A stretch of 64,000 nt of DNA from Candidatus Poribacteria bacterium (GTDB lineage Bacteria; Poribacteria; WGA-4E; WGA-3G). The stretch is from NCBI GenBank assembly GCA_965198235.1, contig OZ240248.1, positions 1,984,001 to 2,048,000 of the forward strand. The letters run 5' to 3'. The notes below the pieces were generated by a model. The model searched no databases and was not told where the DNA came from. It worked only from the letters and a program-made list of their open reading frames with translations. Within the stretch, counting starts at the first letter, position 1. Every line of letters starts with the position of its first letter. Of the stretch, positions 1 through 64,000 are shown piece after piece. Both the position numbers and the translations under genes were made by a program.

Positions 1-256
1 GAAATTCCTTATCCAAACGCCACATCTCCATAATCTGTAACATTTCTTCAGCACGATCAGCGTCTTCATCGCTTTCCGAGTCACCGACGACTGCCAGGTT
101 ACGCAATCCCTCACCGATTGTGTCGCGTTTCTCCGCAAACAGTGCGTCGTAATGTTCGCGTAACACGGTCAGGTGTTCGTCGTCAATGAGCCGTTCTTCT
201 ATGTTGAGATAGCCTTCGCGTCTGAATTGTTCGACCTCTTGAGGTGTAAGTTTCAT
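1..256 (-). CDS. Phytanoyl-CoA dioxygenase (PhyH) family protein, N-terminal part (runs off window)
   Basis: Manual translation MKLTPQEVEQFRREGYLNIEERLID... has the typical PhyH start (LTxEQxxxFxxxGY); AAGGAA RBS upstream; not in the ORF track because it is truncated. Confidence 0.8.
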   Translation of the reverse strand, partial: MKLTPQEVEQFRREGYLNIEERLIDDEHLTVLREHYDALFAEKRDTIGEGLRNLAVVGDSESDEDADRAEEMLQIMEMWRLDKEF

Positions 257-392
257 AGTTTAATTGTTCCTTGCGGGTAGGTATCGGTATTTGTGCTTTG
301 ACAATTTCCGTGTTTGAGTCGTCTGCGCCGTTGTTGCAGGCTTGTTTTCTGGTACAAGTTGCTAAACCCAGTTCAGACTTAACCAGATACCC

Positions 393-441
393 GCAAGGAC
401 AACGGACGCAGCGGTCCAAAAGCAATAAATTAAAAATCGGA
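393..441. repeat. Dispersed repeat, copy 1 (GCAAGGACAACGGACGCAGC...TTAAAAAT.GGA)
   Basis: 20-mer at 393-412 is identical to 17390-17409, and similarity continues downstream. Confidence 0.75.
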
Positions 442-2763
442 TTCTTCAAGAATCTTTTGATATGTCTGCGATGCCACGTTATACGCCTCGCGGGCGGCAT
501 CTCGCTCCTCTTCTCGGATGCGATCAACCTTTTCGTTCCAGCAGACTTCGACAGCCTCCAAACACCATTGCGCGCTTCTGCGACTTGCTCGGATCGGCTT
601 TCCATCTACAATAACGAAGACCGGATTCGTATGAGACGACGGGAAAATCCGTAACGCAACCCAACTCGATCTCTCAATAGATGCCTCAAATTGAACAGGG
701 ACGACGTCACCGTTAGCCACAATTTCTTGCCGCGCAACTGCCTGACCATTGACGATGAGTTCAAGAGGCACTTTCCGTTCTTCTGCAATACGAGCACGTT
801 CAATATCCCAATACGGTTGCTGATCCAAAGGACGATTCTGTATCGCAGGGTTAGGTTCTTCATCAAGCCGTGCAGCGACGCGAGCGGTAAGGGTTACCGT
901 GCTGGGTGCTTCCAGATCCAACTGGCTAATTTGTCCGGTCGGTGACTTTTCTCCAACCGGCACGCCACCGACGGTGAAGTCCAGCAAGTGACTTTTACCG
1001 TCTCCGACATAGGAACGCCCGTCTCGCAATCCTGCGACCCATGCATCGAAGTCGAGGGAACCGGCAGGCATTTTTACATATATTCGACCTAATCCCACCC
1101 GTTCGCCGTAAATGCAAGGGAAATCCGTCTCGCCACTGATTCGGGTGCGGAAACCACAGTTCAAGGTATGATACCAGATACTCAGTTCCCAAATGGCAGG
1201 TGTATCTACCGTGGATATGAAATCAACAGCGTCGTGAACGACATCCACGATATACTCATTAGCACCGATGCCATCAAAAGGGGGCATGTTGTAATTGGGG
1301 AGTTCGTCTCCATCCACTTTCAAACCCCAGCCGCTGTGACTGAAGCCTGTCACGGCTCCCTGTTCTTTCGCCCACTGAAGGACAGGGAGGTCCCAACTCG
1401 GCCATTCCTCAATGCGTTCAACACCTTTATAGTCGTCTTCAGTCAAAGCAAGCAACGAGAGATGTCCTGCGTGTGAGGAAGGAAAGCCCGATACCTCTAC
1501 GTCATAACGCATCACGTAGTCATCGGTCGAGAGTTCGTGGATTTTGCCCTCGAAAAACTCCTTCTGATAATACCAGCAGGGTCCCCACGAGAGTACACAA
1601 CCGACGTTGAGGTCCTCCCCGAGAATGTGTCGCATCATATCTTCCGGCGTGACACCCTCGGTGGGGCTTTCGTAGTGCGCACAACCCGCCGCGTGGACGT
1701 GATGATCCCCGGAACGCCAGCCTTCTGCTGCGATATGGATCCATCTTTCCAGACGGAATGTCTCTTGATGCGTTTCGATATTCGGGACGGTAATGGTTTG
1801 GGTCTTTACTCGGTATTCCGGTCCCCGTGTGTGCTCGACAGTATATTTGCCGGGTGGTAGAAGAACCGATTCGCCGTTGTGTCGATAGATTTGGTTATGA
1901 AAGAAAAAATCGGGTGCCAATCGTCGCCCGCGTGATGGATACACACGGTTCAATTCGTCACGAATGATAAAAGCGGCGGTTGTCGGCTTTCCGTCGAAAT
2001 CTAATACTTCTAAAGTTACCTTTACCGCTGGCACACAGTGGAATAGGATAGGGACTTCACTGCGGAAGCCGATATCCTGTGTTCCCTGACCGACATTGAA
2101 ACCAAGCATCGCTTCCCGTTTCCCCGCATCGCGGCTATAGAGTTGGACAATACGATACTCCAATTCCAATCCCGAAAGGCTCGCCTTCAAGGGTGGGTTG
2201 GAATAGACCTCAATATCGAGAAACCGGTGCGGAATATCGCTTTTGGGCACCGTCATCTGCGGGTCAGGGCTTCCACTGGAACGTTTATAAAGCGGGGCAG
2301 CATTCTCACTCTCAGCAACTAAAGGTGCTGTCACGCCAGCCTCGTTGTGTACCTTTACTAAAAAGGTACGCCAACCCTGCTGCATCAGTTCCTTGTCTAC
2401 TGGACCTTCCTTAACCTTCACACGGCTCTCAGGGTTGATATTGACACCGGTCAAACAGTATGCGTCAAGAGTTTTTTGAATGTCAACAATCGCCTGTTTA
2501 TGGTCATCGGCAACCAAGGCTTCCTTGATTGCGGAAAGATCGTCTTCAGATAGGGGTGAACCGAGATAGTCCAACGCCTCAATGAGTCGTTGGGTCGCTG
2601 AGGCGAACGGTTGAAACTCCACTTCAGTGACGAGGCTCAATTCATCGGTGAACCCCACCGAAGTGAAAGTGAGAAGCAATATCCAACTGATAAGTGTCAA
2701 GTAGAACAGTCTACAGGTTCCTTTTTTTCCAAGAGTGTTGTATCCATTTGTCGTCCATCGCAT
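430..2763 (-). CDS. CehA/McbA family PHP-like metallohydrolase, probably exported
   Basis: GDHHVH metal motif, later HSGWG and GETDFP motifs, N-terminal hydrophobic signal, Ig-like flanking regions. Confidence 0.75.
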   Translation of the reverse strand: MRWTTNGYNTLGKKGTCRLFYLTLISWILLLTFTSVGFTDELSLVTEVEFQPFASATQRLIEALDYLGSPLSEDDLSAIKEALVADDHKQAIVDIQKTLDAYCLTGVNINPESRVKVKEGPVDKELMQQGWRTFLVKVHNEAGVTAPLVAESENAAPLYKRSSGSPDPQMTVPKSDIPHRFLDIEVYSNPPLKASLSGLELEYRIVQLYSRDAGKREAMLGFNVGQGTQDIGFRSEVPILFHCVPAVKVTLEVLDFDGKPTTAAFIIRDELNRVYPSRGRRLAPDFFFHNQIYRHNGESVLLPPGKYTVEHTRGPEYRVKTQTITVPNIETHQETFRLERWIHIAAEGWRSGDHHVHAAGCAHYESPTEGVTPEDMMRHILGEDLNVGCVLSWGPCWYYQKEFFEGKIHELSTDDYVMRYDVEVSGFPSSHAGHLSLLALTEDDYKGVERIEEWPSWDLPVLQWAKEQGAVTGFSHSGWGLKVDGDELPNYNMPPFDGIGANEYIVDVVHDAVDFISTVDTPAIWELSIWYHTLNCGFRTRISGETDFPCIYGERVGLGRIYVKMPAGSLDFDAWVAGLRDGRSYVGDGKSHLLDFTVGGVPVGEKSPTGQISQLDLEAPSTVTLTARVAARLDEEPNPAIQNRPLDQQPYWDIERARIAEERKVPLELIVNGQAVARQEIVANGDVVPVQFEASIERSSWVALRIFPSSHTNPVFVIVDGKPIRASRRSAQWCLEAVEVCWNEKVDRIREEERDAAREAYNVASQTYQKILEESDF

Positions 2764-2809
2764 GTGGCATTCCTCCTAATCATTGATTGGTTTTTATCAC
2801 TAATGCCGT

Positions 2810-2838
2810 AGTCTATCATAATGTAGAGTGAATGTCAA
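2810..2838 (-). promoter_or_regulatory. Sigma70-type promoter for the metallohydrolase
   Basis: Minus strand TTGACA-17 nt-TAGACT with extended TG. Confidence 0.55.
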
Positions 2839-2855
2839 GTTCACAGTTGTCTGAA

Positions 2856-3572
2856 TCAAGTCACATGATAGTCCACACCATATTGCACCAAACCTAATCG
2901 TTGGGCTACACGTTGAGAAGCCACATTGTCCCACGAAGTACTATAGAGAGGAATGCAGTTCAAGGCACGGACAGCAAGTGCCCAAGCAGCGACAACCGAC
3001 GTTGCATGCCCACGCCGACGATAACCCGTTAGCGTATCAACGCCTGCTTCATGGGCTCGTGATGAGAGGCGGACACTTCGGCAAATTGACACCGCCTGTG
3101 AATCTTCTATAATTGCTAAATAGGGCTGCGAACTATTTAGTTCTGACACCATTTCGGCGAAGTCTCCCTTTAAGAGTCCTGCATTCTCACATGATAGTCG
3201 GACAACATTTATTGGTGGTGTAATATGTTCAGGAAAGCGATAAGCGGGTCCGATCCAGACTCGTTCAATGGGTGCATAACTTTGAAGAATATCCTTGAAT
3301 TGCCTATGGCTCTTTGGAATTTTCTCGGAGTTCACAAGCGTCGGTTCAGCATCAGCGACTTCCTTCAGTTGCGCAATCACGTTGTCCGGAAGGTCATGCC
3401 GGAACCTACATATTGAACCTTTAGTGGTGTATCCAAAGAAAAAACGAGGTGCTGATTCTGCAGCACCGGTAGGTTCGTTGATACGTTGAAGGCATCCGTT
3501 TTCATCCAGCGTGAATAGCACTTCAACTTGTATTTTCATCAGCTCTTTGTTAGATGCATCATGTTCCCTCAT
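2856..3572 (-). CDS. GNAT family N-acetyltransferase
   Basis: C-terminal EAGVDT..YRRRGHA acetyl-CoA motif and YST.WDN.ASQRVAQRLG. Confidence 0.8.
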   Translation of the reverse strand: MREHDASNKELMKIQVEVLFTLDENGCLQRINEPTGAAESAPRFFFGYTTKGSICRFRHDLPDNVIAQLKEVADAEPTLVNSEKIPKSHRQFKDILQSYAPIERVWIGPAYRFPEHITPPINVVRLSCENAGLLKGDFAEMVSELNSSQPYLAIIEDSQAVSICRSVRLSSRAHEAGVDTLTGYRRRGHATSVVAAWALAVRALNCIPLYSTSWDNVASQRVAQRLGLVQYGVDYHVT

Positions 3573-3604
3573 TGATCTGCTTACTCTCCAGTATAATGCT
3601 TCTC

Positions 3605-4333
3605 TTAAACCGTTTTTCTATGCCCGCTAACATTGTTGAAGTTTACTAAGGCTTTTACGTACGCGGTTGTGGATTTGCGTAAGCGTTCAATCCGTTCCTT
3701 GGGAATAGGTCCGCTATCCTCCTCAATACACAGATCGGATATGACGCGGATGCCGACGTATTTGATGTTATTAATCGCACAGACATCCACAATCGCCGAT
3801 GATTCCCAATTCACTGCGACGGCTCCACTCTCTACAGCAATTTTGTCCCTAACTTCACGATTGTATATGTCCATATCTCCGCAAATTACGGCGGCTTTTG
3901 TAAGCGTAACATTGGGATCCGTTGATAGCGTGTCTGCGAATTTGCTTATTGAAGATGAAGAAACCTGAAACAAGCGTTCCCGCCATGTCTCTTGCTCACG
4001 CTGAATCTCTGATCGATTTGGCACGTCGTGTTCAGAGACACCAGTAATCACAACAATGTCTCCGATATTCAAGATATCGACCAATCCACCGGCAAATCCG
4101 AACTCAAAAAAGGTGTCTACCTGATACTTTTCTATTATCAGTTGACACATTGATGCCGCACGCACTTTGCCCATACCCGACTGCATGATAACCCATTTTC
4201 CGTCTCCATCAAGCCATTCAAATTGCAACCTGCTATTCCAGTCAACCGAATCACCTACCTCCTGACCCAGGACGTTCAGAAGCATACGAGTTTCGTCGGC
4301 GTAAGCCGTCATGATACATAGTTTTGCACTCAC
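3605..4333 (-). CDS. MTA/SAH nucleosidase-like protein (PNP_UDP_1 superfamily), divergent
   Basis: GMGKVRAA, GFAGGL, IGDIVV, AVNWESSAI, IRVISD motifs. Confidence 0.75.
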   Translation of the reverse strand: MSAKLCIMTAYADETRMLLNVLGQEVGDSVDWNSRLQFEWLDGDGKWVIMQSGMGKVRAASMCQLIIEKYQVDTFFEFGFAGGLVDILNIGDIVVITGVSEHDVPNRSEIQREQETWRERLFQVSSSSISKFADTLSTDPNVTLTKAAVICGDMDIYNREVRDKIAVESGAVAVNWESSAIVDVCAINNIKYVGIRVISDLCIEEDSGPIPKERIERLRKSTTAYVKALVNFNNVSGHRKTV

Positions 4334-4443
4334 AGATTTTGCTCCATAATTAAATGAGGGATGCTTGTAATTGAAACTGCGTCAGGATATTGGAGGATCA
4401 TCTCGATTCCAGAGTTTACCAACAAGATCGCGATTTTAACTGA

Positions 4444-5664
4444 TTAATTGCTCATTTTTTGAAATTCACAGTAACTCTCATACCGAAACTTCGAGATGTC
4501 CCCTTTTTTCAGAGCATCTTCCACTCTGCAACCTTCCTCGTAAATATGCGTGCAATGATTTTTCATACAACGCTCTCGTAGTGAGTTCATCTCTGGAAAA
4601 TAGCGGTCCATCAAGCGAGGCTCGATGTCCCAGAAGTGCAACTCGCGAAGCCCCGGTGTGTCGGCGATAAAACCACCGAAATCCAAGTTGTAAAGTTGGG
4701 TTGCAACGGTCGTGTGTCTTCCGCCCCGTCTCGGATTCACTTCGTTCGTTTTCAATTTCAAATTGGGTTGAATGGCGTTCAGAAGTGACGATTTTCCGAC
4801 CCCGGATAATCCAGTGAGTGCTGAAATCTTTCCTCTCATCCACGCTTTCAAATCCTCGATTCCCTCGCCAGTCGTTGCACTCGTAAGGGTTGTCCGATAA
4901 CCGATTTTCTGATAAACTGCGGCTATCGGATCCACTTCCGATCGGTTTTTGAGCATGTCAATTTTATTGAAACAGATAAGTGGTTCAATTCCTGATGCCT
5001 CGGCGATAACAAGGAACCTGTCCAGCATTCGCTGCCAGATTGGTGGTTCTTTTACAGAAGAAACGATGATGAGCCCATCAAGATTCGGAATCAGAATAAC
5101 GCCTTTGGATTGTGTTCCCCCTCGTTTAAATTGGCTCTTGCGCCGCAGAACGGCTCCAATCGTACCATGCGTTTCATCAATCACCTGAATTTTGACGCGG
5201 TCCCCAACATAGACCTGCTGATTTGTGCTAAATGCATCTCGTTTTCCGCGTAGCGAACATTGATATCGATTCGCATCGCACTGCACGATGTAAACACCGT
5301 TGCTCGCACGCATCACGATACCCTCGGGAAGTCCGATCAATTTTTCGTTATCGAAAAGATAGCCTGTCCGTTTGAGGAGTTCCTCGTCCGGTATAATTCG
5401 TGCGGCTTTGATGGCACTAAGATGCCTGACCCGGTCTTTGACAAGCATCTTCTCTGATTTGAGGAGCAAAGCGACAACGACTGGTTTGTCTTCGTCATCA
5501 CCAAGCGCGTTCTCCGCGTCCCGAATCGCTGGATTCATACCGAGATAAACCTTGCTATAGGTGACACGCTCTCGCCAATCAAAAGCCGAGTAATCGCCTG
5601 CAATAATCTTTTCCGCTTCGATTAAAGTTGTGCCTGCGTAAACAGACATTGCCATAGGTTTCAA
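4444..5664 (-). CDS. rsgA: Ribosome small subunit-dependent GTPase A (RsgA family) with ~110-aa N-terminal extension
   Basis: OB fold (VGDRV), circularly permuted GTPase motifs NKID, GLSGVGKSS, GRHTT, DTPG, and Zn site C-x4-C-x-H-x5-C. Confidence 0.85.
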   Translation of the reverse strand: MKPMAMSVYAGTTLIEAEKIIAGDYSAFDWRERVTYSKVYLGMNPAIRDAENALGDDEDKPVVVALLLKSEKMLVKDRVRHLSAIKAARIIPDEELLKRTGYLFDNEKLIGLPEGIVMRASNGVYIVQCDANRYQCSLRGKRDAFSTNQQVYVGDRVKIQVIDETHGTIGAVLRRKSQFKRGGTQSKGVILIPNLDGLIIVSSVKEPPIWQRMLDRFLVIAEASGIEPLICFNKIDMLKNRSEVDPIAAVYQKIGYRTTLTSATTGEGIEDLKAWMRGKISALTGLSGVGKSSLLNAIQPNLKLKTNEVNPRRGGRHTTVATQLYNLDFGGFIADTPGLRELHFWDIEPRLMDRYFPEMNSLRERCMKNHCTHIYEEGCRVEDALKKGDISKFRYESYCEFQKMSN

Positions 5665-6031
5665 TTACCTTTGTTTTGTCTACCCCAAATCACCGCGAAT
5701 TTTCGCGAATGATTCAAAGGAACGTTCGTTAAGACTCTGATAAAACGTGATAATCTTTCACTTACATACAATTTTGGATGCACTTTAGGGAGCATCGCGT
5801 GAACGATTCAAGGTTCTTTCGCTGCAACTAACCTGACATTGTAAAGCGTCACATGTAGTTTGCTATGCCCTGATTTCATAGAAAGTGTAAAAAGCTTCAA
5901 TAGAGCATTCCGGACGCAAAATCTGATTTAAAAAATAATCTAATAAAAGTTTAACCCAGAGGTTTTAAAGGGAATCACTTTAAATTAAAGAGCTACAAAA
6001 CAATAGGATTCACGCAGTGTGCTGATTTTTC

Positions 6032-6060
6032 TTGACGTGTTTTACGAAATTGGTTATTCT
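6032..6060 (+). promoter_or_regulatory. Sigma70-type promoter
   Basis: TTGACG-17 nt-TATTCT in an AT-rich divergent intergenic region. Confidence 0.45.
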
Positions 6061-6231
6061 TTTGATGAGCGAAGAATTGATCGAATGCGATAGAAGGATC
6101 CATCGAATCACTGTTTAACATTTAACGAAAAACCTTGGAATTTTGTAGCCGAGGTAACTAACAAATTTTTTGTTGAATGATCTGAGTTCTATGAGTTTCA
6201 TTTCAATTGATTGAGGATAAGGAGAATACCG

Positions 6232-7311
6232 ATGAAAACATATCGTGCCGCTGTTATCGGTTGTAGCCGGATGGGTGCATTTATTGATAACGAAGTCCCC
6301 GATTACGAAGCGATTAAGTTACCTTATTCCCATGCTGCGGGCTATTTTGCCGAAGAACGAACTGATCTGGTCGCATGTGCGGATCTGCGTCCAGAAGTGA
6401 TGGAACATTTTGGAAACCGATATAATGTTCCAAAAGCGAATCAATACACCGATTATCGTGACATGCTTGAAAAAGAACAGCCTGATATTGTCAGTGTTGC
6501 CACACAACCCGAGCATCGCGCAGAAATTGTTATTTACGCAGCAGCGCACGGCGTGAAAGCCATCTATGCAGAAAAGGCGATGGCGGCTTCTATGGACGAA
6601 GCAGCAGCCATGGTATCTGCGGTAGAACAAAACAAGGTCGCCTTTAACCTTGGCACAAATCGCCGGTGGCATACAGGTTTTGACAAGATGAAAGAGATCA
6701 TTGACAGTGGTGAAATTGGTAACCTACGCACCTTGATTATCTATTCAAACAGTACGCTTTTCAACTCAGCCAGTCATAACTTCGATCTAATTTTACGTTT
6801 GAATAGCGATGCGTCTGCGAGTTGGATCACAGGTTATCTTCCACAAGGCGATTCGGTTTTTGATGGGAATGTGCTGCAAGCTGATCCGGCTGGGGCGGGA
6901 ACAATCCAGTTTGAAAATGGTGTGATGGCACACGCACTGCTAACGCCACGTAGTAGTGAATGGGAAGCAATTTGTGATGGCGGAACCGTTACATGCTGGA
7001 ACAACGGTTGGCAGTGGCATCTCCGTAAACAGCAAGATGTACCCGGGTGGAGGACATGTCAGGTACCTGAAACCTTTCCTGCATTTGAACGCGCCAGTAG
7101 CACAGCAAACTTGGTTAAAGACCTTGTTCACGCATTAGATACAGGGCAACCGACCCGAGGCGGAGTCCGGTGCGCGTATGCCAGCACTGAACTGATTTTT
7201 GGCATAATTGAATCGCATCTACACAACGGCGCACGTATTGAACTGCCGTTGAAAGACTCAAGAATCCGTTTACAAAGAAACCCGTCTGCAAGACAACCAC
7301 GGGTCGAGTAA
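6232..7311 (+). CDS. Gfo/Idh/MocA family oxidoreductase
   Basis: AAVIGCSRMG Rossmann start, EKA motif, H-x2-D; start moved to the ATG after the AGGAG RBS. Confidence 0.85.
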   Translation: MKTYRAAVIGCSRMGAFIDNEVPDYEAIKLPYSHAAGYFAEERTDLVACADLRPEVMEHFGNRYNVPKANQYTDYRDMLEKEQPDIVSVATQPEHRAEIVIYAAAHGVKAIYAEKAMAASMDEAAAMVSAVEQNKVAFNLGTNRRWHTGFDKMKEIIDSGEIGNLRTLIIYSNSTLFNSASHNFDLILRLNSDASASWITGYLPQGDSVFDGNVLQADPAGAGTIQFENGVMAHALLTPRSSEWEAICDGGTVTCWNNGWQWHLRKQQDVPGWRTCQVPETFPAFERASSTANLVKDLVHALDTGQPTRGGVRCAYASTELIFGIIESHLHNGARIELPLKDSRIRLQRNPSARQPRVE

Positions 7312-7372
7312 TCATAGCAAGCCTGGAAGTGTACTCCTTATAACGGATTGAAGATTCAGACAATTTTGGGTG

Positions 7373-8320
7373 TCAATCAAGAACTTCAAGGGACGCTTGC
7401 CGAATATCGTCCAATTCTTCAGCACTGAAGACACCCGCTCGGTAGAGATTCCGGTACTCTTCGGAGACGCTCTGACCGAATATCATCAGATCGTCCGTGT
7501 TAATCGTCACGGGTACGCCGTTGTCATATAAGGCGCGAATCGGATGGGAGGCAAGATCGGACACACCACCCAACATCACGTTGCTCGTTGGACATACGTT
7601 CAATTGTATCTGATTTTCAGACAACCATTGCATCACTTCAACCGATTCTGCAGCACCGATGCCGTGCTGTACCTCGTCTAAATTCAAGACTTCGACGGTT
7701 CGTCGGACCTCTTCCGCCCCACCGAACTCCCCGACATGTGCTTTGCGCTTCATCCCCGCAGCGCGTGCCTTGACATATAAGGACTGGACGGCTTCAGGAT
7801 CACATGCCTCTTGATGGCTATACAGATCAATCGACTGGAATATGTTTAATTCTGTTGCTTCGTGCGCCAATTTCATCCATTTTGGGTCGTCAGCACACTC
7901 CCGCGCAAAACCGAGTTCAGGACGCAAATCAATCTGTTCACGATACCGCTCAACTAACATTTCAATAAATGAACGAAGTTCGGCCAATCCATCTGGATAG
8001 AACTTAACTAACCGGATGTCGAAACTCATTTCAAGGATAACAACACCATCTTGGACTGCATCATTCATCGCTGACACCGCAATGAACTCAAAACCTTGGC
8101 GGTGGTTTAAGTGAGGGTCTAAAGCAGCATCTATGTATTCCATCATCCCGCCAAGTCCTTTCATTTTGAGAGGTGGTTTGGTTAGCGGATGTCCGAGCCA
8201 ACGCTCTGCATTCTCTCGACGTGTACTTAAAAAAGAATGGGAGTGAACGTCGATTTTAGGGGCTGCTCTTATAGCGGTCAAGTTATCTGTGGAGAGTGCT
8301 TCAACGAAATCAGTAGACAT
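7373..8320 (-). CDS. Adenosine deaminase family protein
   Basis: PKIDVHSH, AHVGE, VQHG, VCPTSN, INTDD motifs; start moved to MSTDF because the upstream extension reads through a REP. Confidence 0.85.
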   Translation of the reverse strand: MSTDFVEALSTDNLTAIRAAPKIDVHSHSFLSTRRENAERWLGHPLTKPPLKMKGLGGMMEYIDAALDPHLNHRQGFEFIAVSAMNDAVQDGVVILEMSFDIRLVKFYPDGLAELRSFIEMLVERYREQIDLRPELGFARECADDPKWMKLAHEATELNIFQSIDLYSHQEACDPEAVQSLYVKARAAGMKRKAHVGEFGGAEEVRRTVEVLNLDEVQHGIGAAESVEVMQWLSENQIQLNVCPTSNVMLGGVSDLASHPIRALYDNGVPVTINTDDLMIFGQSVSEEYRNLYRAGVFSAEELDDIRQASLEVLD

Positions 8321-8350
8321 AATATCAAATTCAGAAGTATAAGGAGTGGC

Positions 8351-8526
8351 GTAGGTTGGGTTGAACGAAACTAAGAAGGACGATGTTGCCACCGCAAAGG
8401 GGTCTCAACTCCAATATCCCGTCATATAGACTCAAGGAGGGAGTGAAACCCAACTTCATACCGTCATATCTTGGCAACACGATATGAAAAGCGTTGGGTT
8501 TCACTCAGTATCTATCTGATATGACG
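8351..8526. repeat. REP/REPIN-like nested palindrome
   Basis: GTAGGTTGGGTTGAACG at 8351; perfect 14-bp IR GAGTGAAACCCAAC (8441-8454)/GTTGGGTTTCACTC (8493-8506); outer IR CGTCATAT/ATATGACG; inner IR TCATATC/GATATGA. Confidence 0.75.
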
Positions 8527-8581
8527 TGTATAGGTAGAAGCTTATTTTTCTGTAAACTGTAAGATTCTTGTGGGACAGGAC

Positions 8582-9355
8582 CTATATCTCTTTCTTCGCG
8601 ACAACGGCAAAACTGACGTTGTAAGCCATTTCATGTGTCCAACTCCCCGGCGCAGCGTCAATATCTGGCTGGGTCCAAGAACGTTCCTCAACCCGCTCAA
8701 TCCGAAAACCGTTGTCCAAGAGTCCGTTAAATATATCGCCAAGGTAGTGTCGAAAGTCGAATGCGCCGTCTGAATACCTGAAAACGCGCTCAGAATACGG
8801 CTCGGTAACACGATAGGATTCACCATCCCATTCCCAAAAATGATTGGCAGGATTGCCAAAATCCACGCGATACTGACCTCCCGGACGGATGATTCTTGAT
8901 ACACCGCTATACACTTCATGGACAGATGGAACCCAGTTCATGGAAGGTCCTTGATAGACGAGGTCAAATGATGCGTCTTCAATTGCGGACAAATCGCGGA
9001 TATTGAGGCGATGCGTTTCCATCTGATAGCCGTAATGCTTCGCGGCAGTAATGTCCCCGTCAAGCTGACCTTGCGTAAAATCAATGACAGTTACACGGGC
9101 GTCAAGCAGACCGAACACCGCTGACTGTTGTCCGCCACCTGCGGCGAGACACAACACGTCCTTGTGTGCAACATCCTTGAGCAGATATACGGGGTAAATT
9201 TGGTAGAGATGGTACGGAACTGAGTCAAGCCGATCCTCAGTATACTTTAGAATCTCATCTCTATCAAGGTCGAGCCATGGGACGGTAAAGCCGTTCTTCC
9301 TTAATACCTCGGCTTCCCAATGCGCTCGATTAGCAATAGTGATTTCGTCATTCAT
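8582..9355 (-). CDS. Class I SAM-dependent methyltransferase
   Basis: VLCLAAGGGQQ motif I, SFDLV, IRPGG. Confidence 0.85.
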   Translation of the reverse strand: MNDEITIANRAHWEAEVLRKNGFTVPWLDLDRDEILKYTEDRLDSVPYHLYQIYPVYLLKDVAHKDVLCLAAGGGQQSAVFGLLDARVTVIDFTQGQLDGDITAAKHYGYQMETHRLNIRDLSAIEDASFDLVYQGPSMNWVPSVHEVYSGVSRIIRPGGQYRVDFGNPANHFWEWDGESYRVTEPYSERVFRYSDGAFDFRHYLGDIFNGLLDNGFRIERVEERSWTQPDIDAAPGSWTHEMAYNVSFAVVAKKEI

Positions 9356-9386
9356 TGGGTTTCATAATAAGGTCTCCAGAGATACT

Positions 9387-10007
9387 TCAACTGGATTCAT
9401 CCATCGATAAATATGACCTTGCTCCATTTATAGACAAATCGGCTCTTTCATAAGGCAAATGAGTTTTAACATAGTCATCTTCTTTCGGCATCCAATCCTG
9501 TTCCCAAATGGTGCGTGCCTCTTCTCCATCTCGCGCAATGCCACGGGCAAGACGGATTGCTCTGGGGCACTTCACCCATATTTTCAAATCGTATAGATCC
9601 GTTAACTCACACCTCATCGTATAGACACCCTCAACAAGCACCACGTCAGACGTAGAAATTGTATGCCACTCTGTAAGGACATCTGCCTCCCAATCGTATC
9701 GCTGGTAATAGACTAACCGTCCCTCTCTGACGGGAATGAGCACCTGATCGCGTAGACGCTCCCAATCAAAGTCGCAGCCAATCATCCCTGCTTGCTGGTT
9801 TTCACGTTGATCAGAAGGGTGGTAAAAATCATCATGCTTAACGACAGTCACGACCCAACCCAAAGTACTTAGCTGTTGTTCCAACAGTCGCGCCAAAGTA
9901 CTTTTTCCAGCACCGCCAAGTCCATCAATAGCCACAAGCAGACAGGCTCTTTGACGTTGGAGCATCTTCAAACAATTTACGATGTTCGCGGGCGACTTGA
10001 AATCCAC
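9387..10007 (-). CDS. Uridine kinase-like P-loop kinase
   Basis: VAIDGLGGAGKST, HDDFY, YQRYDW, VEGVY, RLARGIARDG; GTG start chosen after a GGAG RBS. Confidence 0.8.
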   Translation of the reverse strand: MDFKSPANIVNCLKMLQRQRACLLVAIDGLGGAGKSTLARLLEQQLSTLGWVVTVVKHDDFYHPSDQRENQQAGMIGCDFDWERLRDQVLIPVREGRLVYYQRYDWEADVLTEWHTISTSDVVLVEGVYTMRCELTDLYDLKIWVKCPRAIRLARGIARDGEEARTIWEQDWMPKEDDYVKTHLPYERADLSINGARSYLSMDESS

Positions 10008-10090
10008 GTCTCCGGTTCCCTTCTGTTTGAGATCCAGACAAATCTGCGAGGTCTGCAAAGTAATTATGTAGACCGCAGGACTATCCACAG

Positions 10091-10522
10091 TCAAAAGAAC
10101 GTATCCTCTTTGATTCCCCAGATGGCAGGAGAGGTGATTTCTACACTGTTCTCCGATGGATCGCGAAAGTAGATGGACCTACCACCGTCCCAACAAATCT
10201 CTTTTTCAATCTCTATCCCTTGCGCCACAAGATGTTCCTTCCATTGGTCGATTTCATGGTCTCGTACAGCAAAGGCTATGTGCCCCTCCCCTCTCATCCC
10301 GTGTTCGGGCGCATCAAGGGGACCGTCTCCAGAATCAATCGTCGCTTCTGCATCGAAAAGTAGCACCAATCGATCGCCGCACCGGAGGAAAACATGACGC
10401 TCCGCCATTTTTGAATTCAGAGAAAGCCCCAAGATTTTTGTATAAAAGTGTTCAGCAGCAGCCAGATCTGTTACATATAGAGCAACTTCAAGAATCTCTG
10501 AAACTTTTAAGTTTGGAGTCAT
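10091..10522 (-). CDS. VOC/glyoxalase family protein
   Basis: EVALYVTDL..AEHFY...LGL, HIAF, SIYFRDPSEN.VE. Confidence 0.85.
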   Translation of the reverse strand: MTPNLKVSEILEVALYVTDLAAAEHFYTKILGLSLNSKMAERHVFLRCGDRLVLLFDAEATIDSGDGPLDAPEHGMRGEGHIAFAVRDHEIDQWKEHLVAQGIEIEKEICWDGGRSIYFRDPSENSVEITSPAIWGIKEDTFF

Positions 10523-10607
10523 AGGAACGTTCCTACTCAGGATTACATTATCAACGACAATGTATCCAGACGTAAGCTTGCAATTCGACTCAATCCACAA
10601 GGGCAAC

Positions 10608-11774
10608 TTAAGCCATTACACTCTCTATCCATGCCTCGTCAATTTCGAGACCGAAGCCGGGAGCATCCGATGGAGCAACATAGCCGTCTTTGATGACGGA
10701 AGTGCCGGGCAACTTGACCATCTCTTCAAGAGGCACACCGGGTGCAGAAACGCCTTCAGAGCGTTCACCCCACGTGATCGCAGGCATAGCAAACGCGAGG
10801 TGTTGACCATAGGGGTAGTTCATGCCGCCGTGCGTGATCACGGAGATGCCGTTTGCCTCTGCAATATGACAGATTTTGGCTGCAGCGGTAATGCCGCCAC
10901 ACCACAAAATATCTGGCTGGAAGATGTCGACCAACCGTCGTCCCGCCGCCTCCGCAAAGACGGTTGGCAGATACCAGTGTTCTCCCGTGGCGAGGGTTTG
11001 CCAAGGGAGGCGTTGACGCACCGTCTCATACCCAACAAAATCATCGGCACGGATATAGTCCTCCATCCACTTCAACCCGTAAGGCTTCATGGTTTCGCAG
11101 ACGCGCACCGTATGCTCTATGTCAAAACCGGTCCAAGCGTCCAACATTAAGTCAACCTCATCGCCGATCGCCTCCCGTGTCGTTGCTACCAATTCTTCAA
11201 GTTTCTGCAAGCCTTCTTTTCCTTGCTCAGGACCCCACGGTGTGAAGAGTTTTGTGGCTTTGAATCCGAGTTCCATATACCACTCCTGATCGAAGCCGGA
11301 GGCGTAGCAGAAAATCTTTTCTTTTTGCGGTCCGCCGAGTAGTTCGTAAACCGGTCGCCCCAAAATTTTGCCTTTGAGGTCCCACAAAGCACAATCAACC
11401 GCACTGATGGCGTAACTCGTCAAGCCGGTCGCGCCAAAGGCGGCTGACAATCGCACCATCATATCCCATATTTTCTCAGTCGCCATGCAATTTTCGCCAA
11501 CGAGAAAGGGCGCAAAGTGGTCTGAGATGATTCGGGTTACGGGACCGCCGTAAAGCGAGATGCCGAAGCCCCATGTTCCATCTTCTGCTGTTATAATGCA
11601 TGCCGGACGCTTCCATTCTGAATAGGAAACGTGTCCCTCTTTTCGATTGAATGACGGATAACGCGTAATGGGTCGATTCAATTGATATGTTCTGGATCGA
11701 CTCGGTGTACGTGGCGTTGTTGTCGGTTTTGGGTTTAGCTCGATTTCTACGACGCGGATTTCTTTAATTTTCAT
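10608..11774 (-). CDS. Enolase superfamily sugar-acid dehydratase (L-rhamnonate dehydratase-like)
   Basis: AISAVDCALWDL.GK, LMLD, WMED, TGEH, QPD, PGFG motifs. Confidence 0.8.
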   Translation of the reverse strand: MKIKEIRVVEIELNPKPTTTPRTPSRSRTYQLNRPITRYPSFNRKEGHVSYSEWKRPACIITAEDGTWGFGISLYGGPVTRIISDHFAPFLVGENCMATEKIWDMMVRLSAAFGATGLTSYAISAVDCALWDLKGKILGRPVYELLGGPQKEKIFCYASGFDQEWYMELGFKATKLFTPWGPEQGKEGLQKLEELVATTREAIGDEVDLMLDAWTGFDIEHTVRVCETMKPYGLKWMEDYIRADDFVGYETVRQRLPWQTLATGEHWYLPTVFAEAAGRRLVDIFQPDILWCGGITAAAKICHIAEANGISVITHGGMNYPYGQHLAFAMPAITWGERSEGVSAPGVPLEEMVKLPGTSVIKDGYVAPSDAPGFGLEIDEAWIESVMA

Positions 11775-11970
11775 AGAATCTCCTTTCTATACTGGATGAA
11801 GTTGCAGATACAGCAACTCTACTGATTATGGTGGCTTGACGAACCCAAACGGCCATAACCCTGAAATGTTCAAGTTTAATATACACCATCTTCAGAGAAA
11901 CGGCAACGGAGAAATTCGTGAGACAACAGATTTTGCTTGTATAATGATCTCCAAATAGGTTGAGAAAGGG

Positions 11971-12888
11971 TCAAATCTGTGAGGTGTATACGGATCGGAC
12001 ATCTTTGGACTGTCCTATCGAATTCCTGACCTGTTGGTAGGTACGCCCAATTTCAAAAACGAGAAGTCCGAACTGGAGTTTTTCTTCAATCGCAAGATCG
12101 TCTGTCTGATAGTGTTTCAAAACCATATCGATGATCTTCTTGGCTACCACACCATCGGGGGGCAAATCTGAATACATCTCTATAGCAAATTCGGATAGAT
12201 CTGCGGCAGGGTCGTGCATCACTGTATCAGCAAAATCGATAATAGCGAGTTGTTCAAGACTCCCCTGTACAAAAAACAGGTGGTTTATTTGGAGATCGCT
12301 GTGGATCACAGCCCATTTCTGATCTAAGGATTCTTGTAGACTTGCTAGCTTTTCATTCCATCGACTCGTATTGACTTCTGCTGTGTGTTTCTCAATAAAC
12401 GCGATCTGTTGCCTGGCCTCGCTAAGTGTCGCTGTAAAAGGATCATCTGCGCGTGGAATGTAGTCTAAGACCTCGTCCGGGAATTTGTGGCCATGCAGAA
12501 AGGAGAGGAAGGCTCCAAGAGATCTGCCAAAGGATTCTAACGCTCCAGGGGTAAATCCCTCAAGTGCTTCTATCGGTAGTGAAGCACCATCAATCCTTGA
12601 GAACATTGCGTAGAATCCTTGGTCGTGCACCATAATCGGTTTCGCTACAACGAAAGGCAACGACAATGCGTGCAGGTATGCTGTGAGTTTAGCCTCTTTT
12701 AGAAGTCCTGTTCGGTAGGCGTTGCGGGGAATTTTGAGAATGCTATCGTCACGGTAGTAGAAGGTAAGACTATCACCGCCCCGGTGGTGGTGAGATACAG
12801 GTTTCAGATCCTCAAGGGAGATATCAGTAGCGAATCTTTTAAGAAAATCGTATACGTTTTCGGCTTTAATCTCGGTTGTTTGATCCAT
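11971..12888 (-). CDS. Aminoglycoside phosphotransferase (APH)/choline kinase-like protein
   Basis: LKIP lysine, HSDLQINHL (HxDxxxxN variant), IIDFAD, DPAADL. Confidence 0.75.
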   Translation of the reverse strand: MDQTTEIKAENVYDFLKRFATDISLEDLKPVSHHHRGGDSLTFYYRDDSILKIPRNAYRTGLLKEAKLTAYLHALSLPFVVAKPIMVHDQGFYAMFSRIDGASLPIEALEGFTPGALESFGRSLGAFLSFLHGHKFPDEVLDYIPRADDPFTATLSEARQQIAFIEKHTAEVNTSRWNEKLASLQESLDQKWAVIHSDLQINHLFFVQGSLEQLAIIDFADTVMHDPAADLSEFAIEMYSDLPPDGVVAKKIIDMVLKHYQTDDLAIEEKLQFGLLVFEIGRTYQQVRNSIGQSKDVRSVYTSQI

Positions 12889-12938
12889 TACAATCCCTTT
12901 ACATCAAGCGAATCGAAAAAATCATCCACATCTGTCAA

Positions 12939-13862
12939 TTAGAGTTCAGCTGGCTTGATGTCGCCAAAGATTCGCTCCAACACCGTTCGGACTTCCTGAT
13001 GCTTTTCGTCCGTGTGTGAGACAGCGGGTGTTCGGAGTCGATGGTTCGGGTAAAGTCCGTGAAGATGGAGTGCCGATTTAATGCTCGGTAGCCACTCCAG
13101 TTTCGTTGCAGTCTTGAGCCAAGGTTCCTCATAACGAAACACGATCTCCTGTGCATCATCGTTTCGTCCTGTGGTCAGAGCCTTATAGAATTCCAACGCA
13201 ATGTCCGGTCGGAAGGGAGCGATCGTGCAGAGATACGCCGTTGAACCGATCGGGTAGCCGAACATGAAATTACGCATCTGTCCACCACTGACCACTGCAA
13301 AGTTTTCATCCGCAGTCGCGCGAATGATGTCATAGTAGGCATAGAACGGATGACCGTCGTTCTTGATGCCGACCACTTCCGTGCGTTTTGCTAACTCGGC
13401 AACGATGTCCACAGGGTAAGGGTCTTGCCATGCTCCCCAAACTAACAAAGGAATCGGTGCGGCATCCTGAATGCTATCGAAATAGCCAACAATGACCTCG
13501 CGCTTTACTCCTAATCCCGGATGAATCTGGACCTTGACCGCATCTACACCTGTGCTATCGCAGTGTTTCAAAAATTGTCGGCACTGCCCGGGGTGCCACC
13601 AGCCCGTTGAGGCGATGAACAGTGAACGACCTGATATTTCTTCTGCCAGTTCCGCAGTCAACTGCCAAATTTCTTCGTCTGTTAGGCTACAAAATTCGCT
13701 ACTGCCATACGTGAGGAGAATCACCGGAACGTTCTGCTCGCACAACCAGTTAACGTATTTCCGCATTGCGCTAATATCTAGCGAATCATCATCACCAAAG
13801 CAGGTATTCACCGGCACGACGGGACCTCTCAACTGTTCCACCACACGAATTGATCGCTCCAT
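12939..13862 (-). CDS. Dihydrodipicolinate synthase family aldolase
   Basis: GPVVPVNTCF, GSSEF.SLT.EE, VVGIK Schiff-base lysine. Confidence 0.8.
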   Translation of the reverse strand: MERSIRVVEQLRGPVVPVNTCFGDDDSLDISAMRKYVNWLCEQNVPVILLTYGSSEFCSLTDEEIWQLTAELAEEISGRSLFIASTGWWHPGQCRQFLKHCDSTGVDAVKVQIHPGLGVKREVIVGYFDSIQDAAPIPLLVWGAWQDPYPVDIVAELAKRTEVVGIKNDGHPFYAYYDIIRATADENFAVVSGGQMRNFMFGYPIGSTAYLCTIAPFRPDIALEFYKALTTGRNDDAQEIVFRYEEPWLKTATKLEWLPSIKSALHLHGLYPNHRLRTPAVSHTDEKHQEVRTVLERIFGDIKPAEL

Positions 13863-13882
13863 AAAGGCTTCCTCTCATTTAT

Positions 13883-14693
13883 CAAAAGTTTCCGAGACTA
13901 AAACCCAATGCTTTAGCTTTGGGATACAGTCTCGCCCTCGTGCATTAGACCGAGGCGTTATTCGTAAAAAAACCTTGATTTCGATGAGTGAATATGTTAT
14001 ACTATTTCTATCACGTTGGGCAGACATAATGAGCGTAACCGCAAGGTTACGTGTCTGCCTACCCACTCATTAGGGGTTAAAAGATGTGATACGTGAACTC
14101 TAATGCGAAACACGAAACATAAACTCTTCCACGATACATATTGACAATGCTGAATATCTGTGGCGTTGTGCGAAATCATTTCAATGCACTTGAGCGAAGG
14201 TATTACCGTAGATATGGTAAAAATCTTTCGTATGGTAAAATGTCTAAGCACTTGACGAGCTCAAGAAACTTCCGCAATACAAGCATTGGAATATTCCGTA
14301 TGCGTGGAGTCTTCAAAACGTTCTCAAACGCTAGTTTCAGAGAAATCAGAACGTTGGGTTCCTCAAAGACACCGAATTCCGTAATCTCGATATTGTGTCC
14401 TGATACCATGCGCCAAACGAGTTCACCAAGGATCGTTCCGTCTTCTTCCAACAAACGAACTGTCGCGATAGCCTTGCAGGTAATCATTGGAAACTTGCGA
14501 TAGACTTGTGTCGTTCTTTTGATATTCTGTTCTTTGAAGACCTGAACCTTCGGGGCATGAAAAAACTGTGGGGAAAACAGGTCTCCGACCTTGCCTTTGG
14601 CGAGGCACCAATCTAAAAAACGCATACGCGCTGTGCTGAAGATTGACAATACGACAAAGTGCTGTTGTGTTTGTGATTACCATATAAAAACCT
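13883..14693 (+). mobile_element. Degenerate copy of the IS200/IS605 TnpB element (left end intact, tnpB broken, right end lost)
   Basis: Follows TTAT; matches 44212-45438 apart from several small indels and replacement of 492 bp by 125 bp of foreign DNA. Confidence 0.92.
14103..14693 (+). pseudogene. tnpB: tnpB pseudogene with frameshifting deletions
   Basis: Same ATG context as 44432; indels of about -11, -2, -1, -8, -17, -9 and -1 bp; RuvC-I and RuvC-III regions missing. Confidence 0.9.
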
Positions 14694-14743
14694 CTTGCCG
14701 TAGCAAAAACCGCTGTGTTATATAGGACGTGAGATACTACTGT

Positions 14744-15277
14744 TTAACGACCTACCACTTCGGACCGCCGTCTAAAACCTTGAAAATCGGCACAATCGAT
14801 GGCTTGATAGAAGTCATCCGCCTCGCCCGTCGACAGCAAATCAAGTCTCGTCGTTGGCACAAGACCTTGGCAGACATCAATAAGTAGCCTACCCAATCCA
14901 AGCCGCCGGAATTCGCGGCTGACCAAGAGCTCGCACAAGTAGGTCGTAATCTGCGTGTCCGTGATTGCCCTTAGAAAACCCGCCAATTTCCCATCAATAT
15001 CCACAGCAACAAGAGTGGGCCATGAATTTTCCCAAGCGACCAACGTCTCCTTGGGCCTCAATTCAGGAGTTGTCCACCCTTCGGCATCCGAAAGGGCACG
15101 CATAACGTCAAAATAACTCGGCGACCAAGCTCGAATCGAAAAAGACGCAGGAATATCAAAACGAGCCAAGACCGTGTCGAGATCGGGCCTGCTACCCGGC
15201 GCATCGTGTTCCAAGTGACAGCAGGCTTCATAACGCTTCCCCGACGGATCGTCGATATGATTGAACGGATTTGGCAT
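14744..15277 (-). CDS. GNAT family N-acetyltransferase
   Basis: AGFLRAITD, YLCELLV..EFRRLGLGR, DFY. Confidence 0.8.
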   Translation of the reverse strand: MPNPFNHIDDPSGKRYEACCHLEHDAPGSRPDLDTVLARFDIPASFSIRAWSPSYFDVMRALSDAEGWTTPELRPKETLVAWENSWPTLVAVDIDGKLAGFLRAITDTQITTYLCELLVSREFRRLGLGRLLIDVCQGLVPTTRLDLLSTGEADDFYQAIDCADFQGFRRRSEVVGR

Positions 15278-15340
15278 CTCGACTCCTTTGGCATTTTTGA
15301 GACACCGCTCTGCTCTATGCAGAAGTTGCGCTGTAGGTAT

Positions 15341-16234
15341 TCACTGGTGTTCAAGCTTGCGATAGGCTTTCAACAACGCCTCTTGAACGTTTAAAAATTC
15401 AAGGTATCCCGGCGGTAGTGGATATTTTGCAACGTCAAACGGCTCAAATGGATTGTCAATTTTCTGCCTTGCAAAGGCATAAAGTGCTTTCTGTTCCCAT
15501 GTCGCCTCAGCTACCTGTCCAAACGGGGTGCCACAATCGTTTCGCCACAACTGAGGTTCAACCGCATCAACCATTGCCTGAATTGGTGAAACTCGCTTTC
15601 CAAACTTTGCGTTCAGAAAGCCAGCCAACCTCTCGGCTTGCGCGCGTGGCTGACGCATAATATCTTCGTAGCCGAGGAAAAGTCGGTGTTGTGCATCTTC
15701 TGTGTGTTGTAGGATTAGCGTTATTATATGCTGCCAACGCAGCAAATTCGTCGCGACAAAGGAGATATGGGCTTTCATATTGGATGGCATAATAAATTTC
15801 TGCCACGATACTGCTGCGTCAAAAGGATTGCGAACTGTGATTATGTAAATCGCATTGCCCCATATCTGTTTCCAAAACGGCAAAAAATGGCTGAGTGCTG
15901 GATCTTTCCAGAACCAGGGACCTCCTTTATGCATTTCAGCCATCAGTTCAACGGCTTTCTTTTTCGACGCAGGGTCAGCGGCTTTTTTCGCAATTCGCTG
16001 TTGGAAGTCGCTATCCCACCAAGTCGCTCCAGCATCAAAATCCCCTAATTCAGCAAGCAGGTCCCATAAGGGTAAAAACTCCCAATAACCCCTGGGAGCA
16101 TGTACATCGGCTTTATGCAACTTTTCGGGGGGACCCGCATAGGCACCCCACCTGTGCACCATCTCAGCAACGACAGATGTCCCACTACGTTCAACACCGA
16201 GCACAATAATGGGGAGACTTTTGGAGTTGATCAT
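15341..16234 (-). CDS. Sulfotransferase family protein
   Basis: IIVLGVERSGTS PAPS loop, WKDP, VRNP.....SW, YED. Confidence 0.85.
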   Translation of the reverse strand: MINSKSLPIIVLGVERSGTSVVAEMVHRWGAYAGPPEKLHKADVHAPRGYWEFLPLWDLLAELGDFDAGATWWDSDFQQRIAKKAADPASKKKAVELMAEMHKGGPWFWKDPALSHFLPFWKQIWGNAIYIITVRNPFDAAVSWQKFIMPSNMKAHISFVATNLLRWQHIITLILQHTEDAQHRLFLGYEDIMRQPRAQAERLAGFLNAKFGKRVSPIQAMVDAVEPQLWRNDCGTPFGQVAEATWEQKALYAFARQKIDNPFEPFDVAKYPLPPGYLEFLNVQEALLKAYRKLEHQ

Positions 16235-16280
16235 TCAAATGTTCCCAAGTCTTTAGCCAATGATACCGCTCTTTCTCGCT

Positions 16281-16301
16281 GGCGGGGTTTGGAACCCTGC
16301 C
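16281..16301. repeat. REP-like palindrome GGCGGGGTTTGGAACCCTGCC
   Basis: Imperfect palindrome matching copies at 36423, 36456 and 53807. Confidence 0.6.
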
Positions 16302-16510
16302 TATTTACATGAGTTGTGCGATTTTTCTTGCGCGAAACCATTTTTTACTGTATGATAAGGGTTTATGAAGATACTGTTTATCTTTTGGAATTGTGCTTGT
16401 TGAAAGTATAGCATCTTTCACTGTTTTTCTCTATCAAAAACTGTGTCTCTACTTTCCGCTACTGAAGGGGTGGAATGCAGCACAATGAACGGTACATAAG
16501 GAGATAAGAG

Positions 16511-17269
16511 GTGGAATACAGAGTAAGCATTATTATAATTTTAGCCGTTGCCGTGAGTCTTTGGTCTACAGGCGCGTTCGCAGTGGATCTGACGGAAGGA
16601 CTCGTCGGCTATTGGCCCCTTGATGGTAATGGTAACGACGAATCCGGCAACGGAAATGATGCCAAATTGGAAAAAGGCGCGAAATGGTCCGACAACGGTT
16701 GGGTGAACGGTGCCGTTGAATTCGACGGTGGTGGCGGACACGTCGTTGTTGATAATACGTTTGAATTGACAACGACCGCAATCACAGTGATCGCCCGAAT
16801 CAACGGCTGGAAAACGATAGATTGGTCGGGAATTGTCGTCGGTCGAAGTGATCCAGCATCGTGGTGGATGGGTATCGCCGCGAACAACACCCTGACGTAT
16901 GTATGGAACAACAACTCCGCACTGACGTGGAACTGGCAAGGCGCGCCAGAGATCCCAGAAAATAAATGGGCACTCGTGGCTATAGCGATTGAACCTGATA
17001 AAGCAACGAGTTACATTTATCACAGAGCGACTGATAAACTTGATGCTGAGGTAAACGACATTCCCCATATCGAACAGACGGTCGTCAACTTAAAGTTCGG
17101 ATGGGATGAATGCTGTGGTGCCAGATACTTCAAAGGGTTGATCGATGAAGTGATGATCTACGATAGGACACTGAGTGCCGACGACATCAAAAGGCTTGCA
17201 ACTGTCGGACTACCTGTCGAAAGTAAAGGGAAACTGGCGATCACCTGGGCAGCACTCAAGAAAGATTAA
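16511..17269 (+). CDS. Secreted LamG-like jellyroll protein with Poribacteria-type C-terminal tail
   Basis: Signal peptide, LVGYWPLD..GND.SGNGN, FKGLIDEVMIYDRTLS, terminal PVESKGKLAITWAALK. Confidence 0.85.
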   Translation: MEYRVSIIIILAVAVSLWSTGAFAVDLTEGLVGYWPLDGNGNDESGNGNDAKLEKGAKWSDNGWVNGAVEFDGGGGHVVVDNTFELTTTAITVIARINGWKTIDWSGIVVGRSDPASWWMGIAANNTLTYVWNNNSALTWNWQGAPEIPENKWALVAIAIEPDKATSYIYHRATDKLDAEVNDIPHIEQTVVNLKFGWDECCGARYFKGLIDEVMIYDRTLSADDIKRLATVGLPVESKGKLAITWAALKKD

Positions 17270-17389
17270 GCGTAATGTTGGAAACCGAACTGCCCTGTGT
17301 GGTTCAACACCTCTAAAATTTCCAATGGTTTTCGGTCAATTAATATACCATTCCTAACCTAAAGCAGGTTTCTTAACAGTCGGAAATCT

Positions 17390-17440
17390 GCAAGGACAAC
17401 GGACGCAGCAGCTCAGAAGCACATAGTTTAAAAATTGGAA
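17390..17440. repeat. Dispersed repeat, copy 2
   Basis: Identical 20-mer to 393-412, plus shared AAGCA...TTAAAAAT.GGA tail. Confidence 0.75.
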
Positions 17441-19177
17441 AAAGTACCTTTCAGGCAATATGCCGCACTCCTTTCACAGTACCTGAAACCGCAGTGGATG
17501 CGTGTGACACTGCTCGCTGTATTCATGTTTGGTGGAATCGGTCTCAGGCTACTCAACCCACAGATTCTGCGCTACTTCATTGACACAGCAAAAGCCGGAG
17601 GCGAAACGCGAAACCTGTTCATCGCTGGCGGTGCGTTTTTCACAATCGGATTCCTTGGACAGGTGCTAATGTTAGTCAACACCTATTTAGGGCAGGACAT
17701 TGGTTGGCGGGCAACAAACTGGATGCGCGGTGACCTGGCGCACCACTGTCTACAACTCGACATGTCTTTCCACCATGAACACACGCCCGGCGAGATGGTC
17801 GAGCGCGTTGACGGCGATACTGCCGCACTCTCAAACTTTTTTTCTGAGTTCATAGTTCAGGTAGCAGGTAGTTTGTTGCTGCTCGGCGGTGTCCTGATTG
17901 TGATTACCCTCGAAGACTGGCGTATCGGTATTGTGTTGACTGGTTTCGTGGCAATTTCCATCCTCGTTTACAATCTTACCCGGAACATTGCCGTTCCGCT
18001 CTACACGGCTGAGCGAGAAGGCTATTCCAGACTGTTCGGGTTTCTCGAAGAACGGTTAACAGGTATTGAAGACCTCCGCACAAACGGCGGCATCGGCTAT
18101 ACCATGGATCGGTTCTACGATGTTAATCGGGATGTATATGGTCGGGCTGTAAAAGCACATGTGATGGGAGAAGTACTCCAAACAATAAGCGGTGTGCTTT
18201 TCGCATTGGGGGTTGCACTGACGATGGGGATGGGTATTTACCTGTTTCAGATAGAGGCGTTTACGATCGGGACCGTCTACCTCGTCATTCATTACACGAT
18301 GATGCTTCGAGGTCCGTTGATCATGATTAGCCGTCAGATTAACGAACTCCAGCGGGCAACCGCGGGGTTCAAACGGATTGAAGAACTCTATCGCATCACC
18401 TCAAGCATTGCGGATGGAACAGAAGCACTTCCGGCATCAGGCGCGCTCGGCATTGAATTTGACAGGGTCACATTCGGATACACCGAAGATGAATCTGTGC
18501 TGAAGGATGTTTCGTTCCAACTGACCCCAGGGAAATCGCTTGGGTTGTTAGGACGGTCAGGTAGCGGTAAGACAACGATCACCCGTCTCCTATTTCGGTT
18601 ATACGAGATTAACAGCGGACAGATTCGCGTCGGTGGTAAGCCAATTGAGAGGATTCGGTTGGACGATTTACGGAACCGGATCGGTATGGTTACACAGGAT
18701 GTACAACTCTTCAATGCAACGGTGCGTGAGAATTTAACGCTCTTTGATACCGAAATCACCGACAATCGGATTCTGTCTATTATTGAAGATCTGGGGTTAT
18801 CTGGGTGGTATCAATCCCTACCGAATGGGCTTGATACATTGCTTGAAGGTACAGGGCTTTCTGCAGGTGAAAGGCAGCTGCTGGCATTTGCGAGGGTTTT
18901 CCTCAAAGATCCAAGAGTTGTTATCCTCGATGAGCCGTCTTCAAGACTTGACCCGGCGACGGAACAACGGATTGACAGCGCCGTGCAACGATTACTGAAA
19001 GGACGCACCAGTATCATCATTGCGCATCGACTTGGAACAGTTCAACAGGTAGACGAAATTATGGTCCTTGCCGACGGTGAGATTCGGGAGCATGGTGAGC
19101 GAAATCGGCTTGTTCAAGACCCTGATTCGGTCTTCTCACAATTGCTGAAAACAGGACTGGAGGAAACGGCGCAATGA
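17435..19177 (+). CDS. ABC exporter, fused permease/ATPase (subunit 1)
   Basis: Transmembrane N-terminal half, [27 protein letters not shown]. Confidence 0.92.
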
Positions 19178-20934
19178 CAACAGGACAAGCCTCAATTCGC
19201 CTTATCCGTTACCGTCCATTCCTCTTTCTCGGCACTATTCTCTTCCGAGGATTAGACGACCTAATGCCGTTCTTCGACGGACTTATTAGGAAGGCATTTT
19301 TTGATGCACTTGAGTCCTCCACTGACGGATCGGGTGCAGGACTCAATCCTTGGACATTCGTTGCCCTCTTTGTGGTCGCCCACCTTGCTGATCGAGGCGT
19401 ACTCATATCGTCAGCAGTCGTGTGGGCGCGCTGGCGTTACGCCATTTCAACGCTCCTCCGAAAGAACTTGATGACAGCCATCATGAACATGTCAGCACCA
19501 CATAGCGTGTCAACTGCCTCTGGCGAAGTGACAAACCGGCTCCGAGACGATGTTCAAGCGATTTTGAGTTATCTGGAGCAGTACATTCACTTATGGGGCA
19601 ATCTCATCTTCGCGATCTTGGCAGTCACCTGGATGGCTCAGATTGACGTGGCAGTGACAGTGATCGCGGTTATCCCGTCTATCCTGATTATCACGGTTGT
19701 CAATGTGTTAAGGCGATTCATCCAGAGGTATCGTACAGCGCAGCGTATCACCACGGAACAGTCGACTAACTTTATCAACGAACTGTTCCAATCCATCTTA
19801 GCAGTGAAGGTCGCACGAACGGAACTGAGTGTGGTTGCCCATTTTCAGAAGCTGAACGATGCGCGTCGCAAGGCGACTGTGGTGGATAACTTGTTCAATC
19901 AAGTGCTACAGTCCATCAGTTTCAATATCAATACCCTCGCCACTGGCGTGATTCTGATTTTGATTGCCGAACAGATGAAGGCAGGAGTATTCTCAGTTGG
20001 AGACTTTGCGCTCTTCACAACGTATGTCGGTGAAGTTGCCAGAAGTGGATCGCTCATCGGCAGTATAATGGCACAACACAAGCGAGCAGAGGTTTCGTAT
20101 TCCCGCATGGAACAGACTGTTGATGAGATGCCGGGGGAAGACTTAGTGGAACACACACCGGTATATCTGCGAGAGGTTCAACCGCCGCTCATTATCCCAC
20201 AACGGACAGAAACAGATCGGTTGGAAGAACTTACTGTTACAGGACTTACTTATCTCTACGATGGGGATGCAGCTGGAATCGCTGATGTTGATTTGAGAAT
20301 TCCGTCGGGATCGTTCACCGTTGTTACGGGACAGATCGGTTCAGGCAAAACGACGCTGATCCAAACGCTCTTGGGAGTCCTACCGAAACAGGCAGGCGAG
20401 ATTCGCTGGGATGGCAGAATCGTCGAGGATCCGAAATCGTTCTTCGTGCCGCCGCGTTGCGCGTATACACCGCAAACACCGAAACTCTTCAGCGAAAAAC
20501 TGAGTGCTAACATTCTCATGGGCTTGCCATGGGATTGGGATACCCTAAATCGGGCGATTCGACTCGGTGTCATGGAGCAGGATCTACCGACGCTTGAAGA
20601 TGGTCTCGAAACCGTCGTTGGACCGCGTGGAGTCAAATTGTCGGGTGGGCAAATGCAACGCACTGCGGCGGCGCGGATGTTTGTCCGAGACTCGGATTTG
20701 CTCGTTTTTGACGATCTTTCGTCCGGGCTTGATGTTGAGACAGAACAGACCCTATGGGAGCGCCTTTTTGAGACGACGCGGGCGACCTGCCTCGTCGTTT
20801 CCCACCGGAGACCCGCGCTCCGTCGGGCAGACCAGATTGTTGTGCTAAAAGACGGCCGCGTTGAAGCTGTCGGAACGTTGGATAAACTGCTCGCCTCTTC
20901 CAAAGAGATGCAGCGGTTGTGGGCAAGCGATTGA
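19174..20934 (+). CDS. ABC exporter, fused permease/ATPase (subunit 2, degenerate site)
   Basis: [20 protein letters not shown] (Walker B E-to-D), ATGA overlap with subunit 1, indicating a heterodimer. Confidence 0.92.
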
Positions 20935-21119
20935 AGTTACGTCGAATTTGACTTAAAAAAAGCGGCTTTTCATGAGGCACTCCTTATATTTTTTATACGC
21001 CAGAATAGCAGTCAGCCATCAGTAACCCGTCGACGACGGTAACTGATGGAAACCGATAGCCGAAAGCCGATAATCAATTCACTTAAGGTAGGTTTGAAAG
21101 CGTAGAAGGAAGGAGTAAT

Positions 21120-22676
21120 ATGCGAAAACTTAAAGTCGGTATTATTGACCTCGTTACCAATAGTTCCAAGCGAAACTTGTGGCAATGGGCAGTAAATGCT
21201 AATTTTGCAAGCATTATGCCTCAAGCTGTTGCAGCATGGTGCGAAGAAGATGGATATGCTGTCACATACGTGTGTTATACGGGTGTTGAAGCTTTAGAGG
21301 AAGAATTACCTGATGATGTTGACATTGTTTTCATAAGTGCCTTTTCGTTGGCCGCCCAATTGGCGTACGCACTGAGCAACCTCTTCCGATCTAAAGGGGC
21401 TGTCACCGTGCTGGGGGGGCCTCATGCGCGTTGCTATCCGCAGGATGCCCAGAAGTATTTCGATTACGTTCTGGGTTTCATTGACCGAACAATCATCCGA
21501 GATCTCTTGCAAGACGGATCCGCGCATCGTCCGATTGGCGTTCATCTTTCAGCCCAAGGACAACCCTTAACGCTGCCCGGTGTGCGTGAGCGTTGGAAGT
21601 TCATACAATTAACCCTCCGCAAAGCACCATGGCTGAAGAGTGTTCCGATGCTCGGGAGTATGGGGTGTCCGTATACTTGTAGCTTTTGCATTGATTCAGT
21701 CGTTCCTTACCAGCCTCTGGAGTTCGAGGAGATCAAGGCAGACCTACGTTTCCTCATAGGGAAATTTAAGAGACCGCTTGTCGCTTGGCATGATCCAAAC
21801 TTCGGTATCCGATTTGATGACTACATGTCTGCGATTGAAGAGGCTGCTCCCCCAGGAAGCATCAACTTCATCGCCGAAAGTAGTCTGTCTGTTCTCTCGG
21901 AACCGCACATGAAGCGGCTCAAGCGAAATGGATTTAAGGGGATATTGCCTGGCATCGAGTCCTGGTCAGATTTCGGTAATAAATCGAAAACAGGGAAGGA
22001 CCACGGATTCAATAAGGTCCGACAGGTTTCCGATCAGGTTAATATGATGCTGAGATACGTTCCCTACGTCCAAACAAACTTTGTGTTCGGACTTGATATT
22101 GATGAGGGCCCAGAACCCTTTGACCTCACAAAGTTATTCGTAGAGATGACCCCCGGGGCCTATCCCATCTATTCATTACTCACGGCGTATGGACAAGCGG
22201 CCCCTCTCAACCTTGAATACCAGCGCGACGGACGCGTCCTCCCTTTTCCATTCCATTTCCTGAACAACGTTCATGCGATGAATGTGAAACCGAAAAATTA
22301 CAGATGGGATGAGTTCTATGATGGTGTCATTGATATGATCGACCACACCTTTTCATCGAGAGCGATTTTTAGACGGTATAAGGCGGTTGATAGTTTCATT
22401 CCGCGATGGCTGAACGTCATTCGTGCCATGGCGGGACATGAACGAACCCGGTTGTACTATAACGTGCGCCGGCAACTTGATGCCGACAAACAATTTCTTG
22501 CCTTCTTTGATGGCGAAACAGGAGAACTCCCACAATTCTATATGGATTGGATGCGTAGGGATTTGGGCGCGTTATGGGAATGGCTCCCGGAGGGGGCATT
22601 GTATCATGACCCGAACGCCTATCTCAAGGTCGAGAATCAATCGCTCACACGGTTGGACAACTCGTCTCTTCATTAG
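21120..22676 (+). CDS. B12-binding domain radical SAM protein
   Basis: VLGGPHA cobalamin-domain motif, GCPYTCSFC cluster motif, GIES. Confidence 0.85.
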   Translation: MRKLKVGIIDLVTNSSKRNLWQWAVNANFASIMPQAVAAWCEEDGYAVTYVCYTGVEALEEELPDDVDIVFISAFSLAAQLAYALSNLFRSKGAVTVLGGPHARCYPQDAQKYFDYVLGFIDRTIIRDLLQDGSAHRPIGVHLSAQGQPLTLPGVRERWKFIQLTLRKAPWLKSVPMLGSMGCPYTCSFCIDSVVPYQPLEFEEIKADLRFLIGKFKRPLVAWHDPNFGIRFDDYMSAIEEAAPPGSINFIAESSLSVLSEPHMKRLKRNGFKGILPGIESWSDFGNKSKTGKDHGFNKVRQVSDQVNMMLRYVPYVQTNFVFGLDIDEGPEPFDLTKLFVEMTPGAYPIYSLLTAYGQAAPLNLEYQRDGRVLPFPFHFLNNVHAMNVKPKNYRWDEFYDGVIDMIDHTFSSRAIFRRYKAVDSFIPRWLNVIRAMAGHERTRLYYNVRRQLDADKQFLAFFDGETGELPQFYMDWMRRDLGALWEWLPEGALYHDPNAYLKVENQSLTRLDNSSLH

Positions 22677-22765
22677 TTTGTGGTTGTTAACCATCTGGTA
22701 TTGGGGTTTGATCCGCCCAAACACACGCTACCAGAAGAATCTACCGACGAATCGAGGAAAATGAC

Positions 22766-24307
22766 GTGAATTCAAACACCGTTCACACACTTGACACCAG
22801 CACAGAACTGTTCATTGATGATACGTTGGTCGCTTCTAAACATAACGTAACGCGCACACTGCATCAATGCGTAAAGCATGACGTTTCTGTACTTAAACCT
22901 GACCCCAACAATCCGTGGGAACACGGAGGTCCTGATCAATCCAGACGCGTTCACCTCTACGGCACCACAATGTACGATGCCGCGTACGGAAAATATCGCA
23001 TGTGGTATATGTGCCGCATGGGACCCCACTGGCGGTTTAAAGCGAACGAGATTCCGGGGCTTTACGTCCCACGTCCGGACCGAAATCCATCGACATTCAA
23101 GGGACAGACACACGATGCGTACGGACGGAAATTCGTCGAAAACGACCGGGGTGATCTTACCTGTTACGCAGAAAGTGACGATGGATTGACGTGGACGAAA
23201 CCGAACCTTGGTATCTTTGAATGCAACGGAAATCCAGACAACAACATCGTGTGGGATATACACGGCGCGTGTGTATTCCGTGATGACGAGGAGTCGGATC
23301 CCCAGAAACGGTATAAGATGATCGGTTTTTGCAGACGGTATCGCAACATCTTTCTGCTCACGTCACCCGATGGTATCCGATGGGACGATTCAGACTACTT
23401 GGAACCGGTTGCAGATCGGGACAACGAAGGTGCGTTCAATGTAATTTACGATAATAAAACTGACCTGTTTCGAGCTTACGCGCTGATACGCGGAAATGAC
23501 AAAGACGCACGACGTATGATTGCATATACCGAAAGCCCCCGTTTAGAGGGACCGTGGAAACCTCTCGAACCGATGTTCGGTGCAACTGCTGAGGACGATG
23601 AAATCGGTGTACAGAGGTATGGCGCGGATCGTGCTGAGATTCACAACATGTCAGGCTTCCTTTATCATAACATTTACATCGGTCTTGCTGGGGTGTTGTA
23701 TGTGACGGGACCGGGTGCAGCGGAACATGAGATTCCTATTGACGGACCGATTGACGCGCAACTCGTTAGTAGTCGAGACGGGTTTAATTGGGACTATCCG
23801 GATTCGATTCGGACACCAATCATTCCACGCGGCGACAGCGGCACATTCGATACCGGTATGATTATGGGAACAGCTATAGAACCGATTATCACCGAGGATG
23901 AAATTCACTGGTACTATACTGGAACCGTCCACACCCACGGTGCCCAGATGAAGGACAGGCACAAGGAAATTGGGCTTGCGAAGTGGCGATTAGATGGTTT
24001 TGTCTCTCTTGATGCTGATGCGGACGGTGGTGTCACTGAAACCGTTCCGTTGCAGATTCCGGACGGCGGGCTTGAAATTAACGCAGATGCAAGCGGTGGT
24101 CGGATTGGTGTTGAAGTGCTGACAGCCGATGGACAGGTTCAACCCGGATTTTCGATTGACGATTGTGTTCCGTTGACTGAGGATAGCATACGGCACTCGG
24201 TGCAGTGGAAGTCGGCAACGTTAGCGAGTGTAGAGCAACCCTTACGGCTCCGGTTTGTCCTGAATCACGCGAAACTTTACGCTTTCCGAGTAGGGGCAAG
24301 CTCCTGA
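22766..24307 (+). CDS. Five-bladed beta-propeller glycoside hydrolase-like protein (GH32/43 clan-like)
   Basis: LFIDD start, YRMWY, YAESDDGLTWTKPNLG, S.DG..W repeats, RLDGFVSL. Confidence 0.65.
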   Translation: MNSNTVHTLDTSTELFIDDTLVASKHNVTRTLHQCVKHDVSVLKPDPNNPWEHGGPDQSRRVHLYGTTMYDAAYGKYRMWYMCRMGPHWRFKANEIPGLYVPRPDRNPSTFKGQTHDAYGRKFVENDRGDLTCYAESDDGLTWTKPNLGIFECNGNPDNNIVWDIHGACVFRDDEESDPQKRYKMIGFCRRYRNIFLLTSPDGIRWDDSDYLEPVADRDNEGAFNVIYDNKTDLFRAYALIRGNDKDARRMIAYTESPRLEGPWKPLEPMFGATAEDDEIGVQRYGADRAEIHNMSGFLYHNIYIGLAGVLYVTGPGAAEHEIPIDGPIDAQLVSSRDGFNWDYPDSIRTPIIPRGDSGTFDTGMIMGTAIEPIITEDEIHWYYTGTVHTHGAQMKDRHKEIGLAKWRLDGFVSLDADADGGVTETVPLQIPDGGLEINADASGGRIGVEVLTADGQVQPGFSIDDCVPLTEDSIRHSVQWKSATLASVEQPLRLRFVLNHAKLYAFRVGASS

Positions 24308-24342
24308 TCGCGGCATTTGTGCCAAAATGTTATCTTCTGTCA

Positions 24343-25186
24343 TCACTGTCCGACATTCGGGTCTAATTCCTTAGCCTTTTGAAAATCCGCCTTCGCCGTT
24401 TCCTTTTGTCCTAATGCTTCTTTCGCAAGCCCACGCTCGTAGAAGTATTCTGCATCCTCTGGATCAAGTCGGATAGCGGCATCAAAGTCCTCTATCGCGC
24501 CTTCAGCGTTACCAAGGGCAGTTTTGGCAACACCCCGATTACCATAGGCGGCGGCATCTTCTGGGTTGAGTTGTATTGCATGCGTGCAATCTCGAACTGC
24601 TGCTATGTATAACGCCTCTGCACCCGCTATATTTCCCTGATCCGTCTTAGTTTTACCAAGGTGGAACTGTGCATAACCCCGATTGATATATGGATCCGGA
24701 ATCTCGGATGCTATGTAAAGTACCCTCCGAGACCGTATATTTTCCTTTCGGGTATCCGACAGCAGAAACTGCCTCACCACTCTGAACGGTATCGCTGTTA
24801 CCAAGTGGAAGCGGCGCACCCGCCCCCGTAACTTTTAGGATGGCAAGGTCATTTTTCATATCGAACGCAGTGGCACCCTCAACAGTCCAGCGTTTCTCGT
24901 GGTCAACCGATTGTACGAGAACGGGTTCGAGGTGTGCAACAACGTGAATGTTCGTTGCGACCTTGTTACGTGCCACGAAAAAACCGTTGCCTACTCCTCT
25001 AATTCTCGACATACTCACGACGCGAACGATAGAATTACGCACACCTTCAGGTTCTAAAGGTTCAGCAGGCACTAAGCTTTTTTCTTGAATCTCTTGGGGA
25101 GCCCGCGCGCAGGAGCACAAAATTATTAAAGCCAATAAGCCTAATAAAAATTTTCTGTCAGTTTTCATAAATGGATACCTTTTCAT
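24343..25186 (-). pseudogene. Trypsin-like serine protease-TPR lipoprotein with internal deletion/frameshift
   Basis: N-terminal part has lipobox-like LCSC, GNGFF, TNIHVV, DLAILKV and VGYP but no GxSG; near 24700 the frame switches to TPR repeats (YINRG, AYGNRG, YERG). Confidence 0.75.
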
Positions 25187-25287
25187 CTTTAGTTGTAAAC
25201 TGATTCGCTTTTCTTGAAAAAATGTGAATTTTCCGAAAAATCCAAGGTTAAACGCTTAGAGGGAATTCTATAGAAATCGTAAAAGGC

Positions 25288-25317
25288 TTGACATTTACCC
25301 ACAAAATGTGCTACAAC
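25288..25317 (+). promoter_or_regulatory. Sigma70-type promoter for the structured RNA
   Basis: TTGACA-18 nt-TACAAC with extended TG. Confidence 0.55.
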
Positions 25318-25354
25318 ACTTAACATATATAGATTCCAAATAGGATTATCAAAT

Positions 25355-25513
25355 GTTTTACCTGTCGCTTACCACAGGCTTTGGTCTCGGAATAGACCAA
25401 ACCCCTCTTAAATTACATGAGAATTGCCTTCGCGGATTCGTAGGCTTAGGTGTTATGCTAATCACTATTTCCATGTATCGCGCAGGGGTGGGCTTCTAAG
25501 TAGCAGGTAAAAC
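25355..25513 (+). ncRNA. Unidentified multibranched structured RNA (sRNA or riboswitch aptamer candidate)
   Basis: 17-bp closing stem GTTTTACCTGTCGCTTA/TAAGTAGCAGGTAAAAC with G-U pairs only on the + strand; several nested internal stems; no ORF. Confidence 0.65.
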
Positions 25514-25534
25514 GGGTTCTAAGTTACACAATAT

Positions 25535-25591
25535 AACGCCCATCACTGAACATCATGAAAGCGAGGTTTCGGTGAGGGTGTTTTCTTTTTT
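25535..25591 (+). terminator. Intrinsic terminator
   Basis: ACGCCC-TCACTGAA.../...TTCGGTGAGGGTGT hairpin followed by TTTCTTTTTT. Confidence 0.7.
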
Positions 25592-25838
25592 AAACAACAG
25601 CAAAGTATTACGTTTGCAGGCAAGAAAACCTTATTTTTAATTGAACGCCAAGCGTGCACTCAGACCCCATGGTAGGATGTGGTGTCTTGTCGAACCCGCG
25701 CTGCGCCGATGTTGCAGTGCTACATGCCTTGGCCAATCCTTTAAAAAATCCCGTTTGACTTAACCGAAAACCATCGTGAAACGTAGTGGAACGATGCGCG
25801 AAGGCCAATCCTTTAAAATCCTTAAAAGAGGAGAAAAG

Positions 25839-27989
25839 ATGCATTACAGGATCGTTCTTTTGTTGTTCGTAATGATTGTTGCAGCAAACTTAAATGTCGA
25901 AGCCAGCAAAGAAATTAGGCCAGTGTTCACCCAAGATACAATCGAAATTGACGGGCATCTCAACGAGGAAGATTGGGCGCGGGCACAAGTCATCGATGAC
26001 TTTACCCAACAATCACCCGATGAGGGGCAACCAAGTAGCGAACGCACAGAGGTTCGTATGTTGTATAGCACCGAGAAGCTTTACATCGGGTTTGAATGTT
26101 ACGACTCCGAACCTAAAAAGGTTGTTGCGAACGAAATGCGGCGCGACGGGCAGCTTTGGCAGAATGACAACGTTTACGTGATGCTTGACACTTATGGTGA
26201 TAAAAGACAGTGCGTCTTTTTTCGCATGAATGCGCTCGGGGCACAGTCAGACACCGCAGTCACAGACGGCGGCGAAAATCTTAACGGGAGTTGGGACTGT
26301 ATCTGGGAAGCTGCTGGACGGCGACACGATAAAGGGTGGACAGTTGAGATCGCGATCCCCTTCAATCAGCTGCGGTTCAAAAAAGACGATTCGATGGTGT
26401 GGGGTGTGAATTTTGGACGCAATATCGCGCGAAAGAATGAAACGACACAATGGATACAGGTCCCTCGAAGTGAAAGTTGGCCCGGCACCTATCACCCGAC
26501 GTATCAAGGCAAACTGATTGGGCTACAGGGTGTTGCATCACCATCATATTTTGATGTCAAGCCGTATCTGATCGGCGGTTTGGCGAGGCATCTCAGCGAT
26601 GGAGATTGGCAGCGAACCACCGAACAGGACCTCGGGCTCGATATGAAATACGGTGTGACATCGAACCTGACATTGGATATGACGTTAAATACGGATTTTG
26701 CACAGGTAGAGGCAGACCAGGAGGAGGTTAACCTCACACGATTCAGCCTCTTTTTCCCGGAGCGGCGCGAATTTTTCCTCGAGGGCAGCGGGCTGTTCGC
26801 CTTTGGCGCAGGTATTGGAGACTTCGGTCCACCGCCGCTGGCCGTTTTTTACAGTCGCCGCATCGGCATTGAAGACGGTAAACAGGTTCGACTTCTTGGA
26901 GGCGGTAAGCTGACAGGAAAGGTCGGAGCTTACAGTGTGGGTGCGCTCAACATGACAACCGCTGCCTCACCAGAATCGCCCATGACAAACTTTTCTGTGC
27001 TAAGAATGCAGCGCGATATTCTCAGTGATTCAAGCGTCGGTTTTATTCTCACCAATCGGCAGAGCGACCTCGGCGAGTATCATCGCAACGGCGGAATAGA
27101 CCTGTTTTTTAGACCCCATGATCAGTGGCGGATGCGCGCAATGACCGTGGGGAGTTGGTCTCCAGACCCGGACGAGCGCGATTTCGCATGGTATCTCTCA
27201 AACGACTGGCGCAACGATTATTTTCATATCAATGCGTCTTATCTTGACATCGGTCCCCAATTTACGAGTAAAATGGGGTTCATGCATCGACGAGACATCC
27301 GCTCGTTGATGTTGAATGCCGATTACGAAGTCCAAGTTAGGCGGTATGGTGTCCGAGATGTTGGAGCGATTTTCAATGGCAGTTACCTATTAGACCACGA
27401 TAACAGACTTATCGGTTGGGACGTGGGAGTTGGTGGAGATATGCTCTCGGAGTCCGACGATGGATTCAATCTCGATTTCCGTCGGTTTTTCGACCGTGTT
27501 GAGGAATCTTTCAGCATCGGTGGTGTTGAGATTCCCGTTGGCGATTACGAGATGAATCAAGTTTCCCTAATGGCTTTCACTGAGACCAGTCGTCCGTTCG
27601 CTGTATTCGGTGGTGTGGATTATGGGGATTACTTTCACGGCAACCACGTGAGTTTTAACATTGATAGTCAGTGGCGGATGACCTACCAACTCGCGATCGA
27701 AACACGATACCAGCGCAATTGGATTCACTTGCCCGAAAGCGATCTGTTCACGACAAACATTGTCGGCACACGTATCAGTTATGCGTTGAATACCCGTTTC
27801 TTTACCAAATTGTACGCACAATGGAACGATAGTGCAGAACGGGCAAGCGCGAATTTCTTGCTCAATTACATCTATCGTCCGGGAAGCGATTTTTATTTCG
27901 TGTTCGATCAGGCATGGAATGCAGCGGACGGTTTGCGGGAGCACGAATGGACAGTATTGAGCAAGTTTACCTATCTGTTCAGTTTATAG
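25839..27989 (+). CDS. Carbohydrate-binding family 9-like/DUF5916 outer-membrane protein
   Basis: Signal peptide, IDG.LNE.DW, WTVEIAIPF..LRF, NTDFAQVEAD...NLTRFSLFFPERREFFLEG, C-terminal aromatic beta-strand. Confidence 0.8.
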   Translation: MHYRIVLLLFVMIVAANLNVEASKEIRPVFTQDTIEIDGHLNEEDWARAQVIDDFTQQSPDEGQPSSERTEVRMLYSTEKLYIGFECYDSEPKKVVANEMRRDGQLWQNDNVYVMLDTYGDKRQCVFFRMNALGAQSDTAVTDGGENLNGSWDCIWEAAGRRHDKGWTVEIAIPFNQLRFKKDDSMVWGVNFGRNIARKNETTQWIQVPRSESWPGTYHPTYQGKLIGLQGVASPSYFDVKPYLIGGLARHLSDGDWQRTTEQDLGLDMKYGVTSNLTLDMTLNTDFAQVEADQEEVNLTRFSLFFPERREFFLEGSGLFAFGAGIGDFGPPPLAVFYSRRIGIEDGKQVRLLGGGKLTGKVGAYSVGALNMTTAASPESPMTNFSVLRMQRDILSDSSVGFILTNRQSDLGEYHRNGGIDLFFRPHDQWRMRAMTVGSWSPDPDERDFAWYLSNDWRNDYFHINASYLDIGPQFTSKMGFMHRRDIRSLMLNADYEVQVRRYGVRDVGAIFNGSYLLDHDNRLIGWDVGVGGDMLSESDDGFNLDFRRFFDRVEESFSIGGVEIPVGDYEMNQVSLMAFTETSRPFAVFGGVDYGDYFHGNHVSFNIDSQWRMTYQLAIETRYQRNWIHLPESDLFTTNIVGTRISYALNTRFFTKLYAQWNDSAERASANFLLNYIYRPGSDFYFVFDQAWNAADGLREHEWTVLSKFTYLFSL

Positions 27990-28117
27990 TGTTCGTAGGC
28001 GTGATCTTTACGCTAAATCAAACTTCGTCTTGATATTTCTTATTCAAACCTGCTATAATTATCAGGGGCAATGCGACACGCAATTTCAGAATTCAACGCT
28101 AAGAGAAGAGGGAAAAA

Positions 28118-28531
28118 ATGAGACACACAACACAAATTGAACTCGAAAATCAATATGACTTGGTAGCAGTAAAACTAGGCGTTATGAATCCAGAAGATGT
28201 GCGGCGGCTCACCGTCACAGATGCCCTTGTTGATACCGGTGCGACGGGACTCTGCCTGCCAACTCCCCTCATTGAACAACTCGGTCTCACACCCATTAAA
28301 ATGGCGCGGGCCCGTACCGCCACTGGCATTGTTGATAGGATGCTTTACTCGGCAGTCCAATTTACAATATTGGAACGAACAAGTCTAATACAGATCACCG
28401 ATTTGCCCGAGGGATCGCCTGTCCTCGTCGGGCACATCGTATTGGAACATCTCGATCTCTGTGTTGATATAAAAAAGGGGCTCATCTATAACCCCGCACA
28501 TGATGGCGAATGGATTACGGAGATCCTCTGA
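28118..28531 (+). CDS. Clan AA (retropepsin-like) aspartic protease
   Basis: ALVDTGAT catalytic motif and LVG...LE motif; upstream TTGATA-18-TATAAT promoter. Confidence 0.8.
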   Translation: MRHTTQIELENQYDLVAVKLGVMNPEDVRRLTVTDALVDTGATGLCLPTPLIEQLGLTPIKMARARTATGIVDRMLYSAVQFTILERTSLIQITDLPEGSPVLVGHIVLEHLDLCVDIKKGLIYNPAHDGEWITEIL

Positions 28532-28555
28532 TAACTGGTAAGGAAGGTTTTAAAT

Positions 28556-29194
28556 ATGATAGAGTTGGATAACTTCGCGGGGCACAACGTTCACTTGGAA
28601 ACTGAGCGGTTGAAGCTTCGACCCTTTAAAGATGCAGATTTCGATATTGCCGTCCCTTTTTACAACGACCCCGATTTCCTACAGGCGATGGAGGAATCGC
28701 CGCCTGATGAACCCATAACAAGAGACTATCTCAAAAGCGCAGGCAAGGCGATGGCAAAAGACGGTTTTTTCTTCGCAATCGTAGAAAAAGCAAGCGGACG
28801 CACCATCGGCGAGGTATGTTTGCAGTGGATGAATTTGGAGCGGGCAAAGGTTGAAGGTGAGAAGGTAATGCGCCTGCCCATCGGAATTTGGGACAAAACC
28901 CTGTGGGGTAAAGGCTACGGAAAAGAGGTCGTGCGATGCTTGATGGCGCACGCATTTGAGAAATTGGGAATTGACCGATTCTGTCCAGTGGATGTCCGGG
29001 CAGACAACGCCCGTTCAAAAGCGTTGTGGCAGTCACTTGGGTTTGTCGTTTCAAGGGAAGTGGATGACGGGAAGACATTGGACTTTGAGATCACACGCGC
29101 GGAATATGAGAAACTTGTTCAACGGAATTTCAAATCAGTGGAGGCACGCCATCACGATGATCGTGATCGCGTGACCTCCGAAGAGGAGTCTTGA
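28556..29194 (+). CDS. GNAT N-acetyltransferase (RimJ/RimL-like)
   Basis: LETERLKLRPF, WGKGYG, N.RS.ALW.SLGF. Confidence 0.85.
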   Translation: MIELDNFAGHNVHLETERLKLRPFKDADFDIAVPFYNDPDFLQAMEESPPDEPITRDYLKSAGKAMAKDGFFFAIVEKASGRTIGEVCLQWMNLERAKVEGEKVMRLPIGIWDKTLWGKGYGKEVVRCLMAHAFEKLGIDRFCPVDVRADNARSKALWQSLGFVVSREVDDGKTLDFEITRAEYEKLVQRNFKSVEARHHDDRDRVTSEEES

Positions 29195-30543
29195 TGTTCA
29201 GCACACAACTTGCCAAGCGGGCAGCGGAGAATAATCCGATCCGTGTTGGTATCATCGGTGCGGGAAAATTTGGTGCCGGACTGGTGGCGCAAATCTCGCA
29301 GATGCAAGGCATGGTGGCGAGCGCAATCGCCGACATCGACTTGGAGCACGCTAAAGGCGCGTATAAAGCCAGCAGTGTCCCGTCCGACGCGATTCAACAG
29401 GTAGGAAACGTTGACGCGATGAACGATGCGATCCGCAGCGATAAACGGGCAATCACTGAAGATGGACTGCATATTATTCAGTCGGATCTAATTGAAGTCG
29501 TTGTGGAAGCCACCGGTATTCCAGAGGTCGGCGCGCAAATGGCGTACCAGACCCTGATGCACAAGAAACACCTCGTGATGGTTAACGTGGAAACCGATGT
29601 TACTGTAGGTCCGTTTCTGAGACGCTTGGCAGACAACGCAGGGGTCGTCTATACACTTGTTGATGGGGATCAGCCCGGTGTGACGATGAACATCGTTGAA
29701 TGGTCGAAAACGCTCGGTTTTGAAATCGTCGCTGCCGGACGCGGCACCGTATTCTATGACGATGACCGTGTCGGGATACCAGATACCGTCCCGCAGCGAT
29801 TCGGGTTTAGTCAGGAACATATTGAGCGTCGCACGATTAACTTCAAGATGTTTAATTCGTTTCGGGATGGGTCGAAAGCACAGATTGAGATGACCTCGTT
29901 GGCGAATATGGCAGGGCTACCACCGGATGTGCGCGGTATGCACGAACCGTCAGTGAATATTGAAGACATTGCCAAGGTTTTCAGCCTTCAAGAGGAGGGT
30001 GGTATTCTAAACCGACATGGTGTCGTTGAACTCGCAAACAGTATTGGCACTGATGGCAAGACACTGCTGGACAACCCGCTTCGGATGGGTGTATTCGTTG
30101 TTATTCGGACCGATCATCCGTTCACGCAGGAGGATCTTGCTGGCTACAATCTGTATCCGGGTGGGAATGGAAAGAACTATCTCCTTTATCGTCCCTATCA
30201 CCTTGTGGCTGTTGAAGCCCCAATTTCAATTGCGAAAGCCGCCCTCTATGGACAACCAACAGGGACACCGCTGCCAACACCTGTTGCCGATGTGATCACG
30301 GTTGCCAAACGCAATTTGAAAGCGGGAGAAGTCCTTGATGGAAGTGGTGGGTATACCGTTAATGGACTAATTGAAAAGACAGAAATTGCACGCACTGAGA
30401 ATCTGCTTCCCCTCGGTTTGGTGGACGACGTTAAACTCAAACGCGATGTCCTCCAAGGGGAAGCGGTCTCTTATGATATGGTGGAGCTAAACGAGGACTC
30501 TTTCGTCCTCAAACTCCGCCGCCTCCAAGACGCAACCGCCTGA
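29191..30543 (+). CDS. NAD(P)-dependent oxidoreductase, homoserine-dehydrogenase-like, with C-terminal SAF domain
   Basis: IRVGIIGAGKFG, NVETDVTVGP, GDQPG, DGSK..IEM, AKRNLKAGEVLDG.GGY. Confidence 0.8.
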   Translation: MMFSTQLAKRAAENNPIRVGIIGAGKFGAGLVAQISQMQGMVASAIADIDLEHAKGAYKASSVPSDAIQQVGNVDAMNDAIRSDKRAITEDGLHIIQSDLIEVVVEATGIPEVGAQMAYQTLMHKKHLVMVNVETDVTVGPFLRRLADNAGVVYTLVDGDQPGVTMNIVEWSKTLGFEIVAAGRGTVFYDDDRVGIPDTVPQRFGFSQEHIERRTINFKMFNSFRDGSKAQIEMTSLANMAGLPPDVRGMHEPSVNIEDIAKVFSLQEEGGILNRHGVVELANSIGTDGKTLLDNPLRMGVFVVIRTDHPFTQEDLAGYNLYPGGNGKNYLLYRPYHLVAVEAPISIAKAALYGQPTGTPLPTPVADVITVAKRNLKAGEVLDGSGGYTVNGLIEKTEIARTENLLPLGLVDDVKLKRDVLQGEAVSYDMVELNEDSFVLKLRRLQDATA

Positions 30544-30571
30544 AAAGCCGTTCATCGAGAATTCCGATAGG

Positions 30572-31588
30572 CTATGCCCACGGATCCAGCACAACCTTAC
30601 CACATTCGCCTGTCGCTTGCAATTCCCACGCTTTCTGTACTTCATGCATCGGGAAAGTGTGTGTGATAAACGTATCTATCTGTTCGGATGAATCTTGGAT
30701 CACCTTCATCAATCTTGGATAGACACCGAGGTTGTAGTGCCAATTCCCGCGTAGAACCAGACCTTTCCGAATCATATCGCGGCTTGCGGCAAGCGGGAAT
30801 TCCCCACCTTCTCCAATGAACGTAACCTGTCCTTTTCTTCGGGCGGCATCGACCATCAACCGATGTGCCGCAGACGCGCCTGAGCAGTCTGCTGCTTTGT
30901 CAACACCGATTCCGTCCGTAAAATCGCGAATCTGATCAAGGATATCCTCATCATTCGGGTTCAAGACGATGTCTGCACCTAACTTTTTCGCGAGTTCGGC
31001 GCGATACGGGTGGCTTTCTACGCCGATGACGCGCGCGCCACGGTACCGTGCATTGATAATCCCTCCAAGTCCAACGGGACCCAATCCAGTAACCATGACT
31101 GTATCTAACGAATTGACTTGCATCTGCTCCATCGCGCCAAACGTCGGTCCCAATCCACAGCACGCCATCCCAGCGTGTGTGTAGCTCACACCCTCTGGAA
31201 TCGGAGACAACAAATCTTCCATTTTGTGCATATACTGTGCATAAGTCGCTGAAGCTGGATCCGTACCGAGGATTTCCCCAATGTTACGTCCCGATGTACA
31301 GTGAATGTGTTCACCAATGGCACACATAGGGCACTGACCACAAGAATTCTGGGGCTGCACCACCACGCGGTCTCCTACCTTAACACGACCGGGTTGTGCG
31401 ACTTCAACGACTTCACCAGCGGCTTCGTGTCCAAAGTGTTCGCCAGTGCCTCCAGATATGAATCCTTTATATTCTGTGCACATGGGGACAGCGTGAATTT
31501 TGACAACGACGACATCTCCTGCTGCTCGAGGGTCTGGTTTGTCTACCACGCCCCCTTTACCCTCACCAAACATTGCTGCAACCTGCAT
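30572..31588 (-). CDS. Zinc-binding alcohol/sugar dehydrogenase (MDR family)
   Basis: GHEAAG, C-x2-C-x2-C-x7-C structural Zn site, GLGPVG; start moved to MQVAAM. Confidence 0.88.
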   Translation of the reverse strand: MQVAAMFGEGKGGVVDKPDPRAAGDVVVVKIHAVPMCTEYKGFISGGTGEHFGHEAAGEVVEVAQPGRVKVGDRVVVQPQNSCGQCPMCAIGEHIHCTSGRNIGEILGTDPASATYAQYMHKMEDLLSPIPEGVSYTHAGMACCGLGPTFGAMEQMQVNSLDTVMVTGLGPVGLGGIINARYRGARVIGVESHPYRAELAKKLGADIVLNPNDEDILDQIRDFTDGIGVDKAADCSGASAAHRLMVDAARRKGQVTFIGEGGEFPLAASRDMIRKGLVLRGNWHYNLGVYPRLMKVIQDSSEQIDTFITHTFPMHEVQKAWELQATGECGKVVLDPWA

Positions 31589-31840
31589 AAAAATATAGTA
31601 ACCGAGACTCTCCACAGCCCGATATAGACTGACAAAGTTTGTTGTGGAGAGAAAAGGTCGTCCTCCTCCTAAAAAGTGTTGATTGGGGTAGGATAGCACA
31701 GCAGGTGCAATCCGTCAAGACATATTTTCGAGGCTCGGCGGTTTCTGAGGCAATTGAGAATTTGACAATTGATTCATAATCGTGATAAAATTATTGGGAT
31801 TTAACCCGCGCAAACATGGTATATTGATGAAGGAGGAAGG

Positions 31841-32596
31841 ATGGCATCTGAACAAACAGATTTAACACCAGCGCAAAAAACGTTTTATCAAGAGAACGGG
31901 TATCTCGTTCTTGAAAGTGTCTTCTCGCAAGAAGAGTGTCAACGTTTTGTTACGCACATGGAAGATCTTCACACAGGGCACAAGCAGCTTGAAGGGTTCT
32001 TTCAGCAGGATAAATACGGGGCTCGAACCTTTAATCAGCATCTCTACGATTCCTTCGTATTGGATTTGCTTATTAATCCTCGCTTACATAAGCCGCTCGC
32101 CGACTGTTTTGGTGGGGAACCGGAAGGCATCCAAACGATGCATTTTTATGAAGGATCGGAGCATTCGCTGCATCAAGACCAGTATTATCTACCGGATTGC
32201 ATATCTGCATGGATTGCGATGGTTCGTGTTGATGAAGACAATGGACCATTGATAGTCCAGCCCGGTTCAAATCGAGGTAGGTTGATTACGAAAAGTGATG
32301 TGCCTATGACATTGCTCCCCGGAGAGACATACGAGTTGCAACAGCACAACCGCTATTTTCCAGCGGTCAAACAGGTCTTTCGCGAAAATGGGACCGATGC
32401 AGTTCAGGTCATGGTGAACGCTGGAGATGTAATTCTATTTGACGGGAAGCTAATCCACGGTGGCGCGCAGATTTTGAAGCCGGGAACACGTAGACACGCG
32501 TTGGCGTGCCATTATATCCCTTACGCCTCCGAAAACTGGGAACGCGATTGGCCCAGGTTCTCATTCGATGGCAGTCGGCGGATTCACTATCAATAA
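31841..32596 (+). CDS. Phytanoyl-CoA dioxygenase (PhyH) family protein
   Basis: LT..Q..FY.ENGY, HQD, WIAM...DEDNGPL...PGS, GDVILF....IHGG. Confidence 0.88.
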   Translation: MASEQTDLTPAQKTFYQENGYLVLESVFSQEECQRFVTHMEDLHTGHKQLEGFFQQDKYGARTFNQHLYDSFVLDLLINPRLHKPLADCFGGEPEGIQTMHFYEGSEHSLHQDQYYLPDCISAWIAMVRVDEDNGPLIVQPGSNRGRLITKSDVPMTLLPGETYELQQHNRYFPAVKQVFRENGTDAVQVMVNAGDVILFDGKLIHGGAQILKPGTRRHALACHYIPYASENWERDWPRFSFDGSRRIHYQ

Positions 32597-32784
32597 GGCA
32601 CGATTGCGTTGGGGAGCACTTCCTTGACTACCAAGGATTTATCTAACTCCAGTTGCCACTTTTTCTGAAGTTATCATGTTTCCTTGACCAATTGGGCATT
32701 AATATTGAAAAAAATATAATGATGCATATAATGGCTTTATATGGTTTTTAACTTAAATGACGCTTTTGATTGAGTAACAATATA

Positions 32785-33708
32785 ACCCAAGTTGCTACCT
32801 TTATCCAAAGAGCTGCTTAATACTTGTTGCGATGAGAAACAAAAGGACTTTCAACTCAAAACCCGTAGCGGACACCGCATGAATCGACTTCGGTAGAAGT
32901 TGTTCAACGAGACTGTTTGTCACCTCAACTCGCTTACGGGTCGCTTGTTGAAGGTAAACTTCCCACGGTGGATATTGACGTTTTGAGTTCTTCTTACGCA
33001 CGGGTTTCAGGGCAATCCCTGCTTCTTGTAAAGCATCTTCAATACCATAGGCGCAATAGGCTTTATCCGCATACACTGTTGAACCCGGCGGCAGATCGAA
33101 GCGATAAGACCGCAAGCCCCGGACATCGCTGCATCGACCCGGTGTGAAGAAAACTTCAACGATATGCCCTGTTTCTGTGACCATCAGATGGACTTTGATA
33201 CCATAGAAATAGCGATGTTTGCTTGCGATTTTCCCACGCCACGCTTCACCTTGATACAGACGCGAGCGTGAAATCCGGATGTTGTCACAGACCGCCACGG
33301 GAAAGGTATCAATCACATAAATGTTGTTAGGATTTTTCGTTTTCGCACCTGCTGCGAGGCATTCAAAAAGCGTTTGAAAGCGTTCAGGTATCCGATGCAG
33401 CCGCCGATTGAATCGTGAATGTCCCAACATATTTGGGATGTATCCGAGCGTTTTCAAAACGCAGCAGGCGGTTTGCTGATTGCCTCCGAAATATCTCGCA
33501 GCGACGAGTGCTGCGGTCATGACTTCAGCATCCGACATTTTTGCTTGTGGATGGTCTTGATGTCCGATTGAGATTAAAAGGTCGTCACAAATCGTATAAA
33601 GTGCTACAATAGTTAGGTCCATGGGGTACTCCTTTTGTTTTATGGAATAAAAACACTATAAAGGATATCCCATGGATTTACAACTTTTTTATAGGTGGCA
33701 ACTTGGGT
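32785..33708 (-). mobile_element. IS982-family insertion sequence
   Basis: TIRs ACCCAAGTTGCTACCT/AGGTGGCAACTTGGGT (1 mismatch); flanking direct repeat TAACAATATA (32775-84, 33709-18). Confidence 0.92.
32801..33622 (-). CDS. IS982-family DDE transposase
   Basis: IDTFPV, YGIKVH, YADKAY, RKRVEVTNS catalytic segments; SRFNRR. Confidence 0.92.
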   Translation of the reverse strand: MDLTIVALYTICDDLLISIGHQDHPQAKMSDAEVMTAALVAARYFGGNQQTACCVLKTLGYIPNMLGHSRFNRRLHRIPERFQTLFECLAAGAKTKNPNNIYVIDTFPVAVCDNIRISRSRLYQGEAWRGKIASKHRYFYGIKVHLMVTETGHIVEVFFTPGRCSDVRGLRSYRFDLPPGSTVYADKAYCAYGIEDALQEAGIALKPVRKKNSKRQYPPWEVYLQQATRKRVEVTNSLVEQLLPKSIHAVSATGFELKVLLFLIATSIKQLFG

Positions 33709-33748
33709 TAACAATATAGATTAAAGTTTAAAATAAGGAGAAAAGATA

Positions 33749-36373
33749 ATGCGATGCCAATTGACTTTTTGGATCTGTGTAATTCTAATAGGTGCTTATT
33801 GCTTTTCGGTATCTGCGCAGGAAGCGGCACAACCCGCGAAACCTGCGACACCAGAAGCCCCCGCAAAGAAGAAAAAAGAGTTTGAAGATTTTTCTAAAGT
33901 TACTGAGGACAGCAAAAGCTATGACGGCTTCTTCAAATTATATGAGAAAAAAGAGAACCTCTATTGCGAAATTCAGCCGTCCCAATTAGACAAACCGTTT
34001 CTCTGCATGATAAGCCTTTCACGTGGTGTGGGGAGAGGATTTCTTGTTTCAGGAATGACAATGGAGGAGTGGTTACTCGTCTGGCGACGCGTTGGCGACA
34101 ATGTCCATCTCATCCGGAAAAATGTGCGTTTCCGTGCGAAAGAAGGAACACCGATTGCAGAAGCAGTTGACTTGGGTCATAACGACTCTGTGCTATTCTC
34201 TCTCAAGATTGAAAGTATCCATCCACAACGGAAGAGCCTCTTAGTAAATATCTCTCCTATTTTCATATCCGACCTACTGCCTTTGGCACGCCGTATTGCT
34301 CCTGATGCACGTTTCGACAAAACACGTAGTACGTGGGGAGCAGTCAAGGCGTTCCCGAAGAATGTCGAGTTAAAAGTTAACGCCGTGTACACATCCACAA
34401 GCTACATAGAAACTGTCCCGGACAGTCGCGGTATCCAGGTGACCTTGCATTATAGCCTTGCTGAACTCCCGTCAAACACCTATCGCCCGCGACTGGCTGA
34501 CGACCGGATGGGACATTTTATGACGGCGGTCAAAGACTATTCATCCAAGACCAGCGATGAACCCTTTGTCCGGTATGTCAACCGCTGGCATTTGGAGAAA
34601 GCGGACAAAGAGGCGAAATTTTCATCACCGAAAGAACCGATTATCTTCTACATCGAGAAAACAGTGCCGCACCGCTTTCGTCCTTACGTCCGACAGGGGA
34701 TTCTGGAATGGAACAAGGCGTTTGAAAAAATAGGCTTTGCCGATGCGATTGAAGCTCGGATTCAGCAAGACCATGAGGACTGGGACCCCGAAGATGCCCG
34801 GTATAACACGATCCGCTGGATTGTTGGTGCAGGGTTCGCGATTGGTCCTTCTCGCGTGAACCCGCTGACAGGACAGATCTTGGACGCTGATATCCTTATC
34901 GGTGAAAGTTGGATCAGAAGTTGGCAGCGAGACTATACAACGTACTTTGATGAGTTAGAGCATGAGCGCGATCATCCGATGAGTCACACTTCGCGATTCC
35001 AATGTCAGGTGGCATCTGGACTTGCGCGGCAGATGGGATTCATGGCGAGCGTCCTGCAGGCACGGGGTCTGGTTGACGAAGACGGTGAACTACCTGAAGA
35101 GTATATCGCGGAAGCCCTCAAAACACTGACGATGCATGAGGTCGGCCACACATTGGGAATACGCCACAATTTTAAATCGAGTGCGATATATTCTCTTGAC
35201 GATCTGAACAACAAAAAGGGCGAAGCAACCATCGGTTCGGTCATGGATTACTGGGGAGTGAATATTGCACCTGAAGCTCAAGAACAGGGACACTACTATA
35301 CACCGACAATTGGACCTTGGGACTACTGGGTGATTGAATACGCCTATAAACCCATTGATGCTAGCAAACCCGAAGGTGAATTGAAGGGATTAGGCGAAAT
35401 CGCGTCCCGTGTTGCAGTGCCAGAACTAACGTATGGCACAGATGAGGATGTCTACGGGTATCGCTATCGTGACCTGGACCCGCTGGTAAATCTTTGGGAT
35501 CTGGGTGCTGACCCGCTTGCGTTTGCCAAGCAACGGCGTGAAGTCGTCGTAGGACTCTGGGACAAAATTGCAGATAAAGTTACAAAAGAGGGGATGGGCT
35601 ATCAACGCGTCAGACGGGCATTCGGAAGATTGCTTTATGAACATGCCAATACAATGTACTTGGCGTGCAGATATATCGGAGGACAGTCCCATCATCGAGA
35701 CCACCGAGGTGATGAAAACGGTCGTTTACCGTTCGCGCCGGTTCCAGCGGCGAAACAACGCGAGGCACTTCAATTCCTCAAGGAACACGCGCTTTCGGAC
35801 AAAGCCTTCGATTTTCCTGCTGATCTACTCAATAGTCTGGCAGTTACGCGTTGGAGTGATTGGGGGTCAGACAGCTGGAACGCTATTCGTTTCGATTATC
35901 CGGTGCATGATGTTATTCTACGCAATCAAACCTTTATCCTTGAACGATTGCTTTATCCAACGGTGCTGTCGCGCGTTCAGGACACAGAACTCAAGTTTGC
36001 TAAGGGTGAGGATGCGTTCACACTGCCGGAACTCTTTTCAGGCATTACGGATGCGGTCTGGATGGAACTCGGAAGGGATGCGGGTGCGAAGCAGTGGTCG
36101 AATTCGGATGCCTTCATCTCCAGTTTCCGCCGCGGTTTGCAACGTGCACACCTGAAGCACCTCATCAAACTGGTCCTGGAAGCCGACAGTGGTACCCCTG
36201 AGGATGCGAGATCGCTCGCCCGCCTCCACCTCGGACAAATCAACAGTAAGATACAGCGTGTGCTTCAAAATGCCAGAGGAAATCTTGACGATTACAGTTT
36301 TGCGCACCTTGAAGAATCGCAAGTTCGGGTTGAGAAAGCATTGGATGCCAATTTCCGGGTCGAGAAACGTTGA
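33749..36373 (+). CDS. Secreted zinc-dependent metalloprotease (DUF5117/DUF4953 metzincin)
   Basis: Signal peptide, HEVGHTLGIRHNF and Met-turn SVMDY, EWNKAFEKIGF, PR.ADDRMG. Confidence 0.9.
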   Translation: MRCQLTFWICVILIGAYCFSVSAQEAAQPAKPATPEAPAKKKKEFEDFSKVTEDSKSYDGFFKLYEKKENLYCEIQPSQLDKPFLCMISLSRGVGRGFLVSGMTMEEWLLVWRRVGDNVHLIRKNVRFRAKEGTPIAEAVDLGHNDSVLFSLKIESIHPQRKSLLVNISPIFISDLLPLARRIAPDARFDKTRSTWGAVKAFPKNVELKVNAVYTSTSYIETVPDSRGIQVTLHYSLAELPSNTYRPRLADDRMGHFMTAVKDYSSKTSDEPFVRYVNRWHLEKADKEAKFSSPKEPIIFYIEKTVPHRFRPYVRQGILEWNKAFEKIGFADAIEARIQQDHEDWDPEDARYNTIRWIVGAGFAIGPSRVNPLTGQILDADILIGESWIRSWQRDYTTYFDELEHERDHPMSHTSRFQCQVASGLARQMGFMASVLQARGLVDEDGELPEEYIAEALKTLTMHEVGHTLGIRHNFKSSAIYSLDDLNNKKGEATIGSVMDYWGVNIAPEAQEQGHYYTPTIGPWDYWVIEYAYKPIDASKPEGELKGLGEIASRVAVPELTYGTDEDVYGYRYRDLDPLVNLWDLGADPLAFAKQRREVVVGLWDKIADKVTKEGMGYQRVRRAFGRLLYEHANTMYLACRYIGGQSHHRDHRGDENGRLPFAPVPAAKQREALQFLKEHALSDKAFDFPADLLNSLAVTRWSDWGSDSWNAIRFDYPVHDVILRNQTFILERLLYPTVLSRVQDTELKFAKGEDAFTLPELFSGITDAVWMELGRDAGAKQWSNSDAFISSFRRGLQRAHLKHLIKLVLEADSGTPEDARSLARLHLGQINSKIQRVLQNARGNLDDYSFAHLEESQVRVEKALDANFRVEKR

Positions 36374-36422
36374 AGGATCCTATATTTTTGGTTTGGGCTT
36401 CCATAAAACCCACATATCTGCT

Positions 36423-36480
36423 GGCGGGGTTTGTAACCCCGCCAATCTTCTGTTTGTAGGAGGGGTTTGTAACCCCGAAT
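36423..36480. repeat. Tandem REP palindromes (GGGGTTTGTAACCCC)
   Basis: Two palindromes, the second preceded by GTAG. Confidence 0.7.
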
Positions 36481-36746
36481 TATTGAGAGTGGCTCATAAA
36501 TTGTTGCAATTGTGAGCGCAGCAGTCAATGTTTCGGTTCGTAATAATCGCACGATTGGATTCTCTTTGTACCACGATCTGTTAGATTGTGATTTTGCGTG
36601 ACATGCTCTTCTATATTGAGGCTAACAGTCTGCAAACTAACAGTTTGCGGTACAAGAACACCACGAATAATCAACTCCTTTGACTTAATTGAGAACGACT
36701 CATAAATAGAATGAATTCAAGGCATCGAAGATGAGCCTTTAAGTTT

Positions 36747-36812
36747 GTAGTAGGGAAACCCTTCATCGCCCGTCGTAAAGCAAAACGCGTCATGAATTAC
36801 ACTACGACAAAC
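36747..36812. repeat. REP-like element GTAGTAGGG...CCCGTC...ACTAC
   Basis: Diverged copy of 52172-52238. Confidence 0.6.
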
Positions 36813-36831
36813 AAAAAATTAGGAGGAACAG

Positions 36832-37755
36832 ATGGAAATTCTCCAATATACACCCGATATGCAAGCACCTTTAACCCAATTTTACAACTGTCTGACCGCC
36901 AACGTGCCGCATTGCTACCCAGTAAATGAAGAAGAATTTTCTGTTGCAATACGCGGGGTTACCACCGGTAAAGCAGATAAAAAAGAGGGTGGGCTCGACT
37001 CCGAAACAGCCTTCGTAGCAATAGTGAATGGTACTGTCCAAGCATTTATTCACGTCGGTATCGGTCAGATCGGAGATAATAGGGAAGAAGACATAGGCGT
37101 TATTCGGTTTTTGGGTTACGAACGCGGTACGCGGCGCGTTGGACAAGCCGTGCTTGAGAAGGCGGAAGACTATCTAAAAACGCATAATGTTTCCCGAATC
37201 TTCGCTTTTTCACAAGACTGCCGATACCGTTTCTATCATTTTGAACACGCCTATCTATCGGATGCGCTCGATCAAGTTCAAGGGCTCCTCGGATTTAACG
37301 GATACCACCGTTCTGATGGCGAGGTCTTTTTGGATTGGGAAGACTATTCCCTTACACCAGTCCCTTCACGTCTACCGGTGACGCTTTCTATTGACTGGAA
37401 GGACGGACGGGGACAACTCCCGAATTGCACTGTGCTCGCTCACCAAAACGGTGAACAGGTTGGCATCTGTGAATCCCGCTGTGGTGGTGAGTTCTCGAGC
37501 CACACCGATGCGCAAGACTGGCTTCATACGACTTGGCTCGGCATTGAAGACGATTTTCAGGGACAAGGTTTGGGACGCTACCTGCTCCAATACGCACTTC
37601 AAGAGATGAAGAAAATCGGATACCGGCATGCGGCGATTAGTACTGCCTGGGATAACCACAGAGCGTTCCTTTTTTACAGCAACTGCGGTTATCGGACCGT
37701 GGATTGGACATACGGATATGAAAAAGTCCTATCTGAACCACCAACGCACAATTAG
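36832..37755 (+). CDS. Tandem-domain GNAT N-acetyltransferase
   Basis: FQGQGLGRYLL, N.RA..FY..CGY; N-terminal degenerate GNAT domain. Confidence 0.8.
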   Translation: MEILQYTPDMQAPLTQFYNCLTANVPHCYPVNEEEFSVAIRGVTTGKADKKEGGLDSETAFVAIVNGTVQAFIHVGIGQIGDNREEDIGVIRFLGYERGTRRVGQAVLEKAEDYLKTHNVSRIFAFSQDCRYRFYHFEHAYLSDALDQVQGLLGFNGYHRSDGEVFLDWEDYSLTPVPSRLPVTLSIDWKDGRGQLPNCTVLAHQNGEQVGICESRCGGEFSSHTDAQDWLHTTWLGIEDDFQGQGLGRYLLQYALQEMKKIGYRHAAISTAWDNHRAFLFYSNCGYRTVDWTYGYEKVLSEPPTHN

Positions 37756-38435
37756 CACGTCCTTAACCGCAACATCTGATTTCCTGTTTTCTGGAAGTGA
37801 TACGGAACGCATTCAACCGAGCAAGCAACTTCGTTTTTTTCAAGTTCGTCGATAACGGGTGATAAGAAAGGGGAAGGGTTGCTGTTGACATCAACGATGG
37901 GGAAAATTCTCACTTCACTCCCTATACGCAGCAGTTCACGGACGGCATCGAGATGGAACGCCAAATCTTTGTTCGCAGAGTAGAAGAAAAGCAGATGTGC
38001 AGAGAGCACGAGGTCGAAGTGACCGTCAGGGAAGGGCAAATTGGGGAGTGATGCGTCTATGTATCGTCCTTGTTGTTTGCCTGTCTCGAAATCTCCGCAG
38101 AACGCCTCCATTGCCTGCATCCTGATTTCAGCCAATTCATCAACAGACGAGATGTGTGTCCAGACGAATTTATCCCGGTTTTGATGGGCTTGTGCGATGA
38201 CATCGTCGTAGGTTTCCTGAATTCGCTGGTGCAATTCCACTTCTGCATACCGGTAAATCGGATCGACCGAGACTATTGGTGTCCCACGCTGGTGCATCCA
38301 GAAATTGAACGACGCGGGACCGTCGCCTACACCGACAATATCCCGCGCCAAGTTGTCCTCAGAGAGGTTAAACATATCAAGATATTCGTCAAACGACCTA
38401 CCCCACGGCACGATGTCTTGGTAACGGAACTCCAT
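37752..38435 (-). CDS. SAM-dependent methyltransferase
   Basis: GRSFDEY..MF.L, GDGPASF, LP.LPF.D..FDLVLSAH. Confidence 0.8.
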   Translation of the reverse strand: MEFRYQDIVPWGRSFDEYLDMFNLSEDNLARDIVGVGDGPASFNFWMHQRGTPIVSVDPIYRYAEVELHQRIQETYDDVIAQAHQNRDKFVWTHISSVDELAEIRMQAMEAFCGDFETGKQQGRYIDASLPNLPFPDGHFDLVLSAHLLFFYSANKDLAFHLDAVRELLRIGSEVRIFPIVDVNSNPSPFLSPVIDELEKNEVACSVECVPYHFQKTGNQMLRLRTC

Positions 38436-38459
38436 GTTAATTATACCTGCCGGAATCCC

Positions 38460-39065
38460 TTATGCCTTTTGGTTAACCATGCTGGAGAGGATACCGAGGA
38501 TTTTGTCGCACCGTTCAATCGCGTACAGTGACATGTCAATGTAAAGCTTCTGTCCTTCCAATTTGAGGAAGAGCCACTCCGTGCCAGTGGTAGTCGCTCC
38601 ATAAATACAAGGGATATTATTGTCTTTCTGCTGATTAAAGTATTGCGCTCCGAGCATCTCAGCGACGCATTGCCCGATGCCAAGCGTTGGGTCAGCGTTC
38701 TTTGCTTCAACAAGAACAATGACTGGTGCCTCTAAATAAAATTGTTCTTGCGACAAGCTTATCAAAAAATCGCAAGTTCCTGTTAATCCCTTTTCTGCAT
38801 CAACACTGAAGTCGATCCCCGAAAAAAGACTAATGCGCCGACTGAATTGCTCACGGAGTTCAACGAGAACGTTGGTCACAATAAGTTCCGAGCGCGCCTT
38901 CTCCGTCCTGATAGCGACTGCCAACTGCACTTTTTTCGCCAATTCTGCAATAAGTGCCTTGCTCGGTGGCACCGGTTCTATGTCGAAAAAGATGTTTGCG
39001 GATTCGATTGTCTCTAACTGAAATTTTTCCTGCACCGTTTCTAAGGTGAAATTGCTATAAGCCAT
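38460..39065 (-). CDS. PD-(D/E)XK fold hypothetical protein (type I restriction R N-terminal-like)
   Basis: MAYSNFT, EKARSE, G.CDF, VEAK, GQCVAEM, YG..TTG..W.FL. Confidence 0.6.
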   Translation of the reverse strand: MAYSNFTLETVQEKFQLETIESANIFFDIEPVPPSKALIAELAKKVQLAVAIRTEKARSELIVTNVLVELREQFSRRISLFSGIDFSVDAEKGLTGTCDFLISLSQEQFYLEAPVIVLVEAKNADPTLGIGQCVAEMLGAQYFNQQKDNNIPCIYGATTTGTEWLFLKLEGQKLYIDMSLYAIERCDKILGILSSMVNQKA

Positions 39066-39132
39066 TATGATAGAATCCCGCTTTGTGGTATTCCATAGAC
39101 ACGAGAGCTCTCATTCTGCCAGTCAAATACGG

Positions 39133-40179
39133 CTAATCCGCGGCATCCGCACCAACTTCCTGTAGAATTGCCGCTGCCCGTTGTGCTAATTCGGTTGTGG
39201 CATCACGCTTGAGTGCTCGGTTCAAGTGCAAGATGGCGCGTTCATCTCCGTCTCTTGCCAACTCCAACGCTTCCTCAAACCCTTTGTTCCCGTAACTGAA
39301 ATCCTTTGATAGGACAGTCAAGTCACGGTCCTTCCAATAATACTTCAACGCATCAGACTCCCAATTGCGGTAGACGTGTTCCCACTGAAGGGAGTTGAAG
39401 ACGTTCAGGTGAGGTTCAAGCATGTGCTCAGCAATCGGGTCATCGGCAGCTTGATAGCGGTTGTCAAGCGACACACGCAGCCGATCCTCGGTCAAATTCG
39501 GTAGTGCCTTATGAATGGTCAAAGCAGGAAAGATGAGCGTATCGCCAACCTCATAGTTTGTGGAATGCCATTCACCGGACAACTCGTCCTCATTAACGCA
39601 CAGACTTCCTGCACCGAGCGAAAAGTGGTGCTCCATGACCTTATTGACTTTATGCGAACCGGGTAGAACTGCCAAACCACCCAACTCAATCGGGCAATCC
39701 CCGACAGGTGCCCAACAGGTATAGGTCTGGAAATTCCCTTGGAAGTGAACGAAGTCTTGGTGTATCGGTGTGGTGTGCGCTGTGTACTTAGGGAACCAGA
39801 GACGCGCAATCTTCTGTGGATGCGGTAGTACCTCTCTACCGACGATCTTCTCCACCATATCGACGACTTCGTGCCAATGCCCGGAACGGTGAAACGCTTC
39901 TAACTTATACACTGCATGGTATACGTCCGTGTATTCGGGATCCCCCTCGGTACACTGGGTGGATATATCGGCGATGCCGTCCATCGGGTCGGTCCCCGCG
40001 ACGAGCCAACCGCCTTCCTGCATCGTCGTTAGCATTTCTCGCCGCAACGCCCAGAGTTTGTCGGGATCTTGCAGCCTCTTGAAGAAGACATACCCCTCTT
40101 CCGAGATCCGGTGACGCAATTCTTCCGGATCATTCATCGCATCGTTGGATACGCGAAGTTCTCTTAATAATTCCGCCAT
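39133..40179 (-). CDS. Phytanoyl-CoA dioxygenase (PhyH) family protein
   Basis: EEGYVFF, TPIHQD, W.P.GDC....GGL..LPGSH, H.ALPN....R.SLD.RY. Confidence 0.88.
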   Translation of the reverse strand: MAELLRELRVSNDAMNDPEELRHRISEEGYVFFKRLQDPDKLWALRREMLTTMQEGGWLVAGTDPMDGIADISTQCTEGDPEYTDVYHAVYKLEAFHRSGHWHEVVDMVEKIVGREVLPHPQKIARLWFPKYTAHTTPIHQDFVHFQGNFQTYTCWAPVGDCPIELGGLAVLPGSHKVNKVMEHHFSLGAGSLCVNEDELSGEWHSTNYEVGDTLIFPALTIHKALPNLTEDRLRVSLDNRYQAADDPIAEHMLEPHLNVFNSLQWEHVYRNWESDALKYYWKDRDLTVLSKDFSYGNKGFEEALELARDGDERAILHLNRALKRDATTELAQRAAAILQEVGADAAD

Positions 40180-40326
40180 CTGACTTTCTCCTTCGGTTTA
40201 CCCATGTCTGAAATCATTTTTTAGATTGTGTCCCTAACAAAGTGCCTCATCAGTATATTTGCCTGTTGCTATAGTATAACACATACGTAACGAAAAATCA
40301 ATTTTCTTAGATTCAGCAAATCGTCC

Positions 40327-41154
40327 CTATAGTCTATTTTGCTCAAGCCAATCGACGGCAAAGTCAACCACGGCAGGTTGTGGCATAAGTTGGCAATTCG
40401 CGATGCCAACCTTACCGTGTCGAACCACTTTTCCCGCATCAGATCGCAAAAAATCTTCACCGATCCGATCAAAATCCGAAGCGTCTACATCGATATCTTC
40501 AAAGGTACTCCATACCCTTGAACCCGCCTGTGAGATCGGAGCACCCTCTCGGACGACGCGTTTGGTTGGAAAGTCTGCTCGGTATTCTGCGAGATGTATG
40601 GACGTATTGTTTGAGTGCCCAACACCCAGGAGCAGGACGGAACCTTGCAAGTCGTAGATTCTGGCAAGCGGTGAGTCTTCGCCAAAGCCAAATGCCAAGG
40701 CGTGGTTATCTGTGATATATGCTGCCTGAGGACCGCTTGCACAAAATGAACGCTGTGGATGCGTGCTGCGGAAAACGCCTTTTTGCTTTCGGAACGTTTC
40801 GACAATTTTACCCATTGAACGGGTAGGGGTCAAATCGGGATCGTAGGCAGGCATCGCCTCCCGTATTGTTTGCCACCACGACTCCGGCACGGGCGGATTC
40901 TCCCACTGACTCGGTTCGCTGAGGTCGGTTGAGTGGGTCGGCATCACAAGCGTTCCCGTTTCACCTAAGACCTCCTGAAGCGCGATAATAACGGCGACAG
41001 CACCGCCGCAGACCCATCCCATCGCGCTCAAGGACGAGTGGACGAGTAAGACCATCTCCTTTTCGATACCGAGTGCCTCAAAATCAGCCTGCAGCGACTC
41101 GACCGTGACAGGTGTTTCCGTTTTGTGAACCACTCCACCTTCAGGCATTATCAA
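40327..41154 (-). CDS. AAC(3)/YokD family aminoglycoside 3-N-acetyltransferase-like protein
   Basis: LVHSSLSAMGWVCGG, GTLVMPT, RS.HP..SF, LLLGV...NTSIHLAE. Confidence 0.9.
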   Translation of the reverse strand: MIMPEGGVVHKTETPVTVESLQADFEALGIEKEMVLLVHSSLSAMGWVCGGAVAVIIALQEVLGETGTLVMPTHSTDLSEPSQWENPPVPESWWQTIREAMPAYDPDLTPTRSMGKIVETFRKQKGVFRSTHPQRSFCASGPQAAYITDNHALAFGFGEDSPLARIYDLQGSVLLLGVGHSNNTSIHLAEYRADFPTKRVVREGAPISQAGSRVWSTFEDIDVDASDFDRIGEDFLRSDAGKVVRHGKVGIANCQLMPQPAVVDFAVDWLEQNRL

Positions 41155-41161
41155 TCACCCT

Positions 41162-42025
41162 CTATTTCGTCCCTATCGCAAGGATATGCGCACTCATACC
41201 GAGTATCGAAGGCTCTGCTTCGATCTTGCGAATCAGGTCCAAAACCACAAGACGCAACGCGGGATCTGTCCAATAATTCTCAAAGGATTCAAAAAGCCAT
41301 GCTGGTCCTTCAACAGCAAGCGTTGCTTGATGTTGAAAACCGACTTCGATGACTTCAGAACTGAACACTTCGGGATGGTGAAGATACGCATCCGTAAAGT
41401 ACTTATGGTCTTCGGTCAGGTTGCGATGGTAACCTGTTTCAAGGTCGTTTTGAACGATGTCTCTATGAACAGGATCCCTGAATCGGCCCTCAAAAAAACT
41501 GTCGAGCATAGACGCAAAGCGTGAGATACCGGCGGCAACCATGACTCCACCGTTTCGTAATACACGATATGCCTCACTGAGTGCAAGCAACCGTTCATTC
41601 TTATCAACGAGATGATAAAGCGGTCCCAATAACAGAACAACATCCGCGGACATTGACGAAAAACGGAGTGCCCGTGCATCGCCAAGTAATATGCTGGCAA
41701 TCGGGTGTTCCGGCTGTTGATTTGCGGCTTCTTTCGCCTGTTCAATATGTAAATCCACAGGATCCACGAGGTGGACCTCATAACCTGCTTTTGCTAACCA
41801 ACAGGCATAGGGACCCGAACCACCACCGATGTCCAAAACCACTGCTGGTGGCGCGGGCAAATAGCGCGTGAGAATCTCTTGCGTCCGCGCAAATTCTATC
41901 TGTCCTCTGACATCGTTTGTAAGTCTCTTCGACTCTTGCGTCTGCCTGTAGAACGAGAGAATCTTATCTGAAAGTTGATACAATTCCTTATTCCTTAGCG
42001 AAACCGTGTCGCGTTGTGTGTACAT
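41162..42025 (-). CDS. Class I SAM-dependent methyltransferase
   Basis: VLDIGGGSGPY, GDAR.L, LLLGPLYHL, EA.RVL..GG. Confidence 0.88.
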   Translation of the reverse strand: MYTQRDTVSLRNKELYQLSDKILSFYRQTQESKRLTNDVRGQIEFARTQEILTRYLPAPPAVVLDIGGGSGPYACWLAKAGYEVHLVDPVDLHIEQAKEAANQQPEHPIASILLGDARALRFSSMSADVVLLLGPLYHLVDKNERLLALSEAYRVLRNGGVMVAAGISRFASMLDSFFEGRFRDPVHRDIVQNDLETGYHRNLTEDHKYFTDAYLHHPEVFSSEVIEVGFQHQATLAVEGPAWLFESFENYWTDPALRLVVLDLIRKIEAEPSILGMSAHILAIGTK

Positions 42026-42051
42026 TTACTAACAAAATCGGCCCGTGTGAT

Positions 42052-42255
42052 TCAATCAGATTTCGATTTTCTCAGTTCCATTGCTGCATCGCTGATATCC
42101 TCCACGCTTTTTTTAGCCCATAATTTTTTCTGCTACTTGGTGTAATCAAACGGAAAACGCAGAATCAATGCGATGAACTTTTCAGTTTGGACATCGCCTA
42201 AAGCTTCCGTAAGAGCCTTTAAGCCTTCTATCTTGAGTTGTTCATCTGCTATCAT
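42052..42255 (-). pseudogene. Small antitoxin-like gene with in-frame amber stop
   Basis: Manual translation MIADEQLKIEGLKALTEALGDVQTEKFIALILRFPFDYTK*QKKLW...; TAG at 42133-35 where W is expected (DYTKW); AGGAG RBS; overlaps the PIN stop codon. Confidence 0.65.
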
Positions 42256-42485
42256 GGAATATACTCCTAATAAAATCGAGAGGATTTATAACCTTAACCT
42301 CTTTAAAACTAACTGTCTTCCTGAGAATTGTATCATCTGTAGTGACAAAGTAATCACATTTTGCAGCAACAGAGCAAGCCAAATGGAGAGCATCTTTATT
42401 TCGCAAACCGATTTCTCTCAAAATGTTTGCTTTTGTAAGAATTTCAAGGTTGGCATCTACATCAATGGAAGCGCGTGCTTTCCAA
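42242..42485 (-). pseudogene. 5-prime truncated PIN-domain toxin
   Basis: Manual translation ...WKARASIDVDANLEILTKANILREIGLRNKDALHLACSVAAKCDYFVTTDD...VINPLDF; no start codon or N-terminal half. Confidence 0.7.
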
Positions 42486-42545
42486 AGATGGCATGACCAG
42501 CCTTCATCCAGAATACATCAATATCAATAAATCCCGTTTCATCAG
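42484..42545 (-). pseudogene. Remnant C-terminus of a methyltransferase paralogue
   Basis: GFIDIDVFWMKAGHAIFG, a diverged direct repeat of 43361-43420. Confidence 0.7.
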
Positions 42546-42550
42546 GCTCT

Positions 42551-43321
42551 TCAATATTTAGCAACATAGACAGCACCTTTTGACGGGTGATACCACGTAA
42601 GTTGGACCTCGGAGAATCCTGCCCCCTGAAGAATGCGGGCTTGTGTCTCCGGCGATAATGTGATATCGTAATTCCACTCGGCGCGGTCACCCCCTGGTAA
42701 CTTTGCTATCCACTTGTTGTACCAATAGAGTATACTGGTCTCCTCTTCAACCGTGGTAGCCTGATCGCCTTCTATGTAAATACCACTTGTTCTCAAAGCC
42801 TTTCTCACTTTTTTGTAGATGGCGACCTTCCGTTCTGGAAGGAAATGATGCATGGTTAGCGTAGAAATAGCGTAGTCATACGCATGATCCCCAAACGCAA
42901 GTTCCAACAGAGAGCCTTGCTGTAATTTTAACTGTTCGGTTTTGTTAGCGAATTTCGCACTGAGCTGCTTAAGCATATTCGGTGCCCGATCGATTGCTGT
43001 AACTTTGGCGTTGGGTGCCCTTGCAAAAACGAACTCAAGTTGAATTCCCGTGCCACAACCGAGGTCCAGAATCTCTATCGGTTCGTCTGTCTGTGGTATT
43101 TGGAGAGCAACAGCGTGATAGAACGGATCATTGGGTTTCGCACCAAATTTCTGGTCCCAAATATCAGCAGTCGAATTGAAGAATTCTGGGAGTTCTTCAA
43201 TACCATCGGTTGTCCATTCGGGAACATCATCACCCGACGGTCCCGGAGCGATTCGGAGCCGCATCCTTCGCCTCATGAATTCATCATTTATGGCTTGCAT
43301 TCGAGCTGTGTGTTGCTTCAT
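42551..43321 (-). CDS. Class I SAM-dependent methyltransferase
   Basis: ILDLGCGTG, TAID.A..ML, ST.TMHH, L..AGF. Confidence 0.88.
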   Translation of the reverse strand: MKQHTARMQAINDEFMRRRMRLRIAPGPSGDDVPEWTTDGIEELPEFFNSTADIWDQKFGAKPNDPFYHAVALQIPQTDEPIEILDLGCGTGIQLEFVFARAPNAKVTAIDRAPNMLKQLSAKFANKTEQLKLQQGSLLELAFGDHAYDYAISTLTMHHFLPERKVAIYKKVRKALRTSGIYIEGDQATTVEEETSILYWYNKWIAKLPGGDRAEWNYDITLSPETQARILQGAGFSEVQLTWYHPSKGAVYVAKY

Positions 43322-43336
43322 ATTGATTTATTCCCG

Positions 43337-44086
43337 TCAGGATTTTGGCTTGCGCCCTCCGAAAATGGCATGTCCAGCCTTCATCCAGAATACATCGACA
43401 TCAGTGAATCCAGCCTGTTCAAGCCATTTGAGTTGATCAAACACGGACGACGGTTTGTCAATCGAATCCGGTTCCGGTCCAGACTCTCCGTAATGATTCC
43501 AACCCAGTTGACGAAACTGGTCATAACCCCTCAGATCCCCATCGAGATCGAGCGAGCGTTGACGCACCGCTTCGTCCCATACATTCGCTGCGAGTTTCCT
43601 TCCAAACCGGTCCATCGGTTCAGTCAGATCCGCGATAATAAAACTTCCGCCCGGTGCGAGGATGGATGCCACATCTTTGAACAATGCCTGTTTTTCAGTG
43701 CCGTCCAAGTGATGGATTGCAAGAGAGGATACGACAGCGTGAACAGGGAAAGGGAACTCACGCCAATCGCTTGCAGCCAAATCAAATTGCCTTGCCTTAA
43801 AACGCTCTCCATAAGTAGCAAGTGCCTTTTCTACGTGCGCAATCATTTTCGGAGAGCCGTCTAAGCCGTAGACGTGACATTCAGGGAATGTATCTAACAA
43901 AGCACGCGTGAGGAGTCCTTCCCCACAGCAGAGATCCAGTATATACACGGATTCCGATGGCGGAGGAATTACCTCGCAAATGCAATTAATTTGGATCTCC
44001 CGGTCAGGAACGAAGTATTTTCCGTAGTCAATGAAATCTTGGGAATTGTCCTCTTCCCATTGAGGTGTGATAGCAGAATCTTGCAT
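43337..44086 (-). CDS. Class I SAM-dependent methyltransferase
   Basis: ILDLCCGEG, GLDGS..M, SSLAIHHL, LAPGG.FIIAD; start moved to MQDSAI. Confidence 0.88.
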   Translation of the reverse strand: MQDSAITPQWEEDNSQDFIDYGKYFVPDREIQINCICEVIPPPSESVYILDLCCGEGLLTRALLDTFPECHVYGLDGSPKMIAHVEKALATYGERFKARQFDLAASDWREFPFPVHAVVSSLAIHHLDGTEKQALFKDVASILAPGGSFIIADLTEPMDRFGRKLAANVWDEAVRQRSLDLDGDLRGYDQFRQLGWNHYGESGPEPDSIDKPSSVFDQLKWLEQAGFTDVDVFWMKAGHAIFGGRKPKS

Positions 44087-44303
44087 AACATTTACCTTGC
44101 TATGTCGCTCTACTTTTCTGCCTTGTGCGGAAGCACAAAGCGGGCAGGCACCGAGACCGTTCTTATTTTCGACATGTATTATACCAAGCTTTTGCAATTA
44201 TGGTGAATTATCAAAAGTTTCCGAGACTAAAACCCAATGCTTTAGCTTTGGGATACAGTCTCGCCCTCGTGCATTAGACCGAGGCGTTATTCGTAAAAAA
44301 ACC

Positions 44304-44332
44304 TTGATTTCGATGAGTGAATATGTTATACT
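44304..44332 (+). promoter_or_regulatory. tnpB promoter (also at 13975-14003)
   Basis: TTGATT-17 nt-TATACT with extended TG. Confidence 0.65.
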
Positions 44333-44431
44333 ATTTCTATCACGTTGGGCAGACATAATGAGCGTAACCGCAAGGTTACGTGTCTGCCTACCCACTCATT
44401 AGGGGTTAAAAGATGTGATACGTGAACTCTA

Positions 44432-45643
44432 ATGCGAAACACGAAACATAAACTCTTCCACGATACAGGCTTGAAACGTCTTGACAATGACCTGAATATC
44501 TGTGGCGTTGTGCGAAATCATTTCAATGCACTTGAGCGAAGGTATTACCGTAGATATGGTAAAAATCTTTCGTATGGTAAAATGTCTAAGCACTTGACGA
44601 AGCTCAAGAAACTTCCGCAATACAAGCATTGGAATATTCCGTATGCGTGGAGTCTTCAAAACGTTCTCAAACGCTTGGCACAGAGTTTCAGAGAAATCAG
44701 AACGTTGGGTCGGGGTCGTCCTCGTTTCAAGTCGTGTAAGAAACATAAAGGCGTGACGTTCCGCGGTGAACAGGTGAAGATTGAGAAAGTGCTTGATAGC
44801 CAGAAGAATGAGAGAAATCACGCTACATATAAAATCCGCCTGAATGGGCATTGGTATCGTTTCGCGCTGCACCGTAAGATACAAGGTGCTATTCATCAAG
44901 TTCACGTGACAAGGGACGCACTTGGAGACATTTATATCACTCTCACTGAAGACTATAGCGAAGTCATTATTGAACCCAAGACTGGTAAAGCGGAAGGGTT
45001 CGACTTTGGAATCAAAAACTTCCTGACTGGCAGTGATGGTGAAAGGTGGACGTCTCCTATGTTTTACAAACACACCGCTAAGCAACTCGCTAAAGCACAG
45101 CGAGAACATTCTCGTCCGGTCAAAGGTTCTAAGAATCGTGAACGCTCCCGAAAGCATGTCGCACGTATCCACAAAAAGACTACGAACCAGAGAGCGGATC
45201 ACCATTGGAAACTTGCGATAGACTTGTGTCGTTCTTTTGATATTCTGTTCTTTGAAGACCTGAACCTTCGGGGCATGAAAAAACTGTGGGGAAAACAGGT
45301 CTCCGACCTTGCCTTTGGCGAGTTCATACTCAAACTTAAGCACCAATCTAAAAAACGCATACGCGCTGTGCTGAAGATTGACAAGTGGTCTCCTACGACA
45401 AAGTGCTGTTGTGTTTGTGATTACCATAATAAAAACCTAACACTCGCAGATCGGCACTGGACGTGTCCAAGTTGTAAAACGCAACTTGACCGAGACCAGA
45501 ACGCTGCGATAAACATTCTTAAGGAAGGGGTAGCTTCCTTTGGGTTAGCAGTTGTAAGACCTATTGTTGTGTCTAACACAATCGTAGGCTGCTGTGTTGA
45601 AGCGAACAGTCCGCTTCTCAACTCCACAAGTGCTTTCGCTTAA
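44432..45643 (+). CDS. tnpB: RNA-guided endonuclease TnpB
   Basis: RuvC-I GFDFGI, RuvC-II FEDLNL, Zn finger CCVC...CPSC, RuvC-III DRDQNAAINI; catalytic D-E-D intact. Confidence 0.95.
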   Translation: MRNTKHKLFHDTGLKRLDNDLNICGVVRNHFNALERRYYRRYGKNLSYGKMSKHLTKLKKLPQYKHWNIPYAWSLQNVLKRLAQSFREIRTLGRGRPRFKSCKKHKGVTFRGEQVKIEKVLDSQKNERNHATYKIRLNGHWYRFALHRKIQGAIHQVHVTRDALGDIYITLTEDYSEVIIEPKTGKAEGFDFGIKNFLTGSDGERWTSPMFYKHTAKQLAKAQREHSRPVKGSKNRERSRKHVARIHKKTTNQRADHHWKLAIDLCRSFDILFFEDLNLRGMKKLWGKQVSDLAFGEFILKLKHQSKKRIRAVLKIDKWSPTTKCCCVCDYHNKNLTLADRHWTCPSCKTQLDRDQNAAINILKEGVASFGLAVVRPIVVSNTIVGCCVEANSPLLNSTSAFA

Positions 45644-45703
45644 TCTTTGCGGAAGCCCAAGTCTTTAGGCTTGGGTCTATCACATCTGGAATTCAAGCCT
45701 ACG
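45530..45703 (+). ncRNA. Putative TnpB omega/reRNA scaffold with guide from flanking DNA (45684 onward)
   Basis: Hairpins overlap the tnpB 3-prime end and right end, as in characterised TnpB systems; the 5-prime boundary is a guess. Confidence 0.55.
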
Positions 45704-46598
45704 ATGCCAGATCGTCAAGCATCTGGCGGATGTTGTGTTCACCACTATCAATAAACAGAGGTGCTAAGGGACCCCTACCATGCAAAGTTTGAAGTAGGGT
45801 ATCAATCTGTATCATACGCTGTTGCGGTGTGCGGCACCTGAGCCATTTTTTAACGAATTCACGTGCCGGTTTTGGATTGCCCGTTCTCAACGAGCGGACA
45901 CTTTTACGCCACGCCTGCCACCTAAAGGTGTGTCTGCAGTTCGGGCATTCGAGTTTCTCGTCCTTCTTTTTTAAGTTCTTCCGGTAATCACGCCACCTGC
46001 GTTTGTAGTCGCAGACTGTACATTGGATATTGCCGTGTACATGGATCGCGACTTCTTGGCATTTAGGACATTGCAACGCAGGACCGGGTTGCCGATCTCT
46101 GGCAGTTTGATCCTTTGGAAGGGCATCCGGTCTACGGACGAGGTCAAGGCAGTGAGGACACGGCAAGCGGACGCGGGTTCTCACTGATTGATTGTAGGCT
46201 TCTTGGGACCAGGTCTTCCCGCAGGTGCATTGCAATCCATCCGTTTTCTGCTGTAGGACGGCGCGACAGTCAAAGCATCGTGGTGTGTTTCGGAGTGCCT
46301 GACGGCAGTCGCGCCAGAGCAGCCGCTTAGCACAGTGTGGGCAGTGAAACCAGTGTTCGTGCGTGCCACCTTCGCCGGAACTAAAGAGTGGATCAATCCG
46401 ACGGACCACCTTTGTGCGGCACCTTGGACAAGGCACACGTCCCTCTCGGTAAACGTCGGCGACTGTAGCGATGTCAATACAACGAGCGTAGAGTTCCCAA
46501 CCGATGTCGTGTAGCAATGTATCTTCATAAATACCGAGCCGAGCATACCGATAAAGCCGACGGATTTTGATGGGTTTTACACGAGGTGCCCAGTCCAT
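45699..46598 (-). CDS. Hypothetical protein with multiple zinc ribbons
   Basis: CPRC, CPHC, CFDC, CTC, CPHC, CPKC, CTVC, CPNC; basic; RBS upstream. Confidence 0.7.
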   Translation of the reverse strand: MDWAPRVKPIKIRRLYRYARLGIYEDTLLHDIGWELYARCIDIATVADVYREGRVPCPRCRTKVVRRIDPLFSSGEGGTHEHWFHCPHCAKRLLWRDCRQALRNTPRCFDCRAVLQQKTDGLQCTCGKTWSQEAYNQSVRTRVRLPCPHCLDLVRRPDALPKDQTARDRQPGPALQCPKCQEVAIHVHGNIQCTVCDYKRRWRDYRKNLKKKDEKLECPNCRHTFRWQAWRKSVRSLRTGNPKPAREFVKKWLRCRTPQQRMIQIDTLLQTLHGRGPLAPLFIDSGEHNIRQMLDDLAS

Positions 46599-46622
46599 AG
46601 TGGTTTCCTTTGTTCCCTTTTT

Positions 46623-46826
46623 CTAACGCATTTTTCCTTGAGTGTACTTCATTGCCTCCTGAATATCAGCAGCTTCCAATTCTGGATAAAGTTCAATAAC
46701 ATCCTCAATTGACCGACCATTGGCTAACAATTTAAGGATTACACTTACCGTGATTCGGGTCCCTCGAACCACAGGTTGCCCAAGGCAAATTTTGGGATTA
46801 ATCTGAATACGATCTAATTTTTCCAT
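46623..46826 (-). CDS. DUF433 domain protein (antitoxin-like HTH)
   Basis: RI.INPKICLGQPVVRGTRI.V..IL..LA.G...E....YP.L...DI..A..Y. Confidence 0.9.
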   Translation of the reverse strand: MEKLDRIQINPKICLGQPVVRGTRITVSVILKLLANGRSIEDVIELYPELEAADIQEAMKYTQGKMR

Positions 46827-46837
46827 TTCTATATCCG

Positions 46838-47857
46838 CTAAACCGATATTTGAACAACCTCTCCTGTTTCAATACTACGGCTAATTGCTTCCAAAACGCG
46901 CATGTTCTGGTAGGAGTCCTCAAGACTGGAATGCGGCTGTGTCCCTGCCTGCAGCGACTCTGCCCAATGTTGCATCTCCTCAAGATAACCGGGTCTGCCG
47001 ATACTATGGAACGCGGTGTTGAGGTCCCATTCTTCGGTCGGTGTATCCGTATATCCACCACCCGTACCGAGCCATGTCGGAACACGATAACGACGCAGCT
47101 TGCGCGTCTCAAACACCTGAATCGCCTGCTGGTTCGTGCCTTTGACGAAAACCATCGCTTCCAAGATAGGACCGGTGCCGAGTGTCATCGTGCCGATACC
47201 GCCGTTTTCGTAACGCAGGTTTATGGACATTGACACGGTGCTGGATTCGGTATCAATCGCTCCCATGGCGAAAACTTCGCTAACCTGACCCATGAAGAAG
47301 CGCATACAATCGGTCGGATGAATTGCCTGATCGAGCATAAAGGGCCATGCAAACGGCGATCCAGCTTCCTGCAGACGTGGACCCGGAGCGAGGTATCGGG
47401 TATGATATTGGCAGGCTTCACCGAACTCTGCTTCGTCCATCAACTGTCTGGCAATCTGATGCGCAGGGGCATGTCGCCACATCGTGCCTACCATCCCCGT
47501 TTTGCCGCTCTCAACTGATGCATCGACGAGCATCTTCGCACCTTCGGCAGTGGTCGCAGGCGGCTTTTCGGTGTAGATGTGATAACCGCGCTGGAGACAC
47601 TCGATACCGATGTCACGGTGCAGTTTGTCCTCCGGTCTACCGACAACAGCGACTGCGTAGAGGTCTTCATTTTTGAACATCTCATTGTAATCGGTGTAGT
47701 GACGGAGTGCGCCGAACCTTCGAGCGTTCGATGCCGCCTTCTCCTCCACAAGGTCACAGGTAGCGACAAATTCAAACTCCGGCACCATCGGTATGCACTG
47801 TTGCAATTGCGATGACATGCCACCACAGCCAATAAAAGCAATTCGGATTTTGTCCAT
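46838..47857 (-). CDS. Gfo/Idh/MocA family oxidoreductase
   Basis: IRIAFIGCGG, EKP, DQAIH.TD; start moved to MDKIRI. Confidence 0.88.
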   Translation of the reverse strand: MDKIRIAFIGCGGMSSQLQQCIPMVPEFEFVATCDLVEEKAASNARRFGALRHYTDYNEMFKNEDLYAVAVVGRPEDKLHRDIGIECLQRGYHIYTEKPPATTAEGAKMLVDASVESGKTGMVGTMWRHAPAHQIARQLMDEAEFGEACQYHTRYLAPGPRLQEAGSPFAWPFMLDQAIHPTDCMRFFMGQVSEVFAMGAIDTESSTVSMSINLRYENGGIGTMTLGTGPILEAMVFVKGTNQQAIQVFETRKLRRYRVPTWLGTGGGYTDTPTEEWDLNTAFHSIGRPGYLEEMQHWAESLQAGTQPHSSLEDSYQNMRVLEAISRSIETGEVVQISV

Positions 47858-47918
47858 AACATGTTCTCCAATTCTTCTATATGGGCGAACTCTGGCTCGC
47901 GACGTTAGGTGCGGACTC

Positions 47919-48485
47919 CTATTCAAAAAGTTGTGCGACCCGACAGGAAAACCCCGGCACGACATCCTCACCAGTAAGTGTGTCGGCACCCGTAAACACC
48001 TTAATGTCTGTTTTAGAACGATACACTGTTACTGTTTTCATGACAGATTCAACAACCCATACCATTTGGGTTCCTCCATCCAGATAGGCCTGTACCTTTT
48101 CAGTGACGCGCCACTGAACATCCGTTGGCGAGACGACTTCGACAGCAAAATCAGGTGGAATTGGGGAACCCTTACTTTCGTCTTTGGGCAAGCGCGAGGT
48201 AGAAATAAACGCGACATCCGGTTTCATCCCGCGTTCCCCTACTTTAAATCCCGCTTCTACGTACACATCACCTAACTGATTTTCGCTTACATGTGTAAAT
48301 AAATAGTGCGTGATTCTCGTACTAATCTTAGCGTGTCCCAATGATGGAGACGACATCGGCACTAATTCTCCTTTAACGTATTCATATCCCTCTATATCGC
48401 ATGCAAGAAATTCCTCCACTGTCATGGTGGTGTGTTCGGGCGGGTGCATTTCTTGCGCGACTTCCGAAACTTCTTGTAAATCCAT
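47919..48485 (-). CDS. Uma2 family endonuclease
   Basis: MTVEEF, YE.VKG.L, KPDVAF, PPDFAVEVVSP, K...Y...G...VWVV. Confidence 0.9.
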   Translation of the reverse strand: MDLQEVSEVAQEMHPPEHTTMTVEEFLACDIEGYEYVKGELVPMSSPSLGHAKISTRITHYLFTHVSENQLGDVYVEAGFKVGERGMKPDVAFISTSRLPKDESKGSPIPPDFAVEVVSPTDVQWRVTEKVQAYLDGGTQMVWVVESVMKTVTVYRSKTDIKVFTGADTLTGEDVVPGFSCRVAQLFE

Positions 48486-48541
48486 TTTTCGTTCCTCCGT
48501 AATGTATTTGCGAGCTAAAGTCTTCAGGGTGTCTTTACACA

Positions 48542-49261
48542 CTATATTATCCCCAATACATCTGCCAACTCATTAAAATCATTAGCGACGAGGTCCGACG
48601 GGTGCGCATTTACGCCGTGAACTCTGCCAGGTCCGTACTCCAGAGGGCGGGGCACCAACGCTGTTTGAAAACCGACGGCTTGCGAGGCTCGGAGATCGCC
48701 AGGGTGTGCGGCTACCATCATAACTTCATTCGGAGACAAACCGAGCAGCGCAGCGGCAGTTTGGTAAACTTCGGGATCCGGCTTGTAATGCCCTGTTAAT
48801 TCGGCAGACAGGATACAATCCCATGGTAGACCCCCAAATTTTGCCATATTGGTTAGCAATGCAACGTTGCCGTTGGAGAGTGTAGCGACGATATATCGCT
48901 TGCGGAGTCGTTTCAAGCCACTGACTGCATCGGGCCACGGTTTGAGCCGATGCCAGACCCGATTCAGATGGTCTTTATTAGCTTCGCTCAAGCCGACAAT
49001 TTTAAATTCGTCAAGGAGGCTGTCCAAAATGAGTCGATGCAGGGTGTCAATGTTCTGCCACGGCAATTCGCCGCGCCGAACCCTGTCCATCGTGGGACCG
49101 TAGCCGGCGCGCCATTTCAAAGCGAATTGCGCCCAATCAATGTCAATACCGTGGATGTTCCCGAATTCTTCGCCTTCAGCAACAATTGAACTGTACCAAT
49201 CTACAACCGTGCCGAAAACATCAAAGGTGAGTGCTTTGACTTGGGAACGTGCGTTTTGCAT
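48542..49261 (-). CDS. Haloacid dehalogenase type II
   Basis: FDVFGTVVDW, PWPD, LSNGN, YKPDP, MVAAH..DL. Confidence 0.9.
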   Translation of the reverse strand: MQNARSQVKALTFDVFGTVVDWYSSIVAEGEEFGNIHGIDIDWAQFALKWRAGYGPTMDRVRRGELPWQNIDTLHRLILDSLLDEFKIVGLSEANKDHLNRVWHRLKPWPDAVSGLKRLRKRYIVATLSNGNVALLTNMAKFGGLPWDCILSAELTGHYKPDPEVYQTAAALLGLSPNEVMMVAAHPGDLRASQAVGFQTALVPRPLEYGPGRVHGVNAHPSDLVANDFNELADVLGII

Positions 49262-49373
49262 GGTGTTACGTTCCTTTCTGTCGTCTGAGACTTGCCAAGA
49301 GGAGAGGGTCTGTTTCTTTTCCGTCTAAAATCACATCATATACCAATTCATCGCAATTGTCTATTAAATTGTT

Positions 49374-49763
49374 TCACATAAACGGGTTGTGTGCGACTTC
49401 CCAATAGAAACCGTCAGGGTCCTTGAAATAGCCTGAATAGCCACCCCAAAACGCTTCCTGTCCGGGTTTAACAAGTTCAGCCCTAGCAGCGACCGCCTCT
49501 GCTAAAGTCAAATCTACCTCTTCTGGAGAGGCAACGTTATGTGCGAGTGTGAACCCTTGAAAGCCTGTACCTTCAGGTGAGATTGTAATATCTTCAGCGA
49601 GTTCGTTTCTCGGATAGAGGGCAAGCATCGTTCCCGACATCTCAAAAAATGCAATGCTATCCGATTCATCCTTACGGGGTAATCCTAACCCCTTTTGGTA
49701 AAAATCAATGGCGCGCTGTAGGTCTGCAACACCGAGTGTGATGATAGTAATATGTGGTTTCAT
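49374..49763 (-). CDS. VOC family protein
   Basis: ITLGVADL.RA..FY, TLAHNV, FWGGYSGYF.DPDG..WEVAHNP. Confidence 0.9.
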   Translation of the reverse strand: MKPHITIITLGVADLQRAIDFYQKGLGLPRKDESDSIAFFEMSGTMLALYPRNELAEDITISPEGTGFQGFTLAHNVASPEEVDLTLAEAVAARAELVKPGQEAFWGGYSGYFKDPDGFYWEVAHNPFM

Positions 49764-49831
49764 GCAGATTTCCTCGGGGAATCCCCTAATGTGCAGGTAT
49801 AATTGTTGACACTTGGGTGAGTGTTCCTGAA

Positions 49832-49870
49832 AAAAAAGCACTCTGACGTGAAGTCGGACGCCAGAGTGCC
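49832..49870 (-). terminator. Intrinsic terminator after the ECF sigma gene
   Basis: GCACTCTGGCGT/ACGTCAGAGTGC hairpin followed by a T run on the minus strand. Confidence 0.7.
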
Positions 49871-49907
49871 AAGGGGGTTTATGTGTTTAAGCCTAAGAAC
49901 CTATATA

Positions 49908-50528
49908 TCATAAGCTGGTCCTGTAGGGTGCCAAAAATTTCCGGAGTTGTCGAATCGCAGCGTTCTTGCGTGAGGCAACAGTGCCAATCGGACATTGAAC
50001 GATCTCGGCAACTTCCTGATAAGATAATCCTTGAACTTCTGTCAACTGAAACACTAATTGATGTTCTTGCGACAGTTTGTTGATTGCCGCCTGAATTGCC
50101 TCGTAGGTCTCCTTGGCGATAAGCAACGCCTCTGGAGAGTAGTTGGTGTCTGCGATAGCAACCGCAATGGGGTGAGAGTTTTCATCTTCATCGCTATAAG
50201 GTGCATCCAAAGATTCGATCTGCGGTGTTCTCTGATCCTTCGCCAACTGTTTCAAACATACGTTCTTGGCGATGTGGTAAAGGAACGTTCTAAATTTCGC
50301 AATAGGGCGATACGTTGGCACACAGCGCCACACCCGTAGGAACGTCTCTTGACAGAGGTCTTCCGCAAGAGTCCGGTTTTTGACAAATCGATAGATAAAA
50401 TTTAATGTGTTTGTATAGTGACGCTCGGTTAAAATTCGGAATGCATCTCTGTTTCCGTCCTGCACAGAGAGCATCAACTGTTCGTCAGTGTGTAACATGC
50501 TTGTCTCCTCAAAAGAGGAGCGACTCAA
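49908..50528 (-). CDS. ECF-type RNA polymerase sigma factor
   Basis: TDEQLM..V..G...AF, AEDL.QETFLRVW, F.TFLY.IA.N, region 4 LSYQEVAEI..CPIGTV.SR. Confidence 0.92.
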   Translation of the reverse strand: MSRSSFEETSMLHTDEQLMLSVQDGNRDAFRILTERHYTNTLNFIYRFVKNRTLAEDLCQETFLRVWRCVPTYRPIAKFRTFLYHIAKNVCLKQLAKDQRTPQIESLDAPYSDEDENSHPIAVAIADTNYSPEALLIAKETYEAIQAAINKLSQEHQLVFQLTEVQGLSYQEVAEIVQCPIGTVASRKNAAIRQLRKFLAPYRTSL

Positions 50529-50749
50529 GCGAAGGCGTGCAACCCTCCTTCCATTCCGTAATGGAGGATGCCTGCTTGTTCACTCCTCGGTCTGTGCCTT
50601 CTCCATAATCGAGTCCTGGTCCAACAACGAAACACGTTGGCAATTTTAGATGCCCGTGTCTTCAGGAAGATCCAATCTCCCAAAGGACAGTCGCGTTCAT
50701 CTCCAGCGTGAGGCGTTGCCTCTGTTAAACATAAAACGTACTGACGCAT
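50525..50749 (-). CDS. Small hypothetical protein coupled to the ECF sigma gene
   Basis: Strong AAAGGAG RBS; stop codon overlaps the TTG start of the sigma ORF. Confidence 0.5.
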   Translation of the reverse strand: MRQYVLCLTEATPHAGDERDCPLGDWIFLKTRASKIANVFRCWTRTRLWRRHRPRSEQAGILHYGMEGGLHAFA

Positions 50750-50931
50750 TATGAAACTCCTTTCTAAGTTTATTCGTCAGATAGGGACAGCGTTCGATGC
50801 CCCTTTTTCGGTCAATTAAAAAAGATTGTCTATAGTTTAACCCGTATATTCTGAAACAATTCATTTAAAATTCAAAAAAATATTTTTACGCCTTTAACCC
50901 CAATTTTCCGAGGCATGCGAGCGTGTCTGCC

Positions 50932-52050
50932 TTACACCCCGATTGGCTGGAATGGTTCCACAGACAACGAGGGTTGTCCTGTAGTGATCAGTTCGGCGAT
51001 AAGTTGTCCTGTGATTGGCGCGAGAAGAATACCATTTTTGAAATGCCCCGATGCCAAAACGACGTTGTCATACCCGGGCAGATACCCCAGAAGCGGTCCC
51101 TTTTTGGCGTAAGGACGTAAACCGACCCATGTTTGCACAAAAGTACTCTGCGCGAGTTGCGGCGCGATGGCAATTCCTGCGTCAATCAACTGCTTGGCAC
51201 CGTCTACGGTTGCCGTCTTGTCATACCCGACGAATTCGACCGTTGCCCCAAGTAAGATTTTGCCATCGGCTCTCGGTACAATGTAGATACCGAGTCCATC
51301 AATAGTTCGCTCGAAAAGTGGTGGCATCGCTTCAACGAGGACTATCTGTCCTTTCGCAGGTTCAACGTGAATGGGAACGTCAAGTTGAGCAGTAAGCGTC
51401 CCTGTCCAGCATCCTGCGGCAATCACGAATGTGTCGGCGTAATAGGTTTCGCCGTTCACAACGACACCGACAACATGTTCCGCACCGTCTTCACTCACTC
51501 GGATGAAATCGGTGACAGGGTTGCCTACTTGGAATTCCGCGCCGAGTTTTGCCGCCGCTTTGGCGAGTGCGGTTACCATCTTCGGATTACGGACTTGCGC
51601 ATCTTCAGGAAACAGAACGGCACCCGCGATAGATTTTGAGAGCGCAGGCTCCAACTGCCATGCTTGTTCCGCAGTTAAGACTTCCGTTGAGAAACCGCGT
51701 TTCACGCGCCGGTCTGCGAGACCGATTAACCCTGCCGCCTCAGCTGGATTGAAGAATACCGACAGTGTCCCGGATTGGATCAACTCAATATCTATCTGGG
51801 TCTCTGCTCGAAGTTCTTCCGCTAACGTCGGGTAGAGGGCAAGGCTCGCTCGGCACAAGGTTGGATACGGCTCATGTGTTGAGGCGTGTGAGGTTAAAAT
51901 TCCCGCACCTGCCCATGAGGCTTCTGTACCAACGGCGGATGCTTTGTCGATCACTAACGATTTCACGTTTCGTTTGGCGAGATCGTAAGCGATGTTACAT
52001 CCGATAATTCCTCCGCCGATAATAATGACATCTGCGTGATTTCGGCTCAA
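50932..52050 (-). CDS. thiO: Glycine oxidase ThiO
   Basis: IIGGGIIG, ASWAGAGIL, KGQ, YIVPR.DG...GAT.E, W.GLRP, GHFKNGILLAP.TG; TTG start after GGAGG. Confidence 0.85.
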   Translation of the reverse strand: MSRNHADVIIIGGGIIGCNIAYDLAKRNVKSLVIDKASAVGTEASWAGAGILTSHASTHEPYPTLCRASLALYPTLAEELRAETQIDIELIQSGTLSVFFNPAEAAGLIGLADRRVKRGFSTEVLTAEQAWQLEPALSKSIAGAVLFPEDAQVRNPKMVTALAKAAAKLGAEFQVGNPVTDFIRVSEDGAEHVVGVVVNGETYYADTFVIAAGCWTGTLTAQLDVPIHVEPAKGQIVLVEAMPPLFERTIDGLGIYIVPRADGKILLGATVEFVGYDKTATVDGAKQLIDAGIAIAPQLAQSTFVQTWVGLRPYAKKGPLLGYLPGYDNVVLASGHFKNGILLAPITGQLIAELITTGQPSLSVEPFQPIGV

Positions 52051-52171
52051 ACTGTCCTCCACTTTACCAAAGAATCCAAACAACACTATAAAGATAGTTT
52101 AGCACATTATCGGTCGTTTGTCAATTTTGCCTGCCCGATGTCTCAGAGCCATTCAGTTTATCCTCAGGTTC

Positions 52172-52238
52172 GTAGTAGGGCAATTTATTGCCCGTCAACA
52201 AACATTTAGAACGTGCGATAAATCGCACTACTACAAAC
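52172..52238. repeat. REP doublet GTAGTAGGGCAATTTATTGCCCG / GTGCGATAAATCGCACTACTAC
   Basis: Two inverted palindromes bounded by GTAG...CTAC. Confidence 0.75.
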
Positions 52239-52496
52239 ATACTCACTGGTAGTGGGCAAATCAGTTCTACTACTTATACGCATTTTCGGATGCACTTATT
52301 CTTCTAATGTGGACAGATTCTCGTGATTTTTCCCTTCTCTGCCGATACCAGGGGCCGACAACTGACCGATGGCTGCTGATCGCTGACTGCTAAAAACTAA
52401 TTGAGGCTTGAAATTTCAGCAGATTCCGTGTATAATTACTACGACTGTCGTAAAGCGAACTATCCCAAATCCGGTGATGCAGAAAAAAATCTTCTT

Positions 52497-52528
52497 GTAG
52501 GAGCGAGTTTCACTCGCGATTCTTCTAC
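52497..52528. repeat. REP-like palindrome GTAGGAGCGAGTTTCACTCGC
   Basis: GTAG followed by a short palindrome. Confidence 0.55.
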
Positions 52529-52551
52529 TCATACGAAAGGCTTTTTATTAA

Positions 52552-52839
52552 ATGATCCTTGGAAAAGTTACCGGGACAATCGTCGCAACGCAGAAGGATG
52601 AAAAATTGATCGGCAGCAAACTGATGGTTGTCCAAGATGTGGATCTCAACGGAGAGGTCGATCGGAAATATACGGTCGCTGTAGATGCTGTGGGTGCCGG
52701 TATCGGCGAAATTGTCCTCGTTGCCACCGGCAGTTCCGCTCGGCAGACCCAAGGGACAAGCAACAAACCGGTCGACGCCGTGATCATGGCGATTGTTGAT
52801 ACCGTGGAAGTTGCTGGAAAAGTCCGGTATCAGAAGTAG
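52552..52839 (+). CDS. EutN/CcmL family microcompartment vertex protein (BMC-P)
   Basis: M.LGKV.GT.VAT.K...L.G.KL, VAVD.VGAG.GE.VLV..GSSAR, PVDA.I.AIVD; upstream TTGAAA-17-TATAAT. Confidence 0.95.
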   Translation: MILGKVTGTIVATQKDEKLIGSKLMVVQDVDLNGEVDRKYTVAVDAVGAGIGEIVLVATGSSARQTQGTSNKPVDAVIMAIVDTVEVAGKVRYQK

Positions 52840-52844
52840 AAACG

Positions 52845-53426
52845 ATGAAGATCGCGATCGAACGAAAACGCGTCCGCACTGAAACACTCCACCGTCGCGA
52901 AGCACTCTCCTCGGAAGAGCGGACACGGCTCAGCCAGCGTATCGTTGATTCCACAGCGCGCTGGATACAGCGTGAGGGTTTCGACACCGTAATGCTCTAC
53001 CTGAATATGAGAAGCGAAGTTGAAACCACCGATTTACTTGAGGGGTTACTGAATTCAGGCAAGCAGGTCTGCGCGCCTGTTGTAGATACAGGACAGTTGG
53101 AACTCACCCCACGACAAATTCAGAATCTGAAAACCGAGTTAGTGCGCCATCCCTATGGCATGTTGGAACCCAACGAGACATGCCCAATCTTTCCAACCGA
53201 GCACCTTCAGCTCATTGTCGTTCCCGGTATCGCTTTTGATCGTAATGGGTATCGCCTCGGATACGGCAAGGGTTTCTACGACCGATTTCTCATGAAGTGT
53301 CCACACGCTATTGCGATCGGATTGGCGTATCGGGTACAACTTGTAGAAAATACGTTCCCACAGGCGTGGGATGTACCAGTTCAACACATTTTCACAGAGA
53401 CCAGTAGGATAGAGGTAGTTACTTAG
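52845..53426 (+). CDS. 5-formyltetrahydrofolate cyclo-ligase
   Basis: EV.T, YGMLEP, VPGIAFD..G.RLGYGKGFYDRFL, WDVPV..I.TE. Confidence 0.93.
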   Translation: MKIAIERKRVRTETLHRREALSSEERTRLSQRIVDSTARWIQREGFDTVMLYLNMRSEVETTDLLEGLLNSGKQVCAPVVDTGQLELTPRQIQNLKTELVRHPYGMLEPNETCPIFPTEHLQLIVVPGIAFDRNGYRLGYGKGFYDRFLMKCPHAIAIGLAYRVQLVENTFPQAWDVPVQHIFTETSRIEVVT

Positions 53427-53847
53427 CATCAACGAAAGGTCTCAATTTCTCCAGCGTCTTTGCACCGATACCTTTGACGTTCTGGAGAGCATCCACGCTG
53501 GTAAACTCGCCGTGCTGCTCACGATGGTCGACGATCCTTTGTGCCATTTGTATGCCGATGTTCGGGAGAGTCTGGAGTTCTTCCGCAGAAGCGGTGTTGA
53601 TGTTGAGAAGTTCGGGGGTGCTTGGTGTCAACGTCTCTGTTGCTTGGCTGTGTGGACGTTCTTCGTTCGGGACAGCAATTAAATCCGGTTTTCCAAGGAA
53701 CACCGCAGGTGCGAACCGCCGCACACTCCAAAAACCAGTCCCGACTAAAATCAGTATCACCAGAAAAATGACCGCTTTCCAATAATGGCGTTCAACGGCA
53801 TCCGATGTGGGAGGGGTTTCTAACCCCGAATCTTTATTCATCCCCAT
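53419..53847 (-). CDS. ComEA-like helix-hairpin-helix DNA-binding membrane protein
   Basis: TM helix then LNINTAS.EELQ.LP.IG...AQRI...R...G.F......L..VKGIG. Confidence 0.85.
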   Translation of the reverse strand: MGMNKDSGLETPPTSDAVERHYWKAVIFLVILILVGTGFWSVRRFAPAVFLGKPDLIAVPNEERPHSQATETLTPSTPELLNINTASAEELQTLPNIGIQMAQRIVDHREQHGEFTSVDALQNVKGIGAKTLEKLRPFVDAK

Positions 53848-55516
53848 TTTCCTCAAGAGATAACACCTGATTTGCGGGGATACTTTCGAGCAGCTGTTTT
53901 GCCCCGTTCTGCCACTGCACCTCGACGCTATCCACCTGTTTGTAATTTCCAATTCCGAAATGGAGTGTGAGGTCTTGCTGTGAAAGGTAGCCGTCTCCGC
54001 TCCGTACCTCACGCGTCTGTATAAGTTTTCCCGTCGTTATCTTGACGCGCACCCCAATCGCATCCGTGGAACCGTTTGTCGCCGTCAATCGGATCTGTAA
54101 CCAGTTTTTTCCGTTACCGCCATCGTTGCGTAAAAGGCGTGGCGCGGTGTTGGAATTGGTTACCACGATATCGATGTCTCCATCTAAATCGTAATCTGCA
54201 AAGGTAGCACCGCGGCTCACGTCCTCCAACTTCATACCCGGACCGAGGGTTTCAGAAACTTCAGCAAAGGTGTTGTTAGCGCTGTTTCGGAAGAGCAGAT
54301 TACGTTGTCCATACGTGCCTTCCTGTCCGAGTTCAGCGAGATTCTCATGCAGATGCCCGTTGGCAACGAAAAGGTCTTGGTATCCATCGTTGTCATAGTC
54401 AATAAAGGCAGTTGCCCAACCGAGATAGGGATAGGTAAGCTGCGCCGTCTTTGTTGTGGCTGTTGTGTCTGTGAAGAAGCCGTCTGCGTCGTTATGGTAA
54501 AGCGTGTTCGTCTGTTGGGCATAGTTGGTGACGGTGAGGTCCAGCCAGCCGTCGTTATTCCAATCGCCGAAGGCTGTCCCCATGCCGTTTTCAGCGACAC
54601 CATCTTCGCTGAGTGCGACCCCGACCATGAAACCAACCTCTTCAAAAGTGCCGTCCCCATTATTGTGATAAAAGAGGTTTTCTGTGGAATCGTTAGCAAC
54701 GTAGAGGTCAGGGGTGCCATCGTTATTATAGTCTCCCCAAACAACGCCTAAACCTTTGCCGGTGGTGTTGTAAATACCCACCGTTTTTGTAACGTCGGTG
54801 AACGTGCCATCACCGTTGTTGCGATAGAGCGTATCGGATTGGGCGGTGAAGTTATCGGGTTCGCAGTATGCCCGGATCCCCTTTTCCTTGAATCCGCACC
54901 ACGGATTTTCGTCGATGTCAAAAACGATATAGTTGACAACGTAGAGGTCGAGATTGCCGTCTCGGTCGTAGTCAGCAAAGGCGCAGCTCGTGCTCCAACG
55001 AGGCTCCGTTACACCCGCGGCTTCCGCCACCTCCGTAAACGTGCCGTCCCCGTTATTACGATAGAGTCGATTGACCCCGTAGTTTGTGACGTAAAGATCC
55101 AGTTTGCCGTCGTTATTGTAATCACCCACGGCGCATCCGTGTCCGTAGCCGGTATCCCCGACGCCGGCTTTTTCGGTGACATCCGTGAACGTGCCATCGC
55201 CATTGTTTTGATAGAGGCAATTGGTTGGAATCTCTTGCGAGACGTAACCGGGGAGGGGCGCGCCGTTAACGAAATATAGATCGGGGTCGCCGTCCGCGTC
55301 GTAGTCAAAGAAAGCGGCACCGGAACCGAGCGTCTCCATAAAATACTTCTGTCCGCTCCGTCCATCAACGTGTTTCCAGTGGATGCCGGCTTCCTGCGTC
55401 ACATCGACGAATTGAATGTTGGTGTTTGCACTAATAGCGGGTATAAGGATATCTTGTGCGACAATTGCGATTAGGAACAGGATTAAGATACCTATAATGC
55501 TACTTCGTCTTTTCAT
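53834..55516 (-). CDS. CRTAC1 family protein (FG-GAP repeats plus ASPIC/UnbV)
   Basis: Repeated D.D.DG..DL and LY.N.GDGTF.DV; C-terminal GYLSQ....LHFG.G. Confidence 0.92.
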   Translation of the reverse strand: MKRRSSIIGILILFLIAIVAQDILIPAISANTNIQFVDVTQEAGIHWKHVDGRSGQKYFMETLGSGAAFFDYDADGDPDLYFVNGAPLPGYVSQEIPTNCLYQNNGDGTFTDVTEKAGVGDTGYGHGCAVGDYNNDGKLDLYVTNYGVNRLYRNNGDGTFTEVAEAAGVTEPRWSTSCAFADYDRDGNLDLYVVNYIVFDIDENPWCGFKEKGIRAYCEPDNFTAQSDTLYRNNGDGTFTDVTKTVGIYNTTGKGLGVVWGDYNNDGTPDLYVANDSTENLFYHNNGDGTFEEVGFMVGVALSEDGVAENGMGTAFGDWNNDGWLDLTVTNYAQQTNTLYHNDADGFFTDTTATTKTAQLTYPYLGWATAFIDYDNDGYQDLFVANGHLHENLAELGQEGTYGQRNLLFRNSANNTFAEVSETLGPGMKLEDVSRGATFADYDLDGDIDIVVTNSNTAPRLLRNDGGNGKNWLQIRLTATNGSTDAIGVRVKITTGKLIQTREVRSGDGYLSQQDLTLHFGIGNYKQVDSVEVQWQNGAKQLLESIPANQVLSLEENGDE

Positions 55517-57155
55517 CTGCCTCCTTCATCTTTGCCAATGTTTGTCGAAAGGTATCGTTTTCGGGCTCCATTTCGATGGCGGCATGTATCGCTTTCAACG
55601 CTTCTTGATGCGCGCCTGCCTGAAAGTAGGCTAAAGCAAGGGTCTGTAGGTATTGCGGGACAGGGGCTAAACGGACAGCCTTTTCAGCCAAAGCAATGGT
55701 TTCTTGGATTTGAACCTCTTTTTTAGCCGGTGGTGCTGAAGCAGAGGCACCTTGACGGACATTCTCAAGATAGAGCCTTGCCAATCCGTTTAGGGCGTAA
55801 TGCGCCTCTGCGTCTAACTTTAAAGCCGTTTGATACGCGGCGAGTGCTTGCTCAAATTCGCCGCGACGGTGATGGATGACCGCTATACCGACCTGAGCAT
55901 GCACTAATGAGGCATCATAGACGAGGGCAGCCTTGTATTCAGCCAGTGCTTCATCGAACCGGTCTTGCAGATAATAGACTGCCCCCAATCCAGCGTGCAA
56001 GGCGGCTTGCTCTGGCTCAATCGCAATCGCACTGAGATAGGCTTTTTCTGCTTCGTCAAACCTGCGCTCGCGAAAATAGAGTGTGCCGAGTTTATAGTGT
56101 GCCGCGGCATATTGTGGCTGAAGTCTGACGGCTGTCTGATACGCCTCAAGTGCCTTACCGAATTTTCCATGCTTTTCATAAGTGAGTCCGAGTTGGTACT
56201 GTTTGCGAGGATTGCTCGGTTCGAGGAGAATCGCACGCTCGCGGGTATCAATCTCTTGGGCGATTGCGTTTAAACGACGGTAGGTTTCCATCGCGCGCTT
56301 GCCTTCCGCCGCCTGCTTTAACCGGAACAGTACCTGCGCGAGGTTATAGTACGCTCCGATATGGTCGGGTTGTTGTGCGATGACGTTGCGGTATAAGTCA
56401 ACGGCACGCTGGAATTCCCGTTGCTTTGATGCGATTAAACCCAGGCTATAGGAAGCCGCCGTAAAATTAGGATCCAGGCGAATTGCCTTCTCTAACAGTG
56501 GACGTGCTTTGTCAAGCTCTCCCTGTTTTTGGTAAATGGCACCTAAGTTCCCGTTTGCCATAGAAAGCTCAGGATTCAAGGCTAACGCCGATTCGTAATA
56601 CTGAATTGCCTGCTCCTGCTCTTTGACCGCTTCATAGCAGGAAGCGAGATTCGTCATCGCTTCCGCGAGTTTCGGTGAAAGGTTGAGACTCCGGTGATAC
56701 GCTTCTATGGCTTCTGCGAACCGGGAGGCTTTCTGGTAAGCGGTTGCGAGACCAATCTGTATTTGGAGGGAGTCTGGGTGGTTTTGGCTGAGTTTTCGAT
56801 AGATGTCAATTGCTTCGTCATTACGCCCGGTTCTTGTGTAGAGCAAGGCAAGATTTGCTTCGGCTTGTAGCAGTCCCGGAGCGATATCCAGTGCCTGTTT
56901 GAGGGCAACTTCCGCTTCAGCGAATTTGCTGAGTTGAATGTAAACGGTTCCGAGTCCGGCGTATGCTTGGGCAGATGCGGGATCGCGTTGAAGGGCGTGC
57001 TGAAAATACTGAAGTGCCTGCGTGTATTGTCTTTGCTGTGCGGCTTGCATACCGCGCACGTAAAGCTCTTGGGGTGTTTGTGCGGCAGCATTCCACGCAA
57101 GACTGACGAAAACGATTAGGAGAAAGACAACGAACGATACTCCCTTTTGCGACAT
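55500..57155 (-). CDS. Exported tetratricopeptide repeat protein
   Basis: Signal peptide and more than ten TPR motifs; overlaps the CRTAC1 start. Confidence 0.9.
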   Translation of the reverse strand: MSQKGVSFVVFLLIVFVSLAWNAAAQTPQELYVRGMQAAQQRQYTQALQYFQHALQRDPASAQAYAGLGTVYIQLSKFAEAEVALKQALDIAPGLLQAEANLALLYTRTGRNDEAIDIYRKLSQNHPDSLQIQIGLATAYQKASRFAEAIEAYHRSLNLSPKLAEAMTNLASCYEAVKEQEQAIQYYESALALNPELSMANGNLGAIYQKQGELDKARPLLEKAIRLDPNFTAASYSLGLIASKQREFQRAVDLYRNVIAQQPDHIGAYYNLAQVLFRLKQAAEGKRAMETYRRLNAIAQEIDTRERAILLEPSNPRKQYQLGLTYEKHGKFGKALEAYQTAVRLQPQYAAAHYKLGTLYFRERRFDEAEKAYLSAIAIEPEQAALHAGLGAVYYLQDRFDEALAEYKAALVYDASLVHAQVGIAVIHHRRGEFEQALAAYQTALKLDAEAHYALNGLARLYLENVRQGASASAPPAKKEVQIQETIALAEKAVRLAPVPQYLQTLALAYFQAGAHQEALKAIHAAIEMEPENDTFRQTLAKMKEADEKTK

Positions 57156-57274
57156 AACGGTATATCCTCCGCTGCTAATTTTAGTCTGAAATGGCACTTG
57201 AAATCAAGTGTTATCTTGCTCGAGTAGAGTGGTATGTAATAGAATTGATACGCAGACTATAAACTCCACTATTC

Positions 57275-59704
57275 TCAATCCTCAACCTCTTCTACATCCC
57301 AAGTTAATAACTGATCCTCGATTTTCTGCCATACTTCAGGGGACACACGTCCGGCCGCTTCTTTGCATTCAACGATGAATTGCACTGCACGAAGATACTG
57401 AAGAAAGGACTCCATTTCTTCGCGTGGAATAGCAAGCATATCGTCCGTTATATCCAAAACAGAAAGCCATGTATCATGAATAGAATCCTCTGGCGGTTTA
57501 ACAGATGGTCTCTTTCTTGTTTCTCTGATGAACTCCTGTTGTGTTCTGAATCGATGAACTATTCGCTGTAAATCTACTCCTTTGAAAATTTCTGCCTGTT
57601 CCATACGCTCGACGAGTGCTATTCGTATGTCCAATTCCATCTCGAACCGATTTCCAAATTCAGAGGAGACGAAAAAGTAAAAATAAGAGTTTGTATATCC
57701 GCAAAGATTGAGGTAAAAATCAAGGTCAAGGTAAAGGTTAAGGTAACGGGTGAAATTCGCGTAATGGCTGAGATAGGAATCAAAATCTTGATAGGGCTTG
57801 GGGTATCTACTGCGGGTAGGGCCAAGATAAAGGTCAAGATTAAGGTCAAGGTAAAGGTCGAAATCAAAGTTAAGCCCTCGGTAGAGGTCGGGGTTGAGGT
57901 TGAGACCTCGATGGAAATCAGAATCAAGACTGAAGTTAAGTCCTTGGTAGAGATTAGAATTAAGGCTGAACTGAAAATCAAGTTCGTCAAGTTCGTCAAA
58001 CTCATCAAGTTCGTCAAGTTCGTCAAACTTAAGGTTAAAACCAAGGTTCTGGTTAACATCGTGTTTGACTGTTTCATAAGTTTTATTCAACAACCACAGA
58101 GAAAAGTATTGACGAATCGCAAAAATTTGCCTAGCGGCCCTGTCATATAGATTTCCTGAAGGATTTGTAATTCTCCTTGCCCATTGGAATAATGGTTTCA
58201 GTTTATCAGTGTTGATTGACTTAACGGCCTCGGCTGTCATCCTCTCAAGTAAACTGTCTGCCTTATGCAACAGTCCAGCGGTCAGTAAAAATACCTCCCG
58301 CCACCGTTCATCATGGAAATGTTGAGTCACCAACCCCTTAATTGATCGCTTATCTCTTACGATATAATTGGCTGTTAAATACTCCTGAAAGGTCAAATGA
58401 GAAAAAGAATAAACACCATTTACTCTCTCGACGAAAAGCCCTTGGTCAACAAGGATTGTGTCTAGAATCTTGCGAGCATTAAACGTTGATGGTGTGTTAG
58501 CATTCCCTTTACCGAATTCTCGAATCTGATCTATGAGTTCGCTCTTAGTAAAAAAAAGTTGGTCATTGTTGAAATTTTCCGCTGCAATTTCAGAAAGCAT
58601 TCGCTTTTCATCAGCAATATCCAAATATTGATCAACCGATCCGTCTCGACTAACTCGTTTTTCAGCTGCCCATTCTTCAAGAAAAATATTGAGTGCCTTC
58701 TCATAAAGATCTGCCCGATTTCTTGGAAAATTTTGTGAATTATCATAAACCATACACAGAAGCGTAAGCAATAACGGGTTCCTTGCCAATTCTTTGGTTG
58801 CTTGATGCTCTGGTCCATTCAAAGTTTTCCAACATTGCTCAGCAGTTTTCATTTCCTCATCAAGTTGCAGCCGATACCGATCAGACGCTGATGAAAACCA
58901 ATTGTTTATATATTTCTCAATCTGCGAATCATCAAAATTCGCCATTTCCACTTCAGTAAAACGATTAAACCCCCCTGTATACGCTGCTATCCGGCACGAA
59001 GCGATAAATCGGTTTTGACTATACAGGTCAACGAAATCACCAATTTTACGAATGACGTTGTTAACATTAGCAGTTGGTACTTCGTCAAGTCCATCAAGGA
59101 GTATTAAGAGTTTACCTGATTTCAATGCAGCCTCAGTCATCTCTTCCGGACGAGGATAACCACATATTTTAAACTCCTCGGTAACCAGTGTCTTAATATC
59201 AATCGAATCCTCGGTGAACCTCTTCAATTCAAGAAATACAGGGATAAATTCGTGTGCAAAACTCCTATTTCCTTCTTTCAAGACTTCAAGCCCAACCTTG
59301 CGAAGAAAGGTTGATTTTCCAACACCAGGTCCACCGAGCAACATCAGAAATTGCTTATCGTTAGCAATTTGTGTTCCATCTTGTCGTTTATCGCGAAGCT
59401 GTCCAACGCTATCTCCATGTCTTGTTCGAAATTCTCTTTCAACAGTTTCAACTGACCTATATTTTGAAGGTCTATCCTCGTCTAGGAATTGAACCGCTAC
59501 ATAGACGTCATCAAGCGGCATTGGTTTTCGCATTCCGACACAGAAAACTTTGAGGTGACTGTGACGATCTCTATAGTTTTTACTGTACCGGTGACAGGCG
59601 TTTGCGATTTTCGGTGCTAACTTGTCATATCCCTTCCCAATTAAATTAAGGGACTGTTTATAGATTTCTGTCACTACTCCTGACAACATCGTTTCGTCCA
59701 TCAT
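57275..59704 (-). CDS. NACHT domain NTPase
   Basis: GGPGVGKST, LLILLDGLDEV, SCR, NPLLL, FSHLTFQEYL, W.EV; low-complexity L-x repeat C-terminus. Confidence 0.92.
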   Translation of the reverse strand: MMDETMLSGVVTEIYKQSLNLIGKGYDKLAPKIANACHRYSKNYRDRHSHLKVFCVGMRKPMPLDDVYVAVQFLDEDRPSKYRSVETVEREFRTRHGDSVGQLRDKRQDGTQIANDKQFLMLLGGPGVGKSTFLRKVGLEVLKEGNRSFAHEFIPVFLELKRFTEDSIDIKTLVTEEFKICGYPRPEEMTEAALKSGKLLILLDGLDEVPTANVNNVIRKIGDFVDLYSQNRFIASCRIAAYTGGFNRFTEVEMANFDDSQIEKYINNWFSSASDRYRLQLDEEMKTAEQCWKTLNGPEHQATKELARNPLLLTLLCMVYDNSQNFPRNRADLYEKALNIFLEEWAAEKRVSRDGSVDQYLDIADEKRMLSEIAAENFNNDQLFFTKSELIDQIREFGKGNANTPSTFNARKILDTILVDQGLFVERVNGVYSFSHLTFQEYLTANYIVRDKRSIKGLVTQHFHDERWREVFLLTAGLLHKADSLLERMTAEAVKSINTDKLKPLFQWARRITNPSGNLYDRAARQIFAIRQYFSLWLLNKTYETVKHDVNQNLGFNLKFDELDELDEFDELDELDFQFSLNSNLYQGLNFSLDSDFHRGLNLNPDLYRGLNFDFDLYLDLNLDLYLGPTRSRYPKPYQDFDSYLSHYANFTRYLNLYLDLDFYLNLCGYTNSYFYFFVSSEFGNRFEMELDIRIALVERMEQAEIFKGVDLQRIVHRFRTQQEFIRETRKRPSVKPPEDSIHDTWLSVLDITDDMLAIPREEMESFLQYLRAVQFIVECKEAAGRVSPEVWQKIEDQLLTWDVEEVED
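57978..58030. repeat. Coding tandem repeat (9-bp units within a duplicated 27-bp block)
   Basis: (TCAAGTTCG)2 TCAAACTCA (TCAAGTTCG)2 TCAAACTT, encoding FDELDELDEFDELDELD. Confidence 0.85.
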
Positions 59705-59768
59705 TTACCTCCATGTTTTGAATGTATCAATATCAAATTCGTATCCATCTCAGGTAGGATTTCAGTCT

Positions 59769-60419
59769 TTACTGTATGAATTCTTCAGATTGCCACATCG
59801 GGATAGTTATTGCCAGCTCACTTCGCAAGGCTTCAATCTCTTGGGAAAGAAAAGAGAGCAGGCGTTGCATCATCCGAATTGCATCGTCTGTTGGTCGTGC
59901 CTCAATAACCTGTTCAAGTTCTATCTGCAATTGATAGGCTTCATTGAATCGCGTCCGCTTTTGAGTTCGGTCACGACGGTGTTGCTGCAGCCATGAACGA
60001 TTAAGACGGAGCGTGGAAATATGGTATTCACCGCAAGATGTAAGCGGCTGAAGTAAACCGTCGTCGGTTTCGATGAAATGAATACCGGCATCTTGTTCAC
60101 GACATGGATCTGCAAACCGATACCCACGGCGAAGTTGTTCGCGTGTCGGCCATTTGTTATGTTTTATCATATTACATGGGATGCAGACCCAATATAGGTT
60201 GGTATAGTCATTGACAGGTCCGCCTCTGCTTTGTGGTTTGAAATGGTCAATGCAAAAGGCTTGGGTGCCGCCTTTTATTGCTTCGTGAACACCGCAATAA
60301 GCGCAACGGAAATCGAAATCTCTGCGTAGATAAGGTTCAGCGTTCCGATATCCCATCCTGCCTCGCATCACAGGTGGTGATTCTCGTCGGCGGATACGAG
60401 GGGATGTTCTGTGATTCAC
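59769..60419 (-). CDS. HNH endonuclease
   Basis: LRRDF..RCAYC, IDHFKP, NL...C..CN..K. Confidence 0.9.
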   Translation of the reverse strand: MNHRTSPRIRRRESPPVMRGRMGYRNAEPYLRRDFDFRCAYCGVHEAIKGGTQAFCIDHFKPQSRGGPVNDYTNLYWVCIPCNMIKHNKWPTREQLRRGYRFADPCREQDAGIHFIETDDGLLQPLTSCGEYHISTLRLNRSWLQQHRRDRTQKRTRFNEAYQLQIELEQVIEARPTDDAIRMMQRLLSFLSQEIEALRSELAITIPMWQSEEFIQ

Positions 60420-60835
60420 ATCAATTCCCTTAATTCACGCAGTTTGGTAACTACCTCCTCAAATCTTTGTTTCCAATCTGCATCTCGTAAGGTCGCTCGC
60501 TTCTGCATCGATTGTATGAGTGGTTGCGCCGCTTCTGCGTCGTTAAGCTGCCGGTCCAACTGGGTCAACTCAATTTCCTCTTGAGGTGTTAAACCGTTGG
60601 AGAACTTCTTATCTAATAATTTATGATACGCCTCAAGTAGATCTGTAGGAAGTTCGTAGTCAAAGGCGTTTTCACCTTCGTCCGGGTGCCATTTGCGATA
60701 CTCATCCATCGGGACAATTGCGGCTACAGGCTTCCCATTGTGTTCAAGGACAAGACTCTCATATCCCTCCCAACTTGCCCGCAGTAAATTTTCAATTTGA
60801 AGTGGAAGTTGGTCCAATGAAATTGTTTTACGCAT
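60416..60835 (-). CDS. Phd/YefM-like antitoxin-domain protein
   Basis: LVLEHNGKPVAAIVPMDEY Phd-like motif; 4-nt GTGA overlap with the HNH gene. Confidence 0.6.
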   Translation of the reverse strand: MRKTISLDQLPLQIENLLRASWEGYESLVLEHNGKPVAAIVPMDEYRKWHPDEGENAFDYELPTDLLEAYHKLLDKKFSNGLTPQEEIELTQLDRQLNDAEAAQPLIQSMQKRATLRDADWKQRFEEVVTKLRELRELM

Positions 60836-60945
60836 AGGTCCGTCTCCTTTTCAAGTATCATTTTCAGTCATTATTATACCATATTCTTTAGAGTATTTGC
60901 TATATCTTTTACAATGGTGTGAGTAGCGGATGATAGTTAAACAAC

Positions 60946-61500
60946 TCAATCAATATACTTATCTTCGTTGAACTTCGTCCACGATTCAAATATAGGAAAG
61001 GGGCGAGGAAAATCGTCGTTGTCGATATTCAACTTGAACTGTATCTTCTCGCTATCAAAGAGATCCCGGATCGAAATGGAAACTCCTGAAGTTCCAATAC
61101 AGTGGTCGCACGGTGTTGGGAGTATTTGTGCCGAGCGCGGTGCCTGAAAATGAATTCTGTATTCCGAGCCATTCTTTTCAATATGGTAATCGTCCGAAAA
61201 AATCTCCCACTCGCTGAGGGCAGTATTGCCTTCGGCGTATTGTGCCCAAAGACGAACACCATTAAAGAAATCAACAATTACGCCTTTTCTTTTGTTCGCG
61301 TCTTTGGAAGGGTCAAATTGCCGAAATGAACGATCCTTTAGTTCTGCTTTTACCAATTGTTCCTCATCGCTATCCACTGGTTGCAATGGGTTCGCACATG
61401 AAAAGAGAATTAGGCAGATGAACGCGAGCGTGGAAGACACGAGGCATATTTTTTTGTTTGTTTTGAAGACATTACATGGACGCATGTGTATTTCCTCCAT
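60946..61500 (-). CDS. Hypothetical lipoprotein
   Basis: Hydrophobic stretch ending in lipobox-like LFSC; start uncertain. Confidence 0.6.
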   Translation of the reverse strand: MEEIHMRPCNVFKTNKKICLVSSTLAFICLILFSCANPLQPVDSDEEQLVKAELKDRSFRQFDPSKDANKRKGVIVDFFNGVRLWAQYAEGNTALSEWEIFSDDYHIEKNGSEYRIHFQAPRSAQILPTPCDHCIGTSGVSISIRDLFDSEKIQFKLNIDNDDFPRPFPIFESWTKFNEDKYID

Positions 61501-61651
61501 TGTATTTTTTATTATCCAAATTTTAGCGTTAAACGAACCGGATTTTCAAAAGAAAGCGGACGGTATACCTGAAAAAATTGGATTGTGCTTGATCTGTAAC
61601 CTCTTCTCTGCTAAAATGGGCGGTGAATTTATGATTGGGGAGAGTGTTGTT

Positions 61652-62680
61652 ATGCAGGAAATTGTGGTAGATTCAGCGAAGTTACACGATTTCGCTCGGA
61701 CACTTTGTGAAAAGGCGGGATTGCGTTCGGAAGACGGAGAGACGATCGCGAAGCATCAGGTGCTAACCGATTTGCGAGGTGTGCATTCACACGGCACACG
61801 CGCTTTACCGGGTTACCTCAACCTCGTTCTTGACGGAAAGATGAACCCACAACCCGAACTCCGCCTCGCGACAGAGGGACCGAGTTTCGCTGTTGTTGAC
61901 GGGGATAACGGGATGGGACATCTGGCAAGCACGTTCGCAATGGAGACGGCAATAGAGAAGGCAAAGACAACGGGGATCGCTGCCGCAGGGGTTCGCAACG
62001 CCGGTCATTTCGGTGCGGCGGCATGCTACGCAATGATGGCGGCATCGAGCCAGATGATCGGGTTTTCGACGACGAACACAGGCGGTGCCTCTATCGTAGC
62101 CCCAGGCGGTGCGGAAGCAGTTGTTGCAAACAATGCGATGAGTTATGCCTTGCCTACCGGCGATGGGCATCCGATTGTATTGGACATGGCGTGTGGCGTT
62201 TCCGCATGGGGGAAAATTGGCACATTACGGATGTATGGCAAACCGATTCCCGAAGGGTGGCTTATAGATGAGACGGGTCAACCTACCAACGATCCAGAGA
62301 AGGGACGTTTCCTCGCACCGGCAGCGGGACCACGGGGTTACGGATTGGCACTCATTATGGGCATCCTCGCCGGTCCTTTGAGCGGTGGCTTAATGGCTTG
62401 TAATAAAGCAGGCGATCCCTCTGAACACTTCTTCTTCGCGATGAATATTGCGAGTTTCACGGACTACGACGGTTATAGCGAGGAAATCCAGCGGGGTATA
62501 GACAAAATTCACGCCTCGAAAACGGCAGAAGGCGTGGAGCAAGCCTATCTCCCCGGCGAAATTGAGTGGAATCACTACGATAATTACCTTGAAAACGGCA
62601 TTCCGATCCACGTAGACCATTTACGGGGTCTCGCTGGCATCGCTGAAAAGTTAGATATCCCCATCTGTTGGGAGTGGTAG
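61652..62680 (+). CDS. Ldh_2 family oxidoreductase (malate/L-lactate/ureidoglycolate dehydrogenase-like)
   Basis: DLRGVHSHG, VDGDNGMGH, N.GHFGA, VLDMA, G.PT.DP, GYGL, YLPGE; start moved to MQEIVV. Confidence 0.88.
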   Translation: MQEIVVDSAKLHDFARTLCEKAGLRSEDGETIAKHQVLTDLRGVHSHGTRALPGYLNLVLDGKMNPQPELRLATEGPSFAVVDGDNGMGHLASTFAMETAIEKAKTTGIAAAGVRNAGHFGAAACYAMMAASSQMIGFSTTNTGGASIVAPGGAEAVVANNAMSYALPTGDGHPIVLDMACGVSAWGKIGTLRMYGKPIPEGWLIDETGQPTNDPEKGRFLAPAAGPRGYGLALIMGILAGPLSGGLMACNKAGDPSEHFFFAMNIASFTDYDGYSEEIQRGIDKIHASKTAEGVEQAYLPGEIEWNHYDNYLENGIPIHVDHLRGLAGIAEKLDIPICWEW

Positions 62681-62746
62681 GAGAGAGGCAAAAACGAGTC
62701 GAAGCCTCAATCCGTAATCAAAAATAGAGGAGGGAAGGGGTAAAAT

Positions 62747-64000
62747 ATGGCAGAAACGAAAGAACGTGTAGCGGGCGGCACGCTCCCCGATTGGGAGGTC
62801 GAAGATTTACCTGCACCGCCCCCTTATCAATTTGGAAAAGCGTTTCGGAGTATCTTAGGTCCCGGCATTATCGCCTTGGGCGGTTCAATCGGCAGTGGAG
62901 AGTGGTTGCTCGGTCCCGCGATTACCGCACAATACGGGGGTAGATTGCTCTGGATTGCGACATTCGCCATCCTGCTTCAGGTGGTTCTCAATACAGAAGC
63001 GATCCGCTATACACTTTACACCGGCGAGCCGATGATGAGCGGTTACATGCGGTGCAAGCCGGGCGCGCCTTTCTGGATGACTTTCTATTCGGGTATAAAC
63101 TTTTTCGGAATTTGGCCCGGTTGGGCAATGACGGCTGCGACAGCACTCGCTGCTGCGTGGCTCGGCTATATGCCGCAGGATGCAGATGGCGGGACGGTGC
63201 GCGTGTTCGCATATCTCATCTTTTTCTCCTGTCTGGGAATTGTGCTGTTCGGCGGGAAGATTTATAACTCGCTTGAGAAGGTGCAACTCTTTATGGTCGT
63301 TTGGATTATCAGCTACCTCATCGTCATTGATCTGTTTATGGTGTCGCCAAAAGTGTGGTGGAGTGTTATCAAAGGTTTCTTTAGTTTCGGAGCACTCCCT
63401 ACCCCTGGAGCAGATGGGCAGGTGAATTGGTTGCTTGTCGGTGCATTCGCGGCGTATGCAGGCAGCGGCGGCTTAGGCAATGTTGGCATGACCCATTACG
63501 TTCGCGATAAAGGGTGGGGTATGAGCAGTCTCGTCGGCGCAATCCCATCAATGGTCGGTGGACAGCACGTGACACTCTCGCACTGGGGTAAAGTGTTTCG
63601 CATCACACCAGAGAACCTCAAACGGTTCAAGGAGTGGTGGAAATATGTCAGGTTTGAACAGTATTACATCTGGATGATCGGATGTTTCATCGGTATTGCG
63701 TTGCCCGCAATGCTAACCTTGGAGTATGTGCCTCAGGGACAGGAGATGGAACAGTGGTCGGCAGCGGCAATCCAAGCGGAGGGACTTGAGGCAAGAGGCG
63801 GTAGAAGTATGTGGTATCTCACGCTACTCTGCGGTTTCTGGGTGCTGTTTTCGACACAACTCGGTGGAGTGGACGGTGTGCCGCGCGGTTTTACTGATAT
63901 TATTTGGACCGGCGTGAAGCGTGCTCGAAACTTGGGTGAACACAGCGCAAAATGGATTTACTATCCGATACTCGGTGTTTATATTGTCTGGGGCATCATC
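62747..64000 (+). CDS. Nramp-family (APC superfamily) transporter, runs off window
   Basis: Manual translation ...ILGPGIIALGGSIGSGEWLLGPA..AQYG..LLW...NTEAIRYTLYTGEP; GAGGAGG RBS region. Confidence 0.8.
   Translation, partial: MAETKERVAGGTLPDWEVEDLPAPPPYQFGKAFRSILGPGIIALGGSIGSGEWLLGPAITAQYGGRLLWIATFAILLQVVLNTEAIRYTLYTGEPMMSGYMRCKPGAPFWMTFYSGINFFGIWPGWAMTAATALAAAWLGYMPQDADGGTVRVFAYLIFFSCLGIVLFGGKIYNSLEKVQLFMVVWIISYLIVIDLFMVSPKVWWSVIKGFFSFGALPTPGADGQVNWLLVGAFAAYAGSGGLGNVGMTHYVRDKGWGMSSLVGAIPSMVGGQHVTLSHWGKVFRITPENLKRFKEWWKYVRFEQYYIWMIGCFIGIALPAMLTLEYVPQGQEMEQWSAAAIQAEGLEARGGRSMWYLTLLCGFWVLFSTQLGGVDGVPRGFTDIIWTGVKRARNLGEHSAKWIYYPILGVYIVWGII

Follow-up and report, generated by a model that had tools for sequence, protein, structure and literature searches.

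Our analysis indicates that the structured element at positions 25288-25591 of the window (the whole 64,000-nt stretch of Candidatus Poribacteria DNA under study, to which coordinates refer unless another contig or locus is named) is probably a ribosome-mediated, or leader-peptide, transcription attenuator placed before a DUF5916/CBM9 gene, a reading to which we give a probability of roughly 0.78. We favour it because a Shine-Dalgarno (SD) box, a start codon and an open reading frame are conserved within the element, because the element is homologous to the leader of the isoleucine--tRNA ligase gene (ileS) of the same genome, and because a predicted antiterminator reaches into the last codons of the frame. 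Apart from metatranscriptome contigs that lie on the leader, all of the evidence is computational: it was by computation that we established the frame with its conservation, the homology, the competition between helices, the purifying selection and the linkage to the gene, whereas the role of leader translation in deciding whether transcription terminates, and the nature of the stall signal, are what we infer. The element had earlier been read, from its letters alone, as a possible new structured RNA; we assign it instead to a known kind of regulator, and a candidate 'new structured RNA class' is thereby replaced by a concrete mechanism that can be tested.

A short reading frame within the leader

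The leader carries a reading frame, overlooked in the sequence-only reading, of 48 codons plus TAA (MFYLSLTTGFGLGIDQTPLKLHENCLRGFVGLGVMLITISMYRAGVGF; 25353-25499, + strand), which is present in the list of open reading frames and homologous to the frame of the ileS leader. An SD box, AGGA (25342-25345, + strand), lies 7 nt before the ATG, and AGGA or a near variant of it is found in the listed homologues. SD box, ATG and open frame were present in 49 of 49 full-length homologues (48 genomes of the genus and the window), with frames of 34-48 codons; left out of this set were two loci split by large insertions (L017 and L032), one with an internal deletion (L027) and two partial ones (L042 and L060). 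In the alignment, insertions and deletions within the body of the frame keep the register (33, 12, 9 and 3 nt). Six 1-nt deletions (L013, L016, L033, L035, L041 and L049) all fall in the last 10 codons and shift the stop by a few codons at most. The stop codon itself comes one codon after region 2, the stretch of last codons described below, and stays within a few codons of it even in the frameshifted variants.

Single changes that would create a stop were also scarce in this frame: none of the eight possible ones was seen where about three were expected (P ~0.02), as against 13 of 20 and 5 of 15 in the other two frames. On the other hand, the encoded sequence is under little constraint, with a pN/pS of 0.58 in the frame versus 0.66 and 0.78 off-frame (32 sequences with 37 codons) and codon-position entropies of 0.54, 0.49 and 0.61 (32 sequences). 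Such low amino-acid constraint fits a leader frame whose translation would outweigh its product, and is weak proof of translation. Searches of Pfam and NCBIfam, leader-peptide models included, gave no match for either leader peptide (DUF5916 or ileS).

We considered whether the element could instead be an mRNA that encodes a small hydrophobic protein, such as a type I toxin-like peptide, with translation blocked by a helix between the 5' and 3' ends of the message. A frame of 37-48 aa with a hydrophobic centre (…FIGLGVVLIGISM…), a long-range helix that sequesters SD box and AUG, and a short transcript with its own terminator would suit such an mRNA, but the peptide is little constrained and admits Arg and Pro substitutions within the hydrophobic stretch, C-terminal frameshifts are tolerated, and no Pfam or NCBIfam family claims it. 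Moreover, a scan for consensus signals lists no antisense promoter or terminator in 25320-25600, the - strand folds at chance level (z -1.46), and homology to the ileS leader already accounts for the frame. We consider a toxin-like mRNA very unlikely.

Promoter, terminator and fold

The promoter, as read from the sequence (25288-25317, + strand), consists of a -35 box TTGACA (25288-25293), an 18-nt spacer that contains a TG (25309-25310), and a -10 box TACAAC (25312-25317), with a predicted transcription start at ~25323-25325. It is the TTGACA/TG-TACAAC promoter already pointed out in the sequence-only reading, and its boxes are conserved in relatives (-35 TTGACA, -10 TATAAT). The strong terminator noted at the same time is present as well: folds and pair counts give an intrinsic terminator on the + strand with a stem at 25535-25582 (5' arm 25535-25551, 3' arm 25566-25582) and a T run at 25581-25591. 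A scan for consensus promoters and terminators listed neither of the two, since its rules admit neither a -10 box with a final C nor a hairpin loop of more than 8 nt.

On the + strand, 25320-25600 folds to a minimum free energy (MFE) of -79.2 kcal/mol compared with -62.2 (sd 4.5) for dinucleotide shuffles (z -3.79, with 0 of 200 shuffles as good), whereas on the - strand z is -1.46 and 16 of 200 shuffles fold equally well. The 17-bp stem joining 25355-71 to 25497-513, and the stems nested inside it, are likewise real in the sense that they appear in the MFE fold of the + strand. The hairpin TTTGGTCT/AGACCAAA and the CCCCT arm, which had been counted among these inner stems, do exist in this genome but are not part of the conserved element: they sit in a 33-nt in-frame insert (25377-25409, + strand), a piece of a dispersed repeat that is found in 9 of 47 aligned homologues.

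No Rfam family matched anywhere in the window at gathering score. In E-value mode, matches to 25100-25900 were at chance level only (the best, on the - strand, scored 19.5 bits where 88 are needed), and so were matches to the ileS leader. The sequence-only reading had recognised no consensus of SRP, RNase P, tmRNA or the cobalamin, lysine or glycine riboswitches; its suggestion of a stand-alone sRNA or divergent 6S finds no support in these scans. It had also named a multicopy MITE as an outcome that would overturn the proposal; this is ruled out because the genome holds one full copy of the element, and the only repeat-derived parts are the 33-nt insert and a second insert at 25632-25808.

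Homology to the leader of ileS

Searched with an nhmmer profile of the 3' module, this genome yields two matches and no more, namely the element itself (E 2.5e-33) and the ileS leader (E 1e-13; C1:1239066-1239161). With filters off, these remain the only two matches below E = 1, and blastn of the genus with the ileS leader yields at most two matches per genome. The ileS leader lies outside the window (contig C1, ~1238816-1239171; locus L003:1205-1560) and has its own TTGACA promoter followed by a 45-codon frame, MLTTPTSQDKESVRCNTPNHDCLGAVTGSRAISIIIIAIRRAVVG (MLTT...AISIIIIAIRRAVVG), rich in Ile codons, and then by the synthetase gene, identified as isoleucine--tRNA ligase by a TIGR00392 score of 938 bits (cut-off 621). 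This leader is present in 61 of 65 genomes of the genus, including 49 of 49 high-quality ones, and an Ile-rich frame was found in all 30 of the ileS-leader loci examined. In two sister genera, at least 14 of 19 ileS loci have a frame reading MFYQSLTT...IIIAIRRAVVG, the N-terminus of which is shared with the DUF5916 leader (MFYLSLTT), and in a third family of the order an Ile-rich frame of another sequence was seen ahead of ileS at 3 of 8 loci (MLTITVIISSVLISIIILIDGGQKA).

Direct comparison of the two leaders of this genome shows two stretches of nucleotide homology, one extending from the promoter through the SD/start region and the other beginning at the Ile-run region and continuing as far as the T run. 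They have in common the SD/start region (MFY.SLTT in its ancestral form), the same region 2 (GTGGTGGGC), the spacer with its motif AGATAA, region 3, the terminator and the predicted antiterminator. They differ in that the ileS leader has 4-7 Ile codons (ISIIIIAI) just before region 2 and precedes isoleucine--tRNA ligase, whereas in the DUF5916 copy one or two of those codons are left, ~36 nt are missing from the middle, and the gene that follows is of the envelope type. For example, ATT ATT ATT GCT ATT CGT CGT GCT of the ileS leader aligns with ATT GGT ATT TCC ATG TGT CGC GCA of the copy. Among homologues of the copy, Ile stands at aligned codon 39 in 39 of 47 and at codon 37 in 26 of 47, with one homologue having no Ile there, and the surviving Ile codons are embedded in a Val/Leu/Ile-rich stretch. 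The stall signal of the ileS leader is predicted to be its Ile codons.

Competing helices

Region 2 (GCAGGGGTGGGCT; 25482-25494, + strand), the highly conserved last codons of the frame, can pair either with a strand at the 5' end of the leader, in what we call the protector, or with the 5' arm of the terminator, in a predicted antiterminator. Its partner in the terminator arm is region 3 (CGCCCATCACTGA; 25537-25549, + strand). In both leaders the last codons GUGGUGGGC are complementary to the terminator 5' arm GCCCAUCAC, which would offer the nascent RNA a choice between antiterminator and terminator. When the 3' arm of the terminator was omitted, the helix of regions 2 and 3 formed in the MFE structure of 46 of 47 homologues with at least 7 of 11 core pairs (38 of 47 with at least 9), and the same helix was found in 40 of 43 ileS leaders. 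The median energy of the antiterminator fold is -20.5 kcal/mol compared with -18.9 for the terminator, and the antiterminator columns are 81% paired as against 31-46% with a slid partner. At the same time, no pair of this helix changed on both sides, and column shuffles equalled its pairing in 219 of 500 trials, because its columns hardly vary; it is complementarity and conservation, then, that point to the antiterminator.

The 5' strand of the protector helices (25349-25376, + strand) takes in the post-SD spacer, the AUG and codons 1-8, and the 3' strand (25485-25522, + strand) comprises the end of the frame, the stop codon and part of the spacer behind it, both as given by folds and pair counts (helices 1-4). 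RNAalifold, applied to the 47-sequence alignment, recovered the terminator and small local helices only (-17.5 kcal/mol) and did not recover the long stem, and for this reason we turned to votes from single-sequence folds with explicit pair counts. The resulting long-range structure of 66 pairs, derived by vote from folds of the same sequences in which the pairs were then counted, is paired in 88.1% of cells. Twenty-two of its pairs changed on both sides (shuffle mean 17.0; 8 of 500 shuffles reach 22), as did 80 cells (shuffle mean 42; 0 of 500), and its covariation score is 0.195 compared with 0.173 in shuffles (0 of 500) and 0.05-0.14 with slid partners. The terminator helix (helix 7) is paired in 95.9% of cells, with one pair changed on both sides, and is predicted in 41-44 of 47 single-sequence folds; the long-range helices appear in just 17-29 of 47. 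Since the long-range structure was derived from the very sequences on which it was scored, and since RNAalifold missed it, we rate as moderate the support for a helix that would join the start region to the end of the frame.

Proposed mechanism and stall signal

In the attenuator that we propose, the strong promoter would start a leader of ~270 nt carrying the short translated frame. With no ribosome on the leader, the start region (post-SD spacer, AUG and codons 1-8) would pair with the end of the frame and the spacer, the terminator would form and transcription would stop. A ribosome that has reached the stop codon (25497-25499) would cover region 2 and likewise allow the terminator to form. 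A ribosome stalled at least ~6 codons before region 2, on the other hand, would leave region 2 free, so that its GUGGUGGGC could pair with GCCCAUCAC of the nascent terminator 5' arm and RNA polymerase would read on into the gene.

What would stall the ribosome on the DUF5916 leader can be put forward only tentatively. A shortage of charged tRNA-Ile, or of branched-chain aminoacyl-tRNAs, is a possible signal, at somewhat less than even odds, suggested by the one or two Ile codons that survive where the ileS leader has its Ile run, and by the Val/Leu/Ile-rich stretch around them. If the copy does still respond to Ile or to translation stress, amino-acid supply would be linked to an envelope protein in an unculturable symbiont. 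Alternatively, and in our view rather unlikely, the attenuator, its Ile run eroded, may have been retuned after duplication to read not isoleucine but a slowing of the ribosome (translation stress, or ribosome-targeting compounds of the sponge holobiont) or a nascent-peptide stall, in which case expression of an outer-membrane CBM9/DUF5916 protein would follow how translation is faring. Control through rare codons or Cys codons was rejected: we found no rare-codon cluster in the DUF5916 leader frame, and Cys codons are not conserved in the clade of the window.

Selection on the leader

Median pairwise identity of the leader is 0.75, compared with 0.50 at four-fold sites of the adjacent gene (28 genomes, 378 pairs). 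By part, identity is 0.855 in the terminator, which is the best conserved part of the leader, 0.79 in the 5' part, 0.74 in region 2 plus spacer, and 0.67 in the middle of the frame. As the leader stands above the silent sites of its neighbouring gene, the copy is maintained under purifying selection and is not decaying.

This matters for the idea that the element is a relic, a duplicated ileS leader that has lost its regulation and is kept as a promoter with a leaky terminator. An eroded Ile run, loss or breakage of the leader in several genomes, and repeats inserted within and behind it would all be natural in a relic. However, every part of the leader lies above silent-site identity (0.67-0.855 versus 0.50), none of the 49 full-length homologues has lost the open frame, the 33-nt insertion notwithstanding, and the stop codon stays beside region 2. 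We consider a relic very unlikely.

The same figures help to distinguish an attenuator from a metabolite-binding riboswitch with the terminator as its expression platform. The sequence-only reading had offered a riboswitch or attenuator for the downstream DUF5916 gene as one outcome, and of this the attenuator fits in kind, but the evidence favours a leader peptide over a ligand-binding domain. As in a riboswitch, a domain of several helices in the structured leader goes together with a terminator and a predicted antiterminator; what would have to serve as its aptamer, though, is an open frame with an SD box that tolerates in-frame indels of 9-33 nt, the middle of that frame is the least conserved part (0.67), Rfam gives no match, and the homologue carries a run of Ile codons. 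A riboswitch is, for us, an extremely remote prospect.

Downstream gene and origin of the copy

The presumed regulated gene (25839-27989, + strand) encodes 716 aa with CBM9-like and DUF5916 domains (PF06452, 3.2e-08; PF19313, 5.7e-23). Judged by eye, the N-terminus of the protein resembles a signal peptide; its sole NCBIfam match is far under cut-off, and a sequence search found no relative with a solved structure. There is no known isoleucine link for this DUF5916/CBM9 gene. In relatives the T run of the leader is followed after ~50-55 nt by the SD box and ATG of the gene, and in one genome a second copy of the leader likewise precedes a DUF5916 gene.

The element was found by DNA search (E <= 1e-8) in 53 of 65 genomes of the genus, and in 40 of the 49 high-quality ones, its hosts being Candidatus Poribacteria metagenome-assembled genomes. 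Other genera of the order gave no convincing DNA match, and the DNA search of five sister-genus genomes found no DUF5916 leader; two close sister-genus DUF5916 orthologues (78-79% identity) have upstream regions lacking such a module. Since these sister-genus DUF5916/CBM9 orthologues have no leader, the DUF5916 leader is, as judged from homology and distribution, a genus-specific duplicate of the Ile-codon-rich ileS leader.

Two complete genomes of the genus carry the orthologue with a clean absence of the leader in front of it, a third retains a decayed remnant of the leader lacking the terminator 3' arm, two others have no orthologue at all, and in two further genomes IS605-type insertions split the leader. 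The leader is therefore dispensable, being missing, decayed or split in several genomes of the genus.

Metatranscriptome contigs

In one study, two runs have contigs on the leader, one of 208 nt (25355-25562, with 0 mismatches) and one of 240 nt (25312-25551). In a second study, contigs from a strain ~89% identical join the leader to the gene, skipping the genome-specific insert between them. Contigs start at 25312 in run X2 and at 25319 in run X3, a weak hint for the promoter, and a contig of run X4 runs on upstream of the promoter. All four runs consist of assembled contigs, from which transcript ends, strand and level cannot be read, and the stretches lacking contig cover, namely the gene body (X1 and X2) and 25194-25287 (all four runs), carry no weight. 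The contigs tell us that RNA libraries contain the leader sequence and that it can be continuous with the gene, and they say nothing beyond that.

These contigs bear on whether the element could be a stand-alone small RNA, possibly of dual function, that acts in trans and only happens to lie before the DUF5916 gene. It has a strong promoter and a strong terminator of its own, short RNA-library contigs lie wholly inside it, and at full length it folds so that its SD box and AUG are buried, and could persist as a stable RNA. Yet the contigs of the relative bridge leader and gene, relatives leave no space for a second promoter before the gene, the extra copy of the leader, too, stands next to a DUF5916 gene, the homologue sits directly before ileS with its Ile run, and no Rfam family was matched. 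Taking these points together, we think a trans-acting RNA very unlikely, and the leader-peptide attenuator remains our preferred reading.

Relation to known attenuators

Leader-peptide attenuators are classically those of enterobacteria, such as trpL, thrL, ilvL/ivbL, leuL, hisL and pheM-pheST. The present leader resembles them in having a short frame predicted to be translated, an intrinsic terminator and a predicted antiterminator that shares an arm with it, and a stop codon so placed that a finishing ribosome would block the antiterminator. It differs from them in that the DUF5916 copy has no tandem run of codons for one amino acid, the long-range 'protector' helix would also hide the leader's own SD box and AUG, the target gene concerns neither amino-acid supply nor tRNA charging, and no Rfam leader family or NCBIfam leader-peptide model matches. 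With regard to the target, a nearer parallel may be PA5471.1 before armZ in Pseudomonas aeruginosa, reportedly a leader-peptide attenuator that senses ribosome stalling, where a leader frame and terminator control an envelope/efflux gene and not amino-acid supply; the likeness is one of description, and such a stalling signal would be speculative for the DUF5916 leader.

As for ileS, the relevant passage of one paper describes T-boxes before actinobacterial ileS and mentions classical attenuation of pheST (PMC1262725), and a figure legend in another names CCNA_03934 as the leader CDS of ileS in Caulobacter crescentus (PMC4117421). CCNA_03934, as named in that legend, resembles the Poribacteria leaders by name and position alone, being a small coding sequence located before ileS in a Gram-negative species. 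Our literature search found no paper on attenuators in Poribacteria.

The present case adds a leader with Ile codons, ahead of ileS, whose conservation extends over a family of these uncultured sponge symbionts. It also suggests that an entire regulatory unit of ~300 nt, with its promoter, leader frame and switch, can be duplicated to a site before an unrelated gene, where selection continues to act on the copy even as its sensing codons are eroded and it takes in repeats and IS605-type elements. If the retuning considered above did take place, this would be a natural instance of an aminoacyl-tRNA-synthetase attenuator acquiring both another target and another signal, with species differing in whether they have it.

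Inserted repeats and flanking sequences

The repeat from which the 33-nt insert derives has related copies at three other places in the genome, and most relatives hold several; in these other copies the hairpin TTTGGTCT..AGACCAAA is followed by TCCTTGTATTACATTGCAAAAAC. Between terminator and gene, alignment with relatives shows ~175 extra nt specific to this genome (25632-25808), made up of two repeat elements. One, at 25634-25735 (~100 nt), has two other copies, in tandem, at C1:414594-414815. The other, at ~25750-25820 (~45-70 nt), has more than 40 genomic copies, and its summed depth in the four metatranscriptome runs is very high (~900-3200), over many contigs with different flanks. A separate promoter could lie within these ~175 nt of repeats in this genome.

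Larger insertions were seen in relatives. At L017:133-1284 (genome G001), an insertion of ~1.45 kb with a TnpB-like gene (OrfB_IS605 plus a Cas12f1-like TNB domain) lies directly after TTGAT, and in L032 (genome G079) an insertion of less than 1 kb splits the leader frame, an ORF scan there giving one similar N-terminus.

Two flanking blocks are also conserved. A block between the terminator and the SD box of the gene (25605-25631, ATTACGTTTGCAGGCAAG) is conserved across the genus, and so is 25205-25260, upstream of the leader promoter (TTCTTGAAAAAATGTGAATTTT...GAAGGTTAAA), even in genomes that have no leader. The latter may be an older promoter region, either of the DUF5916 gene or of the divergent gene for a trypsin-like protease (24653-25186, - strand).
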